Origin: Octopus sinensis | Lineage: Eukaryota | Assembly (NCBI RefSeq): GCF_006345805.1 | Contig: NC_043013.1 | Location: forward strand, 4,898,001-4,962,000 | Direction of reading: 5' to 3' | Length of the DNA: 64,000 bases | Notes under the pieces: generated by a model | Told to the model about the DNA's origin: nothing | Seen by the model: the letters and a program-made list of their open reading frames with translations, nothing else | Databases searched by the model: none | Shown: positions 1 through 64,000 of the stretch, in pieces | How positions within the stretch are numbered: the stretch's first letter is position 1 | How the letters are laid out: the number at the start of each line of letters is the position of its first letter | Translations under genes and position numbers: made by a program

Positions 1-383
1 CACGCAGCAGGACCGAACCCGCAGCCATGTGGTTGGGAAGCATATTTCTCACCACACAGCCACGCCTACACCCACATTTCAAAGTTACATCCACAGACTC
101 CGTTAACATGCTTCAGTCATAAGTTTGTCAATATTGACGAGAAAAGGTTAATCAATACGATAGTGACGGGTATTCTATTTTATTTGACGCTAAAGGGTTA
201 AAACGCGAAGTTAGCTTACATGGGATTTGAACTCAGACCGTAAACAACGCAAAATATTTTGTCTGGCACTCTGTCGATTCTACCGCCCCCCCCCACCAGT
301 GAACCGTATAAATTAACAACGTCTCCTAAAGAATGGAGCAATTAGGATAGCATCTGTGACAGTTACCTCCCTTATCTTCTTTG

Positions 384-426
384 CACGTGTTGCAAAACTT
401 TGTTGAAAAACTTTGCTGAAGATGGC
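384..426 (+). promoter_or_regulatory. Putative ATIC 5' region: E-box CACGTG (384-389) and YY1-like AAGATGGC over the ATG
   Basis: Motif match only; depends on the exon-1 assignment. Confidence 0.3.
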
Positions 427-461
427 AACTTTACCATACACGGCTGCAAGATGCGAACGAG
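422..461 (+). CDS. ATIC: ATIC probable coding exon 1 (MATLPYTAARCER + phase-1 base)
   Basis: aagATGg start context and GAG|GTAATA donor. The phase-1 end joins exon 2 in frame (G+TA = Val, then LLSVS). Chosen by phase and context, not by homology. Confidence 0.55.
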
Positions 462-893
462 GTAATAATAAAAAAATATTACTCCACTTCTATCTATCTC
501 TACATACAGAAACACACACACATACATACTCATGTATTGAGGTATTTTCGCTTTTACAGCCTTTAATTCAAAATAGCCTGTTTTTACTGGTGTGTATAAG
601 TACACATTAGTGCCCCCCGCGGCATAAGGTTTAGATATATATATATGTATATATAAAATAAAATGCACAATGCAAGACAAGCGTAAATGTAACTATACAT
701 ACATACTTATATGTATGAACAAACCCACATAAATAATCGGGTATAACAGCCGTATGTAGTTTACTGCAGACAATCTTTCCATATCAACCAGTGCAAATTA
801 TAGCGCTAAAACTCGATAGTGGGAAGGGAGGTGAGACATATTTGTCATGTTGCCGGCCTTTGAATTTCTGTCCTATATATTTACGTCTGTATA

Positions 894-934
<41 letters not shown>

Positions 935-1244
935 CTATATAGTTGTTGGTTAGTTTCTTTAAAGCTGGGGGTTTCGCTATGTTTTTCTCACTTTCAGTGA
1001 TTGCATTTTAATAAGAACCTTAGCCGTGTTTATTGTTTTCATTTATTTTTGTTAGGCAAAAACGTTAATATAACGCTAGTTTGTTCGGTGTTTTTATTCT
1101 TTCATTATGCGTCGACTTATTTCTCGCGTGGCGAAATTCCCGCCACCAATTACTGTGTGTGTTCACCTTAAAAATCAATAAACGAGGCACCGAGACCACT
1201 GTTCGCTCCTAGTACCGTTCTTAAAGTCGCCTACAACAAATTTA

Positions 1245-1275
<31 letters not shown>

Positions 1276-1903
1276 CGTACATACATACAGAAATGTATAC
1301 GACCGTATTAAAAGATCAACTTAAATTAGACTCTTAAAAGCGAAGAATCTCCGGTTAGTTGTTCAAAAGTTCGAAAAAACCACACTCCAAAAAAAAAATC
1401 TTTTGAGTAGTAATGTTCAATGTCTTGTCCCGGCATAAAGGAGATGCAATCATATATATTTAAAATCTTTGAAAGCTCTCTATTTGGTGGGGGGGAAAAT
1501 ATCTGAAGATTTAAAATACTCAGTGGTTGGAAGGAATTTAACAAGACCTCCCTTGTTATAATAATTAATTTTCATTCATTGAAATTGTGCTTTTGTTTTG
1601 ACGGGACGTTATCTGGCTCCGCGCCAACATTTACGTTACACGTGCAAGATTTGTTTATAATCAGTAAAACGGATACCTCAGTGTTAAAGCTTATCAAAAA
1701 ATATCTTGTAAAGCGGCGAGATAAGCTGACTGTTAGCTTGCCAGACTTAAGTGGCATTTAGTCTGTCTGTACGTTGTAAGTTCAAACTCCGCTGGCATCG
1801 GCTTTGCCTTTCATCTTTTCAGGGTCGATAAAAAAAAAAAAGTACCAGTCAACTGTAGCAAAATTTGAAACCATTAATAAAAGCCTGTGCATTTAACAAA
1901 TAA

Positions 1904-2160
1904 CTAAGGAACAAACTTAGTCTCAGCGGGGTGAGGTACAAGGTTAGGGTTGTGAAGTTCTTGTTTCAATAATTTTTTGTGTTCGAACGGTATGCTGTCT
2001 TTTTTAAAGCGTTCTAACCGTGGCCATGTAAAGGTGTGCACGACCACCCTTTGACGGTTTTGAATGACCATAGAAAGTGCGAGCCCTCTAACTGAAAAAT
2101 TGTGGATTTGTATAAAGGACACACACAAAGACAGACATTTTGCCGTTTATATATAGAGAG
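1904..2160 (-). mobile_element. Non-autonomous Helitron-like element, copy 1
   Basis: 5' TCTATATATAAACGGCAAAATGTCTG shared with 18838; ends CTAG|T on the - strand. Confidence 0.5.
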
Positions 2161-4412
2161 AATTTTAAATCGTTCATCTCCCCCCCCCAACACACACACA
2201 CAAGCAAAAATTAGTTTGGGCGCGATTTTAATTTTTTTATTTTTTCTTAATGAAAATCGTTCAGGTGACAAGATCAATGGGGTGAGGTGAAATATCCGAG
2301 GCTTCCACCTTACCCTATCCCGTTTTTCGGATCCGAAAAAGGGGTTTTGTAGCATATTAGGTCACAGGAATTCATTCAAGAAAAAAAAAAAAAAAATTCC
2401 AATAATTCCAGGATTGGGGGGGGGGAGAGGTCCCCCTTCGCCGCCACCCCTTTCTTCCTAACCAAAATAAGTGATTTGAAACGTATTATTAGGAGGTCAG
2501 GGTACTTGATTTCACGGGAAAAAAAGATCCATTTTTTTTTTCTTAATGAAAATCGTGCAGGTGTTAATATAAAAATTTACCAAAAATCCTGTATTTTTCG
2601 CGTGTGTAAAGGAATCGCTTAACTTTATAGTTTGAGAATGATTCCAGCATATCAGACCAATATCTAACGATGTTTCTCAACATAACCCTTTTTTAAAAGC
2701 ATATTTCCAACTTATCGCACCGATCCAGAACCAGTTGGAGGAACTGCTTTGATAATTAAATTTTTCGGTGAACGGAAAGTTACCGAGTCTCCCGCAGGAT
2801 ACTTATGTTGACATAACTATAGTTTGATGCCCCGAATACTTTTTGTTTTTCAATTTTCTTTTAAGTTTTTTTGTTTTTTTTTGATAAAATTTTGCGGAGA
2901 CACCTTTTCAACGATGCAGATTACGTTAAGATTTTTTTTTTTTTTTTTTGGTAAATTTTCAGAAAATTTACCTTTTTTTTTTTTCTTTTTAAATTAGAAG
3001 CTTCGAATCATTCTCCTCACTCGATTTATTTTCCTTATAACTCTTTTTAAAATGCATGTTCTTTTGCAAAAATATCTTTTCGGGAGTGTAGATTATATAG
3101 TAATGTAGGTATTTCAAACAAATCTGAAAATGTGAAACTTAAGGCAATTGGGAGGTGAATAGGGTGGGGGAGAAATGAGCGGAGTTCTGATCGAAGCACA
3201 CCATCTAACCCGCCGGAGAATGTTCTTAAACTCCTTCAAAACTACATTCTCTGTAAATTTCCTTAATATAATTGTCGTCTACGCCCCGGAGCACCAAACT
3301 GTACCTATATCACTAGTTAATTTGCAGTGTAATTTTAAAAAGGAGTGTTTCGTAAACCGTCGTTAAATGGACTGAGGGGCTCAATACGATTCCTTTCTCC
3401 TCGCCCCCACCCACAAGCAGTTCGAACTTTAAATGTCATCTGTCTTGTTTGACAAACATACGCCATGTGCTGAATCCTTGTTGTTTTTTTTAAAATAAAC
3501 TCTGTATATCCGACACTAAACTCTAATAGTTCTGTTTTAAAACATGTCGATTGAGAGAGATGGGGTGATTAAACATCGGCTCACAGACACCCTTGTCATA
3601 TTAGATGTCTAACACAAGATTCTACATTTGAAGGAAGATAGGCTATCTTTCGATATAGTCTTTTATAATAATCTTAGCGCTATTTACTAGTTTCAGTTTG
3701 TTTTTTGTGAAAGGCAAGGGGGTCGACCGGCCTTGAGAAAGGCGAGAAAGTATTTTGTGTATTAAGGTTTTACATATAATTTTATAGGGGAAGCAAACGA
3801 CAAGATAGCTATATTTGTGTGGAATTGAGGTCAGACCGGGTCTGTCATCTTGTCAGCCCTGTTCGAGTACATTTGTTGTAGCAGCCATCCCGTCACTTAC
3901 GAAAAATTTTTTCTCCTTGCTTCTCATTAGACTGCGGCCATGCTGAAGCACCGCCTTGAAGGGTTTAGTGGAACAAATCGACCCCAGTACTTATTTTTCC
4001 AGTTTCTATTGCCGAACCGCTAAGTTGGGAGGGACGTAAACAAACCAACACCGGTTGCATTCCAAGCGGGGTGATACACACACACACACACACACGCACG
4101 CACAGTGAGCTTCCATAGTTTCTGTCTATCAAATCCTCTCATAAAGGCATTGGTCGATCTGGGGCTATAGCAAAAAAACACTTGCCCAAGATACCATGAA
4201 GCGGAACTGAACCTGAAACCATATGGTTGCAAAATGAGCTTGTTAACCACACAACCAGGTGTGCAGTGAATTAACCCATAGATGTATACAATAACAAAAA
4301 ACAATCTGAGGACATTATTTTAAAACTTGATTGGAATACATTGAAATCTAAAAACAATGATTAACAGTTATGCTGTCACACTGGATGGAAGTAGCTATCA
4401 TTCAAAACACAC

Positions 4413-5215
4413 ACATCATCATCATCATCATCATTGTTTGACCGTGGTCAAGACAATGGAATTTACCATGCTACGCCAGATTTCACGGTCCATCATAGCA
4501 TTACGGAGGTCCTGGTGCTGGATGCTGGAGATTACATAAGGGTAGGAGAGTGTGCGCCCTCTGGTATCGTGAGTAGATGGCTTCCAGAGGAGAAAAGTAG
4601 AAATTGCCTCGTTTCCAGCTCTACAACAATGTCCAGCAAACTGGACTCTCCTACCTTTCACAAGAGATGACACAGGTGGTAGTTTCCCATATATTTGCAT
4701 TTTGTTTGGATGACGCTTTCACAAGAGATTTTGAGCTCTCATAAGGAGGCGAGTGTAGGTTCCATCCAACCGCCTCTCAAGCTTCTTTGATAACGTCCAG
4801 GTTTCTGAGTAGAATTGGTTCGACTGTGGTTTTGAAGATTTTAAGTTTGAAGTCTCTACTTAGATTTGATGACCAGATCTTATGCATGTCATTACAGGCT
4901 GACCAGGCCATACCCTTTCTAGTTAGAAAATCTTTTCCAGATGATGATATGTATGACCCAAGATATTTGTAATCAGAAACCATATTTAAGGGTGCATTGT
5001 TGAGAGTGTGGATGATGCAATCACTGTTGGACAGGCACTTGTTTACATATTCAGTCTTGGCCTCATTGAGGTAAAGACCTACACAATTTGAGGCTTGTTC
5101 GAGAGATTGTAAAAGAGACTGGGCATTGGAGAGAGAATCACTGATAAGAGCGATGTCGTCAGCAAAGTCAGTGTCTGTCAAGTACTCAGCTGGGTGTCTG
5201 GAACTTCTTCTTGGT
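4413..5215 (-). mobile_element. 5'-truncated RTE-clade LINE (RT C-terminus to 3' end)
   Basis: TDTDFADDIALI...YKYLGS...TVEPILL; frameshifted 3' part (VQFAGHCCRA...RGR); (TGA)n tail at 4414-4433. Confidence 0.85.
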
Positions 5216-5339
5216 TTTATTTCAAAGTTACGAGTACTTTAATCAGAAATTCTGTTGCGTAATATGATAGGATTTAGCTGTAATTTTTGGCAAATCGAGG
5301 GACTCCATTTAGGATTCTTTAGTTGCTTACTCGGGGAAG

Positions 5340-5700
5340 AATACATGGAGGAAGATGCATGCATAGTATACTTAAAATTAGATGGCCTGAACACAAAAGC
5401 AATATGGAGCTATGGCAAAGAACAAATCAAGTTTCAATTAGGGAGCAAATATTTAAGAAAAAGTGGAAGTGGATTGGTAGCACAATTAGAAAAGACACCA
5501 AATGTAGCGAAAAGTGCTTTAAAGTGGAATCCGGATGGATGTAGAAAGAGAGGTAGGCCTAAGAACTTGTGGTGTAGATCAACACAAAAGGAACTAGAGA
5601 AAGGGGGACATTCATGGCAGAGTATAAGTACAGAAGCGAAAAATTATGCAACATGGAATTCAAGTGGCCTATACTCTGCATAGGAGGGTTAAAGGCAGAA
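5340..5700 (+). mobile_element. 3' fragment of a second RTE-like LINE
   Basis: ILKIRWPEHKSNMELWQRT...WKWIG, ALKWNPDGCRKRGRPK. Confidence 0.75.
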
Positions 5701-6327
5701 AAAAAAGGAAAAAAAACTAAATTCTTCATACTTTGAAAATTAACTGAGACAAATGCAGTACATTTCAATAGAACTGTGGTAAGAAAAAGGTTAAGCTGAC
5801 CCTCAATTTAATGATAAATGCCGAGTTCCAAACTTATTTGTCCTTGCTTTTACTGGGTGTTGATTCCCCATGTCACCTTTTATAAATGATAACTATGTTG
5901 TCATCAAGACAACAGAACCAGTGAAAACAGACCTGTCAACACATTGCCAACAAACTGTCACACACACAAACAGGTGTCTTTCAGTTTCCACTTACCAAAT
6001 CCTATGACAAGGCTTTTGTTGGCCTGTGGTTATTATAGAGAATGCTTGTCGAAGGTGCCACGCAATGGGACAGAACCCGCAACCATATGGTTGGGAAGCA
6101 AGCTTAATAACATAGCTGTGCAAGCACCTTGTATCGTCATCAGTTAACGTCCATATTCCATGCTGGCATGGGTTAGACAGTTCGACTGAAACTAGTAAGG
6201 TGGAGAGCTGCAACAAGTTCCAGTCTGATTTCGCATGGTTTCTATGGCTGGTTGCCCTTCTTAACACCAAACACTCCAAAAAAACCCTTTTTTTTTTTAT
6301 GCTAAACTTTTTTTTTTTTCCTTTCAG

Positions 6328-6454
6328 TATTATTGAGTGTGTCCAACAAAAGTGGGGTTGTGGAGTTTGCAAAGAGCCTAAGTGAGCTTGGTCTACAACT
6401 TGTTGGTTCTGGAGGTACAGCGCAAACCATCAGAAATGCTGGAATACCCATTGT
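6328..6454 (+). CDS. ATIC: ATIC exon 2 ([17 protein letters not shown]...[13 protein letters not shown]), IMPCH domain
   Basis: tttcag acceptor, gtaagt donor, 127 nt; matches the PurH N-terminus including SGGT. Confidence 0.96.
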
Positions 6455-7140
6455 GTAAGTACTTCCTGAAATTCATATGTGTTTGAGTACTTGTCATTTT
6501 GTCTTATGTCAACCCTGATGGAATCTATCTATGATCAGACATTCTAGCTGTGACCATTCTGTCTTTTTCTTTTTAAGAACATTTAGGACCACATTATCTA
6601 ACGTGTCCTTTATTTATAATAAGAGTGTGATTTTTCGGGAGATTTGACTGCTATTTCTAGCTGGTTGAGTGACTATATAGAGGCTCTCATTCATCACCAT
6701 CATTTAACATCAGTTTTCTCTGCTGGCATGGGTTAGACAGTTTAACTGAAGATAGTAAGCTTGAGCACCATTCAAGCATGGTTGATGCTAGTACCGCATG
6801 ACTGGCCCTAGTGCTGGTGGCACATAAAAGGCACCATTCAAGCATGGCTGATGCCAGTACAGCGTGACTGGCCCTAGTACTAGTGGCATGTAAAAAGCAC
6901 CCACTACCCTCTGAGTGGTTGGCGTTAGGATGGGCATCCAGCTGTAGAAACCGTGCCAGATCAGATTGGAGCCTGGTGCAGCCCTCAGTCAAACTGTCCA
7001 ACCCATGCCAGTATGGAAAGTGGATGTTAAAACGACGACGATAATGCTGATGAAGAATCTGATGCTTAAGTAAAAGAAATTCCTTATTAGAAAATCAATC
7101 AGAAATTTTGGTCATTTAACGGAATTTTAATATTTTACAG

Positions 7141-7217
7141 GGACGTCTCTGATGTTACAAAATGTCCCGAGATGTTGAAAGGTCGGGTGAAAACTCTCCA
7201 TCCTGCCATACATGGTG
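7141..7217 (+). CDS. ATIC: ATIC exon 3 ([25 protein letters not shown])
   Basis: ttacag/gtaagt, 77 nt; GRVKTLHP signature. Confidence 0.97.
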
Positions 7218-7804
7218 GTAAGTGGTCATTTATGTTAATGTTGCTTAAGTGTGTGTCATTTTTTTCGCTTGTTTCAGTCACTGAGTAATGTTACAGGGAT
7301 GCAAACAAACCTACACCAGTTGTTAATGGGTGTTAAGAAACAAATGGCAAAAACCCATGCATGCATACATGTGTACACACGCTCACAGATAATGGGCTTC
7401 TTTTCAGTTTCCATCTACCAAATCCACTCACGAGGCTTTTGTATAAGACCCTTGCCCAAGGTACCACACAGTGGGACTGAACCCTTTCTGACAACACAAC
7501 CATGCCCGCACCTGTGATTGTGCATAAATTTTGTCATTAATGAAATTATTTTAGAATAAAAATAATTAGGTTTCTCAATTTATTTGCTATTGTTTTCAGA
7601 TTTGACCAGATTATGGAATTGAGTTGGGTTTTGTGGGTCTATAATCCCTAATCCTTTTCTTTATTATACTTCACCCACCCCTTTTCTCATGTTCTTTTGG
7701 TTGCAGCAGGGTGACCTCACAAGTGCAGGACCCACAAAAACCTTCCCTCCTCCCACCAACAGTAACTATCCTCTTACTGTTCCCGCTATTATATCCACAC
7801 AAAG

Positions 7805-8035
7805 GGTGGCGAGCTGGCAGAATCGTTAGCACGGCAGGCGAAATGCGTAGCCGTATTTCGTCTGTCGTTACGTTCTGAGTTCAAATTCCGCCGAGGTCGA
7901 CTTTGCATTTCATCCTTTCGGGGTCGATAAATTAAGTACCAGTTACGCACTGGGGTCGATATAATCAATTTAATCCGTTTGTCTGTCCTTGTTTGTCCCC
8001 TCTATGTTTAGCCCCTTGTGGGTAGTAAAGAAATA
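7805..8035 (+). mobile_element. tRNA-derived SINE family B (representative copy)
   Basis: GGCGAGCTGGCAGAA...GAGTTCAAATTCC...CATCCTTTCGGGGTCGATAAATTAAGTACC. Other copies at about 9085-9252(-), 11415-11625(-), 20522-20752(-), 24001-24220(+), 41700-42270(-, three), 44810-45016(-), 50675-50890(+), 52570-52790(-) and 58345-58580(-). Confidence 0.9.
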
Positions 8036-8552
8036 TATATCCACACATCAATAATTTTGTGTTTGCTGCCCCCCCCCCCACTACATGATAACAAATGTTG
8101 GTTTGTTTATTTCCCTGTAACTTAGTTTGGCAAAAAGAAACCAGTAGAATAACTAAGAACCTGAGTTTAATAAGTATTAAGGTTGAGTTCAACTAAAACC
8201 CTTCAGGGAATGTGCCCCAACATGGCCACAGTTCAGTGAGTGAAACAATTAAAAGATGTAATAATAATTCTAATTAACATTTGCTTGCTTTGTATGTCAA
8301 TGGTTGATTAGATGCTATTAACCGTTTACTCTCTCTCTCTCTCTCTCTCTCTCCCTCTTCTCTCTTTTTCTCTCTCCCTCTTCCCCTCTCTCTCTCTCTC
8401 TTCTCTCTCTTTTCCTCTCTCCCTCTTCCTCTCTCCTCTTTTTCTCTCTTTTTCTCTCTCTCTCTCTCTCTCTGTTGTTACCAGCAGTGACTTCTGGTGT
8501 TATTAAAGAAAGAATTTAACCTGCTTTCATTACTTTATTCTTTAATTTCCAG

Positions 8553-8619
8553 GAATTCTGGCCAAGCCAACCCCTGAAGATGTGAAAGAAGTTGAAGATC
8601 TTAACTTCAATTTGATCCG
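8553..8619 (+). CDS. ATIC: ATIC exon 4 (GILAKPTPEDVKEVEDLNFNLIR)
   Basis: ttccag/gtatgt, 67 nt, in frame. Confidence 0.95.
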
Positions 8620-9741
8620 GTATGTTTTTGTGTCATTGTCACTTTAATGGATTTTGTCTGTTGCTCTGAGGAAGCCATATTCTGTAGCCTGGTGGAATTA
8701 TAGTGCAATGAAGTCTAAGTGATTTACTTGCAAGAGCCAGGAAAGTTTATACTCGCCAAAAGTATAAAACGATTGTAAGCCATGTTAGGTATTATTGTGT
8801 GGAATAGTTTTCTTTGCTCGCCTAGCCTGGGGGGTTCTCAACCATTTTTTGTCTAAGGACTGCTTTGATTACTATTTGATCCTGCTGGACCTACTTAGAC
8901 ATTCAATGTATCATCATCATCGCTTAACGTCCGTCTTCCATGCAGGCATGGGTGGGATGGTTTGACAGAAGCCTGCACTAGACTTCTGCAACTGTTTTGA
9001 CAGGATTTTTACAGCTGGATACCCTATATAGAAAAAAAATCCTGTACTTTTATAATTATATATTACTAGGAATTGTATAAATTCTTTTCTACTCTAAGAA
9101 TAAGGGCCAAAATTGGTACTTAATTTATCAACCCCGAAAGGATGAAAGGCAAAATCAACCTCAGCGGAATTTGAACTCAGAACAAAAAGACAGACAAAAT
9201 ACTGCAAAGCATTTTACCCAGCGTGCTAATGTTTCTGCCAAATCACCGCCTTAGGAATTACTCCCTTTTTACTTGTTTCAGTCATTTGACTGTGGCCATG
9301 CTGGAGCACCACCTGTAGTCGGGCAAATTGACCCCAGGACTTATTCTTTGTAAGCCTAGTACTTATTCTATCGGTGTCTTTTGCCGAACCGCTAAGTTAC
9401 GGGGACGTAAACACACCAGCATTGGTTGTCGAGTGATGTTGGGGGGGACAAACATATACAAATTATATATAAATTTTTTCAAAATATTCGTGTTGAAGAA
9501 ATATATAACCAATTTGTTGTAGATAAATTTTAACATCAAAATCTTATTTTGGTGCTCAAAGGTTGTGTGGACCTTAATTGAGAACCACTATCCCAACCCA
9601 TGCTTCTGAACCTGAGGAACACCATTCCCGTTCAAGGAGAATAAGTTTTAGAAGTAGGAGGCAAATATTATGGGGATGCTAAAAGCTTAGAGGCATGAGA
9701 ATTTTTCTTAGAAATGAAATATTTGATCCTTTAATAATTAA

Positions 9742-9961
9742 CCCTTTCGTTACCATATTTCTGTTGAGATGCTCTGTGTTTCTTTCAATTACTTTAAATA
9801 TAACAAAGAATTTAGTAAAATAACTTAGTTACTATTCAGCTAGTGTTAGGAACATAAATTGTGACTAAGGTTTGGTGGAAGATTTTAATTCAGAACTTTT
9901 GAAAGCAGGACATTTGTACTCAGACCCAGAGCCAGTTTCAGCCGGGTTGGTAACAAAAGGG
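9742..9961. mobile_element. piggyBac-like MITE, 220 bp
   Basis: TTAA|CCCTTTCGTTACCA ... TGGTAACAAAAGGG|TTAA. Confidence 0.8.
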
Positions 9962-11136
9962 TTAAACCAGCAATATCCAGCTTATTACATCTACTTTATA
10001 ATGTCATTCTAAAAGAAGCAATCACTGGAACCTCCAAGCTATAATACAAGATTAATTCAAAACGATGTGAATGAATAAGCATTACATTTGATGGAATAAT
10101 TCGAATGCTAAAGGGTTAACCCAAATACGAGATTTATATTTTATGTGAATTTCTTGTTAGTATTTTGTTAGTATTAGAGTTTGATAAACTTTGTCATCAT
10201 TTGAGCAGAAACACAATTGGGGATGTATTGACATCAAGTGTTATTTCATTATGTTAACCCTCCATAGAGGGCATTAGTTCACCCAAGGATCTGAAGAAGC
10301 ACGTGTTTGATAGAACATTATAAGGATATTTTTGGTAACAATTGCATCAGTTTTTTTCTCATGTTTTCAGTTTTATTTTTCTGTTTATGTTACCAAATCT
10401 GTACATATGTATGTATCAAAATCGAAATCGATCAACATCAATGGAAATTGTAGCTGTGATACCAGTGCCGGTGGCATGTAAGAGTGCCATCCGAACGTGG
10501 CCATTGCCAGCGCCGCCCCGACTGGCTTCCGTGCCGGTGGCACGTAAAATGCACCATCCGATTGTGGCCATTGCCAGCCTCCTCTGGCACCTGTGCAGGT
10601 GGCACGTAAAAAGCACCCACTACACTCATGGAGTGGTTGGCGTTAGGAAGGGCATCCAGCCATAGAAACACTGCCAGATCAGACTGGGCCTGGTGCAGCC
10701 TTCTGGCTTCACAGACCCCAGTTGAACCGTCCAACCTATGCTAGCATGGAAAACGGACGATGATGATGATGATTCTACTATAATAATACTCTTGTGTTTT
10801 TCTCTGTCACAACATTTGAAAGAAAGGAAGGGGTGATGGCAAACTGGTTGTGGGAGCATTTCAACTCTGTGTGTAATGGAAGGGGGATGGTGAACATTCA
10901 ATGCTGAAAAGAAAAATCAAACAGCGTTTCAACTCTGTAGTGTTCCTTCAGTAACAAACGATGATTGATGTCACATCTCAAAAGACAACAATAGATAACA
11001 TTGACAAGTGTATTAATTTGATTTACCATCCATATTTATATATAAAATACTACAATTAGCAGTCATTTTTTGATGGCACGGGGCCAGCTAGTATACATAA
11101 TGTTTTATCTTTATTTTTTTATTTTTTCTTCCGTAG

Positions 11137-11225
11137 TGTTGTTGTCTGTAACCTGTATCCATTTGTGAAAACAGTTGCCTCAGACGATGTTACTGCTGAG
11201 CAGGCTGTGGAACAAATTGACATAG
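11137..11225 (+). CDS. ATIC: ATIC exon 5 ([13 protein letters not shown]...VEQIDI)
   Basis: ccgtag/gtaagg, 89 nt; NLYPF and EQIDIG motifs. Confidence 0.97.
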
Positions 11226-12454
11226 GTAAGGCTTTGTATTTAACATACTAAAATCTGCTTTAAAATATCACAAAAATTAGGATGTTAATCAGTCTGATTG
11301 GCACAGGGGTTGGTAAAATTGCTAATGAGACACACAAATGTTTTATGGTGTTTACATTGACATGCTACATGTACCAGTAATATACTGTGATGGTTTGGTT
11401 ACTTTAGGTTTTCTTATTTCTTTATTGCCCACAAGGGGCTAAACATAGAGGGGACAAACAAAGACAGACAAAGGGACTAAGTCGATTACATCGACCCCAG
11501 TGCGTAACTGGTACTTAATTTATCGACCCCAAAGAGATGAAAGGCAAAGTCAACCTCGGCAGAATTTGAACTCAGAACATAACAGCAGACGAAATACCGC
11601 TAAGCATTTCGCCTGGTGTGCTACTTTCGGTTTTCTGTTGCCAGATAGCCTTCATGTCACTAACATTCCCTTGTTTTTATTTCCCCATGGTCAGAATATT
11701 GGAAATGGACACAGCTTGTTTCACAATTGTGATGCTAAGGCCAGCAGACACAGACAGGTGTGTGTGTGTGTGGTTTAATATCTACTTTTTCATGCTTGCA
11801 TGGGTCAGATGTCATTTGCTTCCCTTTCTGTTGCCAGTCCTCCTCAGTTTCCAAGCAAAATATTTTCTCACTGGCAGACATTTACAGAAGCTGGAAACAA
11901 ACAACCTTGCTTGTATGATAATGTTAATTTGCAACTATTACATTATATTTAGACAAGGGTACACCATGCTGGTGCCATGTGTATAAAGCACCCAGTACAC
12001 TCTGTGAGGTGGTTGGCATTAGGAAGGGCATCCAAGCATAGAAGCCACGCCCAAAACAAATGAAGTTTGGGCAGGTCTCCAGCTGACCAGCACCTGTCAA
12101 ATTGTCCAACCCATGCCAAACATTATATGATGACCATGTTTGTGTGTGTATGTGCATGCATGCAATGAGCTTCCTTCAGTTTCCATTTACCAAATCTATT
12201 CACAAAGTTTTGGTCAACACGGCCCTCTAACAGAAGCCACTTACCCTAGGTGTCACATGGTGGAACTGAACCAGAAACTCCACAGTTCTTAACCACACAG
12301 CCATCCTTCCTGTACCCATGTAATATCAGATAAAACGAATGTCACCATAAATTTGATCATTGAATTACTTTGAATGCAAAGCCTCATTAGAGCCCATGTC
12401 ATTTAATAAGTTTAATCAGATGCTGCTTAATCCCTTAACTCAAATACACATGAC

Positions 12455-12818
12455 AAAATCGAAATCGATCAACATCAATGAAAATTGCTGCTGTGATACC
12501 AGTGCCGGTGGTACATAAAAGAACCATCCGAACGTGGCCGTTCCGACTGGCCTCGTGCCGGTGGCATGTAAAAAGCACCATCTGATCGTGGCACGTAAAA
12601 AGCACCATCCGACCGTGGCCGTTTGCCAGCCTCATCTGGCACATAAAAAGCACCCACTACACTCATGGAGTGGTTGGTGTTAGGAAGGGCATCCAGCCGT
12701 AGAAACATTGCCAGATCAGACTGGAGCCTGGTGCAGCCTTCTGGCTTCCCAGACCCCTGTTGAACCGTCCAACCCATGCTAGCATGGAGAACGGATGCTA
12801 AACGATGATGATGATGAT
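12455..12818 (+). mobile_element. SINE family C with a (GAT)n tail (representative copy)
   Basis: GGCGTTAGGAAGGGCATCCAGC core and RTE-like tail CCAACCCATGCTAGCATGGAAAACGGAC(GAT)n. Copies at about 6770-7050, 10420-10773 and 21870-22065. Confidence 0.85.
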
Positions 12819-12862
12819 AATGAATTATGACATTAATTAACGCTTCCTTCCTTTCTCTCCAG

Positions 12863-12941
12863 GTGGCGTTACTCTCCTCCGTGCTGCTGCAAAGAACTTT
12901 GCACGTGTTACTGTCATTTGTGACCCTAACGACTATAATGG
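12863..12941 (+). CDS. ATIC: ATIC exon 6 ([26 protein letters not shown])
   Basis: ctccag/gtaaag, 79 nt; RAAAKN motif. Confidence 0.96.
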
Positions 12942-13674
12942 GTAAAGTAGCAATATTAATATAAAATTCTATATTATATAAGTAAATGTTTGATGAAGGA
13001 TTTTGCACAGTTACATGAGAGCCTGTTTCCAAAATGATCCTCTAGTTACCATGATTTTAAAATTTCGTTTGTATTGATTATAGTTGTTAAGAAGTAAATA
13101 CATGGAGTATATTATTGCTGTTGTTAGATATATTATTAGTGTTATGAAGTGTATTAAAGAGTAAAGATTGTTTGCCATCATAACCTGGCAGTCCTGGTTT
13201 AGGACTAATGTTGCTGTAATTTAGCCCCAGGAAGCATCGTCTCCAGCTGGCTAAACCATGTTATGTTGGGAAACAATCTTTACTACAAGGTACTGTTGCT
13301 GTATATCTCACGTTGTGAGATTTAAAAATAGTAATTTTGTATTAATGAGGTTGTGACTATTCAGCCATCCAGTGAAATAGTGAATAGAAAAACTTAGTAA
13401 AGTTTTACTTTGCTGCAAAGACAGAACTCTTCATCGGAAAGAAATGAAATGTTTAATACACTAATGCGTCAATATTCAAGTTTAATTTGTTCCCAGAGAC
13501 TGCTTCTGAAGCAGAGCAATTATTTCCCATGATAACAATGATATAAATCGTATTTTGGTCCCAGAAAAATATTTTACTTATAAAATTTATAGTACTTGTA
13601 AATGAATGGCAATAAAACAACAGTAGAATGTAAAGAATATCTTTTGTGTAAAGCAAAAAGAATGTCAAGATCAT

Positions 13675-15447
13675 TCATAATAAAAAAATATTATAATTAG
13701 AATTGTTTTTTGAATCGCATTCCCTTGCACTAGGCTCAGGCACACCATCGCTTGTAGATGCAATTGCCGACTCACAAACATCTGCTGATTTCTTTTTGAT
13801 AAACAATTCTAAAGTTGCTTGCTTAGCTTTTTTCTTTTGCTCTCTATAAATTTCTCGGTAACACGCAGAAGCATTTGTTATGGTTGTAGAAACTCTTGCA
13901 CTTCGTTCGAAATTTGGATCTTGTGCTTGAAAAATTTCCAAGGCTTTATCCAAATGTTGAAACGCTTCCTTGAGTCCTTTAAATGTGAATGCATTAACTG
14001 GCGCTTCTTCAACAGTGTCCTTCTCTTCTATCGTTTCCTGTTCTTGCATTGCAATAAGGTCTTCGTTGGTGAGTTCATCACTATGTGATTGAAGCAGCTC
14101 ATCAATATCGCTTGCCGACACATTGAAATTTAATTCATTTGCCAGTTTTACAATTTCTTCTATCTCTTTTTCTACATTTTCTTGTAGTGATTCAAAACCC
14201 TCAAAATCATTAAGAAATTGAGGGCAAAGTTTTTTCCAAATGCCCTTCATATTCTTTTGACTGATATTATCCCAAGCTTTACCTATGATTTTCACTGCAG
14301 TGTAAATATTGTGACTCTTCCAGAATTCCATTAGAGTCGGTCCACCTTCTTTGACCGTTTCTTCGTTCAACATTGCAAATGTGAGACATAAATAATGGGC
14401 CTTAAAAGCTGCAATAACTCCCTGGTCCATTGGTTGCAAAAGTGGGGTCGTATTTGGAGGCAAAAAAATAACTTTGACATTAGGATGAAGATGTTTCAGA
14501 ATTGGAGGGTGGCTTGGTGCATTGCCAATAAGTAACATTGCATGAAATGGAAGTTCGTTCTTATCGCAATATTCCTTAACTTCTGGCACAAAGTGATATG
14601 AAAACCATTCTTCAAATAATGTTGCTGTAACCCAAGCTTTTTTATTAGATTTCCATATAACTGGAAGGGTACTTTTTAAGATGCCTTTAAGTGCCCTAGG
14701 GTTTTCCGCTCGATAAACTAGCATTGGTTTCAATTTCAAATCTCCTGATGCATTTCCTCCAAATAATAACGTCACTCGATCTTTTGCAACTTTAAAACCA
14801 GGCCGCGCAGATTCTTCCTTCGCTATGTAACTTCTGGAAGGCATACGTTTCCAGAAAAGTCCGGTTTCATCGACATTAAAGATTAGTTGTGGCATGTAAC
14901 CCCCTTCTTTAATCATTTCTGCCAATGTTTCTGGGAATTTTTCTGCTGCGTCGACATCAGCGCTTAACACTCCTCCTTGCACTTTGATGGAATGCCACCT
15001 GTGGCGATTTTTAAATCGCTCAAACCATCCTCTGCTCGCGACAAAAGTTTCGTTTGTGTCACCTTTCATTTCTTTAAGCATACTGAAAAGAGACAAAGCT
15101 TTGCTACGAATCGCCGCTCGGTTGACATTCAAATGCATGCGTTGAGTCGTGTCACCTATCCATACATTTAAAAGTTTTTCCATTTCCGGAATAATGCTTC
15201 CAGAATCTCTTTTACGAGACCACGTTGAGTACAGAAGCTGCGCATTTCTCACTTGAGATAAATATTTTTGTTTTTCTTTGAGAATTGTGCAGACAGTTGA
15301 CGAATTAAGTGAAAATTTGTCACTAATGTTCTTCACAGTTGTACCACCATCGTGCATTTTTACAATTTCATACTTCGTTTCCAAAGTGATCGCTTTTCGC
15401 TTCTTTTTCTTCCCGTCAGTGTCCGTTGTACACTTTCGTTTAAGCAT
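13675..15447 (-). CDS. Tigger1/TIGD1-like pogo-family transposase-derived protein, 590 aa, intronless, nested antisense in ATIC intron 6
   Basis: NLS-like KKKKRK; CENP-B-type HTH (RKAITLETKYEIV); Tc5-type HTH (EMEKLLNVWI...ASRGWFERFK); DDE_1 domain (FNVDETGLFWK, KDRVTLL, LIGNAPSHP, QPMDQGVI). Colinear with human TIGD1 as recalled. Confidence 0.93.
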   Translation of the reverse strand: MLKRKCTTDTDGKKKKRKAITLETKYEIVKMHDGGTTVKNISDKFSLNSSTVCTILKEKQKYLSQVRNAQLLYSTWSRKRDSGSIIPEMEKLLNVWIGDTTQRMHLNVNRAAIRSKALSLFSMLKEMKGDTNETFVASRGWFERFKNRHRWHSIKVQGGVLSADVDAAEKFPETLAEMIKEGGYMPQLIFNVDETGLFWKRMPSRSYIAKEESARPGFKVAKDRVTLLFGGNASGDLKLKPMLVYRAENPRALKGILKSTLPVIWKSNKKAWVTATLFEEWFSYHFVPEVKEYCDKNELPFHAMLLIGNAPSHPPILKHLHPNVKVIFLPPNTTPLLQPMDQGVIAAFKAHYLCLTFAMLNEETVKEGGPTLMEFWKSHNIYTAVKIIGKAWDNISQKNMKGIWKKLCPQFLNDFEGFESLQENVEKEIEEIVKLANELNFNVSASDIDELLQSHSDELTNEDLIAMQEQETIEEKDTVEEAPVNAFTFKGLKEAFQHLDKALEIFQAQDPNFERSARVSTTITNASACYREIYREQKKKAKQATLELFIKKKSADVCESAIASTSDGVPEPSARECDSKNNSNYNIFLL

Positions 15448-15534
15448 ATTGGCTGGGCTTAAAAAATGCCGAAAATAATAGTGTAAATAAACGCATACAA
15501 TATAAATATGTGGTACAAAGAATTAGCTTATAAT

Positions 15535-15934
15535 CAAACTGGGGCACCGGACCGTTAATCCATTAATTAACGAAGTTAACATTTTCGCTAACGATTTAAC
15601 TTTTAAGTTAACTCTGGAAATCATTATCGGACTAATTGACTTTCGTTGACTCATGTTAACTTCTGTTGAATTGAAGCTAACGGATTTTATAGTTTTGGCA
15701 CTTTTTAAAGGTGTTTGTAGGTCGTTTTAGAGCCAAAACTGATATTTTTTTTCTATAATGAAAATTAACGTTGACGGTTTATCGATAACTTCCGTTAAAT
15801 TGCGAAATAATTAACTGATTAACGGTTATGGAACTTAACTTTTTGGTTAACCGATTAATGATTAATGAAGTTAGTTTTTCGATCGACGGTGGGTACGAGT
15901 ATCGTAGACTGGTACCCAACGGTGTCCACCTTTG
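15535..15934. mobile_element. hAT-type MITE, 400 bp, rich in GTTAAC/TTAAC motifs
   Basis: 8-bp target duplication CTTATAAT (15527-34) / CTTATAAG (15935-42); degenerate TIRs CAAACTGGGGCACCG / rc CAAAGGTGGACACCG. Confidence 0.7.
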
Positions 15935-16549
15935 CTTATAAGAAATCTCTCAACAATCGCACGCACCGACTCTGAAATTTTAGGCCGTCGTTAACTCTGT
16001 AGTTATATGCAGCTGTTAAGACTCGTCAGAACCAGTTTTGCCACACATACACACACACAAAATGGTTAATTAACCTTTTTTTATATTTATAAAATAAAAC
16101 TCGTAAACCTGGGGTCTCGTAAAGCGGGTCCTCGTGAAGTGAGGTATTACTGTGCTTCCATAGAATAAGATAATAAAATAAATTGTGATAGAGAAAACAA
16201 AGGGAGGGGAGATAACAAACGAAAATATGTGTTAGGGAGATTATCTCCCTTTCTTTATTTTCGTTCACCTTGGCTCGTAAGCATTTCGGGTCTTTACAAC
16301 CAAGAGTCGAACCCGTTGTGCGTCTATGTGTGTCTGTGCACGCACGCACACGCATATACGCCTGGAAGAACTTTGGGAAAGACTTCCGCCCTTTTTAGGG
16401 GAAGGGGGACAAAAGGAACTCTTGCCGAACTTTGGGTCCCAACCATGTTTCGGTTTCAATCTGACAGTGGTACCTTGGGCAAGTGGCCTCTATTACAGCC
16501 TCGGGTTGACCAAGGCCTTGAGTGGATTTGGTAGATGAAAACTGGATTA

Positions 16550-17445
16550 CGGTTTAATCTAACACCCGGCCACCAAAGCAAAAAAAAAAAACATGGGTAA
16601 TAGGTGTAAAAAAAATGTATTAAACAAATATGAAAATAAAAAGTTGTGCTAACGAACTGGAGTGGGGTGGGACTTTCGGAAAATTCACAAGATCCGATTT
16701 TTTCCTTTATAACTTTTAAGAAAATATTTTTTAATGAAATATTATATAAATATATTTCAAAAGGTATAGATTACGATTATAAAGAAATTTGTGAGGGGAA
16801 AATTTTTTCTGGGGAGAAGATTTTCGAAGAGAAAGCAATTCATAATTTTTTTTTTTTGCTTGAGTGTAATGGAAAAAAGTTTGAAAACTTTTTTACATTC
16901 ATTTATTTTACGTTTGAGTAATAGAAAATTGTTTTGAAAACGATCCCATGTATCATGATGAGAGAAACAAATTCATAAATACGGTGTTGAATATGGTTTC
17001 ACTATGGAAAGAAAAGTTAAAGGCGATTTAGCTGTTGTTAGCATGTCTCCAACTGTTGGGTAAGAAGAGCTGTGTTGAAAAAAATTTGCGCCTACGTACC
17101 TCTCAAAAAAAAAATTTTTTCCCATAAACTTCCTTATAATCGTTATCCATGCCGTTTGAAAGGTATTTATATAAAATTTCATCAAAAGATATCCATTTTC
17201 CTAAAAGTTATGGAGGGAAAAATTGGATCATATGAATTTTTTGAAAGTCCTCTCCTTACCCTCTCAGAAAATAATTTCCTCCGCAAATTTCTTAATAAAT
17301 TTTAAAAGTTAAAAAGGGAAAAAAATTGGATCTTGTGAATTTTCCAAAAGTCCTCTCCCACCCATTTCGTTAACACAAATTTTTGTTTTCATATTCGTTT
17401 AATACACATTTTTTTATACCTATTACGCTTTTTTTTTTGTAACCG
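16550..17445. mobile_element. Foldback-like non-autonomous DNA element with long modular inverted arms
   Basis: TA|CGGTT...AACCG|TA termini. 16596-16816 is the imperfect reverse complement of 17261-17427. Internal direct sub-repeats. Confidence 0.75.
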
Positions 17446-17460
17446 TATGTTAAAGTAAAC

Positions 17461-17872
17461 TCTCTTTACTCTTTTACTTGTTTCAGTCATTTGACTGCGG
17501 CCATGCTGGAGCACCACCTTTAATCAAGGAACTTGACCCCAGGACTTATTCTTTTGTCAGCCCAGTACTTATTCTATCGGTCTGTTTTGCCGAACCACTA
17601 AGTAACGGGGACATAAACACACCAGCATCGGTTGTCAAGCAATACTAGGGGGACAAACACACAAACACACAGACGCATATATATATATATATATATATAC
17701 ATATATACGATGGGCTTCTTTCAGTTTCCGTCTACCACAATCCACTCACAAGGCTTTGGTCGGCCCGAGGCTATAGTAGAAGACACTTGGCCAAGGTGCC
17801 ACGCAGTGGGACTGAACCCGGAACCATGTGGTTGGTAAAAAAGCTACTTACCACACAGCCACTCCTGCGCCT
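17461..17872 (-). mobile_element. tRNA-derived SINE family A (representative copy)
   Basis: Head AGGCGCAGGAGTGGCTGTGTGGT...GGTTCAGTCCC (A/B boxes) with an internal (TA/CA)n. Other copies at about 3915-4265, 19625-20023, 34345-34630, 46555-46999, 50155-50600, 51405-51824, 53335-53730 and 55435-55920. Confidence 0.9.
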
Positions 17873-18837
17873 ACAATAACTGTAAACTGAAAGAAGCCTA
17901 TTGTGTGTGTGTTACAGCTTCCTTGCCTTGTTATCGCATGATAGCTGTAAACAAGCCTCACTGTTATGCAGGCGGTGTCTCTTGTTTTCTTCTAGTCTTC
18001 TGAGACCTGTCTTGTCATGGAGAAACATTACTTCGAAACAGGTGGGGATTGACAACAGGTAGGGTTTCTGATTATAGAAAAACTGCCTCTACAAATTCTG
18101 CACGACCCGTGCTAGCATTGAAAAGTGGACGTTCAAACAAGGATGCTGATTCTATCTCAACACTTTCAGGTACTCGATTACTCTTCAATATTTAACCATT
18201 CCAATATAAGGCGGCAAGCTGGCAGAATCATTAGCACACTGGACAAAGTGCTTAGCAGCATTTTATGTCGACTTTGCCTTTCAACTTTTGGGGAGGTGGA
18301 GTTAACAAAACATGGACCAGTTGACCTCTATCCCCATCCCCCAAAATTTCTGGCCTTGTTCCAAAATTTAAACCCAATATTTTACCATTCAAATAGAGTG
18401 TCTGTTGCCAAAAGTTAAGGACAATTGTTTCAGAGATAAGAACTCTGCGCTCCTTTTAAAATGTGCTGCTTAGCTCGGTATTTACAACTGGATTGCACTT
18501 GTATCTTTTAGCTGAGGTGTCGATGCTAAACTATCCTAGTTTGTTTCCCCAGTTTCTCTTTGTATTATTGGTTCCTCTCTGAAATACATGCCCAGACTTG
18601 GTTGTGTGGTTAGGAAGCTTGCTTCCCAACCATGCGATATTGGGTTCAACCCCACTGAACAGAACTCTGGGTCAGTATCTTCTGCTGTATCTCTGGGTTG
18701 ACTAAAGCCTTTTGAGTGGATTTTGGTAGGTGGAAACTGAAAGAAGCCTGTCATGTGTGAGTTAGTGTGTGTGGGTGTGTAATATAATATATATATGTAT
18801 ATATATATATATATCTATCTATATATGTATATATATA

Positions 18838-19197
18838 TCTATATAAACGGCAAAATGTCTGTGTGTGTGTGTCCTTTATACAAATCCACAATTTTTCAGT
18901 TAGAGGGCTCACACTTTTTATGGTCATTCAAAACCGTCCAAGGGTGGTCGTGCACATCTTTACATTTCCCCAGCCACCCCGCAAAGCCATTAAAAAATCA
19001 ATAGAAGTGACTTTTTGGTGAATTTTCTATCCAAAACCCAATTAATATGCCTGGAACGTGATACACTAATTGAATGCCAGCTAGCTGTATTTGATTGGTC
19101 GGAGATTTGGACAGTACCTGCGTGTATGTGCGCACGCACGCAGCTGTATATGCATGCGCTAGCACTATGACCCGGCAACACCGGGTCATAGTGCTGG
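18838..19197 (+). mobile_element. Non-autonomous Helitron-like element, copy 2
   Basis: A|TC start; perfect 15-bp subterminal hairpin AGCACTATGACCCGG-caaca-CCGGGTCATAGTGCT; CTGG|T end. Confidence 0.7.
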
Positions 19198-19521
19198 TAT
19201 ATGTATATATGCATACAATTTCACACACAACTTGTGCTAGCATGGGAGACAGACTTTAGATAATGATTTTGCATACCATGTCTGTCCATGGGAAATATCA
19301 TCTACCATCTTGCTTAAAAACAGGTGAGACTTGACAACAGAAAGGCACTTGACCATATTAAATTTACCTAAAACAAGTTCCATCTGATGCATGCAAGCAT
19401 GAAAAAGTGGACGTTAAAACAACAATGATGCTGGTAAAACCTTGAGAGCAATAAGACAAATAGAACTGAACTAACAATGAATTATTGTTCCTTAGATTTT
19501 TTTTTTTTAATCCTTTTCCAG

Positions 19522-19594
19522 AATAATTGAAGAAATGAAGAACTCCCCAACTAAAGATTCGACCCTTGAAACCAGAAAAAGACTTGCTGTGAAG
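19522..19594 (+). CDS. ATIC: ATIC exon 7 (IIEEMKNSPTKDSTLETRKRLAVK)
   Basis: ttccag/gtgaga, 73 nt; aligns to human [21 protein letters not shown] (recalled). Confidence 0.93.
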
Positions 19595-19813
19595 GTGAGA
19601 CATTCCTCCTGTATTCTTTCCTTTTATTCTTTTAGTTGTTTCAGTCATTTGACTGCGGCCATGCTGGAGCATCGTCTTTAGTCGAGCAAATCAATCCCAG
19701 GATTTATTCTTTGTAAGCCTAGTACTTGCTCTATTGGTCTCTCTTGCCGAACGGCTAAGTGACGGGGGCGTAAACACACCACCATCGGTTGTCAAGCGAT
19801 GTTGGAGGGACAA

Positions 19814-19859
<46 letters not shown>

Positions 19860-20824
19860 CGACAGGCTATTTTCAGTTTCTGTCTACCAAATCCACTCAC
19901 AAGGCCTTGGTCGGCCCAAGGCTATAGTGGAAGACACTTGCCCAAGGTACCACACAGTGGGACTGAACCTGGAACCATGTGGTTGGTAAGCAAGCTACTT
20001 ACCACACAGCCACTCCTGCGCCTGTTGGCGTTTATTTAAAGATGTTGCAAGGTTAAGTATTTCGTTTCCCAAACTTGTGGTTTCAGGTTCAGTCCTACAG
20101 CATGGTACTTTGGGCAGAGTGTATTCTGCTGCACTCCTGGACTGACCAAAAGCCTTGAACAAAATACTTCATTTTATATAGCTCTGCGATCACTTCAACA
20201 CCCAATGCAACCATTCAGACAATGTCACTTTTGATGGACTGAGTGACCTAACATGTGGCATGAACATTTGACCACAAATCACAGGTCATTCGGCAAAAGC
20301 TGATCGCTCATACATTGTCTTCGACAGGAGAGTCCATCATGTGTCTGTGTGTCTGGACATCTTCATTATGATGCAATCAATGTCATTCATTCCCAGTCTT
20401 CCATGAAAGGCATGTCCAGCTGTGGAAATTATTACCTTGCTTGGAAACATGAGAGGGTTGCCAACTGAAAGGGCTATGCAAGTGTTGAAAATCTGCCACA
20501 ACAACTTTCACCTGATTCTTATTTCTTTATTGCCCACAAGGGGCCAAACATAGAGAAGACCAACAAGGACAGATGAAGGGATTAAGTCGATTACATCGAC
20601 CCTAGTGTGTAACTGGTACTTAATTTATCAACCCCTGAAAGGATGAAAGGTAAAGTCGACCTCGGCGGAATTTGAACTCAGAACATGAAGACAGACAAAA
20701 TACCGCAAAGCATTTCACCCGGTGTGCTAATGTTTCTGCCAGCTCGCCGCCTTTCACCTGACTCTTGCAAGCATGAAATGATGCAGATGTTCCTAAATTT
20801 TATGCATGCCTTCTTTATTTGCAG

Positions 20825-20981
20825 GCTTTCAACCATACAGCAGATTACGATGCTGCTATTTCTGATTACTTCCGGAAGCAGTTTAGCCAGAATGTTTCCC
20901 ACTTACCCCTGCGCTATGGTATGAACCCTCATCAGAAACCAGCACAGCTCTTTACCAATTTGTCAGAATTACCTTTGAAAG
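20825..20981 (+). CDS. ATIC: ATIC exon 8 ([18 protein letters not shown]...[12 protein letters not shown])
   Basis: ttgcag/gtaaat, 157 nt; LRYGMNPHQ signature. Confidence 0.97.
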
Positions 20982-22288
20982 GTAAATGTTCTTCAATCTA
21001 TCCAAAAACCTGTTTCAGTTGGTGATTCTCTCTTGAAGATTTCAGTCTCAATTCTAAAATAACATGGCAAGGCTATCCCTGCCATCGTTGCACTTAAGTT
21101 CTATGCTCTCTGTAGAGCATATGCCATTAGCTTTTCTCTACTGTTCTTGACTCTGAGTTGTTGGGAGCCACACCCTGAGTATGTGGGAGTCCCTGAGAGA
21201 GTGATCCTTCCTCTCCCAGGTTTTGATTTTGATTTATCTTCGATGCTCCTCTACCTTTGCCTTTTTACTAATTACAGGTATTCATCTTATGCAAATGCAA
21301 TTTATCACTTCAATAGGGTGGTCTCTCTTAGACTGGCCTCTGTTTTGTGACCTGTCCTGTATGGGAGACCCTACTAGGAGCTGACACTCTGCTGGCATGT
21401 ATCTCTGGGGTTATTTGGCCATACAAGCCACAACATCACAACAAGCACTAGTAGGGATGTTGGCTGTATGTAAACTCATTTTTACCTCTGGAAAGAGGTG
21501 GGCCATATTAGCATGGCTTACAGGCCCACCACACCACAGCAAGGACTTGTCCTTGTGGTCAGCTCACAGTCATCATCACTACCCTCTAAACCCCCTGAAT
21601 TAGTATTTGGGAATCTAGGACTAATTATAAGTAAAATATTCTAATCTTGTGTAGGATACTCTTTACATGTGGTATTATGTAGACACCCACAAACTCTTCC
21701 TTCACTTCTATGCAACCCAACTAGTTTCTACAGGTCATTCAGCCTACAAGGAATAACTGAAGCCCTTTCAATTCTTCTATCTAGAAATGTCCCCTTTTTA
21801 TTTCAGTTGATTTAAGAAATAATAAAGAAAATTGTGATTTTGTTGTTAAGCTCATTTAAGAAATTTTACCTGTGCCGGTGGCACGTAAAAAGCACCCACT
21901 ACACTCATGGAGTGGTTGGCGTAAAGAAGGGCATCCAGCTGTAGAAACAATGCCAGATCAGACTAGAGCCTGGTGCAACCTCCTGGCTTCCCAGACCCCG
22001 GTCGAACCGTCCAACCCGTGCTAGCACGGAAAACGGACGTTAAACGATGATGATGATGATGATGAGAACGGAGAGGTGGGTTGTTATCAAAATGGTTCGA
22101 TTACATCTTTACTAAAAGATATGAATAAAATGACACACATTGGATAATATAGTCCTAGATACATTGTGCCTGAAAAATAAACAGGGGTATCATGAATGGA
22201 TTGTCTTTGGTGGTAGATTTGCATTCTTAAGACTGATTTGGTGATAAATTTAGGATCTGGAATTAACGGAGTTTTCTTTTTGTTGCAG

Positions 22289-22414
22289 TTGTAAATGGCT
22301 CCCCTGGATTTATCAATCTCTGTGATGCTTTAAATGCTTGGCAATTGGTAAAAGAACTGAAAAATGCTCTTGGTTTGCCAGCAGCAACCTCGTTTAAACA
22401 TGTCAGCCCTGCAG
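22289..22414 (+). CDS. ATIC: ATIC exon 9 ([20 protein letters not shown]...SFKHVSPA), AICARFT catalytic Lys-His
   Basis: ttgcag/gtatgg, 126 nt; SFKHVSP motif. Confidence 0.97.
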
Positions 22415-22603
22415 GTATGGTCTTTGGCCCTACTTAGAATTTGCTCAATAATAGCTGTGCGTGTGTGTGTATGTGTTCATTTTTATCTTGTGTTAACATT
22501 GAAAAAATTGTAAAAGCATTTCATTATTCAAGCAGAGTCCTTCATTTGCAGTCTTCCCTCTAAACTAAACATATCTGATCAAGCACATTATTTACATTTG
22601 ATG

Positions 22604-22872
22604 GATATTTGTCCTCATCTTGTTTGTTGTTAACACAACGTTTCGGCTGATATACCCTCCAGCCTTCGTCAGGTGTCTTGGGGAGATTTTGAACCTGGGT
22701 TCTCATTCCTAAAGTATTTTTCGATGTTGTTGCTGCTGCTGTTGTTGTTCAAGTCACTGCCTGGAATTGAGCTCGGAATATTGGGGTTAGTAGCCCACAT
22801 TCTTAACCACCACGCCATACGTCCATCAGCCGAAACGTTGTGTTAACAACAAACAAGATGAGGACAAATATC
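22604..22872. mobile_element. Penelope-like pLTR relic in inverted arrangement
   Basis: Perfect 48-bp inverted repeat (22604-22651 / 22825-22872); the left copy carries a hammerhead core. Confidence 0.6.
22632..22677 (-). ncRNA. Minimal type I hammerhead ribozyme motif (family A)
   Basis: GACAC-CUGACGA-A-GGCUG(loop)CAGCC-GAAAC-GUU^-GUGUU; palindromic AACGUU stem III. Confidence 0.65.
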
Positions 22873-23480
22873 TGTCACAAGTTAATAATGTACACAATTC
22901 CTCATCTCTTAAATATAGAACTGTATTATGTGTGATCAAGGACAAATATAATCTTCCTTGGGAACAGATGAAGGCTGGCAACGGAAAAGGCATCTAGCCA
23001 TAGGAAATCTGCTTCAACAAATTCCATCTGACCAATACAAAGATGGAAAAGTGAATGTTAAAATGAAAAAGAGAAGAAAAAGAACAGAAGCCGTATGTCT
23101 GTGTTGTAAAATGCCTTCCTTGTCTTCAGAAAGTTTATTGAATTTCAAGGACTGAAATTTTCTTTCTAATAAAATACAGTGTAGCCTAAGGAGGGTTCAG
23201 TTCTCACCAAATCAAGTCTCCAGGTTCCATATCAGTTCCTGACTTCTATTGATACCATTATTGATCCTAAAGAGAAGGCATGATGATCATCCCTTCCCAA
23301 TTCTTCTGAAACCTCTAATCTGTGAAATTCCTTTCAGAGTTTTGTATTCTTCTGAAGGACTCTCATAATGCTTCTCTAAGCAGGATCTTCTGTCTTATGA
23401 AGATCTTGTGCAGAAGAACCACGAGATGTAAACATGTAAGAATCCATTATACCCAAATGATTGTTTCGGTGTTGTTTTAG

Positions 23481-23757
23481 CTTTTGTTTTTTTTCTTTTT
23501 CTTTCTCTTCTTCTTTTTCTTCTTTGTCTTTTCTTTTTCTTTTTCTTTTTTCTTTTTCTTCTTCTTTGTCTTTTTCTTTTTCTTCTTTGTCTTTTTCTTC
23601 TTATTCTTTTCTTCTTTTTCTTCTTTTTCTTTTTTTTTTTTTTCTTTTTCTTCTTTTTCTATTATTTCTTTTTCTTCTTTTCTTCTTATTTTTCTTTTTC
23701 TTATTCTTTTTCTTATTCTTTTTCTGCTTTTTCTTATTCTTTTCTTCTTCTTCTTCT
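23481..23757 (+). repeat. (TTC/TTTTTC)n polypyrimidine tract directly upstream of ATIC exon 10
   Basis: About 280 nt, almost purine-free. Confidence 0.95.
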
Positions 23758-23783
23758 ATGTTGTTTGTCCATTTTATCCTCAG

Positions 23784-23888
23784 GTGCCGCAGTAGCCACA
23801 CCCCTCAGTCCAGAACAGGCTCAGCTGTGTATGGTAGATGATCTGAAGGAACTGAGTCCCCTTGCTGTTGCTTACGCAAGGGCCCGTG
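23784..23888 (+). CDS. ATIC: ATIC exon 10 (GAAVATPLS...AYARAR)
   Basis: cctcag/gtgagt, 105 nt. Confidence 0.96.
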
Positions 23889-25230
23889 GTGAGTATATAT
23901 TATATCAGGGAAATCCAAACTCTTGTAGAAGGGCCCCATGTATGTTTATGTTCAAGAGCTACAAGACATGTTTATGTCTTGTAGTTCTACAGGAGTTGTA
24001 GGGCAGTGATCTGGCAGAAGCGTTAGCACACCGGGCAAAATGCTTAGCAGTATTTCGTCTGCCGTTACATTCTGAGTTCAAATTCCGCCGAGGTTGACTT
24101 TGCCTTTCATCCTTTTGGGGTCGATAAATTAAGTACCAGTTACGCACTGGGGGTCGATGTAATCGACTTAATCCGTTTGTCCCCTCTATGTTTAGCCCCT
24201 TGTGGGTAGCAAAGAAATAAAGAGTTGTAGGTTTAAAATTAGGAGTAAGAAAAGACAACTCTGCATGAATGTTGGTACATAATTCAGTTTCTTTCAACAA
24301 ATTTTATTCAACAAAATCAATAACATGTAACAAAAATATCTTTAAATGATTATTCTGGAGCATATTCACCATCTACTTCAACTACTGCTCCCATTTGTTT
24401 GGTAAACTGTCAGGCCATCATTTAAAGACGTTTTTTGTTGAATAAAATTTGTAGAAAAAAATCTGCAATAATTCTGCACCAACCGAATAGTTTTGCAGGC
24501 TAAACTAGATTGGTTAATCTCTACTTATTGAAGGTCTTTGACTTTGTTGAGTCTTAATTTTCACACCTAATTCTTTGAAATCTGGCTGGTGTGATATGAA
24601 AGCCATTTCCAAGTAATGAAGTACTGCAAAGACATTCATTGGGTTTCTTTTAGTTCCCATCTACCAAATCTACTCACAAGATTTTGGTCAGCCCAGGGCT
24701 ATAGTAGAAGGCACTTGTCCAAGGTACCTTGCAGTGGGATTGAACCCAAAGCCATGTGACTGGGAAACACACTTAACTATACTGCCATTTTACTATAATA
24801 GAAAAAATTCTATTCAACACATACTTCGGGCATGAAGTTAAGATGCTGGGTATTTAATCAGATGATTATGAGTTCAAGCCAAGCTATGGCCCATATCTCA
24901 ATTTGCCAATCTGATCTTCTTAATTCATTGAAATGTTAACAACAACAACAACAACAGCAGGTGAATTTACAATGTTTCCTTCTGCACAAATCACTGTGAC
25001 CAATCCTTCGTCAGATCTTCCTTCCCTCCCACTGGAATCTTCTCCCTGCAGGGGTTGCCCAGCAACAGCTTAAACAAAATGTAAACAGCCTCAATTTTAC
25101 CAATCTTAAAGGGCCAGCAACTTCCATGGGCCCTGCCCTGTCTTCCACACACAGCAACTTAAGAATAAATAATTCTGTTTGATTTCTCCAACCAAATTCT
25201 AACTTTGATTCCTTTTTATGTCCTTTAAAG

Positions 25231-25316
25231 GAGCTGACCGCATGTCATCATTTGGGGACTTCATTGCTCTTTCTGAACCCTGTGATGTCCCAACAGCTAA
25301 AGTCATATCAAGAGAG
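25231..25316 (+). CDS. ATIC: ATIC exon 11 ([28 protein letters not shown])
   Basis: ttaaag/gtattt, 86 nt; DRMSSFGDF motif. Confidence 0.97.
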
Positions 25317-25327
25317 GTATTTGCGTA

Positions 25328-25358
<31 letters not shown>

Positions 25359-25963
25359 GGTGTGGAATGACTTCTGCTTGTCCCGCCCCCTCAAAAAAAA
25401 CCACCTTTAAAATTTTTTTGCACCCCCTCACCCTCTTTTCAGCTACGGAGAGTACAAATCAGCAAAACAAATTGGCAAAAGTCTGCATTTTTAAATTACC
25501 CCCCACCCCCATTTTTAAGAATTTTTTTTTTCTAAATATGCGAGAAAATTGGACATTATGATTCAGACAAAAATTTCAAAACATTTGGGGGGAAAAGTCA
25601 AAATTGAAGGAAGGTGGGTAACAATGCTGATTTTTGGCAATTTTGTACATACTTAAATCTATACGTATATATGCATATGTCGGCACAGGATGTCACAAAA
25701 GTGTCAAACAAAATAGTACGAAGCACAACTATTCTTTTGAACAATGAAAGACTCAAATGGAAAACAAAGCAAACAACATAATGAAGGGACCCTTCATCAG
25801 TTGTTGGCTGTTTTCCTAGTCTCGTATTTCAAGCATTTAACGACAATATACGCTTTCAATAAAACAGTTGACCCCGCAAAGCAAATTAAATAAAATTGGG
25901 GATTTTGCTGAGGGTCAGAATAGGTAACATAACAGGACAGTGAAAACAAATATGTGTGTGTAG

Positions 25964-26051
<88 letters not shown>

Positions 26052-26726
26052 AATCCGTTAGCTATGAAACCTGTCTAGCCTGGATTTTATCTATTTCAGT
26101 CTCTAAAATGTTATGTTATAAAAATAAATAAATTGAAACATTTTCATCACTCTGCAATCCTTAAACATTTTTCAAGTTTTTATTTTATTTTTTGTCTGGT
26201 GGGGAGTTGGTATATAAATTTTTATTTCGTTCTATTCAATTCAGAATTGTCAAAGTATGGAATTAAACTACTCTCTATTGTTCTTAGGACATTGCCTCCT
26301 TCAAATTCCCCAAAATTCCTCTTGTTACACCAAAGCCCTTTCTCCCCTAAGACTCTTTTACTGTTCCCTTTTCTCTATTTTTATGTTTTATTCTGTGTAC
26401 GTGCTGTTGGCTCTCCCTGCTGCCTTTATTTCCTTGACTTATATCTCTGCTTTCTGTTCCCTCTTTTTGAACCTTTCTAATAATTTGGTGCACACCAAAG
26501 AACTACATATGATAAACTCAATATTATTAACCTCGAGTTCAAATTCTGCCGAGGTCGATTTTGCCCTTTATCCTTTCAGGGTCGACATAATCAACTATAA
26601 ACCTCCGCCAGATACAGGTTTTGTATCTATAGTAGAAAGGGTTATTAGTGGTAACCTTCAAAATCTCATGGCCCTCAATTTAAAATGCAGAGTTACCTGC
26701 TCTTTGAAAAAAATATTGCTGTTTTC

Positions 26727-26830
26727 TGCGCATGCGTCAGTCTACAGACCTCGGTCTCTTCCTGTCTCCTTCACTATATAAAGCCTCGTCTGCCTTCTTT
26801 CTCCCTTTCACGATCTCTCGACTGGTGAGT
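26727..26830 (+). promoter_or_regulatory. Promoter-like module in ATIC intron 11
   Basis: TGCGCATGCG (26727-36), TATATAAAG (26775-83), pyrimidine-rich TCA near 26810, CTG|GTGAGT donor at 26825. Confidence 0.35.
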
Positions 26831-28082
26831 ATCCGTCTCCTCTGACTCGATTTCTCAGAACACGTGGGATATTTCTTTGCTTCACAGTATTTAGTCCCTG
26901 AAATTCTGAGAATCAGGCGATAAAGCACCTCGGTTCTCATTTCATTTTGCTAACTACAATTATATATGCGTACACGTGTATTTCTCTGGAATATATTGCG
27001 TATGAGAAATAAGTGTGGTTTACATAAAAAAGATCTTGGGGAGTATTTTTTTTTTAAATTAGGAAAAAAAATTCATGTGTTTTATACTAGTTTTTTTTTT
27101 TATTTTACGGGTATATGTGCATGTTTTGGTGCATTTTATTATAAATAAAAAAGATGCCGAGAAGCATTTTTCGAGGGTGTGGTTACGAATAGAAGGCTAA
27201 AAATCGGGAAAAGATATTCTGGAGAATGTTCGGAATCATTCTCTCATTTTACCCGAATTTGTGTGTTCATCTCATTAATATCCATCTTCGAGGGTAGACT
27301 ACGTAATTTTGATATTTCAAACAGATCGAAAGGGTGAGAGCACAGTAAAAATAAAGATTGATGGCAACGAGATCGATTGAAGGGTTTTGATAATCCGAAA
27401 CCTTTTTCCCTCCAAATTTTATTCGTCCGATTATAATTCTGCATCTTACCACGTTGTATCTACCAAATTTGATGAGTAAATATGCAGTTTTGGAAATGTG
27501 TGAGGAAACTACCAGTGGGGCACTAAACTGTAGTTAGACACTTTACCATGTATATTTAGGTTAATTTACTTGTTCTTTCCATATATAAAGTTTAGGAGCG
27601 TGAAAACAAAAAGGCACCATAATATTTGTTTCAGTCTCTTCCCATCCAATTCCCATTTTATAAGTTTGGTATCAATTTGTTTTCTCTTTTGATCAATGTT
27701 TGTAACATTAAAAGATCAGCTTTATTGTAAGCGAACATAGATGATTGTTTTCCGACCTCGTGGTGACCACCCGCTTTGAGATTTTCGACTTGGATGTTTG
27801 CTCGATGCTCTACCAACCATCTGTCGCTTGCATAGTTTATTGCAAATCCCATTAAATGATTAACAATCATTGTTTTAATTGAGAAGTTTAATTTTCTTCC
27901 ATGATTTTTAAAGCGACCGGGCGGGTGAACCCTGCTTATAAATACTAATCTACAGTTTAGTCCTAAGTGCTAAAATATTTAGGCCAAATCTGATGGTCGA
28001 GTGGGGCATTGTTGTCTTTGCTCTGTTTTACGACGCTGAGATGATTGAAAATTCATTCAAATGTAGTGTTCATTCTTGTGTT

Positions 28083-28377
28083 GGCGAAGGTAAGGAATAC
28101 GCACACCCGGTATTTAGGGTTAGGGGGTGCTATTTAAGAAGAGTGGTCCCGGTGAGCGTAGTCGCGCATCCGCTAGCTAGTCCTGACTAATTGATACTAC
28201 GACTACCTAGCAAAGTAAATAAAACACAAAAATAATTTTTTTACATAAAGGATCGACTAGACATGACTAGGTAGCGCGGATGAGCGAGTGCGCGCACCGG
28301 GACCACTCTTAAATAGTACCGGGTGAGGGATTTTGTTACGCTGAAAACTTGTGGTGTGCGTATTCTTTACCGCCGCC
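28083..28377. mobile_element. Palindromic (foldback) MITE
   Basis: GTAAGGAATACGCACAC / GTGTGCGTATTCTTTAC outer arms plus about 60-bp inner inverted arms. Confidence 0.75.
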
Positions 28378-28714
28378 TTTGTTTTTTTTTAATATTTTCT
28401 AACACATTTCCCAACTTTTATCAATCACTTGAGTAACTGGGGCCTTATAAAAAGGTTTTGTGTTTCTCACCGTATGAAGCAGGGATATTTGAGACTGTTA
28501 ATCTGCATGGGTAGAGGGCTTAAGCTGATTTACCACTGTAACCCTCCAGGTGATTATTGGCATCTCGCTCTTCTGAAGCAACTACTTGTATAAACCTGTT
28601 TACGCCTTTCTTTACATTTCACGGATATATATATATAGAACTCTATTTGTGTCTGACCGTTTGGATTATGTGAACTTCCAAATTGATTTCAGTAATTCTT
28701 TCTCTCTTTCTAAG

Positions 28715-28804
28715 GTCTCAGACGGTGTCATCGCTCCTGGATACGAGGCTGATGCGCTTACAATTCTCAAGAAGAAAAAGGGTGGCAACTATTGCGTGTT
28801 ACAG
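28715..28804 (+). CDS. ATIC: ATIC exon 12 ([30 protein letters not shown])
   Basis: tctaag/gtaggg, 90 nt. Confidence 0.96.
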
Positions 28805-29134
28805 GTAGGGATATTGTTTCACCTGTTCTTCTGATGACGTCTATATTTCAGGTGTGGGGAGATGATGATATTCTACATGCGTGTCAACTGACCCCTCGTG
28901 TCACAGAAATGTGGTCAGTTCTTGGCTGCATTCCCTGTCCACGGGTGGCTGATCATAACACATTATTCTGATCCCCTTTGCTATTAATTTCATGCTTAAT
29001 TGTTAATTAGTTTGTAATGTAAATCCTATTTTCTACAGCTTATTTAGTTGCTGGTGTGGTGCCTTAATTTTTCTGTTCTTTAGAACTTTTTTTTTCTTTT
29101 CACTTTGGCTGATCCTGTGATTATTGCTTTTCAG

Positions 29135-29263
29135 ATTGATCCCAACTATGATGCCCCTCCTGTGGAAACCAGAACTTTGTTCGGGTTGCAGATGCAGCAA
29201 CTCCGTAATAATGCTCCTATTACTAAAGATCTCTTCAATAACCTGGTGACCAATGGTAAGACG
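29135..29263 (+). CDS. ATIC: ATIC exon 13 (IDPNYDAPPVETRTLFGLQMQQLRNN...GKT)
   Basis: tttcag/gtgagt, 129 nt. Confidence 0.95.
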
Positions 29264-29464
29264 GTGAGTGTTATTTTGCACAGTGCAGCTTTATTGGATT
29301 CTGAGCACTTGCTTTTGACTTGGAAGTTTGCGAAAGATGTTTGCTTTCATGTATTGGTACTAAAACCAAGTTTCTAAAGCTAGAGGTGATAGTAAGGCCT
29401 GCTCTATCGATATGACTTGATATACCAGCTGATTCAAAAGGAAAAAAATTTTATAAAAACAATT

Positions 29465-29808
29465 TCTTAGATCCCCTGATCTGACCCCTCTTCATTTCTA
29501 TCTTTGGGGTGCATTTGAAAGGTATGGAGTTTCGCAGAAAGATAAGGCCAATCATTTGCAGGAATGTATCACCAGATGTGCTGTTACAAGTTGTGTCACA
29601 ATGGTGTTTCGCACCTATTCTTGAAAAATGCTTTTGAGTTACATGTGCTCCTCAGTTTGCTGAGGTCTCTTTAAGTTAACAAAATCAAGAATTTAAATTA
29701 TAGAATGGGGTGAAATAAAAGAGGAGAGTTGCGGAACTGCATCACCCCCCCCCCCCTCCAATTAAAAGAAAAAAATTTCCTATGTATGGCGACTTTTGAA
29801 TCACCCTG
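29465..29808 (+). mobile_element. Tc1/mariner 3' relic
   Basis: RSPDLTPLHFYLWG motif; TIR end CACCCTG|TA. Confidence 0.65.
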
Positions 29809-30111
29809 TAGAATGTAGTTGTAAGAGTGAAAATGTCCATTTCAAGAAAATTGCGTTCATTTGACAACTGATCCATGCTAGCATGAGTTGGACGTTGTGG
29901 CAAGATCTGGTGGGCCACTAGTCATACTCGGTGTTGTGCTGGCATGGATGGAGTTGCCAAGTCATTTGCAAATATAACAATGGAAGGGGACCCCTGGTCA
30001 GAGTAACCTTTGGTGTAGTAAGGGATGAGTGCTTTACATTCCTGTTTAATATGTTTGGTGAGGATTTTGCCTTCCCTTCTTAGTTAAGGTGTCCCTTTCT
30101 CTCTGTTGCAG

Positions 30112-30204
30112 CTTCCTGATTCTGCTATCCGTGATTTGTTGGTGGCTTCCATCGCTCTGAAGTATACCCAGTCTAACTCTGTTTGCTATGCTCGTGATGG
30201 ACAG
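30112..30204 (+). CDS. ATIC: ATIC exon 14 ([31 protein letters not shown])
   Basis: ttgcag/gtacag, 93 nt; KYTQSNSV motif. Confidence 0.97.
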
Positions 30205-30308
30205 GTACAGTTGCTTTGCTATTTCTCTTTTTTTTTCTGACTTTCCTCCTCTTTGGTGGGCTGTGTTAGTCTGGGTATTCAAAACGGTTTCTCTGGTTAA
30301 TTTTTTAG

Positions 30309-30382
30309 GTGATAGGCATCGGTGCTGGCCAGCAATCACGAATCCATTGCACACGGTTGGCTGGAGACAAGGCTGACAACTG
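30309..30382 (+). CDS. ATIC: ATIC exon 15 (VIGIGAGQQSRIHCTRLAGDKADN)
   Basis: ttttag/gtgagt, 74 nt; GAGQQSRIHC motif. Confidence 0.97.
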
Positions 30383-30575
30383 GTGAGTATCAGTTTTCTG
30401 GTTGATTTCTTTGGAGAGCAGTGATGATTTCTTCTTCTGATTTCATTATGGAGATATGTGAAGAGGCTGTATCTGAGTTCTGACCAAACCTTACATTATT
30501 CTAATTGTTTGTTGTGCTTTCGCCCTGTCATTCATTTACTGGAGGCATTAATTTCTTATATTTCTGTTCCCCCAG

Positions 30576-30684
30576 GTGGTTGCGACAGCATCCTAATGTT
30601 CTTGGCTTGAAATTCAAGAAGGGTGTGAAACGAGCAGAAATGTCCAATGCTATTGATTGTTATGTTCTTGGAACTGTTGGAGAG
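30576..30684 (+). CDS. ATIC: ATIC exon 16 ([27 protein letters not shown]...GTVGE)
   Basis: ccccag/gtatgt, 109 nt. Confidence 0.96.
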
Positions 30685-30789
30685 GTATGTTGAGATCTTA
30701 AGCTTATTCAGTCATTTGGGATTATGACTCAAAGCCTATGTTTTGATGTGCAATTGAAACCATCTTTTCTTTTTTTTTTCTTGTTGCAG

Positions 30790-30849
30790 GATATGAAGCT
30801 TTCAACTTGGGAAGATCTGTTTGAAGTCCGTCCACCAGAGTTGACAGAG
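30790..30849 (+). CDS. ATIC: ATIC exon 17 (DMKLSTWEDLFEVRPPELTE)
   Basis: ttgcag/gtttgt, 60 nt, phase 0; fills the gap between exons 16 and 18. Confidence 0.9.
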
Positions 30850-31821
30850 GTTTGTGTATATTGCTTTATTCCACCGTTTTAGAGATTTTGAGGCAAGGTA
30901 GAATTCCTGTGGATTCTTTCTGATTCAACACTGTCTTGGACCATTTTGCTGTCTTTCAAGCAGTGTCATAGAATCAAGACTTCTCAGGTGGATTAGTCTT
31001 ACTTGTTTCAGTCATTTGACTGCGGCCATGCTTGAGCACTGCCTTTAATCGAGCAACTCGACCCCGGGACTTATTCTATCGGTCTGTTTTGCCGCACCGC
31101 TAAGTAACGGGGACACACTAGCATCGGTTGTCAAGCAATGCTAGGGGGACAAACAAACACATGCATATATATATATATATATATATATACGACGGATTGG
31201 TATTAAAAGGATCAAAACACTAATCCTAGAAGCTGAATTCTTGCTATGTCTGTTTTACAAAGCTACAATTTCACTTTGCTTCTTAGCTGCCATACTGAAT
31301 CATTTCACTAGAAAGTATTTTTGCCTTTATTATTGTAACAAGATGGGTTTTCTAGTCTCTAGTTACTGCGTTGTGGCTATCATTGTTGATCTGGGTCACA
31401 TTTTAATTGTTTAGGTTGTTTCATTATCCATCAAGTTCTGACTGTTGGTTAATTGGAGGCTGCCCTTGCTTGTAGTTTGCAGTCACCTGGAAAGCCTTCC
31501 ATCAGGATTTTCTGTTTTGGTCCCTACAGTCATTTTGCTAAATTTTCAAAGACAGCATGTTTTTGGAGCTGGATGCTTAGAAAGGGGTGAGTTTTGGAGT
31601 CCAAACTTTTAGGCTAGGTACACTGTTTTCAGTTATTGATAAGCAGAACTGATGACAGGATCAGATGCATTTTCATTGTATGTCCTTGCTTTCTTTAATT
31701 TGTATATATTTTGGGTGGGTAATGAGCCCTATTCAGTTAAAAGGGGTTTAGGACTTCGAGAGTGCACAACTTAAAATTTTTGAGTATTTTAATGGTGACC
31801 TTTTTTTTCTCTAAATTTCAG

Positions 31822-31917
31822 AAAGATCGTATCAATTGGATAGCCAGCCTAGACGGAGTCTCTCTGAGTTCTGATGCCTTCTTCCCTTTCAGGGACAATA
31901 TAGATCGTGCCTACCGG
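31822..31917 (+). CDS. ATIC: ATIC exon 18 ([32 protein letters not shown])
   Basis: tttcag/gtatgt, 96 nt; [10 protein letters not shown] motif. Confidence 0.97.
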
Positions 31918-32123
31918 GTATGTAATAGCATATATTCCACATTCGTCTCATTTAAGTGAACTCATGATGAAAGTTTAGTCTCGTTCGTGTGACGGTGATT
32001 CTTCTGGAGTCGCCTCTGAACACACTTATCATTTCTGAAGTTTACTCAAATATTTTTGCTGATTTCTGGAATTTTCTTTTAAAATGCGGTTTTAAACTTT
32101 TTTTTTCCTTGTTTCTGTTTCAG

Positions 32124-32243
32124 AGTGGAGTCCGGTACATTGCCTCTCCTGCTGGTTCTGCTAACGATGCGGTTGTTATTGAAGCTTGCGACGGCCTTGG
32201 CATTGCTTTGGCACACACCAATCTGCGTCTGTTCCATCATTAA
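32124..32243 (+). CDS. ATIC: ATIC terminal exon 19 ([12 protein letters not shown]...HTNLRLFHH*)
   Basis: tttcag acceptor; ends in RLFHH-TAA, the canonical eukaryotic ATIC C-terminus. Confidence 0.98.
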
Positions 32244-32311
32244 TTCTCCACAAATGCTGAACCTCTCGTTTTTCTAACCAATGATTTCCATAACTTTTTT
32301 TTTTCCTTTTC

Positions 32312-32317
32312 AAATAA
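32312..32317 (+). terminator. ATIC polyadenylation signal AATAAA
   Basis: AATAAA 69 nt after the stop codon, followed by T-rich sequence. Confidence 0.6.
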
Positions 32318-32399
32318 AAGTATTCAAACTCATTGATGTTTGAATTTGTAAACTTCATTTTGCACTTTAAACGAGTAGTCTCCCTTCGCTATGCTGTAG

Positions 32400-33650
32400 T
32401 TATTTCCCTTGGATTAGAAACCAGGGAACTGGTGCGATTGGCCTTCACAATTTGTCCAACGACAGCTGAGAATATATAACTTCACTTAATTATTCCTATG
32501 ACGTGACTAAGGCTGTCTTCAGAGTGATATCTTTGAGAAATTCTTGAAGCGTCCCTTTCTCGAATGGACCAAATAGCGAGGTCCGTAGGGTTGGCGTCTG
32601 GGGTGGAAGTGTTGTCCCAGGACCCACTGAAATGGCTTCTGTATGACTGCTGTGTTGCATCCGACATAGGTTGACTGCCATTTTGTGTGAACACAATTGT
32701 CTCCACATGCTTCAGTAATCTGCAGCAAAGTGTCTTTATGTAAATTGACTTCCATTTTCTCTTAACCCTTTCATTACTATATTTCTGACCAAAATACACC
32801 CCTTATGTGTTTCAGTTAATTTCTAACATAATCATAAATTTAGTCTGGTTTCATTAAACAACTTTTTTATTTATCAATATATTAATCTGATTTTTGGAAG
32901 ATAATTTTTGTCACAAGGTGAATCTAATTACAGGTAAATTCAACAAAACATAAAATTATTAAAATTTTGTTCAAACATCGCTATAGAAAATGGGTTATTA
33001 GCTCATATTCAATTGTCAAAATTACAAATTTTGAAAACAATAAGAACAAATTTCTGGAAAAAAATCTCCCAAAATTCACAGAATTAAAATTACACTTCAA
33101 TCGTTGTACTAAGCTGTAGATGAACTGTTATATGAAGTATAATCACGTATTTTCACGAATGCACTAAGGAGATTTGCTCTGATATTCTCATTTAAATATG
33201 AATAGGTAAATACGGGCAGCTTGGTCACATGAACCAAAACTTGGGGGCGGTTTGGTAACGAAAGGGTTAATGAACACCAGAGATTTTTGAGTATTGGATG
33301 ATGATACTGCCATCACTCTGGGTTTCATTCATTGAGACACCCTAGAGATGTCTTCAGGAACAGCATCCAGCCTCATACACAAAATCTTGTTCTTTGTTTG
33401 CTATAGCCTTCACAGTGAATGTCTTTTTGTCCAGCTAGATGGAGACATTGTCACTGGTGTTCTGAATCTCCTCTGCCAATTTCTTGCACCTGTCTGGAAG
33501 CAGTTGAAATTAGGTATTGACGTTGCAATTTTGATGACTTGCAACCCTTCGCATGATTGTCTGGGAGATATTGCGATTTTTAGCCATTTGCCTTGTTTCT
33601 CTGGATTCTGTGACTTTTTCTAACGGCATCCTATGAGCTGGATGTCATTT
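32400..33650 (-). pseudogene. Decayed Tc1/mariner (maT/DD37D-like) transposase split by the MITE
   Basis: DKKTFTV...PEDISRVS, then VFTQNGSQ...PDANPTDLAIWSI (SPDLNP-DYSIW motif); stops and frameshifts. Confidence 0.7.
32766..33266. mobile_element. piggyBac-like MITE, 501 bp, inserted in a maT transposase relic
   Basis: TTAA|CCCTTTCATTAC ... GTAACGAAAGGG|TTAA. Confidence 0.8.
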
Positions 33651-36561
33651 GAACCTGTCACACTCGTGTTTATTAGTTATTGCAACAGGATGGGTTTTCT
33701 AGCATCCAGTTACTGTGTTGTGGCTATCATTGTTGATCTGGGTCACATTTTAATTGTTCTGTCAGTCTCATCTGGCTAATTATGGGATAGTCTTACATCT
33801 CTACAAATTACTCATTTTCCTGCATTTATCTATTTTTCTGTAATTTCCTCTGTAAACAATTTAATTGATGTCTGTTGGTGAGATAATGACTTAGCTGGTA
33901 TTTGTTAGTATTTTATTACCATTTTGGGGCTTGTTGCAGCAGAACCACGCATTTAATTTCCTGTATTCTTTATCCCTTCTGTCATCATCTAACGTCCATT
34001 GTCTATGCTGGTATAGAACAGTTTGTGTGGGGCTGCCTCAGACTCATCTGATTTGGTATCATTTCTACAGCTAGATGCCCTTCTTAACACCAACCACTCT
34101 GCAGAGTATGCTGGGTGGTTTTATGTGGCACCACCATAAGGACTAGTCTTAACTATTCTGTTGCAGAGTACATGTCTGGAACATGAAAATTTGAAGGGTT
34201 TTAATTTAGATCACTATAGGCAGGGTAGCATCAAATGGATTATCCCTTTCTAGGACACTTTGATATGGTGTTTGTAAACAGATTTTTTTTTTACATATTG
34301 CAGCTTATCCCTAAATATTTCCGTAAGTGCATTTTTCTTTCTGTGGCTGTATGGTAAGTAGCTTGCTTATGAACTACATGGTTCCGGGTTCAGTCCCACT
34401 GGGTGGCTACTATAGCCATGGGCCGACCAAAGCCTTGTGAGTGGATTTGGTAGATGGAAACTGAAAGAAGCCCGTCATATATATATATATATATGCTGGT
34501 GTGTTTACGTCCCCGTAACTTAGCGATTCGGCAAAAGAAACCAACAGAATAAGTACTGGGGTTGATTTCCTCGACTAAGGCAGTGCTCCAGCATGGCCAC
34601 GGTCAAATGACTGAAACAAGTAAGAGAAAGAGTATAGGTGAAATGCCATCCTTTTAAATAAGGGCTAGAGATTAGTATTGGTGTTTGAATGTGAAGCAGG
34701 TTGAATTAGTAGTTGTAAGAATGCTAGATTAGTGACATAATGTATGGTACTAATAGTGTGTGGCTGGTTCTGGATTCACCTCCACTGAATCACACTTCTA
34801 TAACCTCAGTCTGGATGTCTTGTGAGTGATGGAAACTGAAAGAAGCCCATTGTGTGTATATGTCCTCTGCCTCAAGTGTTGGTTTGTTTTTGTCTCTGTA
34901 ACTTAACAGTTTGGCAAAAGGGGACCAATAGCATAAGTACCTCTGTGGTTAGTTCACAAACTGAAAGAAGCCCAACATTGTGTCTTTGTCCACAGCCATA
35001 CACTGATAACTAGTGTTGGTTTGTTTCTTTTTCTTGTTATTCAGCAAAAAGTGTACAGGTATCAATTTGTCTAAAACTGAGGTTTCATATAAGATTTTGG
35101 GGGACTCATTGTATTTTAAGGGCCCCTGATAATATTTTGCTTCAGTTGTATGTATTGCAAGGAACAGCTAGGTTTCTCTCTCTGGCATTTTACATAATTT
35201 CTTACACAAGTTCATGTGTGGAAACAAAATAGTTTCTATAAAACTAGGTTTTCAACAGCAAAAAGCTATAAAATGCAATATTGGGTTGGTGCATAATTCT
35301 GGCTTTTTTCCAATAAATTTTATTCAACAAAAACATCTTTAAATGACCATCTGCCAAGCAAACGGGGAATAGTAATTGAAGTAGATGGTGAAAATACTCT
35401 GGAATAATTTAAAGATGTTTTTGTTGAAAAAATGGTTAAGAATCCCTAATCAAAACCCTTTGTAAAAGTACCCCAGAGTAAGGTAAATGGCTTTCTTTTG
35501 ACGGGTTTTCGCTTAGATATAGGCATAATATGGCAGAATGGTTGTAGAAGTCTGATTTGCAAATGGCCTCATCTGATTCCTCTGCATGATATCAAGAATG
35601 AACGTCCTTTTCTATGGCTTTTGGTCGATACATACTTCATGATACTGGATAGAAGAGAACTTCAGAATCTTCGGGTTGTTTTTTAGGTGCAGCCCTGGCT
35701 GTGTGGTTTAGAAGTTTGCCTCCCAACTACACATGGTTCCATGTTTAGTTACCCCTGAAACCTCAAGTTGAAAGCTTTGTGAGTGGATTTGGTAGACGGA
35801 AACTGAAAGAAGCTTGCGTGTATAGATATATCAGTGAGTCTTTGTTCCCCCACCAGTGCTTGACAGTTGGTGTTGGTATATTTACATCGTTGTAACTTAG
35901 CAGTTTTGCAAAAGAGACTGACAGAATAAGTACTGGGGTTGATTCGTTTGTCTTAACAATTCTTCAAGGTGTTGCCCCAGCATGGCCGCAGTCTAATGAT
36001 TGGATCAAATAAAAGACAATCCCGTCAGATTGTACATGTAATTCAAAACCTTGTGACTGACAGAATTTCATTAGAAGTAAACATGTCTGGAATACTCGAC
36101 CGATTACACATTAATTCAGGGGCAGATAATTCGGTTGATCAAACGACCGAATCCCTCATTGAACGACGAAACTAGTTGTTCCTGTGTCCAAGATGTGCGA
36201 GGAGTTGAATCAGGGATGAAGTGTCCTCTCTCCTTGAACAGAAAACTTGATCCTTTCGGAGCTGGATATGAGAGGCCGCTTGTGTAGTGACTAGAGAGGG
36301 GTTTAGGCTTGTTTCATTAGCTTTTGCAGGAGTTTTTTTCGCTGTTGAGCAATGATAAAGGTTGATATATGTATATTAACTTTTAATATACAATTTAGCA
36401 TATATATATATCTAAAATTATAAATTAGGGCATCTACGAGATACCTCCATGCTGAAAATAGCAGCCATGATCTGACTCTAAAACCACCTTAATTGTCCGT
36501 ATCGCAAACACGGAGAGAAAGCAAAGAGACAAGATGAAGCTAGTAAAAAAATTACTGGATA

Positions 36562-36603
36562 ATTCTAGGTCCCGGATTTCTGACTTTGCCTCGTCAGTAG
36601 AAT
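36562..36603 (-). ncRNA. Degenerate hammerhead motif (family C)
   Basis: AUUCUA-CUGACGA-GGC(AAA)GUC-A-GAAA-UCCGGGA-CC-UAGAAU; 6-bp stem I; U16.1 replaced by C. Confidence 0.45.
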
Positions 36604-36747
36604 ACACTCAGAAAAGAAACATAAATACAACATACGAATACTTACGATGTAGTTTTGCTTTCAGTTCGTGGAAATAGTATGTGTAGTGTGATGGGGGAAA
36701 AGACAACAGAAAAAGAAGTAAACGAGAGAAAGAAATAGAGACCTTAC

Positions 36748-36900
36748 CTGTTGACCTAGGCGGGGTGAGCTATCACTCACAAAAAGTAAACACGTCCTTG
36801 CACGCTGCCGTTTCTCATCGAACTGCCCGCACGTGCTTCCGACCCACGCATGCCCCATGGCTGTTCTGCCGGCCCCTGCAGTCTTCACTTCCGTCTACCT
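36748..36900 (-). other. Putative first exon of an unidentified - strand transcript
   Basis: CpG-rich island in AT-rich DNA; CGGAAGT (36887-93) and CACGTG (36830-35); gccATGg at 36858; CAG|GTAAGG donor after 37 codons. Confidence 0.5.
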
Positions 36901-38505
36901 CATCTGCAACCCTCTCCACCAACACCACATAGCTCATCACAGCCCATAACACCACAGTATGTTTAGATTGTAAGTGGATTATTTACGTACAGTACGATGA
37001 TACTACCTGGCCTGGACTGAAGACCAGGGGTGTAAGAGAAAATGCTTAAAATACAGTGCAGGAAGAAATACGACTAAGTTCAAATTCTACTAAAGCCGTT
37101 TCTAGCTTCTTTTGGGTCGATATAACAAAGTACCTGTCAAATATTGAGGCTGATATAATTGTTTACTCTGCTTCTAAAATTACAAGGTTTGTACCAAAAT
37201 ATGAAACCATTATTTGTCGTAGAATGAGGGCGATGGAATTACGAGTGTTGGGCAAAATATTCCGACTCTTGTGCTGAAGATGTCTTTCGTCCCACTGGAG
37301 ATGGATAAAATAAGGTACCTTTGGTTCAATATATTCAACTGCTCCCTTCGTTCAAATTCCTTGTTTTGTACCTATGTAAGAAACAATTACAAGTCTCCTG
37401 GAGAATTTGTGTAATTAACTGGCATTCCGTCGGTTGTGATAATTAGAGTTCTAGTTAATCTGATCAACAGAACAGCCTGCTTGTGAAATTAACCGTGCAA
37501 ATGGCTGAGCACACCTCAGACATGTGTGAACATGACGTAGTTCTTAGGGAGAACTTTCAGCGTGATACAGTGTGAAAAAGATGGCTTTAAGAAATACAGG
37601 TACCTGGAGCAACGTGAAATGAAGTTTCTTGCTCAAGGTCACTACGAGCCGCCAGGAATCGAACTCATGATCTCACGATCGCGAGCCGAATACCCCAACC
37701 ACTATGCCACCCACCTTCACTGTATGACTAGAAGCAATAACGATATATAAGAATTATTGCATGGAACACAAACCGGGGTGTTGGAAGAATTTGTCGGACT
37801 TTACGATGGCGCAATCTGACAACCGCTTCCGTCGTTTTTGCGATGTTGGGGGTGGAGGCTAGTAAATGCCAGGGTCAAGGCTGTTGCAGTTCTTGGAAAG
37901 CAGATGCCATAACATGATTCTCCAGGTAGGAATCTATCTAATAAATGCTACCGTTGTTCATGGTTGCCCCATGTACCTGCACCTATGTGCGCATGTCTGA
38001 GGTGTTCGGTTTTGTTTATTTATGACTAGCAGTTGGTCATACATGCAAGTCTTCCCTCCCTTATGTCACCGATATTGTCCAGATGCGAAATAAGGACCAG
38101 TAATAGACGCCAACATTGTTCATTGCAAGCGTTGTGGTCAGAACACAAAAGAGTCGAGAATATATCGTAAGGCATCCAAACCAAGACAAATTGTTCAATC
38201 AATCCATGACCCTTAAGTCGTTTTTTTATTTTGTCAACCATCAAAACGATCAAAAGCGAAGTTGCTCTCGTGGGATTTGAACTCGGGACAAAAAAACTGA
38301 AACGGGTGTCGTATTCTATGCGATACCCTAGGCAATTGTACTCAACCTTTTTAATACCCGAGCCAGATTTAAGACCTGGATTTTTGTAGGGGTCCACCCC
38401 CCACATAAAGTAAAACTCAAGTCAAAGGGTAATATTTATCCCCACTAAAAAAGAAGACGTGTTAAAACACATAGTATTGCGATATTTACCAGGGAAAGAA
38501 ACTCT

Positions 38506-38754
38506 CATATTGTCTTTTGGTGCATATAAGCACTCTTGTTTACATCGCTAGCAGAAGACACCTTCGCCACCGCTGAGGCTACCTGGTCACGTGATTTAGG
38601 CCTCCCGTGGCCTTGTCAATGGTAGACGTTCGGACGCTGGAGATAACAATCGCCGAAATCCCGTGATCTGGTAGTCTCGGCGGTGCTATGGTGGCTGATT
38701 ATCTCCCTGCTAGCGATGTATAACAAGTGATTATATGCACCAAAAGGCAATACG
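38506..38754. mobile_element. MITE with about 50-bp imperfect TIRs
   Basis: TATTGTCTTTTGGTGCATATAA...ACATCGCTAGCAG versus CTGCTAGCGATGT...TTATATGCACCAAAAGGCAATA. Confidence 0.7.
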
Positions 38755-40073
38755 GAAGGTCCTCTCGTGATAAATAATGCAGTATTTTTAAGTGAGGATA
38801 AATATTACCTTTTGGTATTATACTGTTTCTGTCGCTAATTTAAAACACAAGTCAAAGAAAAAATTATATTTATCGAGAGGTTGCTAGAAGGATACTTGAG
38901 GGCCGCATGGCGCTCTGCCAGCCACAGTGGTGAACCGCTGCTCAAGCGATTTCGCCAGCTCACTGACTCTATAGAGAGAAATGTATTGAAGGGTTTGACA
39001 AAAACAGAAGAGGGGACAGTTTGTAAGCAATGAAAGAGACAACATGAGGACTGGTTATTTTGATGGGCTGGAGTGAGTGGAGATTATGCATTTAGAGGTG
39101 ACGTGCGTTAAGTGTTTGACAATTTATATCAGTTGAGGCACTACATAAAACTGAGGGCAATAATGTGAGATTGGTTCAAGACTTATATTTTCTCCTCTAA
39201 AAGACCAACAAGTGTTTATACTAAATACGTATAGGCTTGACGTGGCTTGGCTTGGCTAGCAAGTCCGCTTTACAATCGCGTGGTTTTGGGTTCAGTCCCA
39301 ACTGCAGTACCTTGGGTGAATGTCTTTTTCCGGTGGATTTGGTCGGCAGAAACCGCAGGAAGCACTTCGTGTGTGTGTGTGTGTCTGTATATGTGCATAC
39401 AAGTATTGTGACAGAAGCAGTGCTTCAATCATAGGAAGAATCAGACATGAAGGAAGCTGCAAGAAAGCAAGCCCCTGATATGTTCGATTAAGTGGCCTCT
39501 AAGCTAAATTGACCATCTGCATAGACAAAAAGGGCCAGTTAGTGTGTGTGTTTGTATATAGAGGAGGGTGTGTGTGTCTGTGATGATGATGACATATGTT
39601 TTAATGTCGTTCAATTTTTTTCAATCGATCAACAGACCGATTGAGTAAACAGAACTATGAGCGCACCTATAATGAATATCGGAAACAGCTGTAAGTCAAA
39701 ATGTACAAATAAAGAAATACGTAATGCTCAATTATATATGCCTTTCCTTATATATGCACCAGTGTGCAAGAATGTTGATACTTTATACTGGTCACCACTT
39801 GAGCAAAATGTTTATGATGTTGACATTATGACCGATCACTCTAAAATTTCAAAGAACACTGGAATAAAAATATTTCTTGCTAAAAAAGCAAGAGTTGGTG
39901 ACAGGAAGAACATCTGGGCATAAAATATTGCCTCATATGTGTGTGTGTGTGTGTGTTATGTGTGTTTACATTGAATTTGATGCTGTAATTATGACTGTAT
40001 TATGAAACAGCTGTAACCTCTACAGCAGTATTAAAATTCTTGCCTCTTACCTCTTCTTGTTCTATTTGCTTTC

Positions 40074-40094
<21 letters not shown>

Positions 40095-40104
<10 letters not shown>

Positions 40105-40412
40105 TATTCGAGACAAAACCACTATTTTGCAAAACAAACAAGGAAAGACTTAATCAATACATAAAATTTTAATAAATAGTCAAAAAAACCGCCACTACAA
40201 TCGTTTCTTGTCTTGATCGACAATCTTCAGGTGGACTTCCAATAATTCATTTGACACTGAATTATTGGAAGTCCACCTGAAGATTGTCGATCAAGACAAG
40301 AAACGATTGTAGTGGCGGTTTTTTTGACTATTTATTAAAATTTTATGTATTGATTAAGTCTTTCCTTGTTTGTTTTGCAAAATAGTGGTTTTGTCTCGAA
40401 TAATATTTTATA
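40095..40412. repeat. Perfect palindrome, 155-bp arms with an 8-nt spacer (Penelope-like inverted pLTR)
   Basis: 40095-40249 is the exact reverse complement of 40258-40412 (checked base by base); spacer TTTGACAC. Confidence 0.95.
40273..40315 (+). ncRNA. Minimal type I hammerhead ribozyme motif (family B); mirror copy at 40192-40234 on -
   Basis: CCAC-CUGAAGA-UUGUC(GAUCAA)GACAA-GAAA-CGAUUGUA^-GUGG. Confidence 0.7.
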
Positions 40413-40534
40413 ATATTTTACTATAAAATCGATTTAATCATAAATCTGATTTTTTTCCCTGTAAATTTGGATTTATTCCCTAATATTTATTATTATATAT
40501 ATATATATATATAGATATATATATATATATATAT

Positions 40535-40578
<44 letters not shown>

Positions 40579-40579
40579 T

Positions 40580-40612
<33 letters not shown>

Positions 40613-40752
40613 TAATTAAAATGAGGGTGAGAAATTTGATATTAATTTAATTAACAATTTCACACCAGTGGTCTAGCATATAAACATCTGAAGGTTCAGT
40701 AAAATTTTATATATATATATATACATGAGGGATGACCACTATGTGGACAACC

Positions 40753-40788
<36 letters not shown>

Positions 40789-41331
40789 TAGATATACGCA
40801 CGCATACACGTATGTGTGTATAATTTTTCGCAAACTCATCGGCTTTGGATTCGTAAAAATCTCGTGACCTTCTCCCCTAGAGTCAAGTTATGTCAATATG
40901 GCGCCCAGTCCAACAGAGAAGATGGTATCACCAGAAATAGCTTTCAATCAAGTGTCAAAATGTGATAACATTTCATGAGATGTTATGCATCGCTTTAATT
41001 CCTGGAATTTTCCCTCTTCTCTTGTTTACCATCCTACTGATACTCTCTCCCCAACATTTTCCCTTTTTTCGCTTTCTCTTTCTTTTTTTTTTTTTGCCAG
41101 TTTCCGTGGGACGCCTGTCGTTATGATTAAACGTGACATGGAGCAACCCAAGGAAGATGAATAATCCTCATTAATTTCTTAATTAAATCCGTGTTGTTAG
41201 ACTTTTTGAAGTGAGTCACATCGCTGATTTAATTCCGCGTCGGTTCAATTCCAAGATTTAAAACAAGGAAGCTAAACTGTTCAATCTGCCTCGTTCTATA
41301 CTAAAAGTACGTTTCTACCGATTTAGTGTGA

Positions 41332-41369
<38 letters not shown>

Positions 41370-42471
41370 AATGATATGCAATATTTTTAATCAGATGTCT
41401 AGAGTTATGTTGAGGTCATTCTTTAACCCGCCACCATCTTTTATCTTTGACTTGTTACAGATATTAGACTGCGGCCATGCTGGGGCATCGTCGTGAAGAT
41501 GTTTTTATGCAAATTAATTGACCACAGTACTTTTTTTTAACCCGTTACTGATTTTGTCCGTCTCTTTTGCCAAACCGTTGAGTCATGGGTACATAAACAC
41601 ACCAACACCAGTTGCCAAGCGGGGGCGGGACGGACACACACACAATATTTGTTTTTATGTTGAGTTATAATTCATTCTACTAAACGTAGAAAGCCTGGAG
41701 TTTAGAGGCAAGGGACTAATCGATAACATCGACCCCAATGCGTAACTGGTATTTATTTTATCTATCCCCAAAGGATGAAAGGCTAATTCGACCTCGGTGG
41801 AATTTGAACTCAGAACGTAAAGACAGACGAACTACCTCTCAACATTTCGCCCGGCGTGCTAATGTTTCAGCCAACGCGCAGCCTTAATGGCAACTTATAA
41901 TCTTTTCTACTCTAAGCACAAGGTCCGAAATTTTGGAGGAGGGGACCAGGCGATTAGATCGACCTTAGTATGCAACTGGTACTTAATTTATCGACCCCGA
42001 AAGAATGAAAGGCAAAGTCGACCTCTGCGGAATTTGAACTCAGAACGTAGCGGCAGACGAAATACCTATTTCTTTACTACCCACAAGGGGCTAAACACAG
42101 ATGAGACAAACGGATTAAGTCGATTATAATTGGTACTTAATTTATCGACCCCGAAAGGATGAAAGGTAAAGTCGACCTCGGTGGAATTTGAACTCAGAGC
42201 GTAACGGCAGACGAAATACGACTACGTATTTCGCCCGGCGTGCTAACATTTCTGCCAGCTCGCCGCCTTGATGGCGACTTGTAACAAAAATGATTTTACA
42301 TTAAACATTCAGTTTAATGTAAAATGAAGATTACTTTTTGTAGAGAACATATTTATTATACTTTTAGAAGAGAAGCGATAGTGACTTCGAAGTTTCAGCC
42401 TGGTTGTCCAATGAAAGCAAGCAGCTCAAAGCTTCGAAGTCACTGTCACCACTATTCTTGTAAAAGTATAT

Positions 42472-42518
<47 letters not shown>

Positions 42519-45500
42519 TGTGATCACGTGACCGACCAGTCCATCAGATGTAGTTACACATCGCTGGTCACAATGCGTTCGCATTGTTTTAGCCTTCGAA
42601 TGACGCCACCCCGCTGGCTAAGCGAGCAGGCCAATATATATATATATATATACACGACGGGTTTCCACAGTTTACATCGACCAAATTCACTCTCAAGGCA
42701 TTGTGATGTCCAAGGGCTACAATAGAAGTCACTTGCCCAAAGTGCCACGCAATGGCACTGAACCCGAAAACATTCGTTTGCAAAGCAATCTTCTTAAGCA
42801 GGTTAACAAACGTCCAGTTTTCTTTTTCGTCTTTTTTTTTTCTATTTTCCCTTTATATAAAACTGTCTTTGTGTCACTGGTTTCATTATTTGTTTTATAT
42901 CACGGTTGAGCGATAATTCTAACATAGTGTCTTTTAATTTAGCCATGGGTGTCTTTGAATAGTTAAGGAAATTCTTTAGTAACGGAATCGTCTTTTACTG
43001 TTGAGAGGGAATGATGACGTAGTTTATTTTAGTCAACCAAATGGTGAAACGATTTCGAGGTCTAATAAATGGTTTCTAGTCATAGGTCTGACAATAAATA
43101 TTCTCTGAATATGGGGAATCAAGCGAATTTTGAGTGGGTTTTGAATAAATATGACTCGAGTGGGACCTGAATAAATTTAATTCGGGTGGAACCTCAATAA
43201 TAGGACCCGAGTGGGATTGAATAATTTTAACTCGAATGGATTAATGTCCAAAGCATTTTCATAAGGTTGTCTTAAACGTCCGTGTTTGTTTTAAGACTTT
43301 TAGCCCTTGTTTCATACATTCTGGGTAACATAAAGTTTTCCTTTCATAAGTCCCAAGTTACTCTGGTGCTTGAAACAAAAATTGAGAATCTATATCGGAT
43401 ATGATGCGCAAAAACCAAGGAAATATGTCCTCTTTGTATTACATATGAGACACAGGACAAGCAAAGTATTAAGCAACAAGGTAAGGTACATGTTGGACCG
43501 CTGATCTCTACAAGTTTTCTTCATTCTCTCTCTCTCTGTTTATTTTCTCTTCTTCCTTTCTGCTGAAGAGCGTAGGCCTGAAACGTAAAAGACTTTTTTA
43601 TTTGTCCGAGCGTCAAACTAATACACTTGCTTTCTGGCCATACACCCGTCTTCGTCTTTTGCTTTTCTATAAATTTCAACTAAGGTACATAACACTAATG
43701 CAGTCTTTGATACACTATATCTATAAAAAAAAAATGATCACGTTGGACCACCTTTGATTATTGGTTCGTTTGGTCACGCTGGTCTACGGTTATCCCTTTG
43801 CCTGTCAAAAATATTTTCATAAGTTTGTCCTGAAACGTCCATGCTTGTTTTCAGACTTTTAGTCTAGCCCCTGTATCATTCGTTCTGAATAGTGCAAACC
43901 TTTCCTTTCATAAGTCCCAATAAACACTGATGGGTAAAAAATAAACTGAGAATGTGTATCCTGTATGATGCATGAAACTAAGGAAATATGTCCTGTCTAT
44001 CACAAGTGATACGCAGGACGGGTAAAAGATTAAGTTAAATTAATATTCATTATCTTCATCGTAACTAATAGATATACCTCATCCACGTATCTTGCTTGCT
44101 GTTCAACAAGTTCATACGTCTTACGCTATTTCTATCAACTAACGATCATGTTGAATGACTGCAGTACACAATTTTATTCTCACGGTGTGATTTGGTTTCC
44201 CGATAAATTGATCTACTGTTGCACTATCGGTAACACACTTATCAAAATACCATATATTTATATATTTTTACACCTTTTCTTTTTGACATAAAATATAATC
44301 AAGTAGCGATTTTTTAAAGATTTTTACTTTTTCTCTCTTTTTTTTTTCTGAGATTAAATCGTCTGGAACATATTACTCTCATAAATCAAATAATTTTCTG
44401 GGATGAAATGAAACGCTTGTAAATTTATTTGCATTCGCATAAATTTGTTCATCGTCATAAAAGGTATGATACACATCAAAAAAGCCCACCCGCCCACCCA
44501 CCTCCACCTCCCTCTCGTCGATTTCCTACAAACCATCTTTTACAGTAAGCTCAAAATACATTTCGAAAGTAACGAGTTAACTATGTTACGTTGTAATTGG
44601 TAAAGTTGTGATGGCGAGTGCTGAGAGTGGTGGACCATACCATTATCATAAACCCAATAATCTGGTTGTTCAAAATCTAACAAAGAAGACCCGGCGTGAA
44701 GTGTTTATCCAAAAACAAAACCATAATTACAAAAGGCCCCTGAAAGCCTTCTTCAACCAACTTAACTAAAATTCTTTCATTGAAGTATATTTAAATATTC
44801 TTTTCTACTCTAGGTACAAGGCCCGAAATTTTTGGGGAGGTGGGGGCAGTCGATTAGATCGACCCCCAGTACGCAATTGATACTTAATTTACCTACCCCG
44901 AAAGGTTGAAAGGCAAAGTCGACCTCGGCGGAATTTGAACTCAGAACATAAAGACAGACGAAATACTGCTAAGCATTTCGCCCGGCGTGCTAACCACTCT
45001 GCCAGCTCGCCGCCTTTGTATATATATATATATTATTAAGCCTCTGTACGAGTTAAATAATAATAATAACATAGACACATTTCTTCTATACTACTGGGGT
45101 GCTGAAAAAGAGGTAGAGAATCTCCTGCTGGACCGTTCCACGGTTTGTTAACAGCTCCTCAGAGAAGTTTATCTAGCTTCCTTTCCCAATCAATAGTATA
45201 GATCAATTGATTGATTTATATATCTAATAATCTGTGCTATTGGTTTCAGGAAAGAAACTGATTACGTCTTCTCCGAGGAGCTGTAAAGAAACCGTGAAAC
45301 GATACGTCAAGAGACTCTCACCCGCTTTTTCCACACATCAGTAAAGATCTACGTGGCTCCGGCAGTGGATGGTGGCGAACCCTGCTGTACCCTTTCACCA
45401 CAACTTTCTCTCACTCTTTCTTTCTGTTTCTGCTGTACCTGTATTTCAAAGGGCCGGCCTTGTCGCACTTTGTGTCACGTTGAATCTCCCCGAGAAATAC

Positions 45501-45618
45501 ATTAAGGGTACACGTGTCTGTGGAGTGCTCAGCCACTTACGCGTTAATTTCACGAGAAGGCTGTTCTGTTGATTGGATCAACTGGAACCCACGTCGTCGA
45601 AACCGACGGAGTGCCACG

Positions 45619-45670
<52 letters not shown>

Positions 45671-45675
<5 letters not shown>

Positions 45676-46730
45676 CAAGCAGAGAGATACCCGCCCTTGC
45701 TCGGGATTAAAATGGCATAGTTTTTTGTTGTTTCACTGGCTTCAGTCATGTGACTGTGGCCATGCGGGGGCGCCCATCCGCCGTTGGTCGAAACAATCAA
45801 CCACAGAATTATTCTTTGTAAGCCTAGTTCTCTTCTATCAGTGTCTTTTGCGGAACCGCCAAGTTATGGGTACGTAAATCCATTAAGATGCCTGTCATGT
45901 CTACAAGAGATTGGGTTCGTGTCCCACAGACAGTCATCAACAATTTCTACCCAAAAAAGGTTTTCAACGTATCTTTTTTCTTTTTCTTGTTTTTACTTGT
46001 TTCAGTCATTTTGACTGCGGCCATGCTGGAGCACCACCTTTAATCGAGCAACTCGACCCCGGGACTTATTCTTTGTAAGCCCAGTACTTTTCTATCGGTC
46101 TCTTTTTGCCGAACCGCTAAGTACGGGGACATAAACACCACCAGCATCAGTTGTCAAGCAATGCTAGGGGGGACAAACAACAGACACACAAACACACACA
46201 CAACACACACACACACAACACACACACACCACACATGTACAAGCAGAGAGATACCCGCCCTTGCTCGGGATTAAAATGGCATAGTTTTTTGTTGTTTCAC
46301 TGGCTTCAGTCATGTGACTGTGGCCATGCTGGGGCACCGCCGTTGGTCGAACAAATCAACCACAGAATTTATTCTTTGTAAGCCTAGTTCTTCTTCTATC
46401 AGTGTCTTTTGCGGAACCGCCAAGTTATGGGTACGTAAATCCATTAAGATGCCTGTCATGTCTACAAGAGATGTGGGTTCGTGTCCCACAGACAGTCATC
46501 AACAATTTCTACCCAAAAAAGGTTTTTCAACTGTATCTTTCTTTTCTTTTTCTTGTTTTTACTTGTTTCAGTCATTTTGACTGCGGCCATGCTGGAGCAC
46601 CACCTTTAATCGAGCAACTCGACCCCGGGACTTATTCTTTGTAAGCCCAGTACTTATTCTATCGGTCTCTTTTTGCCGAACCGCTAAGTTACGGGGACAT
46701 AAACACACCAGCATCAGTTGTCAAGCAATG
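45671..46730. repeat. Near-identical tandem duplication, period 564 bp
   Basis: ATGTACAAGCAGAGAGATACCCGCCC starts at both 45671 and 46235. Confidence 0.85.
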
Positions 46731-46746
46731 CTAGGGGGACAGACAC

Positions 46747-46804
<58 letters not shown>

Positions 46805-47047
46805 ACACACACATATATATATATATACATATACACGACGGGATTCTTTCAGTTTCCGTCTACCAAATCCACTCACAAGGCTTTGGTCGGCCCGGGGCTA
46901 TAGTAGAAGACACTTGCCCAAGGTGCCACGCAGTGGGACTGAACCCGGAACCATGTGGTTGGTAAGCAAGCTACTTACCACACAACCACTCCTGCGCCTA
47001 TGTATATTTCTATGCTGTTATTTATAGCCCTGTGTGTTGTGTGTGTG

Positions 47048-47085
<38 letters not shown>

Positions 47086-47224
47086 GTGTGCGTGCGAGTG
47101 AGAGAGAGATAAGAATAGCGACGAGAGGTGTGTGTGAGTGTGTGTCCCGCTAGAAGGAGGTGACGGCCGCCATGCTGATTTGATACGTGGTACGAAGTCA
47201 ACAAATGTACCCTGAATAACCCCA

Positions 47225-47324
47225 NNNNNNNNNNNNNNNNNNNNNNNNNNNNNNNNNNNNNNNNNNNNNNNNNNNNNNNNNNNNNNNNNNNNNNNNNNNN
47301 NNNNNNNNNNNNNNNNNNNNNNNN
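47225..47324. other. Assembly gap (100 N)
   Basis: Run of N. Confidence 1.
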
Positions 47325-47724
47325 TCGTATATATGTATATATATATATATATATGCGTGTGCGTGTTTGTGTGTCTGTGTTTGTCCCCCCAACATCGCTT
47401 GACAACAGATGCTGGTGTGTTTATGTCCCCGTTACTTAGCGGTTCGGCAAAAGAGACCGATAGAATAAGTACTTGGCTTACAAAAGAATAAGTCCCGGGA
47501 TCGAGTTGCTTGATTAAAGGCGGTGCTCCAGCATGGCCGCAGTCAAATGACTGAAACAAGTAAAAGAGTAAAAGAGAAAAGAGAGTAAACATTGATTTTC
47601 TTAGGAGCCTATAATGCCTCTAAGACGGTTCTGGTCAGTGGAAACTTCACTATGTCCATTGTCTAAGACAGTAGTCCTCAAACGGGGTTCATATTACCCC
47701 TTCTGGTGCGTATAAGATTTTGGT

Positions 47725-47839
47725 GAGGTTCGTGATGACATTTTCGGACAACCGCTTATGATGTGGGTAACATCTTCAGGGTGAACTCCACAAAGTCTGC
47801 ATCGGTTGTCACATTTTACGGCTTTTCCTGCATCTCTAT

Positions 47840-47845
<6 letters not shown>
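47725..47845 (-). mobile_element. Fragment of an RLE-type (R2/R4/NeSL-like) non-LTR retrotransposon
   Basis: CCHC knuckle CRLCGVHPEDVTHIISGCPKM. Confidence 0.6.
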
Positions 47846-47888
<43 letters not shown>

Positions 47889-47954
47889 CATGCATGTATG
47901 TATGTATGTATGTATGTATGTATGTATGTATGTATGTATGTATGTATGTATGTA

Positions 47955-48088
47955 TAAGAAGGGGTGTTGAAAAATTTCTGGCTTCGAGTAAAAGAAAACA
48001 CAGGAGAATCAATTAATTATGATTTTATCGAACGCAGCGGTCCAGTAAAAGAACTCGGAAAGCCAGGAACTTTTCAGCAAGCCTCGTA
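47955..48088. mobile_element. Short mariner-derived MITE
   Basis: GGGGTGTTGAAAAATTTCTGGC versus GCCAGGAACTTTTCAGCAAGCCTCG|TA; related fragment at 49630-49780. Confidence 0.5.
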
Positions 48089-49927
48089 GAGTTGACGTGG
48101 AGCTAAAGTTTGTAGGTTTGTAGCTAGGATAAGTTATGTCGTTGTCTAACTGGAAATAAAGCGAAGCTAGGGCCGCTGTGTTGCTATATGGCAGCAACGG
48201 GGATATCAGAATGTAACGGTAGATTAATGTCTAATCTAACTGGCTGACTATTGTTGACTTCACTACAATCACACACTCACGCTTCCTCTCTCTCTTTAAA
48301 CATATATAAAGCCTCGAAATCTCAACTGGTGCCATTTGCAGACCAATTTTCTACGTCACATGGTTCTCTTTAAGGAGTCCAAGCTGTCCCACTTATTAAT
48401 TAGTTGAAATCTGACATCATTTACGTCAGACTCTCCTTATTCACGTTGACGCAGTTTTAAGAATCAAAGACGTTGGCAGCTTCGAGAAATAAATATTCTT
48501 CTCTATTCATTATCATTATTATTATTATTATTATTACTTTTTTTCTATTTTCCTTTTCTTATAAACAGGATGTTCGCTTTATTTTCTTCTTCATCAAAAA
48601 GGATGAAATTGGGGAAAAAAAAACCCAATTGTTTCCTTTTTATTTCCCCTTCACTCCTTCTCTACCCCCTCTCTCACTTTCTCTCTGTCTGTCTCTCTTT
48701 CTCTCTCTCTATCTCCTTTTTTTTGTTTTGTTTTGTTTTCCTTTTTCTACCCGAAATAGTTGTCCTGTGACGTCATGTCTCTTCTGCCATTATGTCTGTA
48801 ATTGTAGGCGCTACGTATTACTACGTTTTATATTTGGGTTGATGAAAGCAGCGGTGGTTCACTTACTCTTTTCTCTGAAACTATTTTTGGTCAATATTCT
48901 TGGACGAAGTGTTTTGGCATTTATATTTTCTTTGTTTGTTTCTTTTTTTTCTGCTTTTCTTGCTTTTTTTCGTTGTTTGGTTATTCAATAAAAATAAGGA
49001 AATTAAAGCGTTCTGTACCCATCCCCCCCCGTATCCCACACGCACTTAGACGCACTCATACATACATGGACACAAGCACACAGACACACTATGGCATACT
49101 ACCACTTCAGCATACACACACACACATGCACTAACATAACCATCCTTACATACAAACACACACACACAAACACACACATACTAACATAACTGACCACACA
49201 CACAAACACACACACACATACCATACACACACACGCTAAGATAACCGACTACACACACACACACACACATACAGACATACACACACCATACTAATATAAC
49301 CGACCACACACACAAACACACACACACACACACCACACTAACATAACCGACTACACACACACACGCACACACATATACACCCATATATACACACTAACAT
49401 AACCGACCACACAACAACACACAAATACACACCCACATGCACACGTCACATTATCATAACCGCGCGCACGCACACACACACACACACACTCATGCACACA
49501 CACACACACTCATGCACACACACACACATGCACACACACACACACTCATGCACTCACACACACACACACACACATGCACTCACACACACACACACTCATG
49601 CACTCTCACACACACACACACGAGGCATTGTTGAAAATGTAGGAAGATCAGTTAATTATGATTTTATTCAATATATTCCCTTCTCAGATTCACACAATTA
49701 TTGCAGAGGTCCTTCAGTTTTTCTAAGCCCTGCAAAAAGGAACTCGGGAGGTTGGGCCTTTCAGCACCATTTAAGCACCCACTCCACTCCCCTCCCATAC
49801 CACACTCACTAGCATACCCATGCACTCGCCTTCCCTACTTACATCATGCGGACGTACCAACACCCACCAGACACTCGAATATGCCACCTACTCACACACA
49901 CACACACACGCACACACACACACGCAC

Positions 49928-49985
<58 letters not shown>

Positions 49986-51596
49986 ACATTTGTTTGGTTG
50001 ATTTTAAACATGTCCAAAAATGTTGGACTCCAAGATGTCGGCATAAATCTTGACTAGTTATGATTAGCGTCTGTTAAAGTCATCGTTGAAGTTACTGCTA
50101 ATTAAAGTATCGTTAATTAAATGTGTTGTTAATTAAAAGGTATTGTGGTATTCTTTTATTCTTTTACTCTTTTACTTGTTTCAGGCATTTGACTGCGGCC
50201 ATGCTAGAGCACCGCTTTTAGTCGAGCAAATCGACCCCCAGGACTTATTCTTTGTAAGCCTAGTACTTATTCGATCGGTCGCTTATTACCAAACCGCTAA
50301 GTTACGGAGACGTAAACACACCGGCATCGGTTGTGAAGTGATGGTGGGGGGACAAACACAAACATACACACACATACACACACACACACACATGTATATA
50401 TGTGTGTGTGTGTAGAGAGAGAGAGAGAGGGCGAGAGAGACGGGCTTCTTTCAGTTTCCGTCTACCAATCCAATCACAAGGCTTTGGTCGGCCCGAGGCT
50501 ATAGTAGAAGACACTTGCCTGAGGTGCTACGCAGTGGAACTGAACCCGGAACCGTGTGGTTGGGAAGCAAGCTACTTACCACACAGTCACTCCAGTGCCT
50601 ATATAAAGCTTTAATTAGATTATTGTTAATTAAGGTTATCATTAATTCAAGTTACAACTAATTAATTTTATTAAGGCGGCGAGTTGGTAGAATCATTAGC
50701 TTGCCGGACAAAATTCTTAGCGGCATTTCGTCCGTCTTTACCTTCTAACTTCAAATTCCCCTGAAGTCGACTTTGACTTTCATTTTTTTTTCGGGGTCTA
50801 TAAAATAAATACCAGTCGATCACTGGTGTCGATGTAATCGACTTAGCAACTCCCACGAATTTTCTGGCCTTGTGCCAAAATTTGAAACCATTACTAATTA
50901 AAGCTATCGCTATTTAAAATTGACTGTGATAAAATTTACCATTAATTAAAACTGCTGTTAAATTACTATTATTGCTAATTAAATTTACTATTAATTAATT
51001 TTGTAAATTAAAGTTATTGGAATGTAATATTGTTAATTAAAACGAAGTTTGATTAAATTCACCATTAATTTATTGTTAATTAAAGTTATTAATTTTTCTA
51101 GATTTATTATTAATAAAAGTTATCCTTAATTAAAGTTGCCATAAATTAAAGTAATAACTAACTAAATTATTTTTAATTAAAGTTATTGTTGTATAGAGCT
51201 GTCGTTAAATTTATTGTAGGAGTCATCATTAATTAAAGATACCCTTAATTAAAGTTAACGTCGTATAAAATTAATTAGAGTTAAGTTATTGTTAATAAAA
51301 GTTGTTATTAATAAAAAACTTCTTAATTAACTTTATAGTTGATTAATGTTGCCATAAATATAAATTATTGGTAGTTATAATTAATCAACACTATTGAATT
51401 TCTTTACTATGTTTCAGTCATTTGACTGCAGCCATGCTGGAGCACCGCCTTTAGTCGAGCAAATCGACCCCAGGACTTATTCTTTGTAAGCCTAGTACTT
51501 ATTCGATCGGTCGCTTATTGCCAAACCGCTAAGTTACGGAGACGTAAACACACCGGCGTCGGTTATCAAGCGATGTTGGGGGAACAAACATAGACA

Positions 51597-51639
<43 letters not shown>

Positions 51640-53019
51640 ACACACACACATATATATATACGACGGGCTTCTTTCAGTTTCCGTCTACCAAATCCACTTA
51701 CAAGGCTTTGGTCGGCCCGAGGCTATAGAAGAAGACACTTGCCCAATGTGCCACGCAGTGGGACTGAACCCAGAACCATGTAGTTGGTAAGCAAGCTACT
51801 TACCACACAGCCACTCCTGCGCCTATGAATAAAGATCAACAGATAATTATCGGATGAATGAGTGATTTGAATCCTCTGTCACCTATACAACGATATACGA
51901 CCAGCATATTTAAAACTCAGCCGCTCAGTCTACTTGGTTGTCATAAGGTACCACATGATGGAGAGGCTTACCGTTGAAAGTAGTGGTGGTAATATAAACT
52001 TTATCAGGATTACGTTAGTTTGCAGTGCTGGGCCCGAATCTTTGGGTCAGAGTATACCAACATTATTCTTTTTCTACAACTAGCTCCATCACACTAGAGT
52101 AGATCTCAAAATAAAGAAACCATAGGTGCTGCACATCAAACCCCCCAGAACTCTTGCACAACCAGATAAGTTGTACTTTCCTGATAAATGACAATGAATT
52201 ATGTAGGAGAAATATTTAGCAATCGAATCCGGATTACTATATCCGATGCAAAAGAAAAACAGTAACTTAAGAGTACGATCGCGATTTGTTAGAATATTAC
52301 CAACGTCATAAAAAAATCTGACCTTTCAAGACTTCGTGTGGAACCGGATCTTACAATAATTTCATCTTTGGCACACTTTTTCTGAATGAGACCACCACTA
52401 TGTATTTAGTGTATGTTAGCCGCTATGCACAGAGAGTGGACGGCAGACATCAGAGAGTTAGCAGAACCAGCAACTGACTAGAGCGCTGTGACACTACAAA
52501 ACAATGAACGGGCGGCAATAGTAACACATAATGATCAGCTAACACCATGAGAGCGACTACTATAATACCTATTTCTTTACTACCCACAAGGGGATAAACA
52601 CAGAGGGGACAAATAAGGACTGACAAACGGATTAAGTCGATTATATCGACACCAGTGCGTAACTGGTACTTATTTAATCGACCACGAAAGGATGAAAGGC
52701 AAAGTCGACTTGAACCTAGAACGTAGCGGTAGACGCAATACCGCTGAGCATTTCGTCCGACGCGCTAACGTTTCTGCCAGCTCACCGCCTTCTATAATAC
52801 TACTATAATAACTATAATACCTCGTCTAATAGCAATAAATTTCGAACTTTCTTGGTGCTTGTCGTTTGTGGTAACTACATTTTGTTGTTTATGATAAGAA
52901 TAAATATTTTTTCATAAAAAATCTCAGATTTCAATGTTCTTTATTGTAACGTTTACTAATTGTCAGGTGATCTAAAAAAACACTGCTTCAAGATCCGGTT
53001 TTGAGATATTCTGACCAAA

Positions 53020-53046
53020 AATGGCCAAAGGAGGAGTCCCACATAT

Positions 53047-53085
<39 letters not shown>

Positions 53086-53291
53086 TGTACACATTTCCAC
53101 ATACACACACACACACACATTTCCACATACACTTGCACAGATACACTAACACAGACACACACCCCACACACATTTAAACACATACAGAACACACACAAAC
53201 ACTTTGCACGCATCCACAACAAAAGTATGAGTGTGTGTATGTGAAATATAAGAATGTGTGTGCGTGCGTGCGTGTGTGTTTGTGTGTGTGC

Positions 53292-53343
<52 letters not shown>

Positions 53344-54239
53344 CTGTGTAGTAAGTAGCTTGCTAACCAACCACGTGGTTCCGGGTTCAGTCCCACTGCG
53401 TGGCACCTTGGGCAAGTGTCTTCTGCTATAGCCCCGGGGCGACCAATGTCTTGTGAGTGGATTTGGTAGACGGAAACTGAAAGAAGCCTGTCGTATATAT
53501 GTATATATATATATGTATGTGTGTCTGTGTTTGTCCCTCTAGCATTGCTTGACAACCGATGCTGGTGTGTTTACGTCCCCATAACTTAGCGGTTCGGCAA
53601 AAGAGACCAATAGAATAAGTACTGGGCTTACAAAGAATAAGTCCCGGGGTCGATTTGCTCGACTAAAGGCGGTGCTCCAGCATGGTCGCAGTCAAATAAC
53701 TGAAACAAGCAAGAGAGTAAAAGAGTAAAGAGTACACACATACACACACACACACACACACATACACACACACATACACACACACATACACACACACACA
53801 CACAACACATACACTCAATTCCACACACGCGCAGGCACTCATAAATATTACCAGGTTAGATGTTGTCTTGATTATGTCTAAGACAAGAAACAGGATACAG
53901 TTTCATGTTTCTTCTTATCCTCTTCGTTTTCTCTTTCTTCTTTCTGTTTGTTGTTGTTGTTGTTCTTCTTCTTCTTCTTCACCTCCCTCCTCCGCCTTCT
54001 CCTCCTCCCTCTTTCTTTAAGACAGTTTCCATTTATTTATTTATTTATTTATTTATTTATTCGTTCATCCCTTCAATGAATGCCGATGGAAGTCCGATAA
54101 AAGTCCAGCTGAACGAGGTCAACCGTCCAAGAACCAAAAACACTGCACCAAACGACCAACTGAAATAACACAGCATTTGCCACCCCCACCTCGCCCTCTT
54201 CTTCTTCCTCCCCTCCACTCTCTCTACTTCTCTCTCTCT

Positions 54240-54285
<46 letters not shown>

Positions 54286-54452
54286 CAGTCTCTCTCCCCA
54301 TCCATTCTCCAAAACACAAAGAAGGCCTATATATCATGCCATGTATTTCTAGACACCTCTCGACTCTCGTGTACCTTATATAACATTAAACGTGCCTGTA
54401 ATATTAGTAAGATGTATACGAACATGCCGTAGACATGCACGAATTAGTGTGT

Positions 54453-54523
<71 letters not shown>

Positions 54524-54586
54524 TGTGTGTGCACGAACACATGTGCGTGTGTGTGTGTGTAAATATATATGTAGATATGTGTGGAT

Positions 54587-54629
<43 letters not shown>

Positions 54630-54770
54630 TATATAGGTATACATATATTTGTAGATATGTATAGGTATACATACGCACACACACAGACACAGACACACAA
54701 ATATAGATGCATATAAGCATACGTATATTCATAAGTATATCATAAGTATGTGTGTACATATTTTATGTCC

Positions 54771-54807
<37 letters not shown>

Positions 54808-54844
54808 GTGTGTGTGTATGTGTGTTGTGTGTGTGGTGTGGGTG

Positions 54845-54879
<35 letters not shown>

Positions 54880-54943
54880 TGTGTGTGCACGAACACATGT
54901 GCGTGTGTGTGTGTGTAAATATAATGTAGATATGTGTGGATGG

Positions 54944-54989
<46 letters not shown>

Positions 54990-55669
54990 TTTTGTAGATA
55001 TGTATAGGTATATACGCACACACACACAGACACAGACACACAAATATAGATGCATATAAGCATACGTATATTCATAAGTATATCATAAGTAGTGTGTACA
55101 TATTTTATGTCCATATATATAATATATATATATATATGTGTGTGTGTGTGTTGTGTGTGTATCTAAGTATGCATATATATGTGTGTATATGTCTATGTAT
55201 ATATATGTATCTAGATATATATATATATATAAGTATGCATATATATGTGTGTATATGTGTATATATCTATGTATATATATATATATATATATAAGTATGA
55301 TATATATGTGTATAGTGTATATATCTATCTATGTTATATTATATGTATATATATATACATATATACTATTATATATATATACATATATATATATATATTG
55401 TGTGTGTGTGTGTGTATGTATGCACTTTTTTATTCTTTTATTTGTTTCAGTCATTTTACTGCGGCCATGCTGGAACATCGCCTTTAGTCGAACAAATCGA
55501 TCCAGGAATTTTTCTAAGCCTATTAATTATTCTATCGGTTTCTTTTACCTAACCGCTAAGTTACGGGGACAGAGACACACCAACATCTGTTGTCAAGCGA
55601 TGGTGGTGAGACAAACACAGACACAGAAACATAGACACACATACACACACTCACACACACACACATACG

Positions 55670-55765
<96 letters not shown>

Positions 55766-55770
55766 CGACG
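53020..55770. repeat. Compound (CA/TG/TA)n microsatellite field with a duplication of about 340 bp (54380-55110)
   Basis: AAATATAGATGCATATAAGCATACG occurs at both 54699 and 55042. Confidence 0.85.
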
Positions 55771-56088
55771 GGCTTCTTTCAGCTTTCATCTACCAAATCC
55801 ACTCACAAGGCTTTGGTCAACCCAAGGCTATAGTAGAAGGCACTGGCTCAAGGTGCCTTGCAGTGGGACTGAACCAGGAAGCATGTGGTTGGTTAGCAAG
55901 CTTCTTACCACACAGCCACACACACTAGCGTAGCAAGGGGTGTAGGGGCGGTCCACACGGGCAGCACTTTAAAAGGGGCAGCATTTTTGGGTCTGCTGTA
56001 GGCAATGTGTTTTTTGGGGTGTTCAGGGGCGACACACACTCTAGCTATGCTTGTGCACACACACACACACACACACACAACACACATA

Positions 56089-56142
<54 letters not shown>

Positions 56143-56329
56143 TAGAGAGAGAGAAAAGGGAAAGACCGAGAGAGAGAAACCGAGAGATGAGACCGTGAGA
56201 GAGGAGACCAGAAAGTTACTGTTGTTCTCTGGCAGAGAGACGACTGCCGGCATTAAATTTTGTGACACCCTTTATCAACAACTAATTAACCAATTAACAG
56301 TAACATCTAATGACTATGGAATATATACT

Positions 56330-56800
56330 AAGATAATATCTTCCGGCGACGGGTTATAATTACGCTGAAGAGTTTTATGGAGTGAAACCTCCCGCTTCCC
56401 TGGGCATGGACACATTAAAGCTTCGTCTCAAAACTCCACAAGATTATCCACCAGCCTTCCCAAAACAATTTGGGGCATCTTTTTTGCATTCGACATGTCT
56501 AACGCTCGTGGTCATGCTACAAACATTAAGAATCAACACAACACTCTTGACTTTCAGAAACATTTTTTCACACTCAGAATTGCTGAAGTATGGAATAAAC
56601 TACCCTTATCGGTGTTGGGACACAGCGTCCTTCAAAACTTCCATGCTTCTCGAAATTTGTCAAAAGTACACCTGGTTTTTCCCACCACCCGCTTTTTTTT
56701 TAACGACATTCACTGTTCACTTCCTGTGCGTATTCTATGTACTGTTTATTCACTTTTGGCTACTCTTCCCTGACGAGTCGTAGTGCACCTGAGCATTGTA
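56330..56800 (+). mobile_element. CR1/L2-clade LINE 3' end
   Basis: ARGHA...DFQKHFFTLRIAEVWNKLP. Confidence 0.75.
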
Positions 56801-57468
56801 TACAGTAATTTTATTGTTCATATTATTTTTATGACGTTCCTCTATCTTTAAGATAGCGTGTTTTCATTTGAATGAAATATTTTCGTGGGCGTATCTTGAG
56901 AGAGGCAATTGCAAAGTTGGGAACCACATGCTAGTGCTTTCGTATTAAAGCTTCCCGAAGAACCATCGAGTACCATCAACGTTTAATAACTTTTAAAAAT
57001 ATGAATTCTGCGTGGTTGTATCGTTTACTACAGCGACGACATAGCATGGTACCAGTTGATGCGATTAATCACTTAAAACGTTTTCAAGGTTAGACATCTT
57101 GACAGCAATTAAAATTTTGCTAGTATTAAAACTTAAAAACAATGTCACGCCAACATATCTTCTATCGTTTGCTTTTTGTTTTCCTTTGACATGTTGAAAA
57201 CATCGAGGCGTTCAGAAATTATACAATCAAATAGTTCTATAAGTTAACGGACAAATAGTAGCATATTTGTATAATTAAATAGTTATAGAGTGGAATCCAT
57301 TAATATAATTGACAGTGTGCCTCCTTTTCTCTGTCCATCTTCAATCCATCGATCCGTTCATCCATCCATCCACCCAACCAACCAGCTAGCCATACATATA
57401 TGCATATATACAAACATATGCATATATGTATGTATGTATTTATGTGTGTGTATGCTAATGTATGTATG

Positions 57469-57550
<82 letters not shown>

Positions 57551-57599
57551 CATACATATACATATATATAGAATAGAAATATTATTTCTAAATCTCTCA

Positions 57600-58345
57600 A
57601 AGAGGGAAATTCAGTAACTGTTCTTCAAAGTGTTTATCTGGGATTTCTTGAAAAAATTTGTTCAAAGACTTCTTGAACTTTATGGGGTCTGTTTCTGTTT
57701 TGGTGTAATGTTAAAGAGAGTGGGGCCAATTGAGGTGAAATAATTGAGCCATATTTTTGTTATGTGATGCGAGTATGATTTATGCTGTGGGCGGATGGCA
57801 CGGGGTCCAAGTCTTGGGTGTATCTTAAAGGTGATGCCAACATCATTTGGGCAATGCTGAGGGAATATTTTCCACATTAGGCAGATGATGCAGCGTACTC
57901 GGCAGTTTGGGGAGAAGAAAGCTTAAGCTTTTCTAGTCGACCCCCAATAGTCTTTGAGGTGCTTCAACTTTCATGATACTTTGTTTCGTGTGGGGAGACC
58001 ACAATGGACAACAGTATTCAAGGTGGGGTCGGGCAAACGTGTAGAAGAGAAAGATAATGGTCTGGATATCTCTCGACTGGAAGGTTCTGATACTCCAGGA
58101 ACACATTCCGCGGGCCATGTCACCTTTGCTATTTATATGAGCGGCCCAGCTTATGTTGTTGTTCACAATTACTCCCAAGTCTCTGATGTTGTTGGATGTC
58201 ACGAGAGTTTTATCTGAAGGAAGGGAGTGCGGGAGTTTCAGGATATTCTCTTTTCCGAAGTGGATTAACTCAAATGTGTCCTCGTTCAGCAGCATATTCT
58301 TTTCCGGCCATTGGATGACAGCCAGTAGATCTGACTGAAGGCATA
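57600..58345 (-). mobile_element. CR1/Jockey-group LINE, RT C-terminal fragment
   Basis: LNEDTFELIHFG...IRDLGVIV...ARPHLEYCCPLWSP. Confidence 0.8.
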
Positions 58346-58582
58346 CCTATTTCTTTACTTACCCACAAGGGACTAAACACAGAGGGGACAAACAGGGACA
58401 GACAAACGGATTAAGTCGATTATATCGACCCCAGTGCGTAATTGGCACTTAATTTATCGACCCCAAAAGGATGAAAGGCAAAGTCGACCTCGGCGGAATT
58501 TGAACTCACAGCGTAACGGCAGACGAAATACGGCTACGCATTTCGCCCGGCGTGCTAACGTTTCTGCCAGCTCGCCGCCTCG

Positions 58583-58624
<42 letters not shown>

Positions 58625-59144
58625 ACCTTCCTCTCTCTCACTCTCTCTCAATGTATGTATATATATGTATAAATGTCTACCACTCGCCATGTGTGAACTG
58701 TCGCCAGTTGACAGACATTAGCAACAAAATTCACAACTATAATCCTAACACCAAACCATTTGAGTAACATTACCATTTATCTGACATCACATCGAACTGT
58801 ACCCATTGACACGACTGACATAGCGCTGGTGAGAGTCTAAGAAACTTAATCTTTAGATTCGTGAGAACGTTCCCCACTTCGATATTAATCTACGACTGCC
58901 TTATTCTTTGTTGTACAAATTACTGACGTTCGATAATCAATTCTTAAGATTCGGATGTCGCCTTTAGCTGAGAAAAGTGTCTGATAGCAAAGTATACACA
59001 TATATGTACAATGAGGACACGTGGCTTAGTGGTTCGGGTGCGCGGCTCACGTTCGTGTGTTCGACACCGCTAAGTTGCGGGGACGTAAACACACCAATAC
59101 CGGTTATCAAGCGGTGATGAAACACACACACACACACACACACA

Positions 59145-59177
<33 letters not shown>

Positions 59178-59198
59178 GTACATACATACATACATACA

Positions 59199-59277
<79 letters not shown>

Positions 59278-59364
59278 ACACGCTTTATCATTAAAGCTGC
59301 AATAACATCACACAAATATCACAAAAAAACTGCTACTCAGAGTTTCATATTCCCGTTCATTGGA

Positions 59365-59406
<42 letters not shown>

Positions 59407-59429
59407 GTGAGTGTATGCGTGTGTATCTA

Positions 59430-59690
59430 TACAGAGTGCAATGGGTAAATAGGGACCATTTAATATTTTTAATATCGCGCATGCGCACTGTTTGTTTTGA
59501 TTTTGTCGACTACACAGTATAGTAGGGTCTGTTGGGCACCGTCGGTGAGAAAACCAGCACTATGATGCAATTAACTCTACCAGAAATTTGGAAACATGTT
59601 GTACTGCTTGGCATTCACACCAGAAGCTTCAATACGAACATTCCAGAGTGTTTGGGTGTCAATCTGAAGACAGTGCAGACACACACACAC
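59430..59690 (+). mobile_element. Tc1/mariner 5' relic
   Basis: TA|CAGAGTG start; decayed HTH-like N-terminus (SECLGVNLKTVQ). Confidence 0.5.
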
Positions 59691-60375
59691 AAAAGATGAG
59701 CTTCTACACAGTTTCCACCTCCCCAATCATCCCCTTACTACGCATTGGTCGGTCTGGGGCTATAAGAGAAGATATTTGCCCTAAGACTGAACTGAAAACC
59801 ATCTCGTTGTAAAGAAAACGTCTTAACCACACAGCTATAAAATCCACCGCCACCACCAACAACAACAATACCATGCCCTCACCAAAAAATCCCCCCCAAA
59901 TCACTTTCTCAAATGCTTCGTGGCGGGATCGAACCTAGGTGTTCGTAACTGCAAAGCGAGCATCTTAAGAATTCGGATCTACAGCAAGCTACAACTATTG
60001 ATCGTCTGGGAGGTTCAAACCTGCCATCTGGAATTGCTGTGTTGTATTATTTAATAACATGTTATACGAAGTCAGGCGTTCTCTCTATATTTATACAATC
60101 TGTAAAATTACTTGGTGAGTGTTTGGTCTTAGATTTTCATTAAAGAAGGAGCGACACGGTACGAATGTTGCCTGCAAAAATTATTTGAAAAAGCCGTGTT
60201 TAGTTTATTCTCACTCTTTGAAGGATTGATCTTCGTTTCTATTTAGATTTACTGATGAGAAATTTACGAGGAGAGGGATTTTTGCCCCCACTTTTCTATT
60301 TGTAGACCAGAACTTAAGTGTTACAAAAGGCATACATACATACGTATACACACACACACAAATATATATATGTAC

Positions 60376-60472
<97 letters not shown>

Positions 60473-60707
60473 CACACACATATAATATATACATATATTA
60501 TATTGTATACATGCATATATGATATATATAATGTATATAATGTACAAATATACATAATACATGTATATACATAAATTATATATATAAATGATACATAATT
60601 ATATATAAGATAAATAATAAGCATTTGTGCGTTTATACACACATACATACAGATATACAATATATATATATATGTGTGTGTACATACCTCTGTGTTTGTA
60701 AATATAT

Positions 60708-60742
<35 letters not shown>

Positions 60743-60964
60743 TACATACATACATATATATATATACACACACACATACATACATTATATATATATATAC
60801 CTATCGTTATATGATCTCGTTTCATTGACTTCTGGAAAACCTGTAATGCTCGTTAGCGATGTGATAGATGAAACGGTATTGAAACATGTCTGTTTTTTAT
60901 TTGGAATTAATAGAGAGAGAACCAGGAAATGGAGAAAACCGGTGAAGGGAAAAAATAGAGACGA

Positions 60965-61009
<45 letters not shown>

Positions 61010-61111
61010 TGCATCTCTCTCTCTCTCTCTCTTTACTTCCTCCCTCTCCTTCTCTCTCTTTACTCCACCCCTCTCTATGTATATATATATATGGGTGTGT
61101 GTCTATATATA

Positions 61112-61428
61112 GACGCGTGGCTTAGTGGTTAGGGCATTCAGCTCACGATTGTAAGGTCGTGAGTTCGATTCCCGGCGACGCGTTGTGTCCTTGAGCAAGA
61201 CACTTTATTTTACGTTGCTCCAGTCCACTCATCTGGCTAAAATGAGTTGTACCTGTATTTCAAAGGGCCGGCCTTGTCACACTCTGTATCTTGCTAAATC
61301 TCCCTGAGAACTAAGTTAGGGGTACACGTGTCTGTGGAGTACTCAGCCACTTGCACGTTAATTTCACGAGCAGGCTGTTCCGTTGATCGTTTCAGCTGGG
61401 ACCCTCGTCGTTGTAACCGACGGAGTGC
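61112..61428 (+). mobile_element. tRNA-derived SINE family D (representative copy)
   Basis: tRNA-like head, GTGTCCTTGAGCAAGACACTT, tail AAGGGTACACGTGTCTGTGGAG...ACCGACGGAGTGC. Copies at about 37380-37720(-), 45380-45620 and 61470-61800. Confidence 0.85.
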
Positions 61429-61802
61429 TCCTTCTTCCTTCTATATATATTGGAGGCGCAATGGCGCAATGGCCCAGTGGCTAGTGCAGCGGACTTGTGG
61501 TCATATGGTTGCGGTTTCGATTCCCAGATCTGGCGTTGTGAATGTTTATTGAGCGAACCCTACTGTACTCTTTCATCACAACTTTCTTTCACCCTTCCTT
61601 CCTGTTTGTGCTGTACCTGTATTTCAAAGGGCCAGCCTTGTCACGCTCTGTGCCACGCTGAATCCCCCCGAGAACGAGAACCACGTTAAGGGTACACGTG
61701 TCTGTGGAGTGCTCAGCAATTTGCACGTTAATTTTATGAGCTGGCTGTTCCATTAATCGGATCAACTGAAACTCCCCTCGTCGTAACCGACGGAGTGCCA
61801 CG

Positions 61803-61887
<85 letters not shown>

Positions 61888-62214
61888 TGTATGTATGTAT
61901 GTGTGTATGTATGTATATCGTTGGTATGATGCAAAAGTGTCGTAAGTCCAAAATGTTGCTTTTTCAGAAAATGGAAAAATAGTTTCACCATTCCATAGCA
62001 AAACCGTTTTACTACACTTTGACAATTTTCGGATATCTTGGCATCTGAAGCAATTGGAGATACGATAGTTTGACCGAAAAGAACCAGCTATTGCAAGTAA
62101 AAATAGAGATTGAAAAGAACGCATTCGGCCATATTTGAACATACGACAGTTTAACATAATAGCAACGATACACACATTCACATGCGTACATATATAGACA
62201 CATGCATACACATA

Positions 62215-62267
<53 letters not shown>

Positions 62268-62334
62268 ATCGCTCGCTCGCTCCTCCTCTCTCTCTCTATC
62301 GCTCGCTCCTCCCTCCCTCTATGCATCTATCTCC

Positions 62335-62490
62335 TCGGTCTAGCAACTCGCCTGGTCCAATGCAACCCTTTCACGCCAAATGTCCCAATTGTCCATAGCA
62401 GTCTTCGTATCCTCAACCTGATAACCAGTGTCCCACACAAGTTGACCCATACCTTTTTTCTACTTGGTCTGCCAATATCCATATTTCAAA
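62335..62490 (-). mobile_element. RTE-like LINE 3' relic adjoining the satellite
   Basis: Degenerate (N)IGRPSRK...DNWDIWRERV-type reading on the - strand. Confidence 0.4.
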
Positions 62491-62507
62491 GCCTGACTTT
62501 CCAGAGA

Positions 62508-64000
62508 GGGAGATCTCTAGACATTTCCAGGGAGATCTCTAGACATTTTCAGGGAGATCTCTAGAAATTTTCAGGGAGATCTCTAGACATTTTCAAGGAG
62601 ATCTCTAGAAATTTCCAAGGAGATCTCTAGACATTTTCAGGGAGATCTCTAGACTTTTCCAAGGAGATCTCTAATCATTTCCAGGAAGATCTCTAGTCAT
62701 TTCCAGGGAGATCTCTAGACATTTTCAGGGAGATCTCTAGAAATTTTCAGGGAGATCTCTAGACATTTTCAAGGAGATCTCTAGAAATTTCCAAGGAGAT
62801 CTCTAGACATTTTCAGGGAGATCTCTAGACTTTTCCAAGGAGATCTCTAATCATTTCCAGGAAGATCTCTAGTCATTTCCAGGGAGATCTCTAGACATTT
62901 TCAGGGAGATCTCTAGACATTTCCAGGGAGATCTCTAGACATTTCCAGGGAGATCTCTAGACACTTCCAGGGAGATCTCTAGACATTTCCAGGGAGATCT
63001 CTAGACATTTCCAGGGAGATCTCTAGACACTTCCAGGGAGATCTCTAGACACTTCCAAGGCGATCTCTAGACATTTTCAGGGAGATCTCTAGACATTTTC
63101 AGGGAGATCTCTAGACATTTTCAGGGAGATCTCTAGACATTTTCAGGGAGATCTCTAGACATTTCCAGGGAGATCTCTAGACACTTCCAGGGAGATCTCT
63201 AGACATTTCCAGGGAGATCTCTAGACACTTCCAGGGAGATCTCTAGACACTTCCAAGGCGATCTCTAGACATTTTCAGGGAGATCTCTAGACATTTTCAG
63301 GGAGATCTCTAGACATTTTCAGGGAGATCTCTAGACATTTTCAGGGAGATCTCTAGACATTTCCAGGGAGATCTCTAGACACTTCCAGGGAGATCTCTAG
63401 ACATTTCCAGGGAGATCTCTAGACATTTCCAGGGAGATCTCTAGACACTTCCAGGGAGATCTCTAGACACTTCCAAGGCGATCTCTAGACATTTTCAGGG
63501 AGATCTCTAGACATTTTCAGGGAGATCTCTAGACATTTTCAGGGAGATCTCTAGACATTTTCAGGGAGATCTCTAGACATTTCCAGGGAGATCTCTAGAC
63601 ACTTCCAGGGAGATCTCTAGACATTTCCAGGGAGATCTCTAGACATTTCCAGGGAGATCTCTAGACACTTCCAGGGAGATCTCTAGACACTTCCAAGGCG
63701 ATCTCTAGACATTTTCAGGGAGATCTCTAGACATTTCAGGGAGATCTCTAGACATTCAGGGAGATCTCTAGACATTTCCAGGGAGATCTCTAGACATTCC
63801 AGGGAGATCTCTAGACACTTCCAGGGAGATCTCTAGACATTTCCAGGGAGATCTCTAGACATTTCCAGGGAGATCTCTAGACACTTCCAGGGAGATCTCT
63901 AGACACTTCCAGGGAGATCTCTAGACACTTCCAAGGCGATCTCTAGACATTTTCAGGGAGATCTCTAGACATTTTCAGGGAGATCTCTAGACATTTCCAG
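62508..64000. repeat. 22-bp tandem minisatellite/satellite (GGGAGATCTCTAGACATTTYCA), about 68 units, runs off the window end
   Basis: Head-to-tail units with no spacers; higher-order periods of 176, 198, 220, 220 and 238 bp. Confidence 0.97.

What the first reader, a model, noticed from the sequence alone, without database searches (positions are those of the whole stretch)
13675..15447. Intact but catalytically altered Tigger/TIGD1-like gene nested antisense inside ATIC
Seen: a 1773-bp uninterrupted ORF in a window where every other transposon ORF is broken. The triad is D(ETG)...G(NAPSHP)-32 aa-D(QG). The second Asp of the DD32D motif is GGC, one transition away from GAC (plus-strand base 14525). 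The DNA-binding HTH domains and NLS are intact. No CAG-type TIR pair was found: there is only a one-sided TA|CAG at 15997-16001 and no partner in about 700 bp past the stop. ATTAAA-type signals lie on the - strand at 13452 and 13481. Known: pogo/Tigger transposases have been domesticated repeatedly (CENP-B, JRK, TIGD1-7), often losing catalytic residues. Inference: an independent cephalopod domestication as a DNA-binding protein, or a young dead copy.
Basis: partly seen in the sequence, partly recalled or inferred. Interest (0 to 1): 0.75.

Follow-up and report, generated by a model that had tools for sequence, protein, structure and literature searches.

The report
Domesticated Tigger transposase gene in octopus
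An old "jumping gene" lodged backwards inside an intron of the octopus ATIC gene has lost a catalytic residue, yet three Octopus species have kept its protein under selection as strict as that on ATIC itself, so it is most likely an unannotated host gene born from a transposon, a well-known kind of event.

Summary
Window 13675-15447 (-) is an intact 590-codon pogo/Tigger transposase ORF with the triad D193 / G308 (GGC) / D341. It lies antisense in the 6.6-kb intron between ATIC exons at 12862-12942 and 19523-19594. The window is Octopus sinensis.

The same ORF sits in the same intron and orientation in O. vulgaris, where it is intact with 6 aa differences. It is also there in O. bimaculoides, open on both sides of an assembly gap. 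All three species share G308.

Selection on the ORF:
- dN/dS is 0.12 (O. sinensis vs O. bimaculoides) and 0.08 (vs O. vulgaris), the same as ATIC itself (0.13, 0.08).
- Differences by codon position are 24/17/70.
- There are no indels in the ORF against 27 in 2.1 kb of flanks.
- A paralogue elsewhere in the O. sinensis genome is frameshifted and has lost two catalytic Asp.

So "young dead copy" is rejected and "domesticated" is supported.

They delimit a 2694-bp element carrying a 400-bp MITE-like insertion.

Expression and function are untested. This is a new member of a known kind.

The parts
13459..16152 (-). Whole Tigger-derived element. It is 2694 bp, or about 2286 bp without the later insertion and its duplication.
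   Evidence: It is delimited by the 5' TIR and the degenerate 3' TIR. The size matches intact relatives of 2320 bp (L005) and 2240 bp (L006).
16137..16152 (-). 5' terminal inverted repeat CAGTAATACCTCACTT.
   Evidence: Exact match to the probe. It is 16/16 identical to the TIR of the intact relative L005. It is conserved in O. vulgaris and O. bimaculoides. The flanking dinucleotide is TA in O. bimaculoides and CA in O. sinensis.
16083..16136 (-). Subterminal region with repeated (T)TTACGAG motifs.
   Evidence: Read from the sequence. It is shared in part with paralogue L001. It is part of a 71-nt run identical between O. sinensis and O. bimaculoides.
15534..15933 (-). A 400-bp MITE-like insertion in the 5' leader, rich in TTAACG/GTTAAC motifs. 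It is flanked by a duplicated TTATAAGC (15526-15533 and 15934-15941).
   Evidence: The paralogue L001 reads straight through the uninterrupted site. All three species carry the insertion. There is an internal inverted repeat at 15551-15569 / 15808-15826.
15448..15533 (-). Proximal 5' leader shared with the paralogue. It contains a conserved TTTATATTG (TATA-like) motif about 55-60 bp upstream of the ATG.
   Evidence: DNA homology with L001 runs to window 15535. Alignment. A promoter role is inference.
13675..15447 (-). Intact ORF of 590 aa plus stop: the transposase-derived protein.
   Evidence: It is 100% identical in L002. dN/dS is 0.12 and 0.08. The AF2 model has pLDDT 85.
15253..15408 (-). 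First helix-turn-helix (CENP-B_N / psq type, aa 14-65). It is preceded by the basic KRK...KKKKRK stretch (aa 3-18), a putative NLS.
   Evidence: Pfam, the 1HLV match and helices 22-68 in the model. The NLS is inferred from the sequence pattern only.
14998..15189 (-). Second DNA-binding domain, HTH_Tnp_Tc5 (aa 87-150).
   Evidence: Pfam 46.3 bits against a cutoff of 22.2. The comparable N-terminal codons (1-129) have dN/dS 0.05.
14236..14784 (-). DDE_1 RNase-H-like catalytic domain (Pfam aa 222-404). The fold starts at strand beta-1, aa 189.
   Evidence: Pfam 142 bits. Foldseek hits Mos1 3HOT and SETMAR 3F2K.
14869..14871 (-). First catalytic Asp, D193 (kept).
   Evidence: In the model it lies on beta-1. 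Its state in O. bimaculoides is unknown because of the assembly gap.
14524..14526 (-). Second catalytic position, G308 (GGC) in place of Asp.
   Evidence: The same Gly is present in O. vulgaris and O. bimaculoides. The position is Asp in 111/120 relatives. In the model it sits just after beta-4.
14425..14427 (-). Third catalytic Asp, D341 (kept).
13457..13471 (-). Decayed 3' TIR TGACGCATTAGTG (13471-13459; 10/13 to the family TIR) followed by the TA target-site dinucleotide (13458-13457).
   Evidence: Position and strand are as expected, 204-216 bp after the stop against 253-285 bp in intact relatives. It is further decayed in O. bimaculoides.
12862..12942 (+). ATIC exon (aa 134-160) bounding the host intron on the left.
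   Evidence: tblastn with O. sinensis ATIC P0121, 100% identity.
19523..19594 (+). ATIC exon (aa 161-184) bounding the host intron on the right.

Best explanation
This is a Tigger (pogo-superfamily) DNA transposon that inserted antisense into ATIC intron 6. The insertion happened before O. bimaculoides split from the O. vulgaris/O. sinensis lineage, about 34 Mya according to PMC10700109.

The copy became immobile. Its second catalytic Asp is Gly in all three species, and its 3' TIR has decayed. The host has since maintained its single-exon ORF as a gene, that is, a domesticated transposase.

Shown: fixed orthologous position, shared D308G, strong protein-level purifying selection, an intact predicted transposase fold, and decay of a paralogue.

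Inferred: the protein is imported into the nucleus through its N-terminal basic stretch. It acts through its two N-terminal helix-turn-helix domains as a sequence-specific DNA-binding protein, in the manner of CENP-B, JRK and the TIGD proteins. The RNase-H-like domain and the helical C-terminus would then serve as a non-catalytic scaffold or interaction module. Transcription presumably starts from the element's own 5' leader, which now carries a MITE-like insertion.
For: - Orthology. The ORF lies between the same two ATIC exons, on the same strand, in O. sinensis (window and L002), O. vulgaris (L004 16429-18201) and O. bimaculoides (L003 12159-14091). The flanking intron aligns continuously across the ORF borders.
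- Selection. NG86 dN/dS is 0.122 for O. sinensis vs O. bimaculoides (522 codons, dN 0.032, dS 0.264; differences by codon position 24/17/70, chi-square p = 2e-10). It is 0.076 vs O. vulgaris.
- Benchmark. Host ATIC gives 0.134 and 0.079.
- Neutral simulation. 111 neutral substitutions leave no stop in only 0.8% of 20,000 trials and never give 37 or fewer aa changes.
- Indels. There are 0 indel events in 1570 aligned ORF nt against 27 in 2070 nt of flanks (Poisson p = 1e-9).
- The ATG and the stop position are conserved.
- Gradient of constraint. dN/dS is 0.05 for the DNA-binding N-terminus, 0.09 for the DDE region and 0.21 for the C-terminus.
- G308 is shared by all three species.
- Contrast. 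The O. sinensis paralogue L001 (83% nt identity) has a 1-nt frameshift, a premature stop, D193S and D308N.
- Family conservation. 87 of 91 family-conserved columns are retained.
- Fold. The AF2 model has pLDDT 85, and its closest folds are Mos1, SETMAR and CENP-B.
- The values match those that Gao et al. 2020 (PMC7386202) report for accepted vertebrate pogo domestications: TIGD2 0.09, JRKL 0.06, JRK 0.21.
Against: - There is no evidence of transcription or protein.
- None of the three genome annotations calls a gene here.
- The O. bimaculoides copy has an assembly gap over aa 130-197, so its full intactness and its D193 are unknown.
- Only three congeneric species could be examined.
- The 5' TIR is still perfect and two of the three catalytic Asp remain, so the protein looks very transposase-like.
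- Genome-wide copy number could not be measured.
Confidence: 0.82

Rival explanations
1. A young, recently inserted dead copy. The ORF is intact only because there has not been time for it to decay, and G308 is a single recent hit.
For: The ORF is intact and retains 87 of 91 family-conserved positions. The 5' TIR is perfect.
Against: The copy is at the same intronic site in three species whose deepest split is about 34 Mya (PMC10700109). G308 is shared by all three. 111 substitutions have accumulated between O. sinensis and O. bimaculoides, concentrated at third codon positions. A MITE-like insertion shared by all three species lies in its leader.
Confidence: 0.02
2. An old copy drifting neutrally that has stayed open by luck.
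For: Overall nucleotide identity of the ORF (92.9%) is about the same as that of the flanking intron (92.0-92.5%).
Against: The codon-position skew is 24/17/70 and dN/dS is 0.12. The simulated chance of no stop is 0.008, of 37 or fewer aa changes is below 1/20,000, and of no indel is 1e-9. The paralogue shows what neutral decay looks like.
Confidence: 0.02
3. The protein is selected for a transposon-related role rather than a host-gene role. For example, it might bind Tigger-family ends and repress or guide mobilisation of related elements or MITEs. Alternatively it might keep some residual nuclease or recombinase activity with a D-G-D site.
For: The protein is nearly unchanged relative to active relatives. 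Its own 5' TIR and subterminal repeats are identical over 71 nt between species. Relatives with TIRs exist in the genome (L001). D193 and D341 are kept.
Against: The 71-nt run is not statistically exceptional given about 200 run starts at 8% divergence. No close or active family members were detected in the protein collection. Loss of the second carboxylate should abolish metal-dependent catalysis in RNase-H-fold transposases (established knowledge, not tested here).
Confidence: 0.12
4. The conservation reflects a non-coding function on either strand, such as an ATIC intronic enhancer or splicing element, or an antisense RNA, rather than a protein.
For: The location is inside an essential housekeeping gene. 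No gene is annotated here.
Against: The constraint has three-base periodicity in the minus-strand frame. Synonymous sites evolve at least as fast as ATIC's (dS 0.26 vs 0.19), and start and stop are kept. A non-coding element would not spare third positions.
Confidence: 0.02

Closest known systems
Vertebrate Tigger/pogo-derived genes (TIGD2-7, JRK, JRKL, CENP-B, POGK, POGZ; Gao et al. 2020, PMC7386202)
   Same: - Same domain layout: CENP-B_N plus HTH_Tnp_Tc5 plus DDE_1.
- A stationary copy at an orthologous locus.
- Ka/Ks well below 1 (0.08-0.12 here; 0.06-0.21 there).
- A catalytic triad altered in some members (TIGD2 is DD34S, JRKL is DD34D/N).
   Different: - Independent origin. The nearest relatives are an Octopus pseudogene paralogue and TIR-bearing transposons of other animals at 56-59% identity, whereas gorilla TIGD1 (P0115) is 44-45% identical.
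- It is the second Asp that is lost, not the third.
- One perfect TIR is still attached.
- Shown only within one genus, about 34 My deep.
- Expression is unknown.
Active Tigger transposons (e.g. the elements in L005 and L006; Tigger1/2 of mammals)
   Same: - The same TIR sequence (CAGTAATACCTCACTT).
- TA target-site duplication.
- About 2.3 kb in size.
- A single ORF of about 590 aa.
- 87/91 conserved positions.
   Different: - D308G.
- Decayed 3' TIR.
- Fixed at one locus in three species.
- Under host-level purifying selection.
- A MITE-like insertion in the leader.
Octopus 'TE-derived transcription factors' of Mukherjee & Moroz 2023 (PMC10027918)
   Same: That paper proposes pogo/CENP-B and HTH-Psq domestication in the Octopus lineage. 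It lists the paralogue-lineage protein XP_014781176 (P0001) as an HTH-PSQ factor.
   Different: The list is based on annotated proteins and on species-specific clustering in trees. The locus described here is not annotated in any of the three genomes. It is supported here by synteny and dN/dS, while the listed protein's O. sinensis counterpart (L001) is a broken pseudogene.
SETMAR / Metnase (primate mariner-derived gene)
   Same: An ITm-superfamily transposase fold (Foldseek hit 3F2K, TMt 0.67), kept by the host with an altered catalytic triad and retained TIR-binding ability.
   Different: SETMAR is fused to a SET domain through splicing and belongs to mariner, not pogo. No fusion partner is evident here.

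Membership tests
pogo/Tigger transposase (protein family) | DDE_1 (RNase-H-like) domain | tested here: met
   Pfam PF03184, 142 bits against a cutoff of 22. Structural matches to Mos1 and SETMAR.
pogo/Tigger transposase (protein family) | Bipartite CENP-B-type N-terminal DNA-binding region (CENP-B_N/psq HTH plus HTH_Tnp_Tc5) | tested here: met
   HTH_Tnp_Tc5 scores 46.3 bits (cutoff 22.2). CENP-B_N scores 20.6 bits, just under its 21.2 cutoff. However, the CENP-B DBD 1HLV aligns over aa 16-149 by sequence (E = 1.2e-5) and by fold.
pogo/Tigger transposase (protein family) | Complete DDxD catalytic triad (Tigger DD29-36D) | tested here: not met
   The triad is D193 / G308 / D341. The spacing of 32 fits the family, but the second Asp is Gly.
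Tigger transposon (mobile element) | Short CAG-initiated TIRs at both ends, flanked by a TA duplication | tested here: inconclusive
   The 5' TIR is perfect, with TA in O. bimaculoides and CA in O. sinensis. The 3' TIR matches only 10/13 but has the right place and strand and is followed by TA.
Tigger transposon (mobile element) | Mobility: multiple near-identical copies and insertion polymorphism between species | tested here: not met
   The position is the same in three species. The only close relatives found are 81% identical. A whole-genome copy count was not possible.
Domesticated (exapted) transposase gene, criteria of Gao et al. 2020 | Stationary orthologous locus across species | tested here: met
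   The same ATIC intron and strand in O. sinensis, O. vulgaris and O. bimaculoides.
Domesticated (exapted) transposase gene, criteria of Gao et al. 2020 | Ka/Ks significantly below 1 between orthologues, with the ORF intact | tested here: met
   dN/dS is 0.12 and 0.08, equal to host ATIC. Caveat: the assembly gap in O. bimaculoides.
Domesticated (exapted) transposase gene, criteria of Gao et al. 2020 | Expressed, with a host function | not testable with these tools
   No transcriptome or proteome data were accessible. The gene is not called in three annotations.
Orthologue of vertebrate TIGD1 | Shared ancestry by descent with TIGD1 (phylogeny and synteny) | not tested
   No formal tree was built. 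Identity to gorilla TIGD1 (P0115) is only 44-45%, below that to TIR-bearing transposons of other phyla (56-59%). 'TIGD1-like' is therefore an annotation label, not orthology.

The most novel reading that the evidence does not exclude
This is an Octopus-lineage (possibly octopod-wide) regulatory DNA-binding protein. It would have been recruited from a Tigger transposase at least about 34 Mya and been missed by all current annotations. It would recognise Tigger-type ends, including its own perfectly preserved 5' TIR and subterminal repeats inside ATIC. It could thereby wire scattered Tigger or MITE remnants, and perhaps ATIC itself, into a lineage-specific regulatory network.
Probability: 0.2. 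Interest if true: 0.65.

Novelty: new member of a known kind. Interest (0 to 1): 0.45.

Why it matters
Domestication of pogo/Tigger transposases is well documented in vertebrates, fission yeast and flies. For molluscs it has mostly been asserted from annotated protein lists. This locus meets the standard criteria: a fixed orthologous site, Ka/Ks of about 0.1, a shared catalytic lesion and a decaying paralogue as internal control. It is nevertheless absent from three Octopus gene sets. It therefore adds a well-supported cephalopod case and flags a blind spot, namely repeat-masked, intron-nested, single-exon genes. It also gives a tractable candidate for asking what such proteins do in cephalopods. 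It does not change the concept.

Tried and rejected
- An exact-protein look-up of the window ORF and of P0001 found no record. This gave no direct handle on transcripts or extra copies.
- A de novo TIR scan requiring at least 13/16 complementary bases between the two flanks found nothing above shuffled controls. The repeat finder also gave only chance pairs. The TIRs were found only after taking the TIR sequence from intact relatives.
- The 80-nt 'inverted repeat' at 12177-12256 / 16467-16544 was rejected as element ends. That sequence is a SINE-like repeat with up to 8 other overlapping matches in the window, and it also occurs in L001.
- I first took the homology limits with paralogue L001 (13593 and 15535) for the element ends. 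Each copy in fact carries its own later insertion, and homology resumes at the TIR.
- I first read the 92% ATIC identity as meaning another species. It was an artefact of my approximate exon joins. The window is O. sinensis, and L002 is identical.
- A third protein search with the N-terminal 217 aa, meant to find short close fragments or transcripts, returned nothing above 60% identity.
- Selection on the 5' TIR itself was considered because of the 71-nt identical run. It was rejected as unproven, since such a run is expected about 0.5 times by chance in these flanks.
- A Pfam scan of ten of the other twelve long ORFs in the window gave no hits.
Full report
**1. The observation**

The window holds an uninterrupted 590-codon ORF on the minus strand at 13675-15447.
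- Pfam finds DDE_1 (E = 1.7e-41), HTH_Tnp_Tc5 (4e-12) and, just below its cutoff, CENP-B_N.
- The only solved structure matched by sequence is the CENP-B DNA-binding domain 1HLV, over residues 16-149.
- The catalytic positions are D193 (NVDETG), G308 (LLIGNAPSHP; codon GGC, + strand 14524-14526) and D341 (QPMDQG), with 32 residues between the last two.
- In an alignment of the 120 best relatives, position 308 is Asp in 111. The octopus protein keeps 87 of the 91 columns that are at least 90% conserved.
- An AlphaFold model built on 67 sequences is confident (pLDDT 85, pTM 0.72). It places D193 on strand beta-1, G308 just after beta-4 and D341 at the start of the following helix, which is the canonical RNase-H-fold layout.
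- Foldseek returns Mos1 mariner transposase, the SETMAR transposase domain and CENP-B.

**2. Where it is**

- tblastn with ATIC places ATIC exons on the + strand from 6327 to 32240.
- The ORF lies antisense in the 6.6-kb intron between the exon for aa 134-160 (12862-12942) and the exon for aa 161-184 (19523-19594).
- The locus fetched for O. sinensis ATIC (L002; GCA_006345805.1, CM016875.1) is the window itself, offset by 2579 bases. It encodes the identical 590-aa protein. The window is therefore Octopus sinensis.
- No gene is called on the minus strand of this intron in the O. sinensis, O. bimaculoides or O. vulgaris annotations. The protein is not in the protein collection.

**3. The decisive comparison**

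The ATIC loci of O. bimaculoides (L003) and O. vulgaris (L004) could be fetched. Both carry the same element in the same intron and on the same strand. The flanking intron aligns continuously across the ORF borders.
- The O. vulgaris ORF is intact: 590 aa with 6 differences.
- The O. bimaculoides copy is open on both sides of a run of Ns that hides aa 130-197.
- All three species have Gly at position 308. The lesion therefore predates their common ancestor, about 34 Mya for O. bimaculoides against the other two according to PMC10700109.

| Comparison | Tigger ORF dN/dS | dN | dS | Differences by codon position | ATIC dN/dS |
|---|---|---|---|---|---|
| O. sinensis vs O. bimaculoides (522 codons) | 0.12 | 0.032 | 0.264 | 24/17/70 | 0.134 |
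| O. sinensis vs O. vulgaris | 0.076 | 0.0043 | 0.057 | 5/2/19 | 0.079 |

(Tigger values; ATIC values, measured the same way.)

- Constraint is strongest on the DNA-binding N-terminus (0.05), then the DDE region (0.09), then the C-terminus (0.21).
- The ORF has no indel in 1570 comparable nucleotides. The flanks have 27 indel events in 2070 nt (Poisson p = 1e-9).
- In 20,000 neutral simulations of 111 substitutions, the frame stayed open 0.8% of the time. The number of amino-acid changes was never as low as the observed 37.
- The ATG and the position of the stop (TGA in O. sinensis, TAA in O. bimaculoides) are conserved.
- Overall nucleotide identity of the ORF (92.9%) is no higher than that of the intron (92.0-92.5%). 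The signal is therefore specifically a protein-coding one: third positions are free and first and second positions are held.

**4. An internal control**

The closest relatives in the protein collection are only 81% identical: P0001 of O. bimaculoides and P0005 of O. sinensis.
- P0005's locus (L001, another O. sinensis chromosome) is a paralogous copy with 83% nucleotide identity.
- It has a 1-nt deletion near codon 119, a premature stop, D193S and D308N.
- The same family, in the same genome, decays where it is not protected.

**5. Ends of the element**

The nearest non-octopus relatives (56-59% identity) are complete transposons:

| Locus | TIR | Flanking bases | Element size |
|---|---|---|---|
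| L005 | CAGTAATACCTCACTT | TA | 2320 bp |
| L006 | CAGTCATACCTCA | TA | 2240 bp |

Using that TIR as a probe gives these results.
- There is one exact hit in the 64-kb window, at 16152-16140 on the minus strand. It extends to 16/16 identity with L005.
- There is a 10/13 inverted partner at 13471-13459, immediately followed by TA. It lies 204-216 bp after the stop, where relatives have theirs.
- The 5' flank is TA in O. bimaculoides and CA in O. sinensis.
- The paralogue L001 also starts with TA|CAGTAATACTTCG.

The element thus spans 13459-16152 (2694 bp).
- Its 5' leader is long because of a 400-bp MITE-like insertion at 15534-15933, flanked by a duplicated TTATAAGC.
- The paralogue lacks this insertion and all three species share it.
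- Without the insertion the element is about 2286 bp, as in intact relatives.
- The two ATTAAA hexamers exist at 13486-13481 and 13457-13452, but both are disrupted in O. bimaculoides. They are therefore weak candidates for the poly(A) signal.

**6. Interpretation**

Shown:
- An old Tigger insertion fixed in ATIC intron 6.
- An insertion that is catalytically crippled and has one decayed end.
- A protein that has been under purifying selection as strong as that on ATIC for the whole time separating three Octopus species.

Inferred:
- The protein works as a nuclear, sequence-specific DNA-binding protein. This rests on the N-terminal basic stretch, on two HTH domains that are the most constrained part, and on analogy with CENP-B, JRK and the TIGD proteins.
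- It is transcribed from the element's own leader.

The rivals (young dead copy, lucky neutral survivor, non-coding constraint) are each contradicted by the data above. A transposon-related role, such as binding or repressing related elements, remains possible. The first 71 nt of the element (TIR plus TTTACGAG repeats) are identical between O. sinensis and O. bimaculoides, the longest such run outside the ORF. A run of that length is not improbable by chance in these flanks.

**7. Comparison with what is known**

- Gao et al. 2020 (PMC7386202) define domesticated pogo genes by a stationary locus, continuous phylogenetic distribution and Ka/Ks below 1. They report 0.09 for TIGD2, 0.06 for JRKL and 0.21 for JRK, with altered triads in some. 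This locus meets the tested criteria within Octopus.
- Mukherjee & Moroz 2023 (PMC10027918) proposed pogo domestication in the Octopus lineage from annotated proteins. Their tables include XP_014781176 (P0001), a member of the paralogue lineage.
- Full-text searches found no paper that combines Tigger, octopus and domestication.
- The 'TIGD1-like' label reflects annotation transfer, not orthology. Identity to gorilla TIGD1 (P0115) is 44-45%, below that to TIR-bearing transposons of other phyla.

**8. Verdict and limits**

This is a real, probably functional, unannotated transposase-derived gene. It is a new member of a known kind and of moderate interest.

Limits:
- There are no expression data.
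- An assembly gap hides 68 codons in O. bimaculoides.
- Only one genus was sampled.
- No genome-wide copy count was possible.

Noticed in passing
window 15534-15933 (duplicated TTATAAGC at 15526-15533 and 15934-15941): A 400-bp MITE-like insertion in the 5' leader of the Tigger element. It has imperfect terminal inverted repeats (AAAGGTGGACACCG / CGGTGCCCCAGTTT), an internal inverted repeat (15551-15569 / 15808-15826) and many TTAACG / GTTAAC / TAACGG motifs. It is shared by three Octopus species, absent from the paralogue, and has no other copy in the window. The 8-bp duplication suggests a hAT-type element. It sits where the gene's promoter should be.
   Followed up: partly
L001 9538-11455 (O. 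sinensis CM016879.1), with a 5' TIR at L001 8953-8965: A paralogous Tigger copy annotated by NCBI as the 407-aa 'tigger transposable element-derived protein 1-like' (XP_029648908.1). It is a pseudogene: frameshift near codon 119, premature stop, D193S and D308N. Its 3' part is interrupted by a SINE. The related O. bimaculoides protein XP_014781176 is listed as a TE-derived transcription factor in PMC10027918.
   Followed up: partly
window 62507-64000: A tandem array of a 22-bp unit (AGGGAGATCTCTAGACATTTCC), about 68 copies at 93% matches, running off the end of the window. It is a mini-satellite of unknown extent.
   Followed up: no
window 49148-49985: A long, degenerate (AC)n microsatellite. 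It explains the strong negative GC skew (-0.40) of the 48-50 kb bin.
   Followed up: yes
window 12177-12256 and 16467-16544; also 17459-17875, 18584-18781 and many other sites: SINE-like interspersed repeats, present in up to 16 overlapping copies within the 64-kb window and also in the other O. sinensis locus. One inverted pair brackets the Tigger region and could be mistaken for long TIRs.
   Followed up: partly
Tigger ORF and ATIC exons against intron 6 flanks (window 12943-17040): Synonymous divergence between O. sinensis and O. bimaculoides (dS 0.19-0.26) is about three times the substitution divergence of the alignable intron (about 0.08). Either alignable octopus intron sequence is itself constrained or biased towards slow sites, or synonymous sites mutate faster (composition or CpG). 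This is unexplained.
   Followed up: no
L003 about 13341-13704 (O. bimaculoides GCA_001194135.2, CM046617.1): An assembly gap (run of Ns, about 364 nt where about 203 nt are expected) falls inside the orthologous ORF. It hides codons 130-197, including the first catalytic Asp.
   Followed up: no
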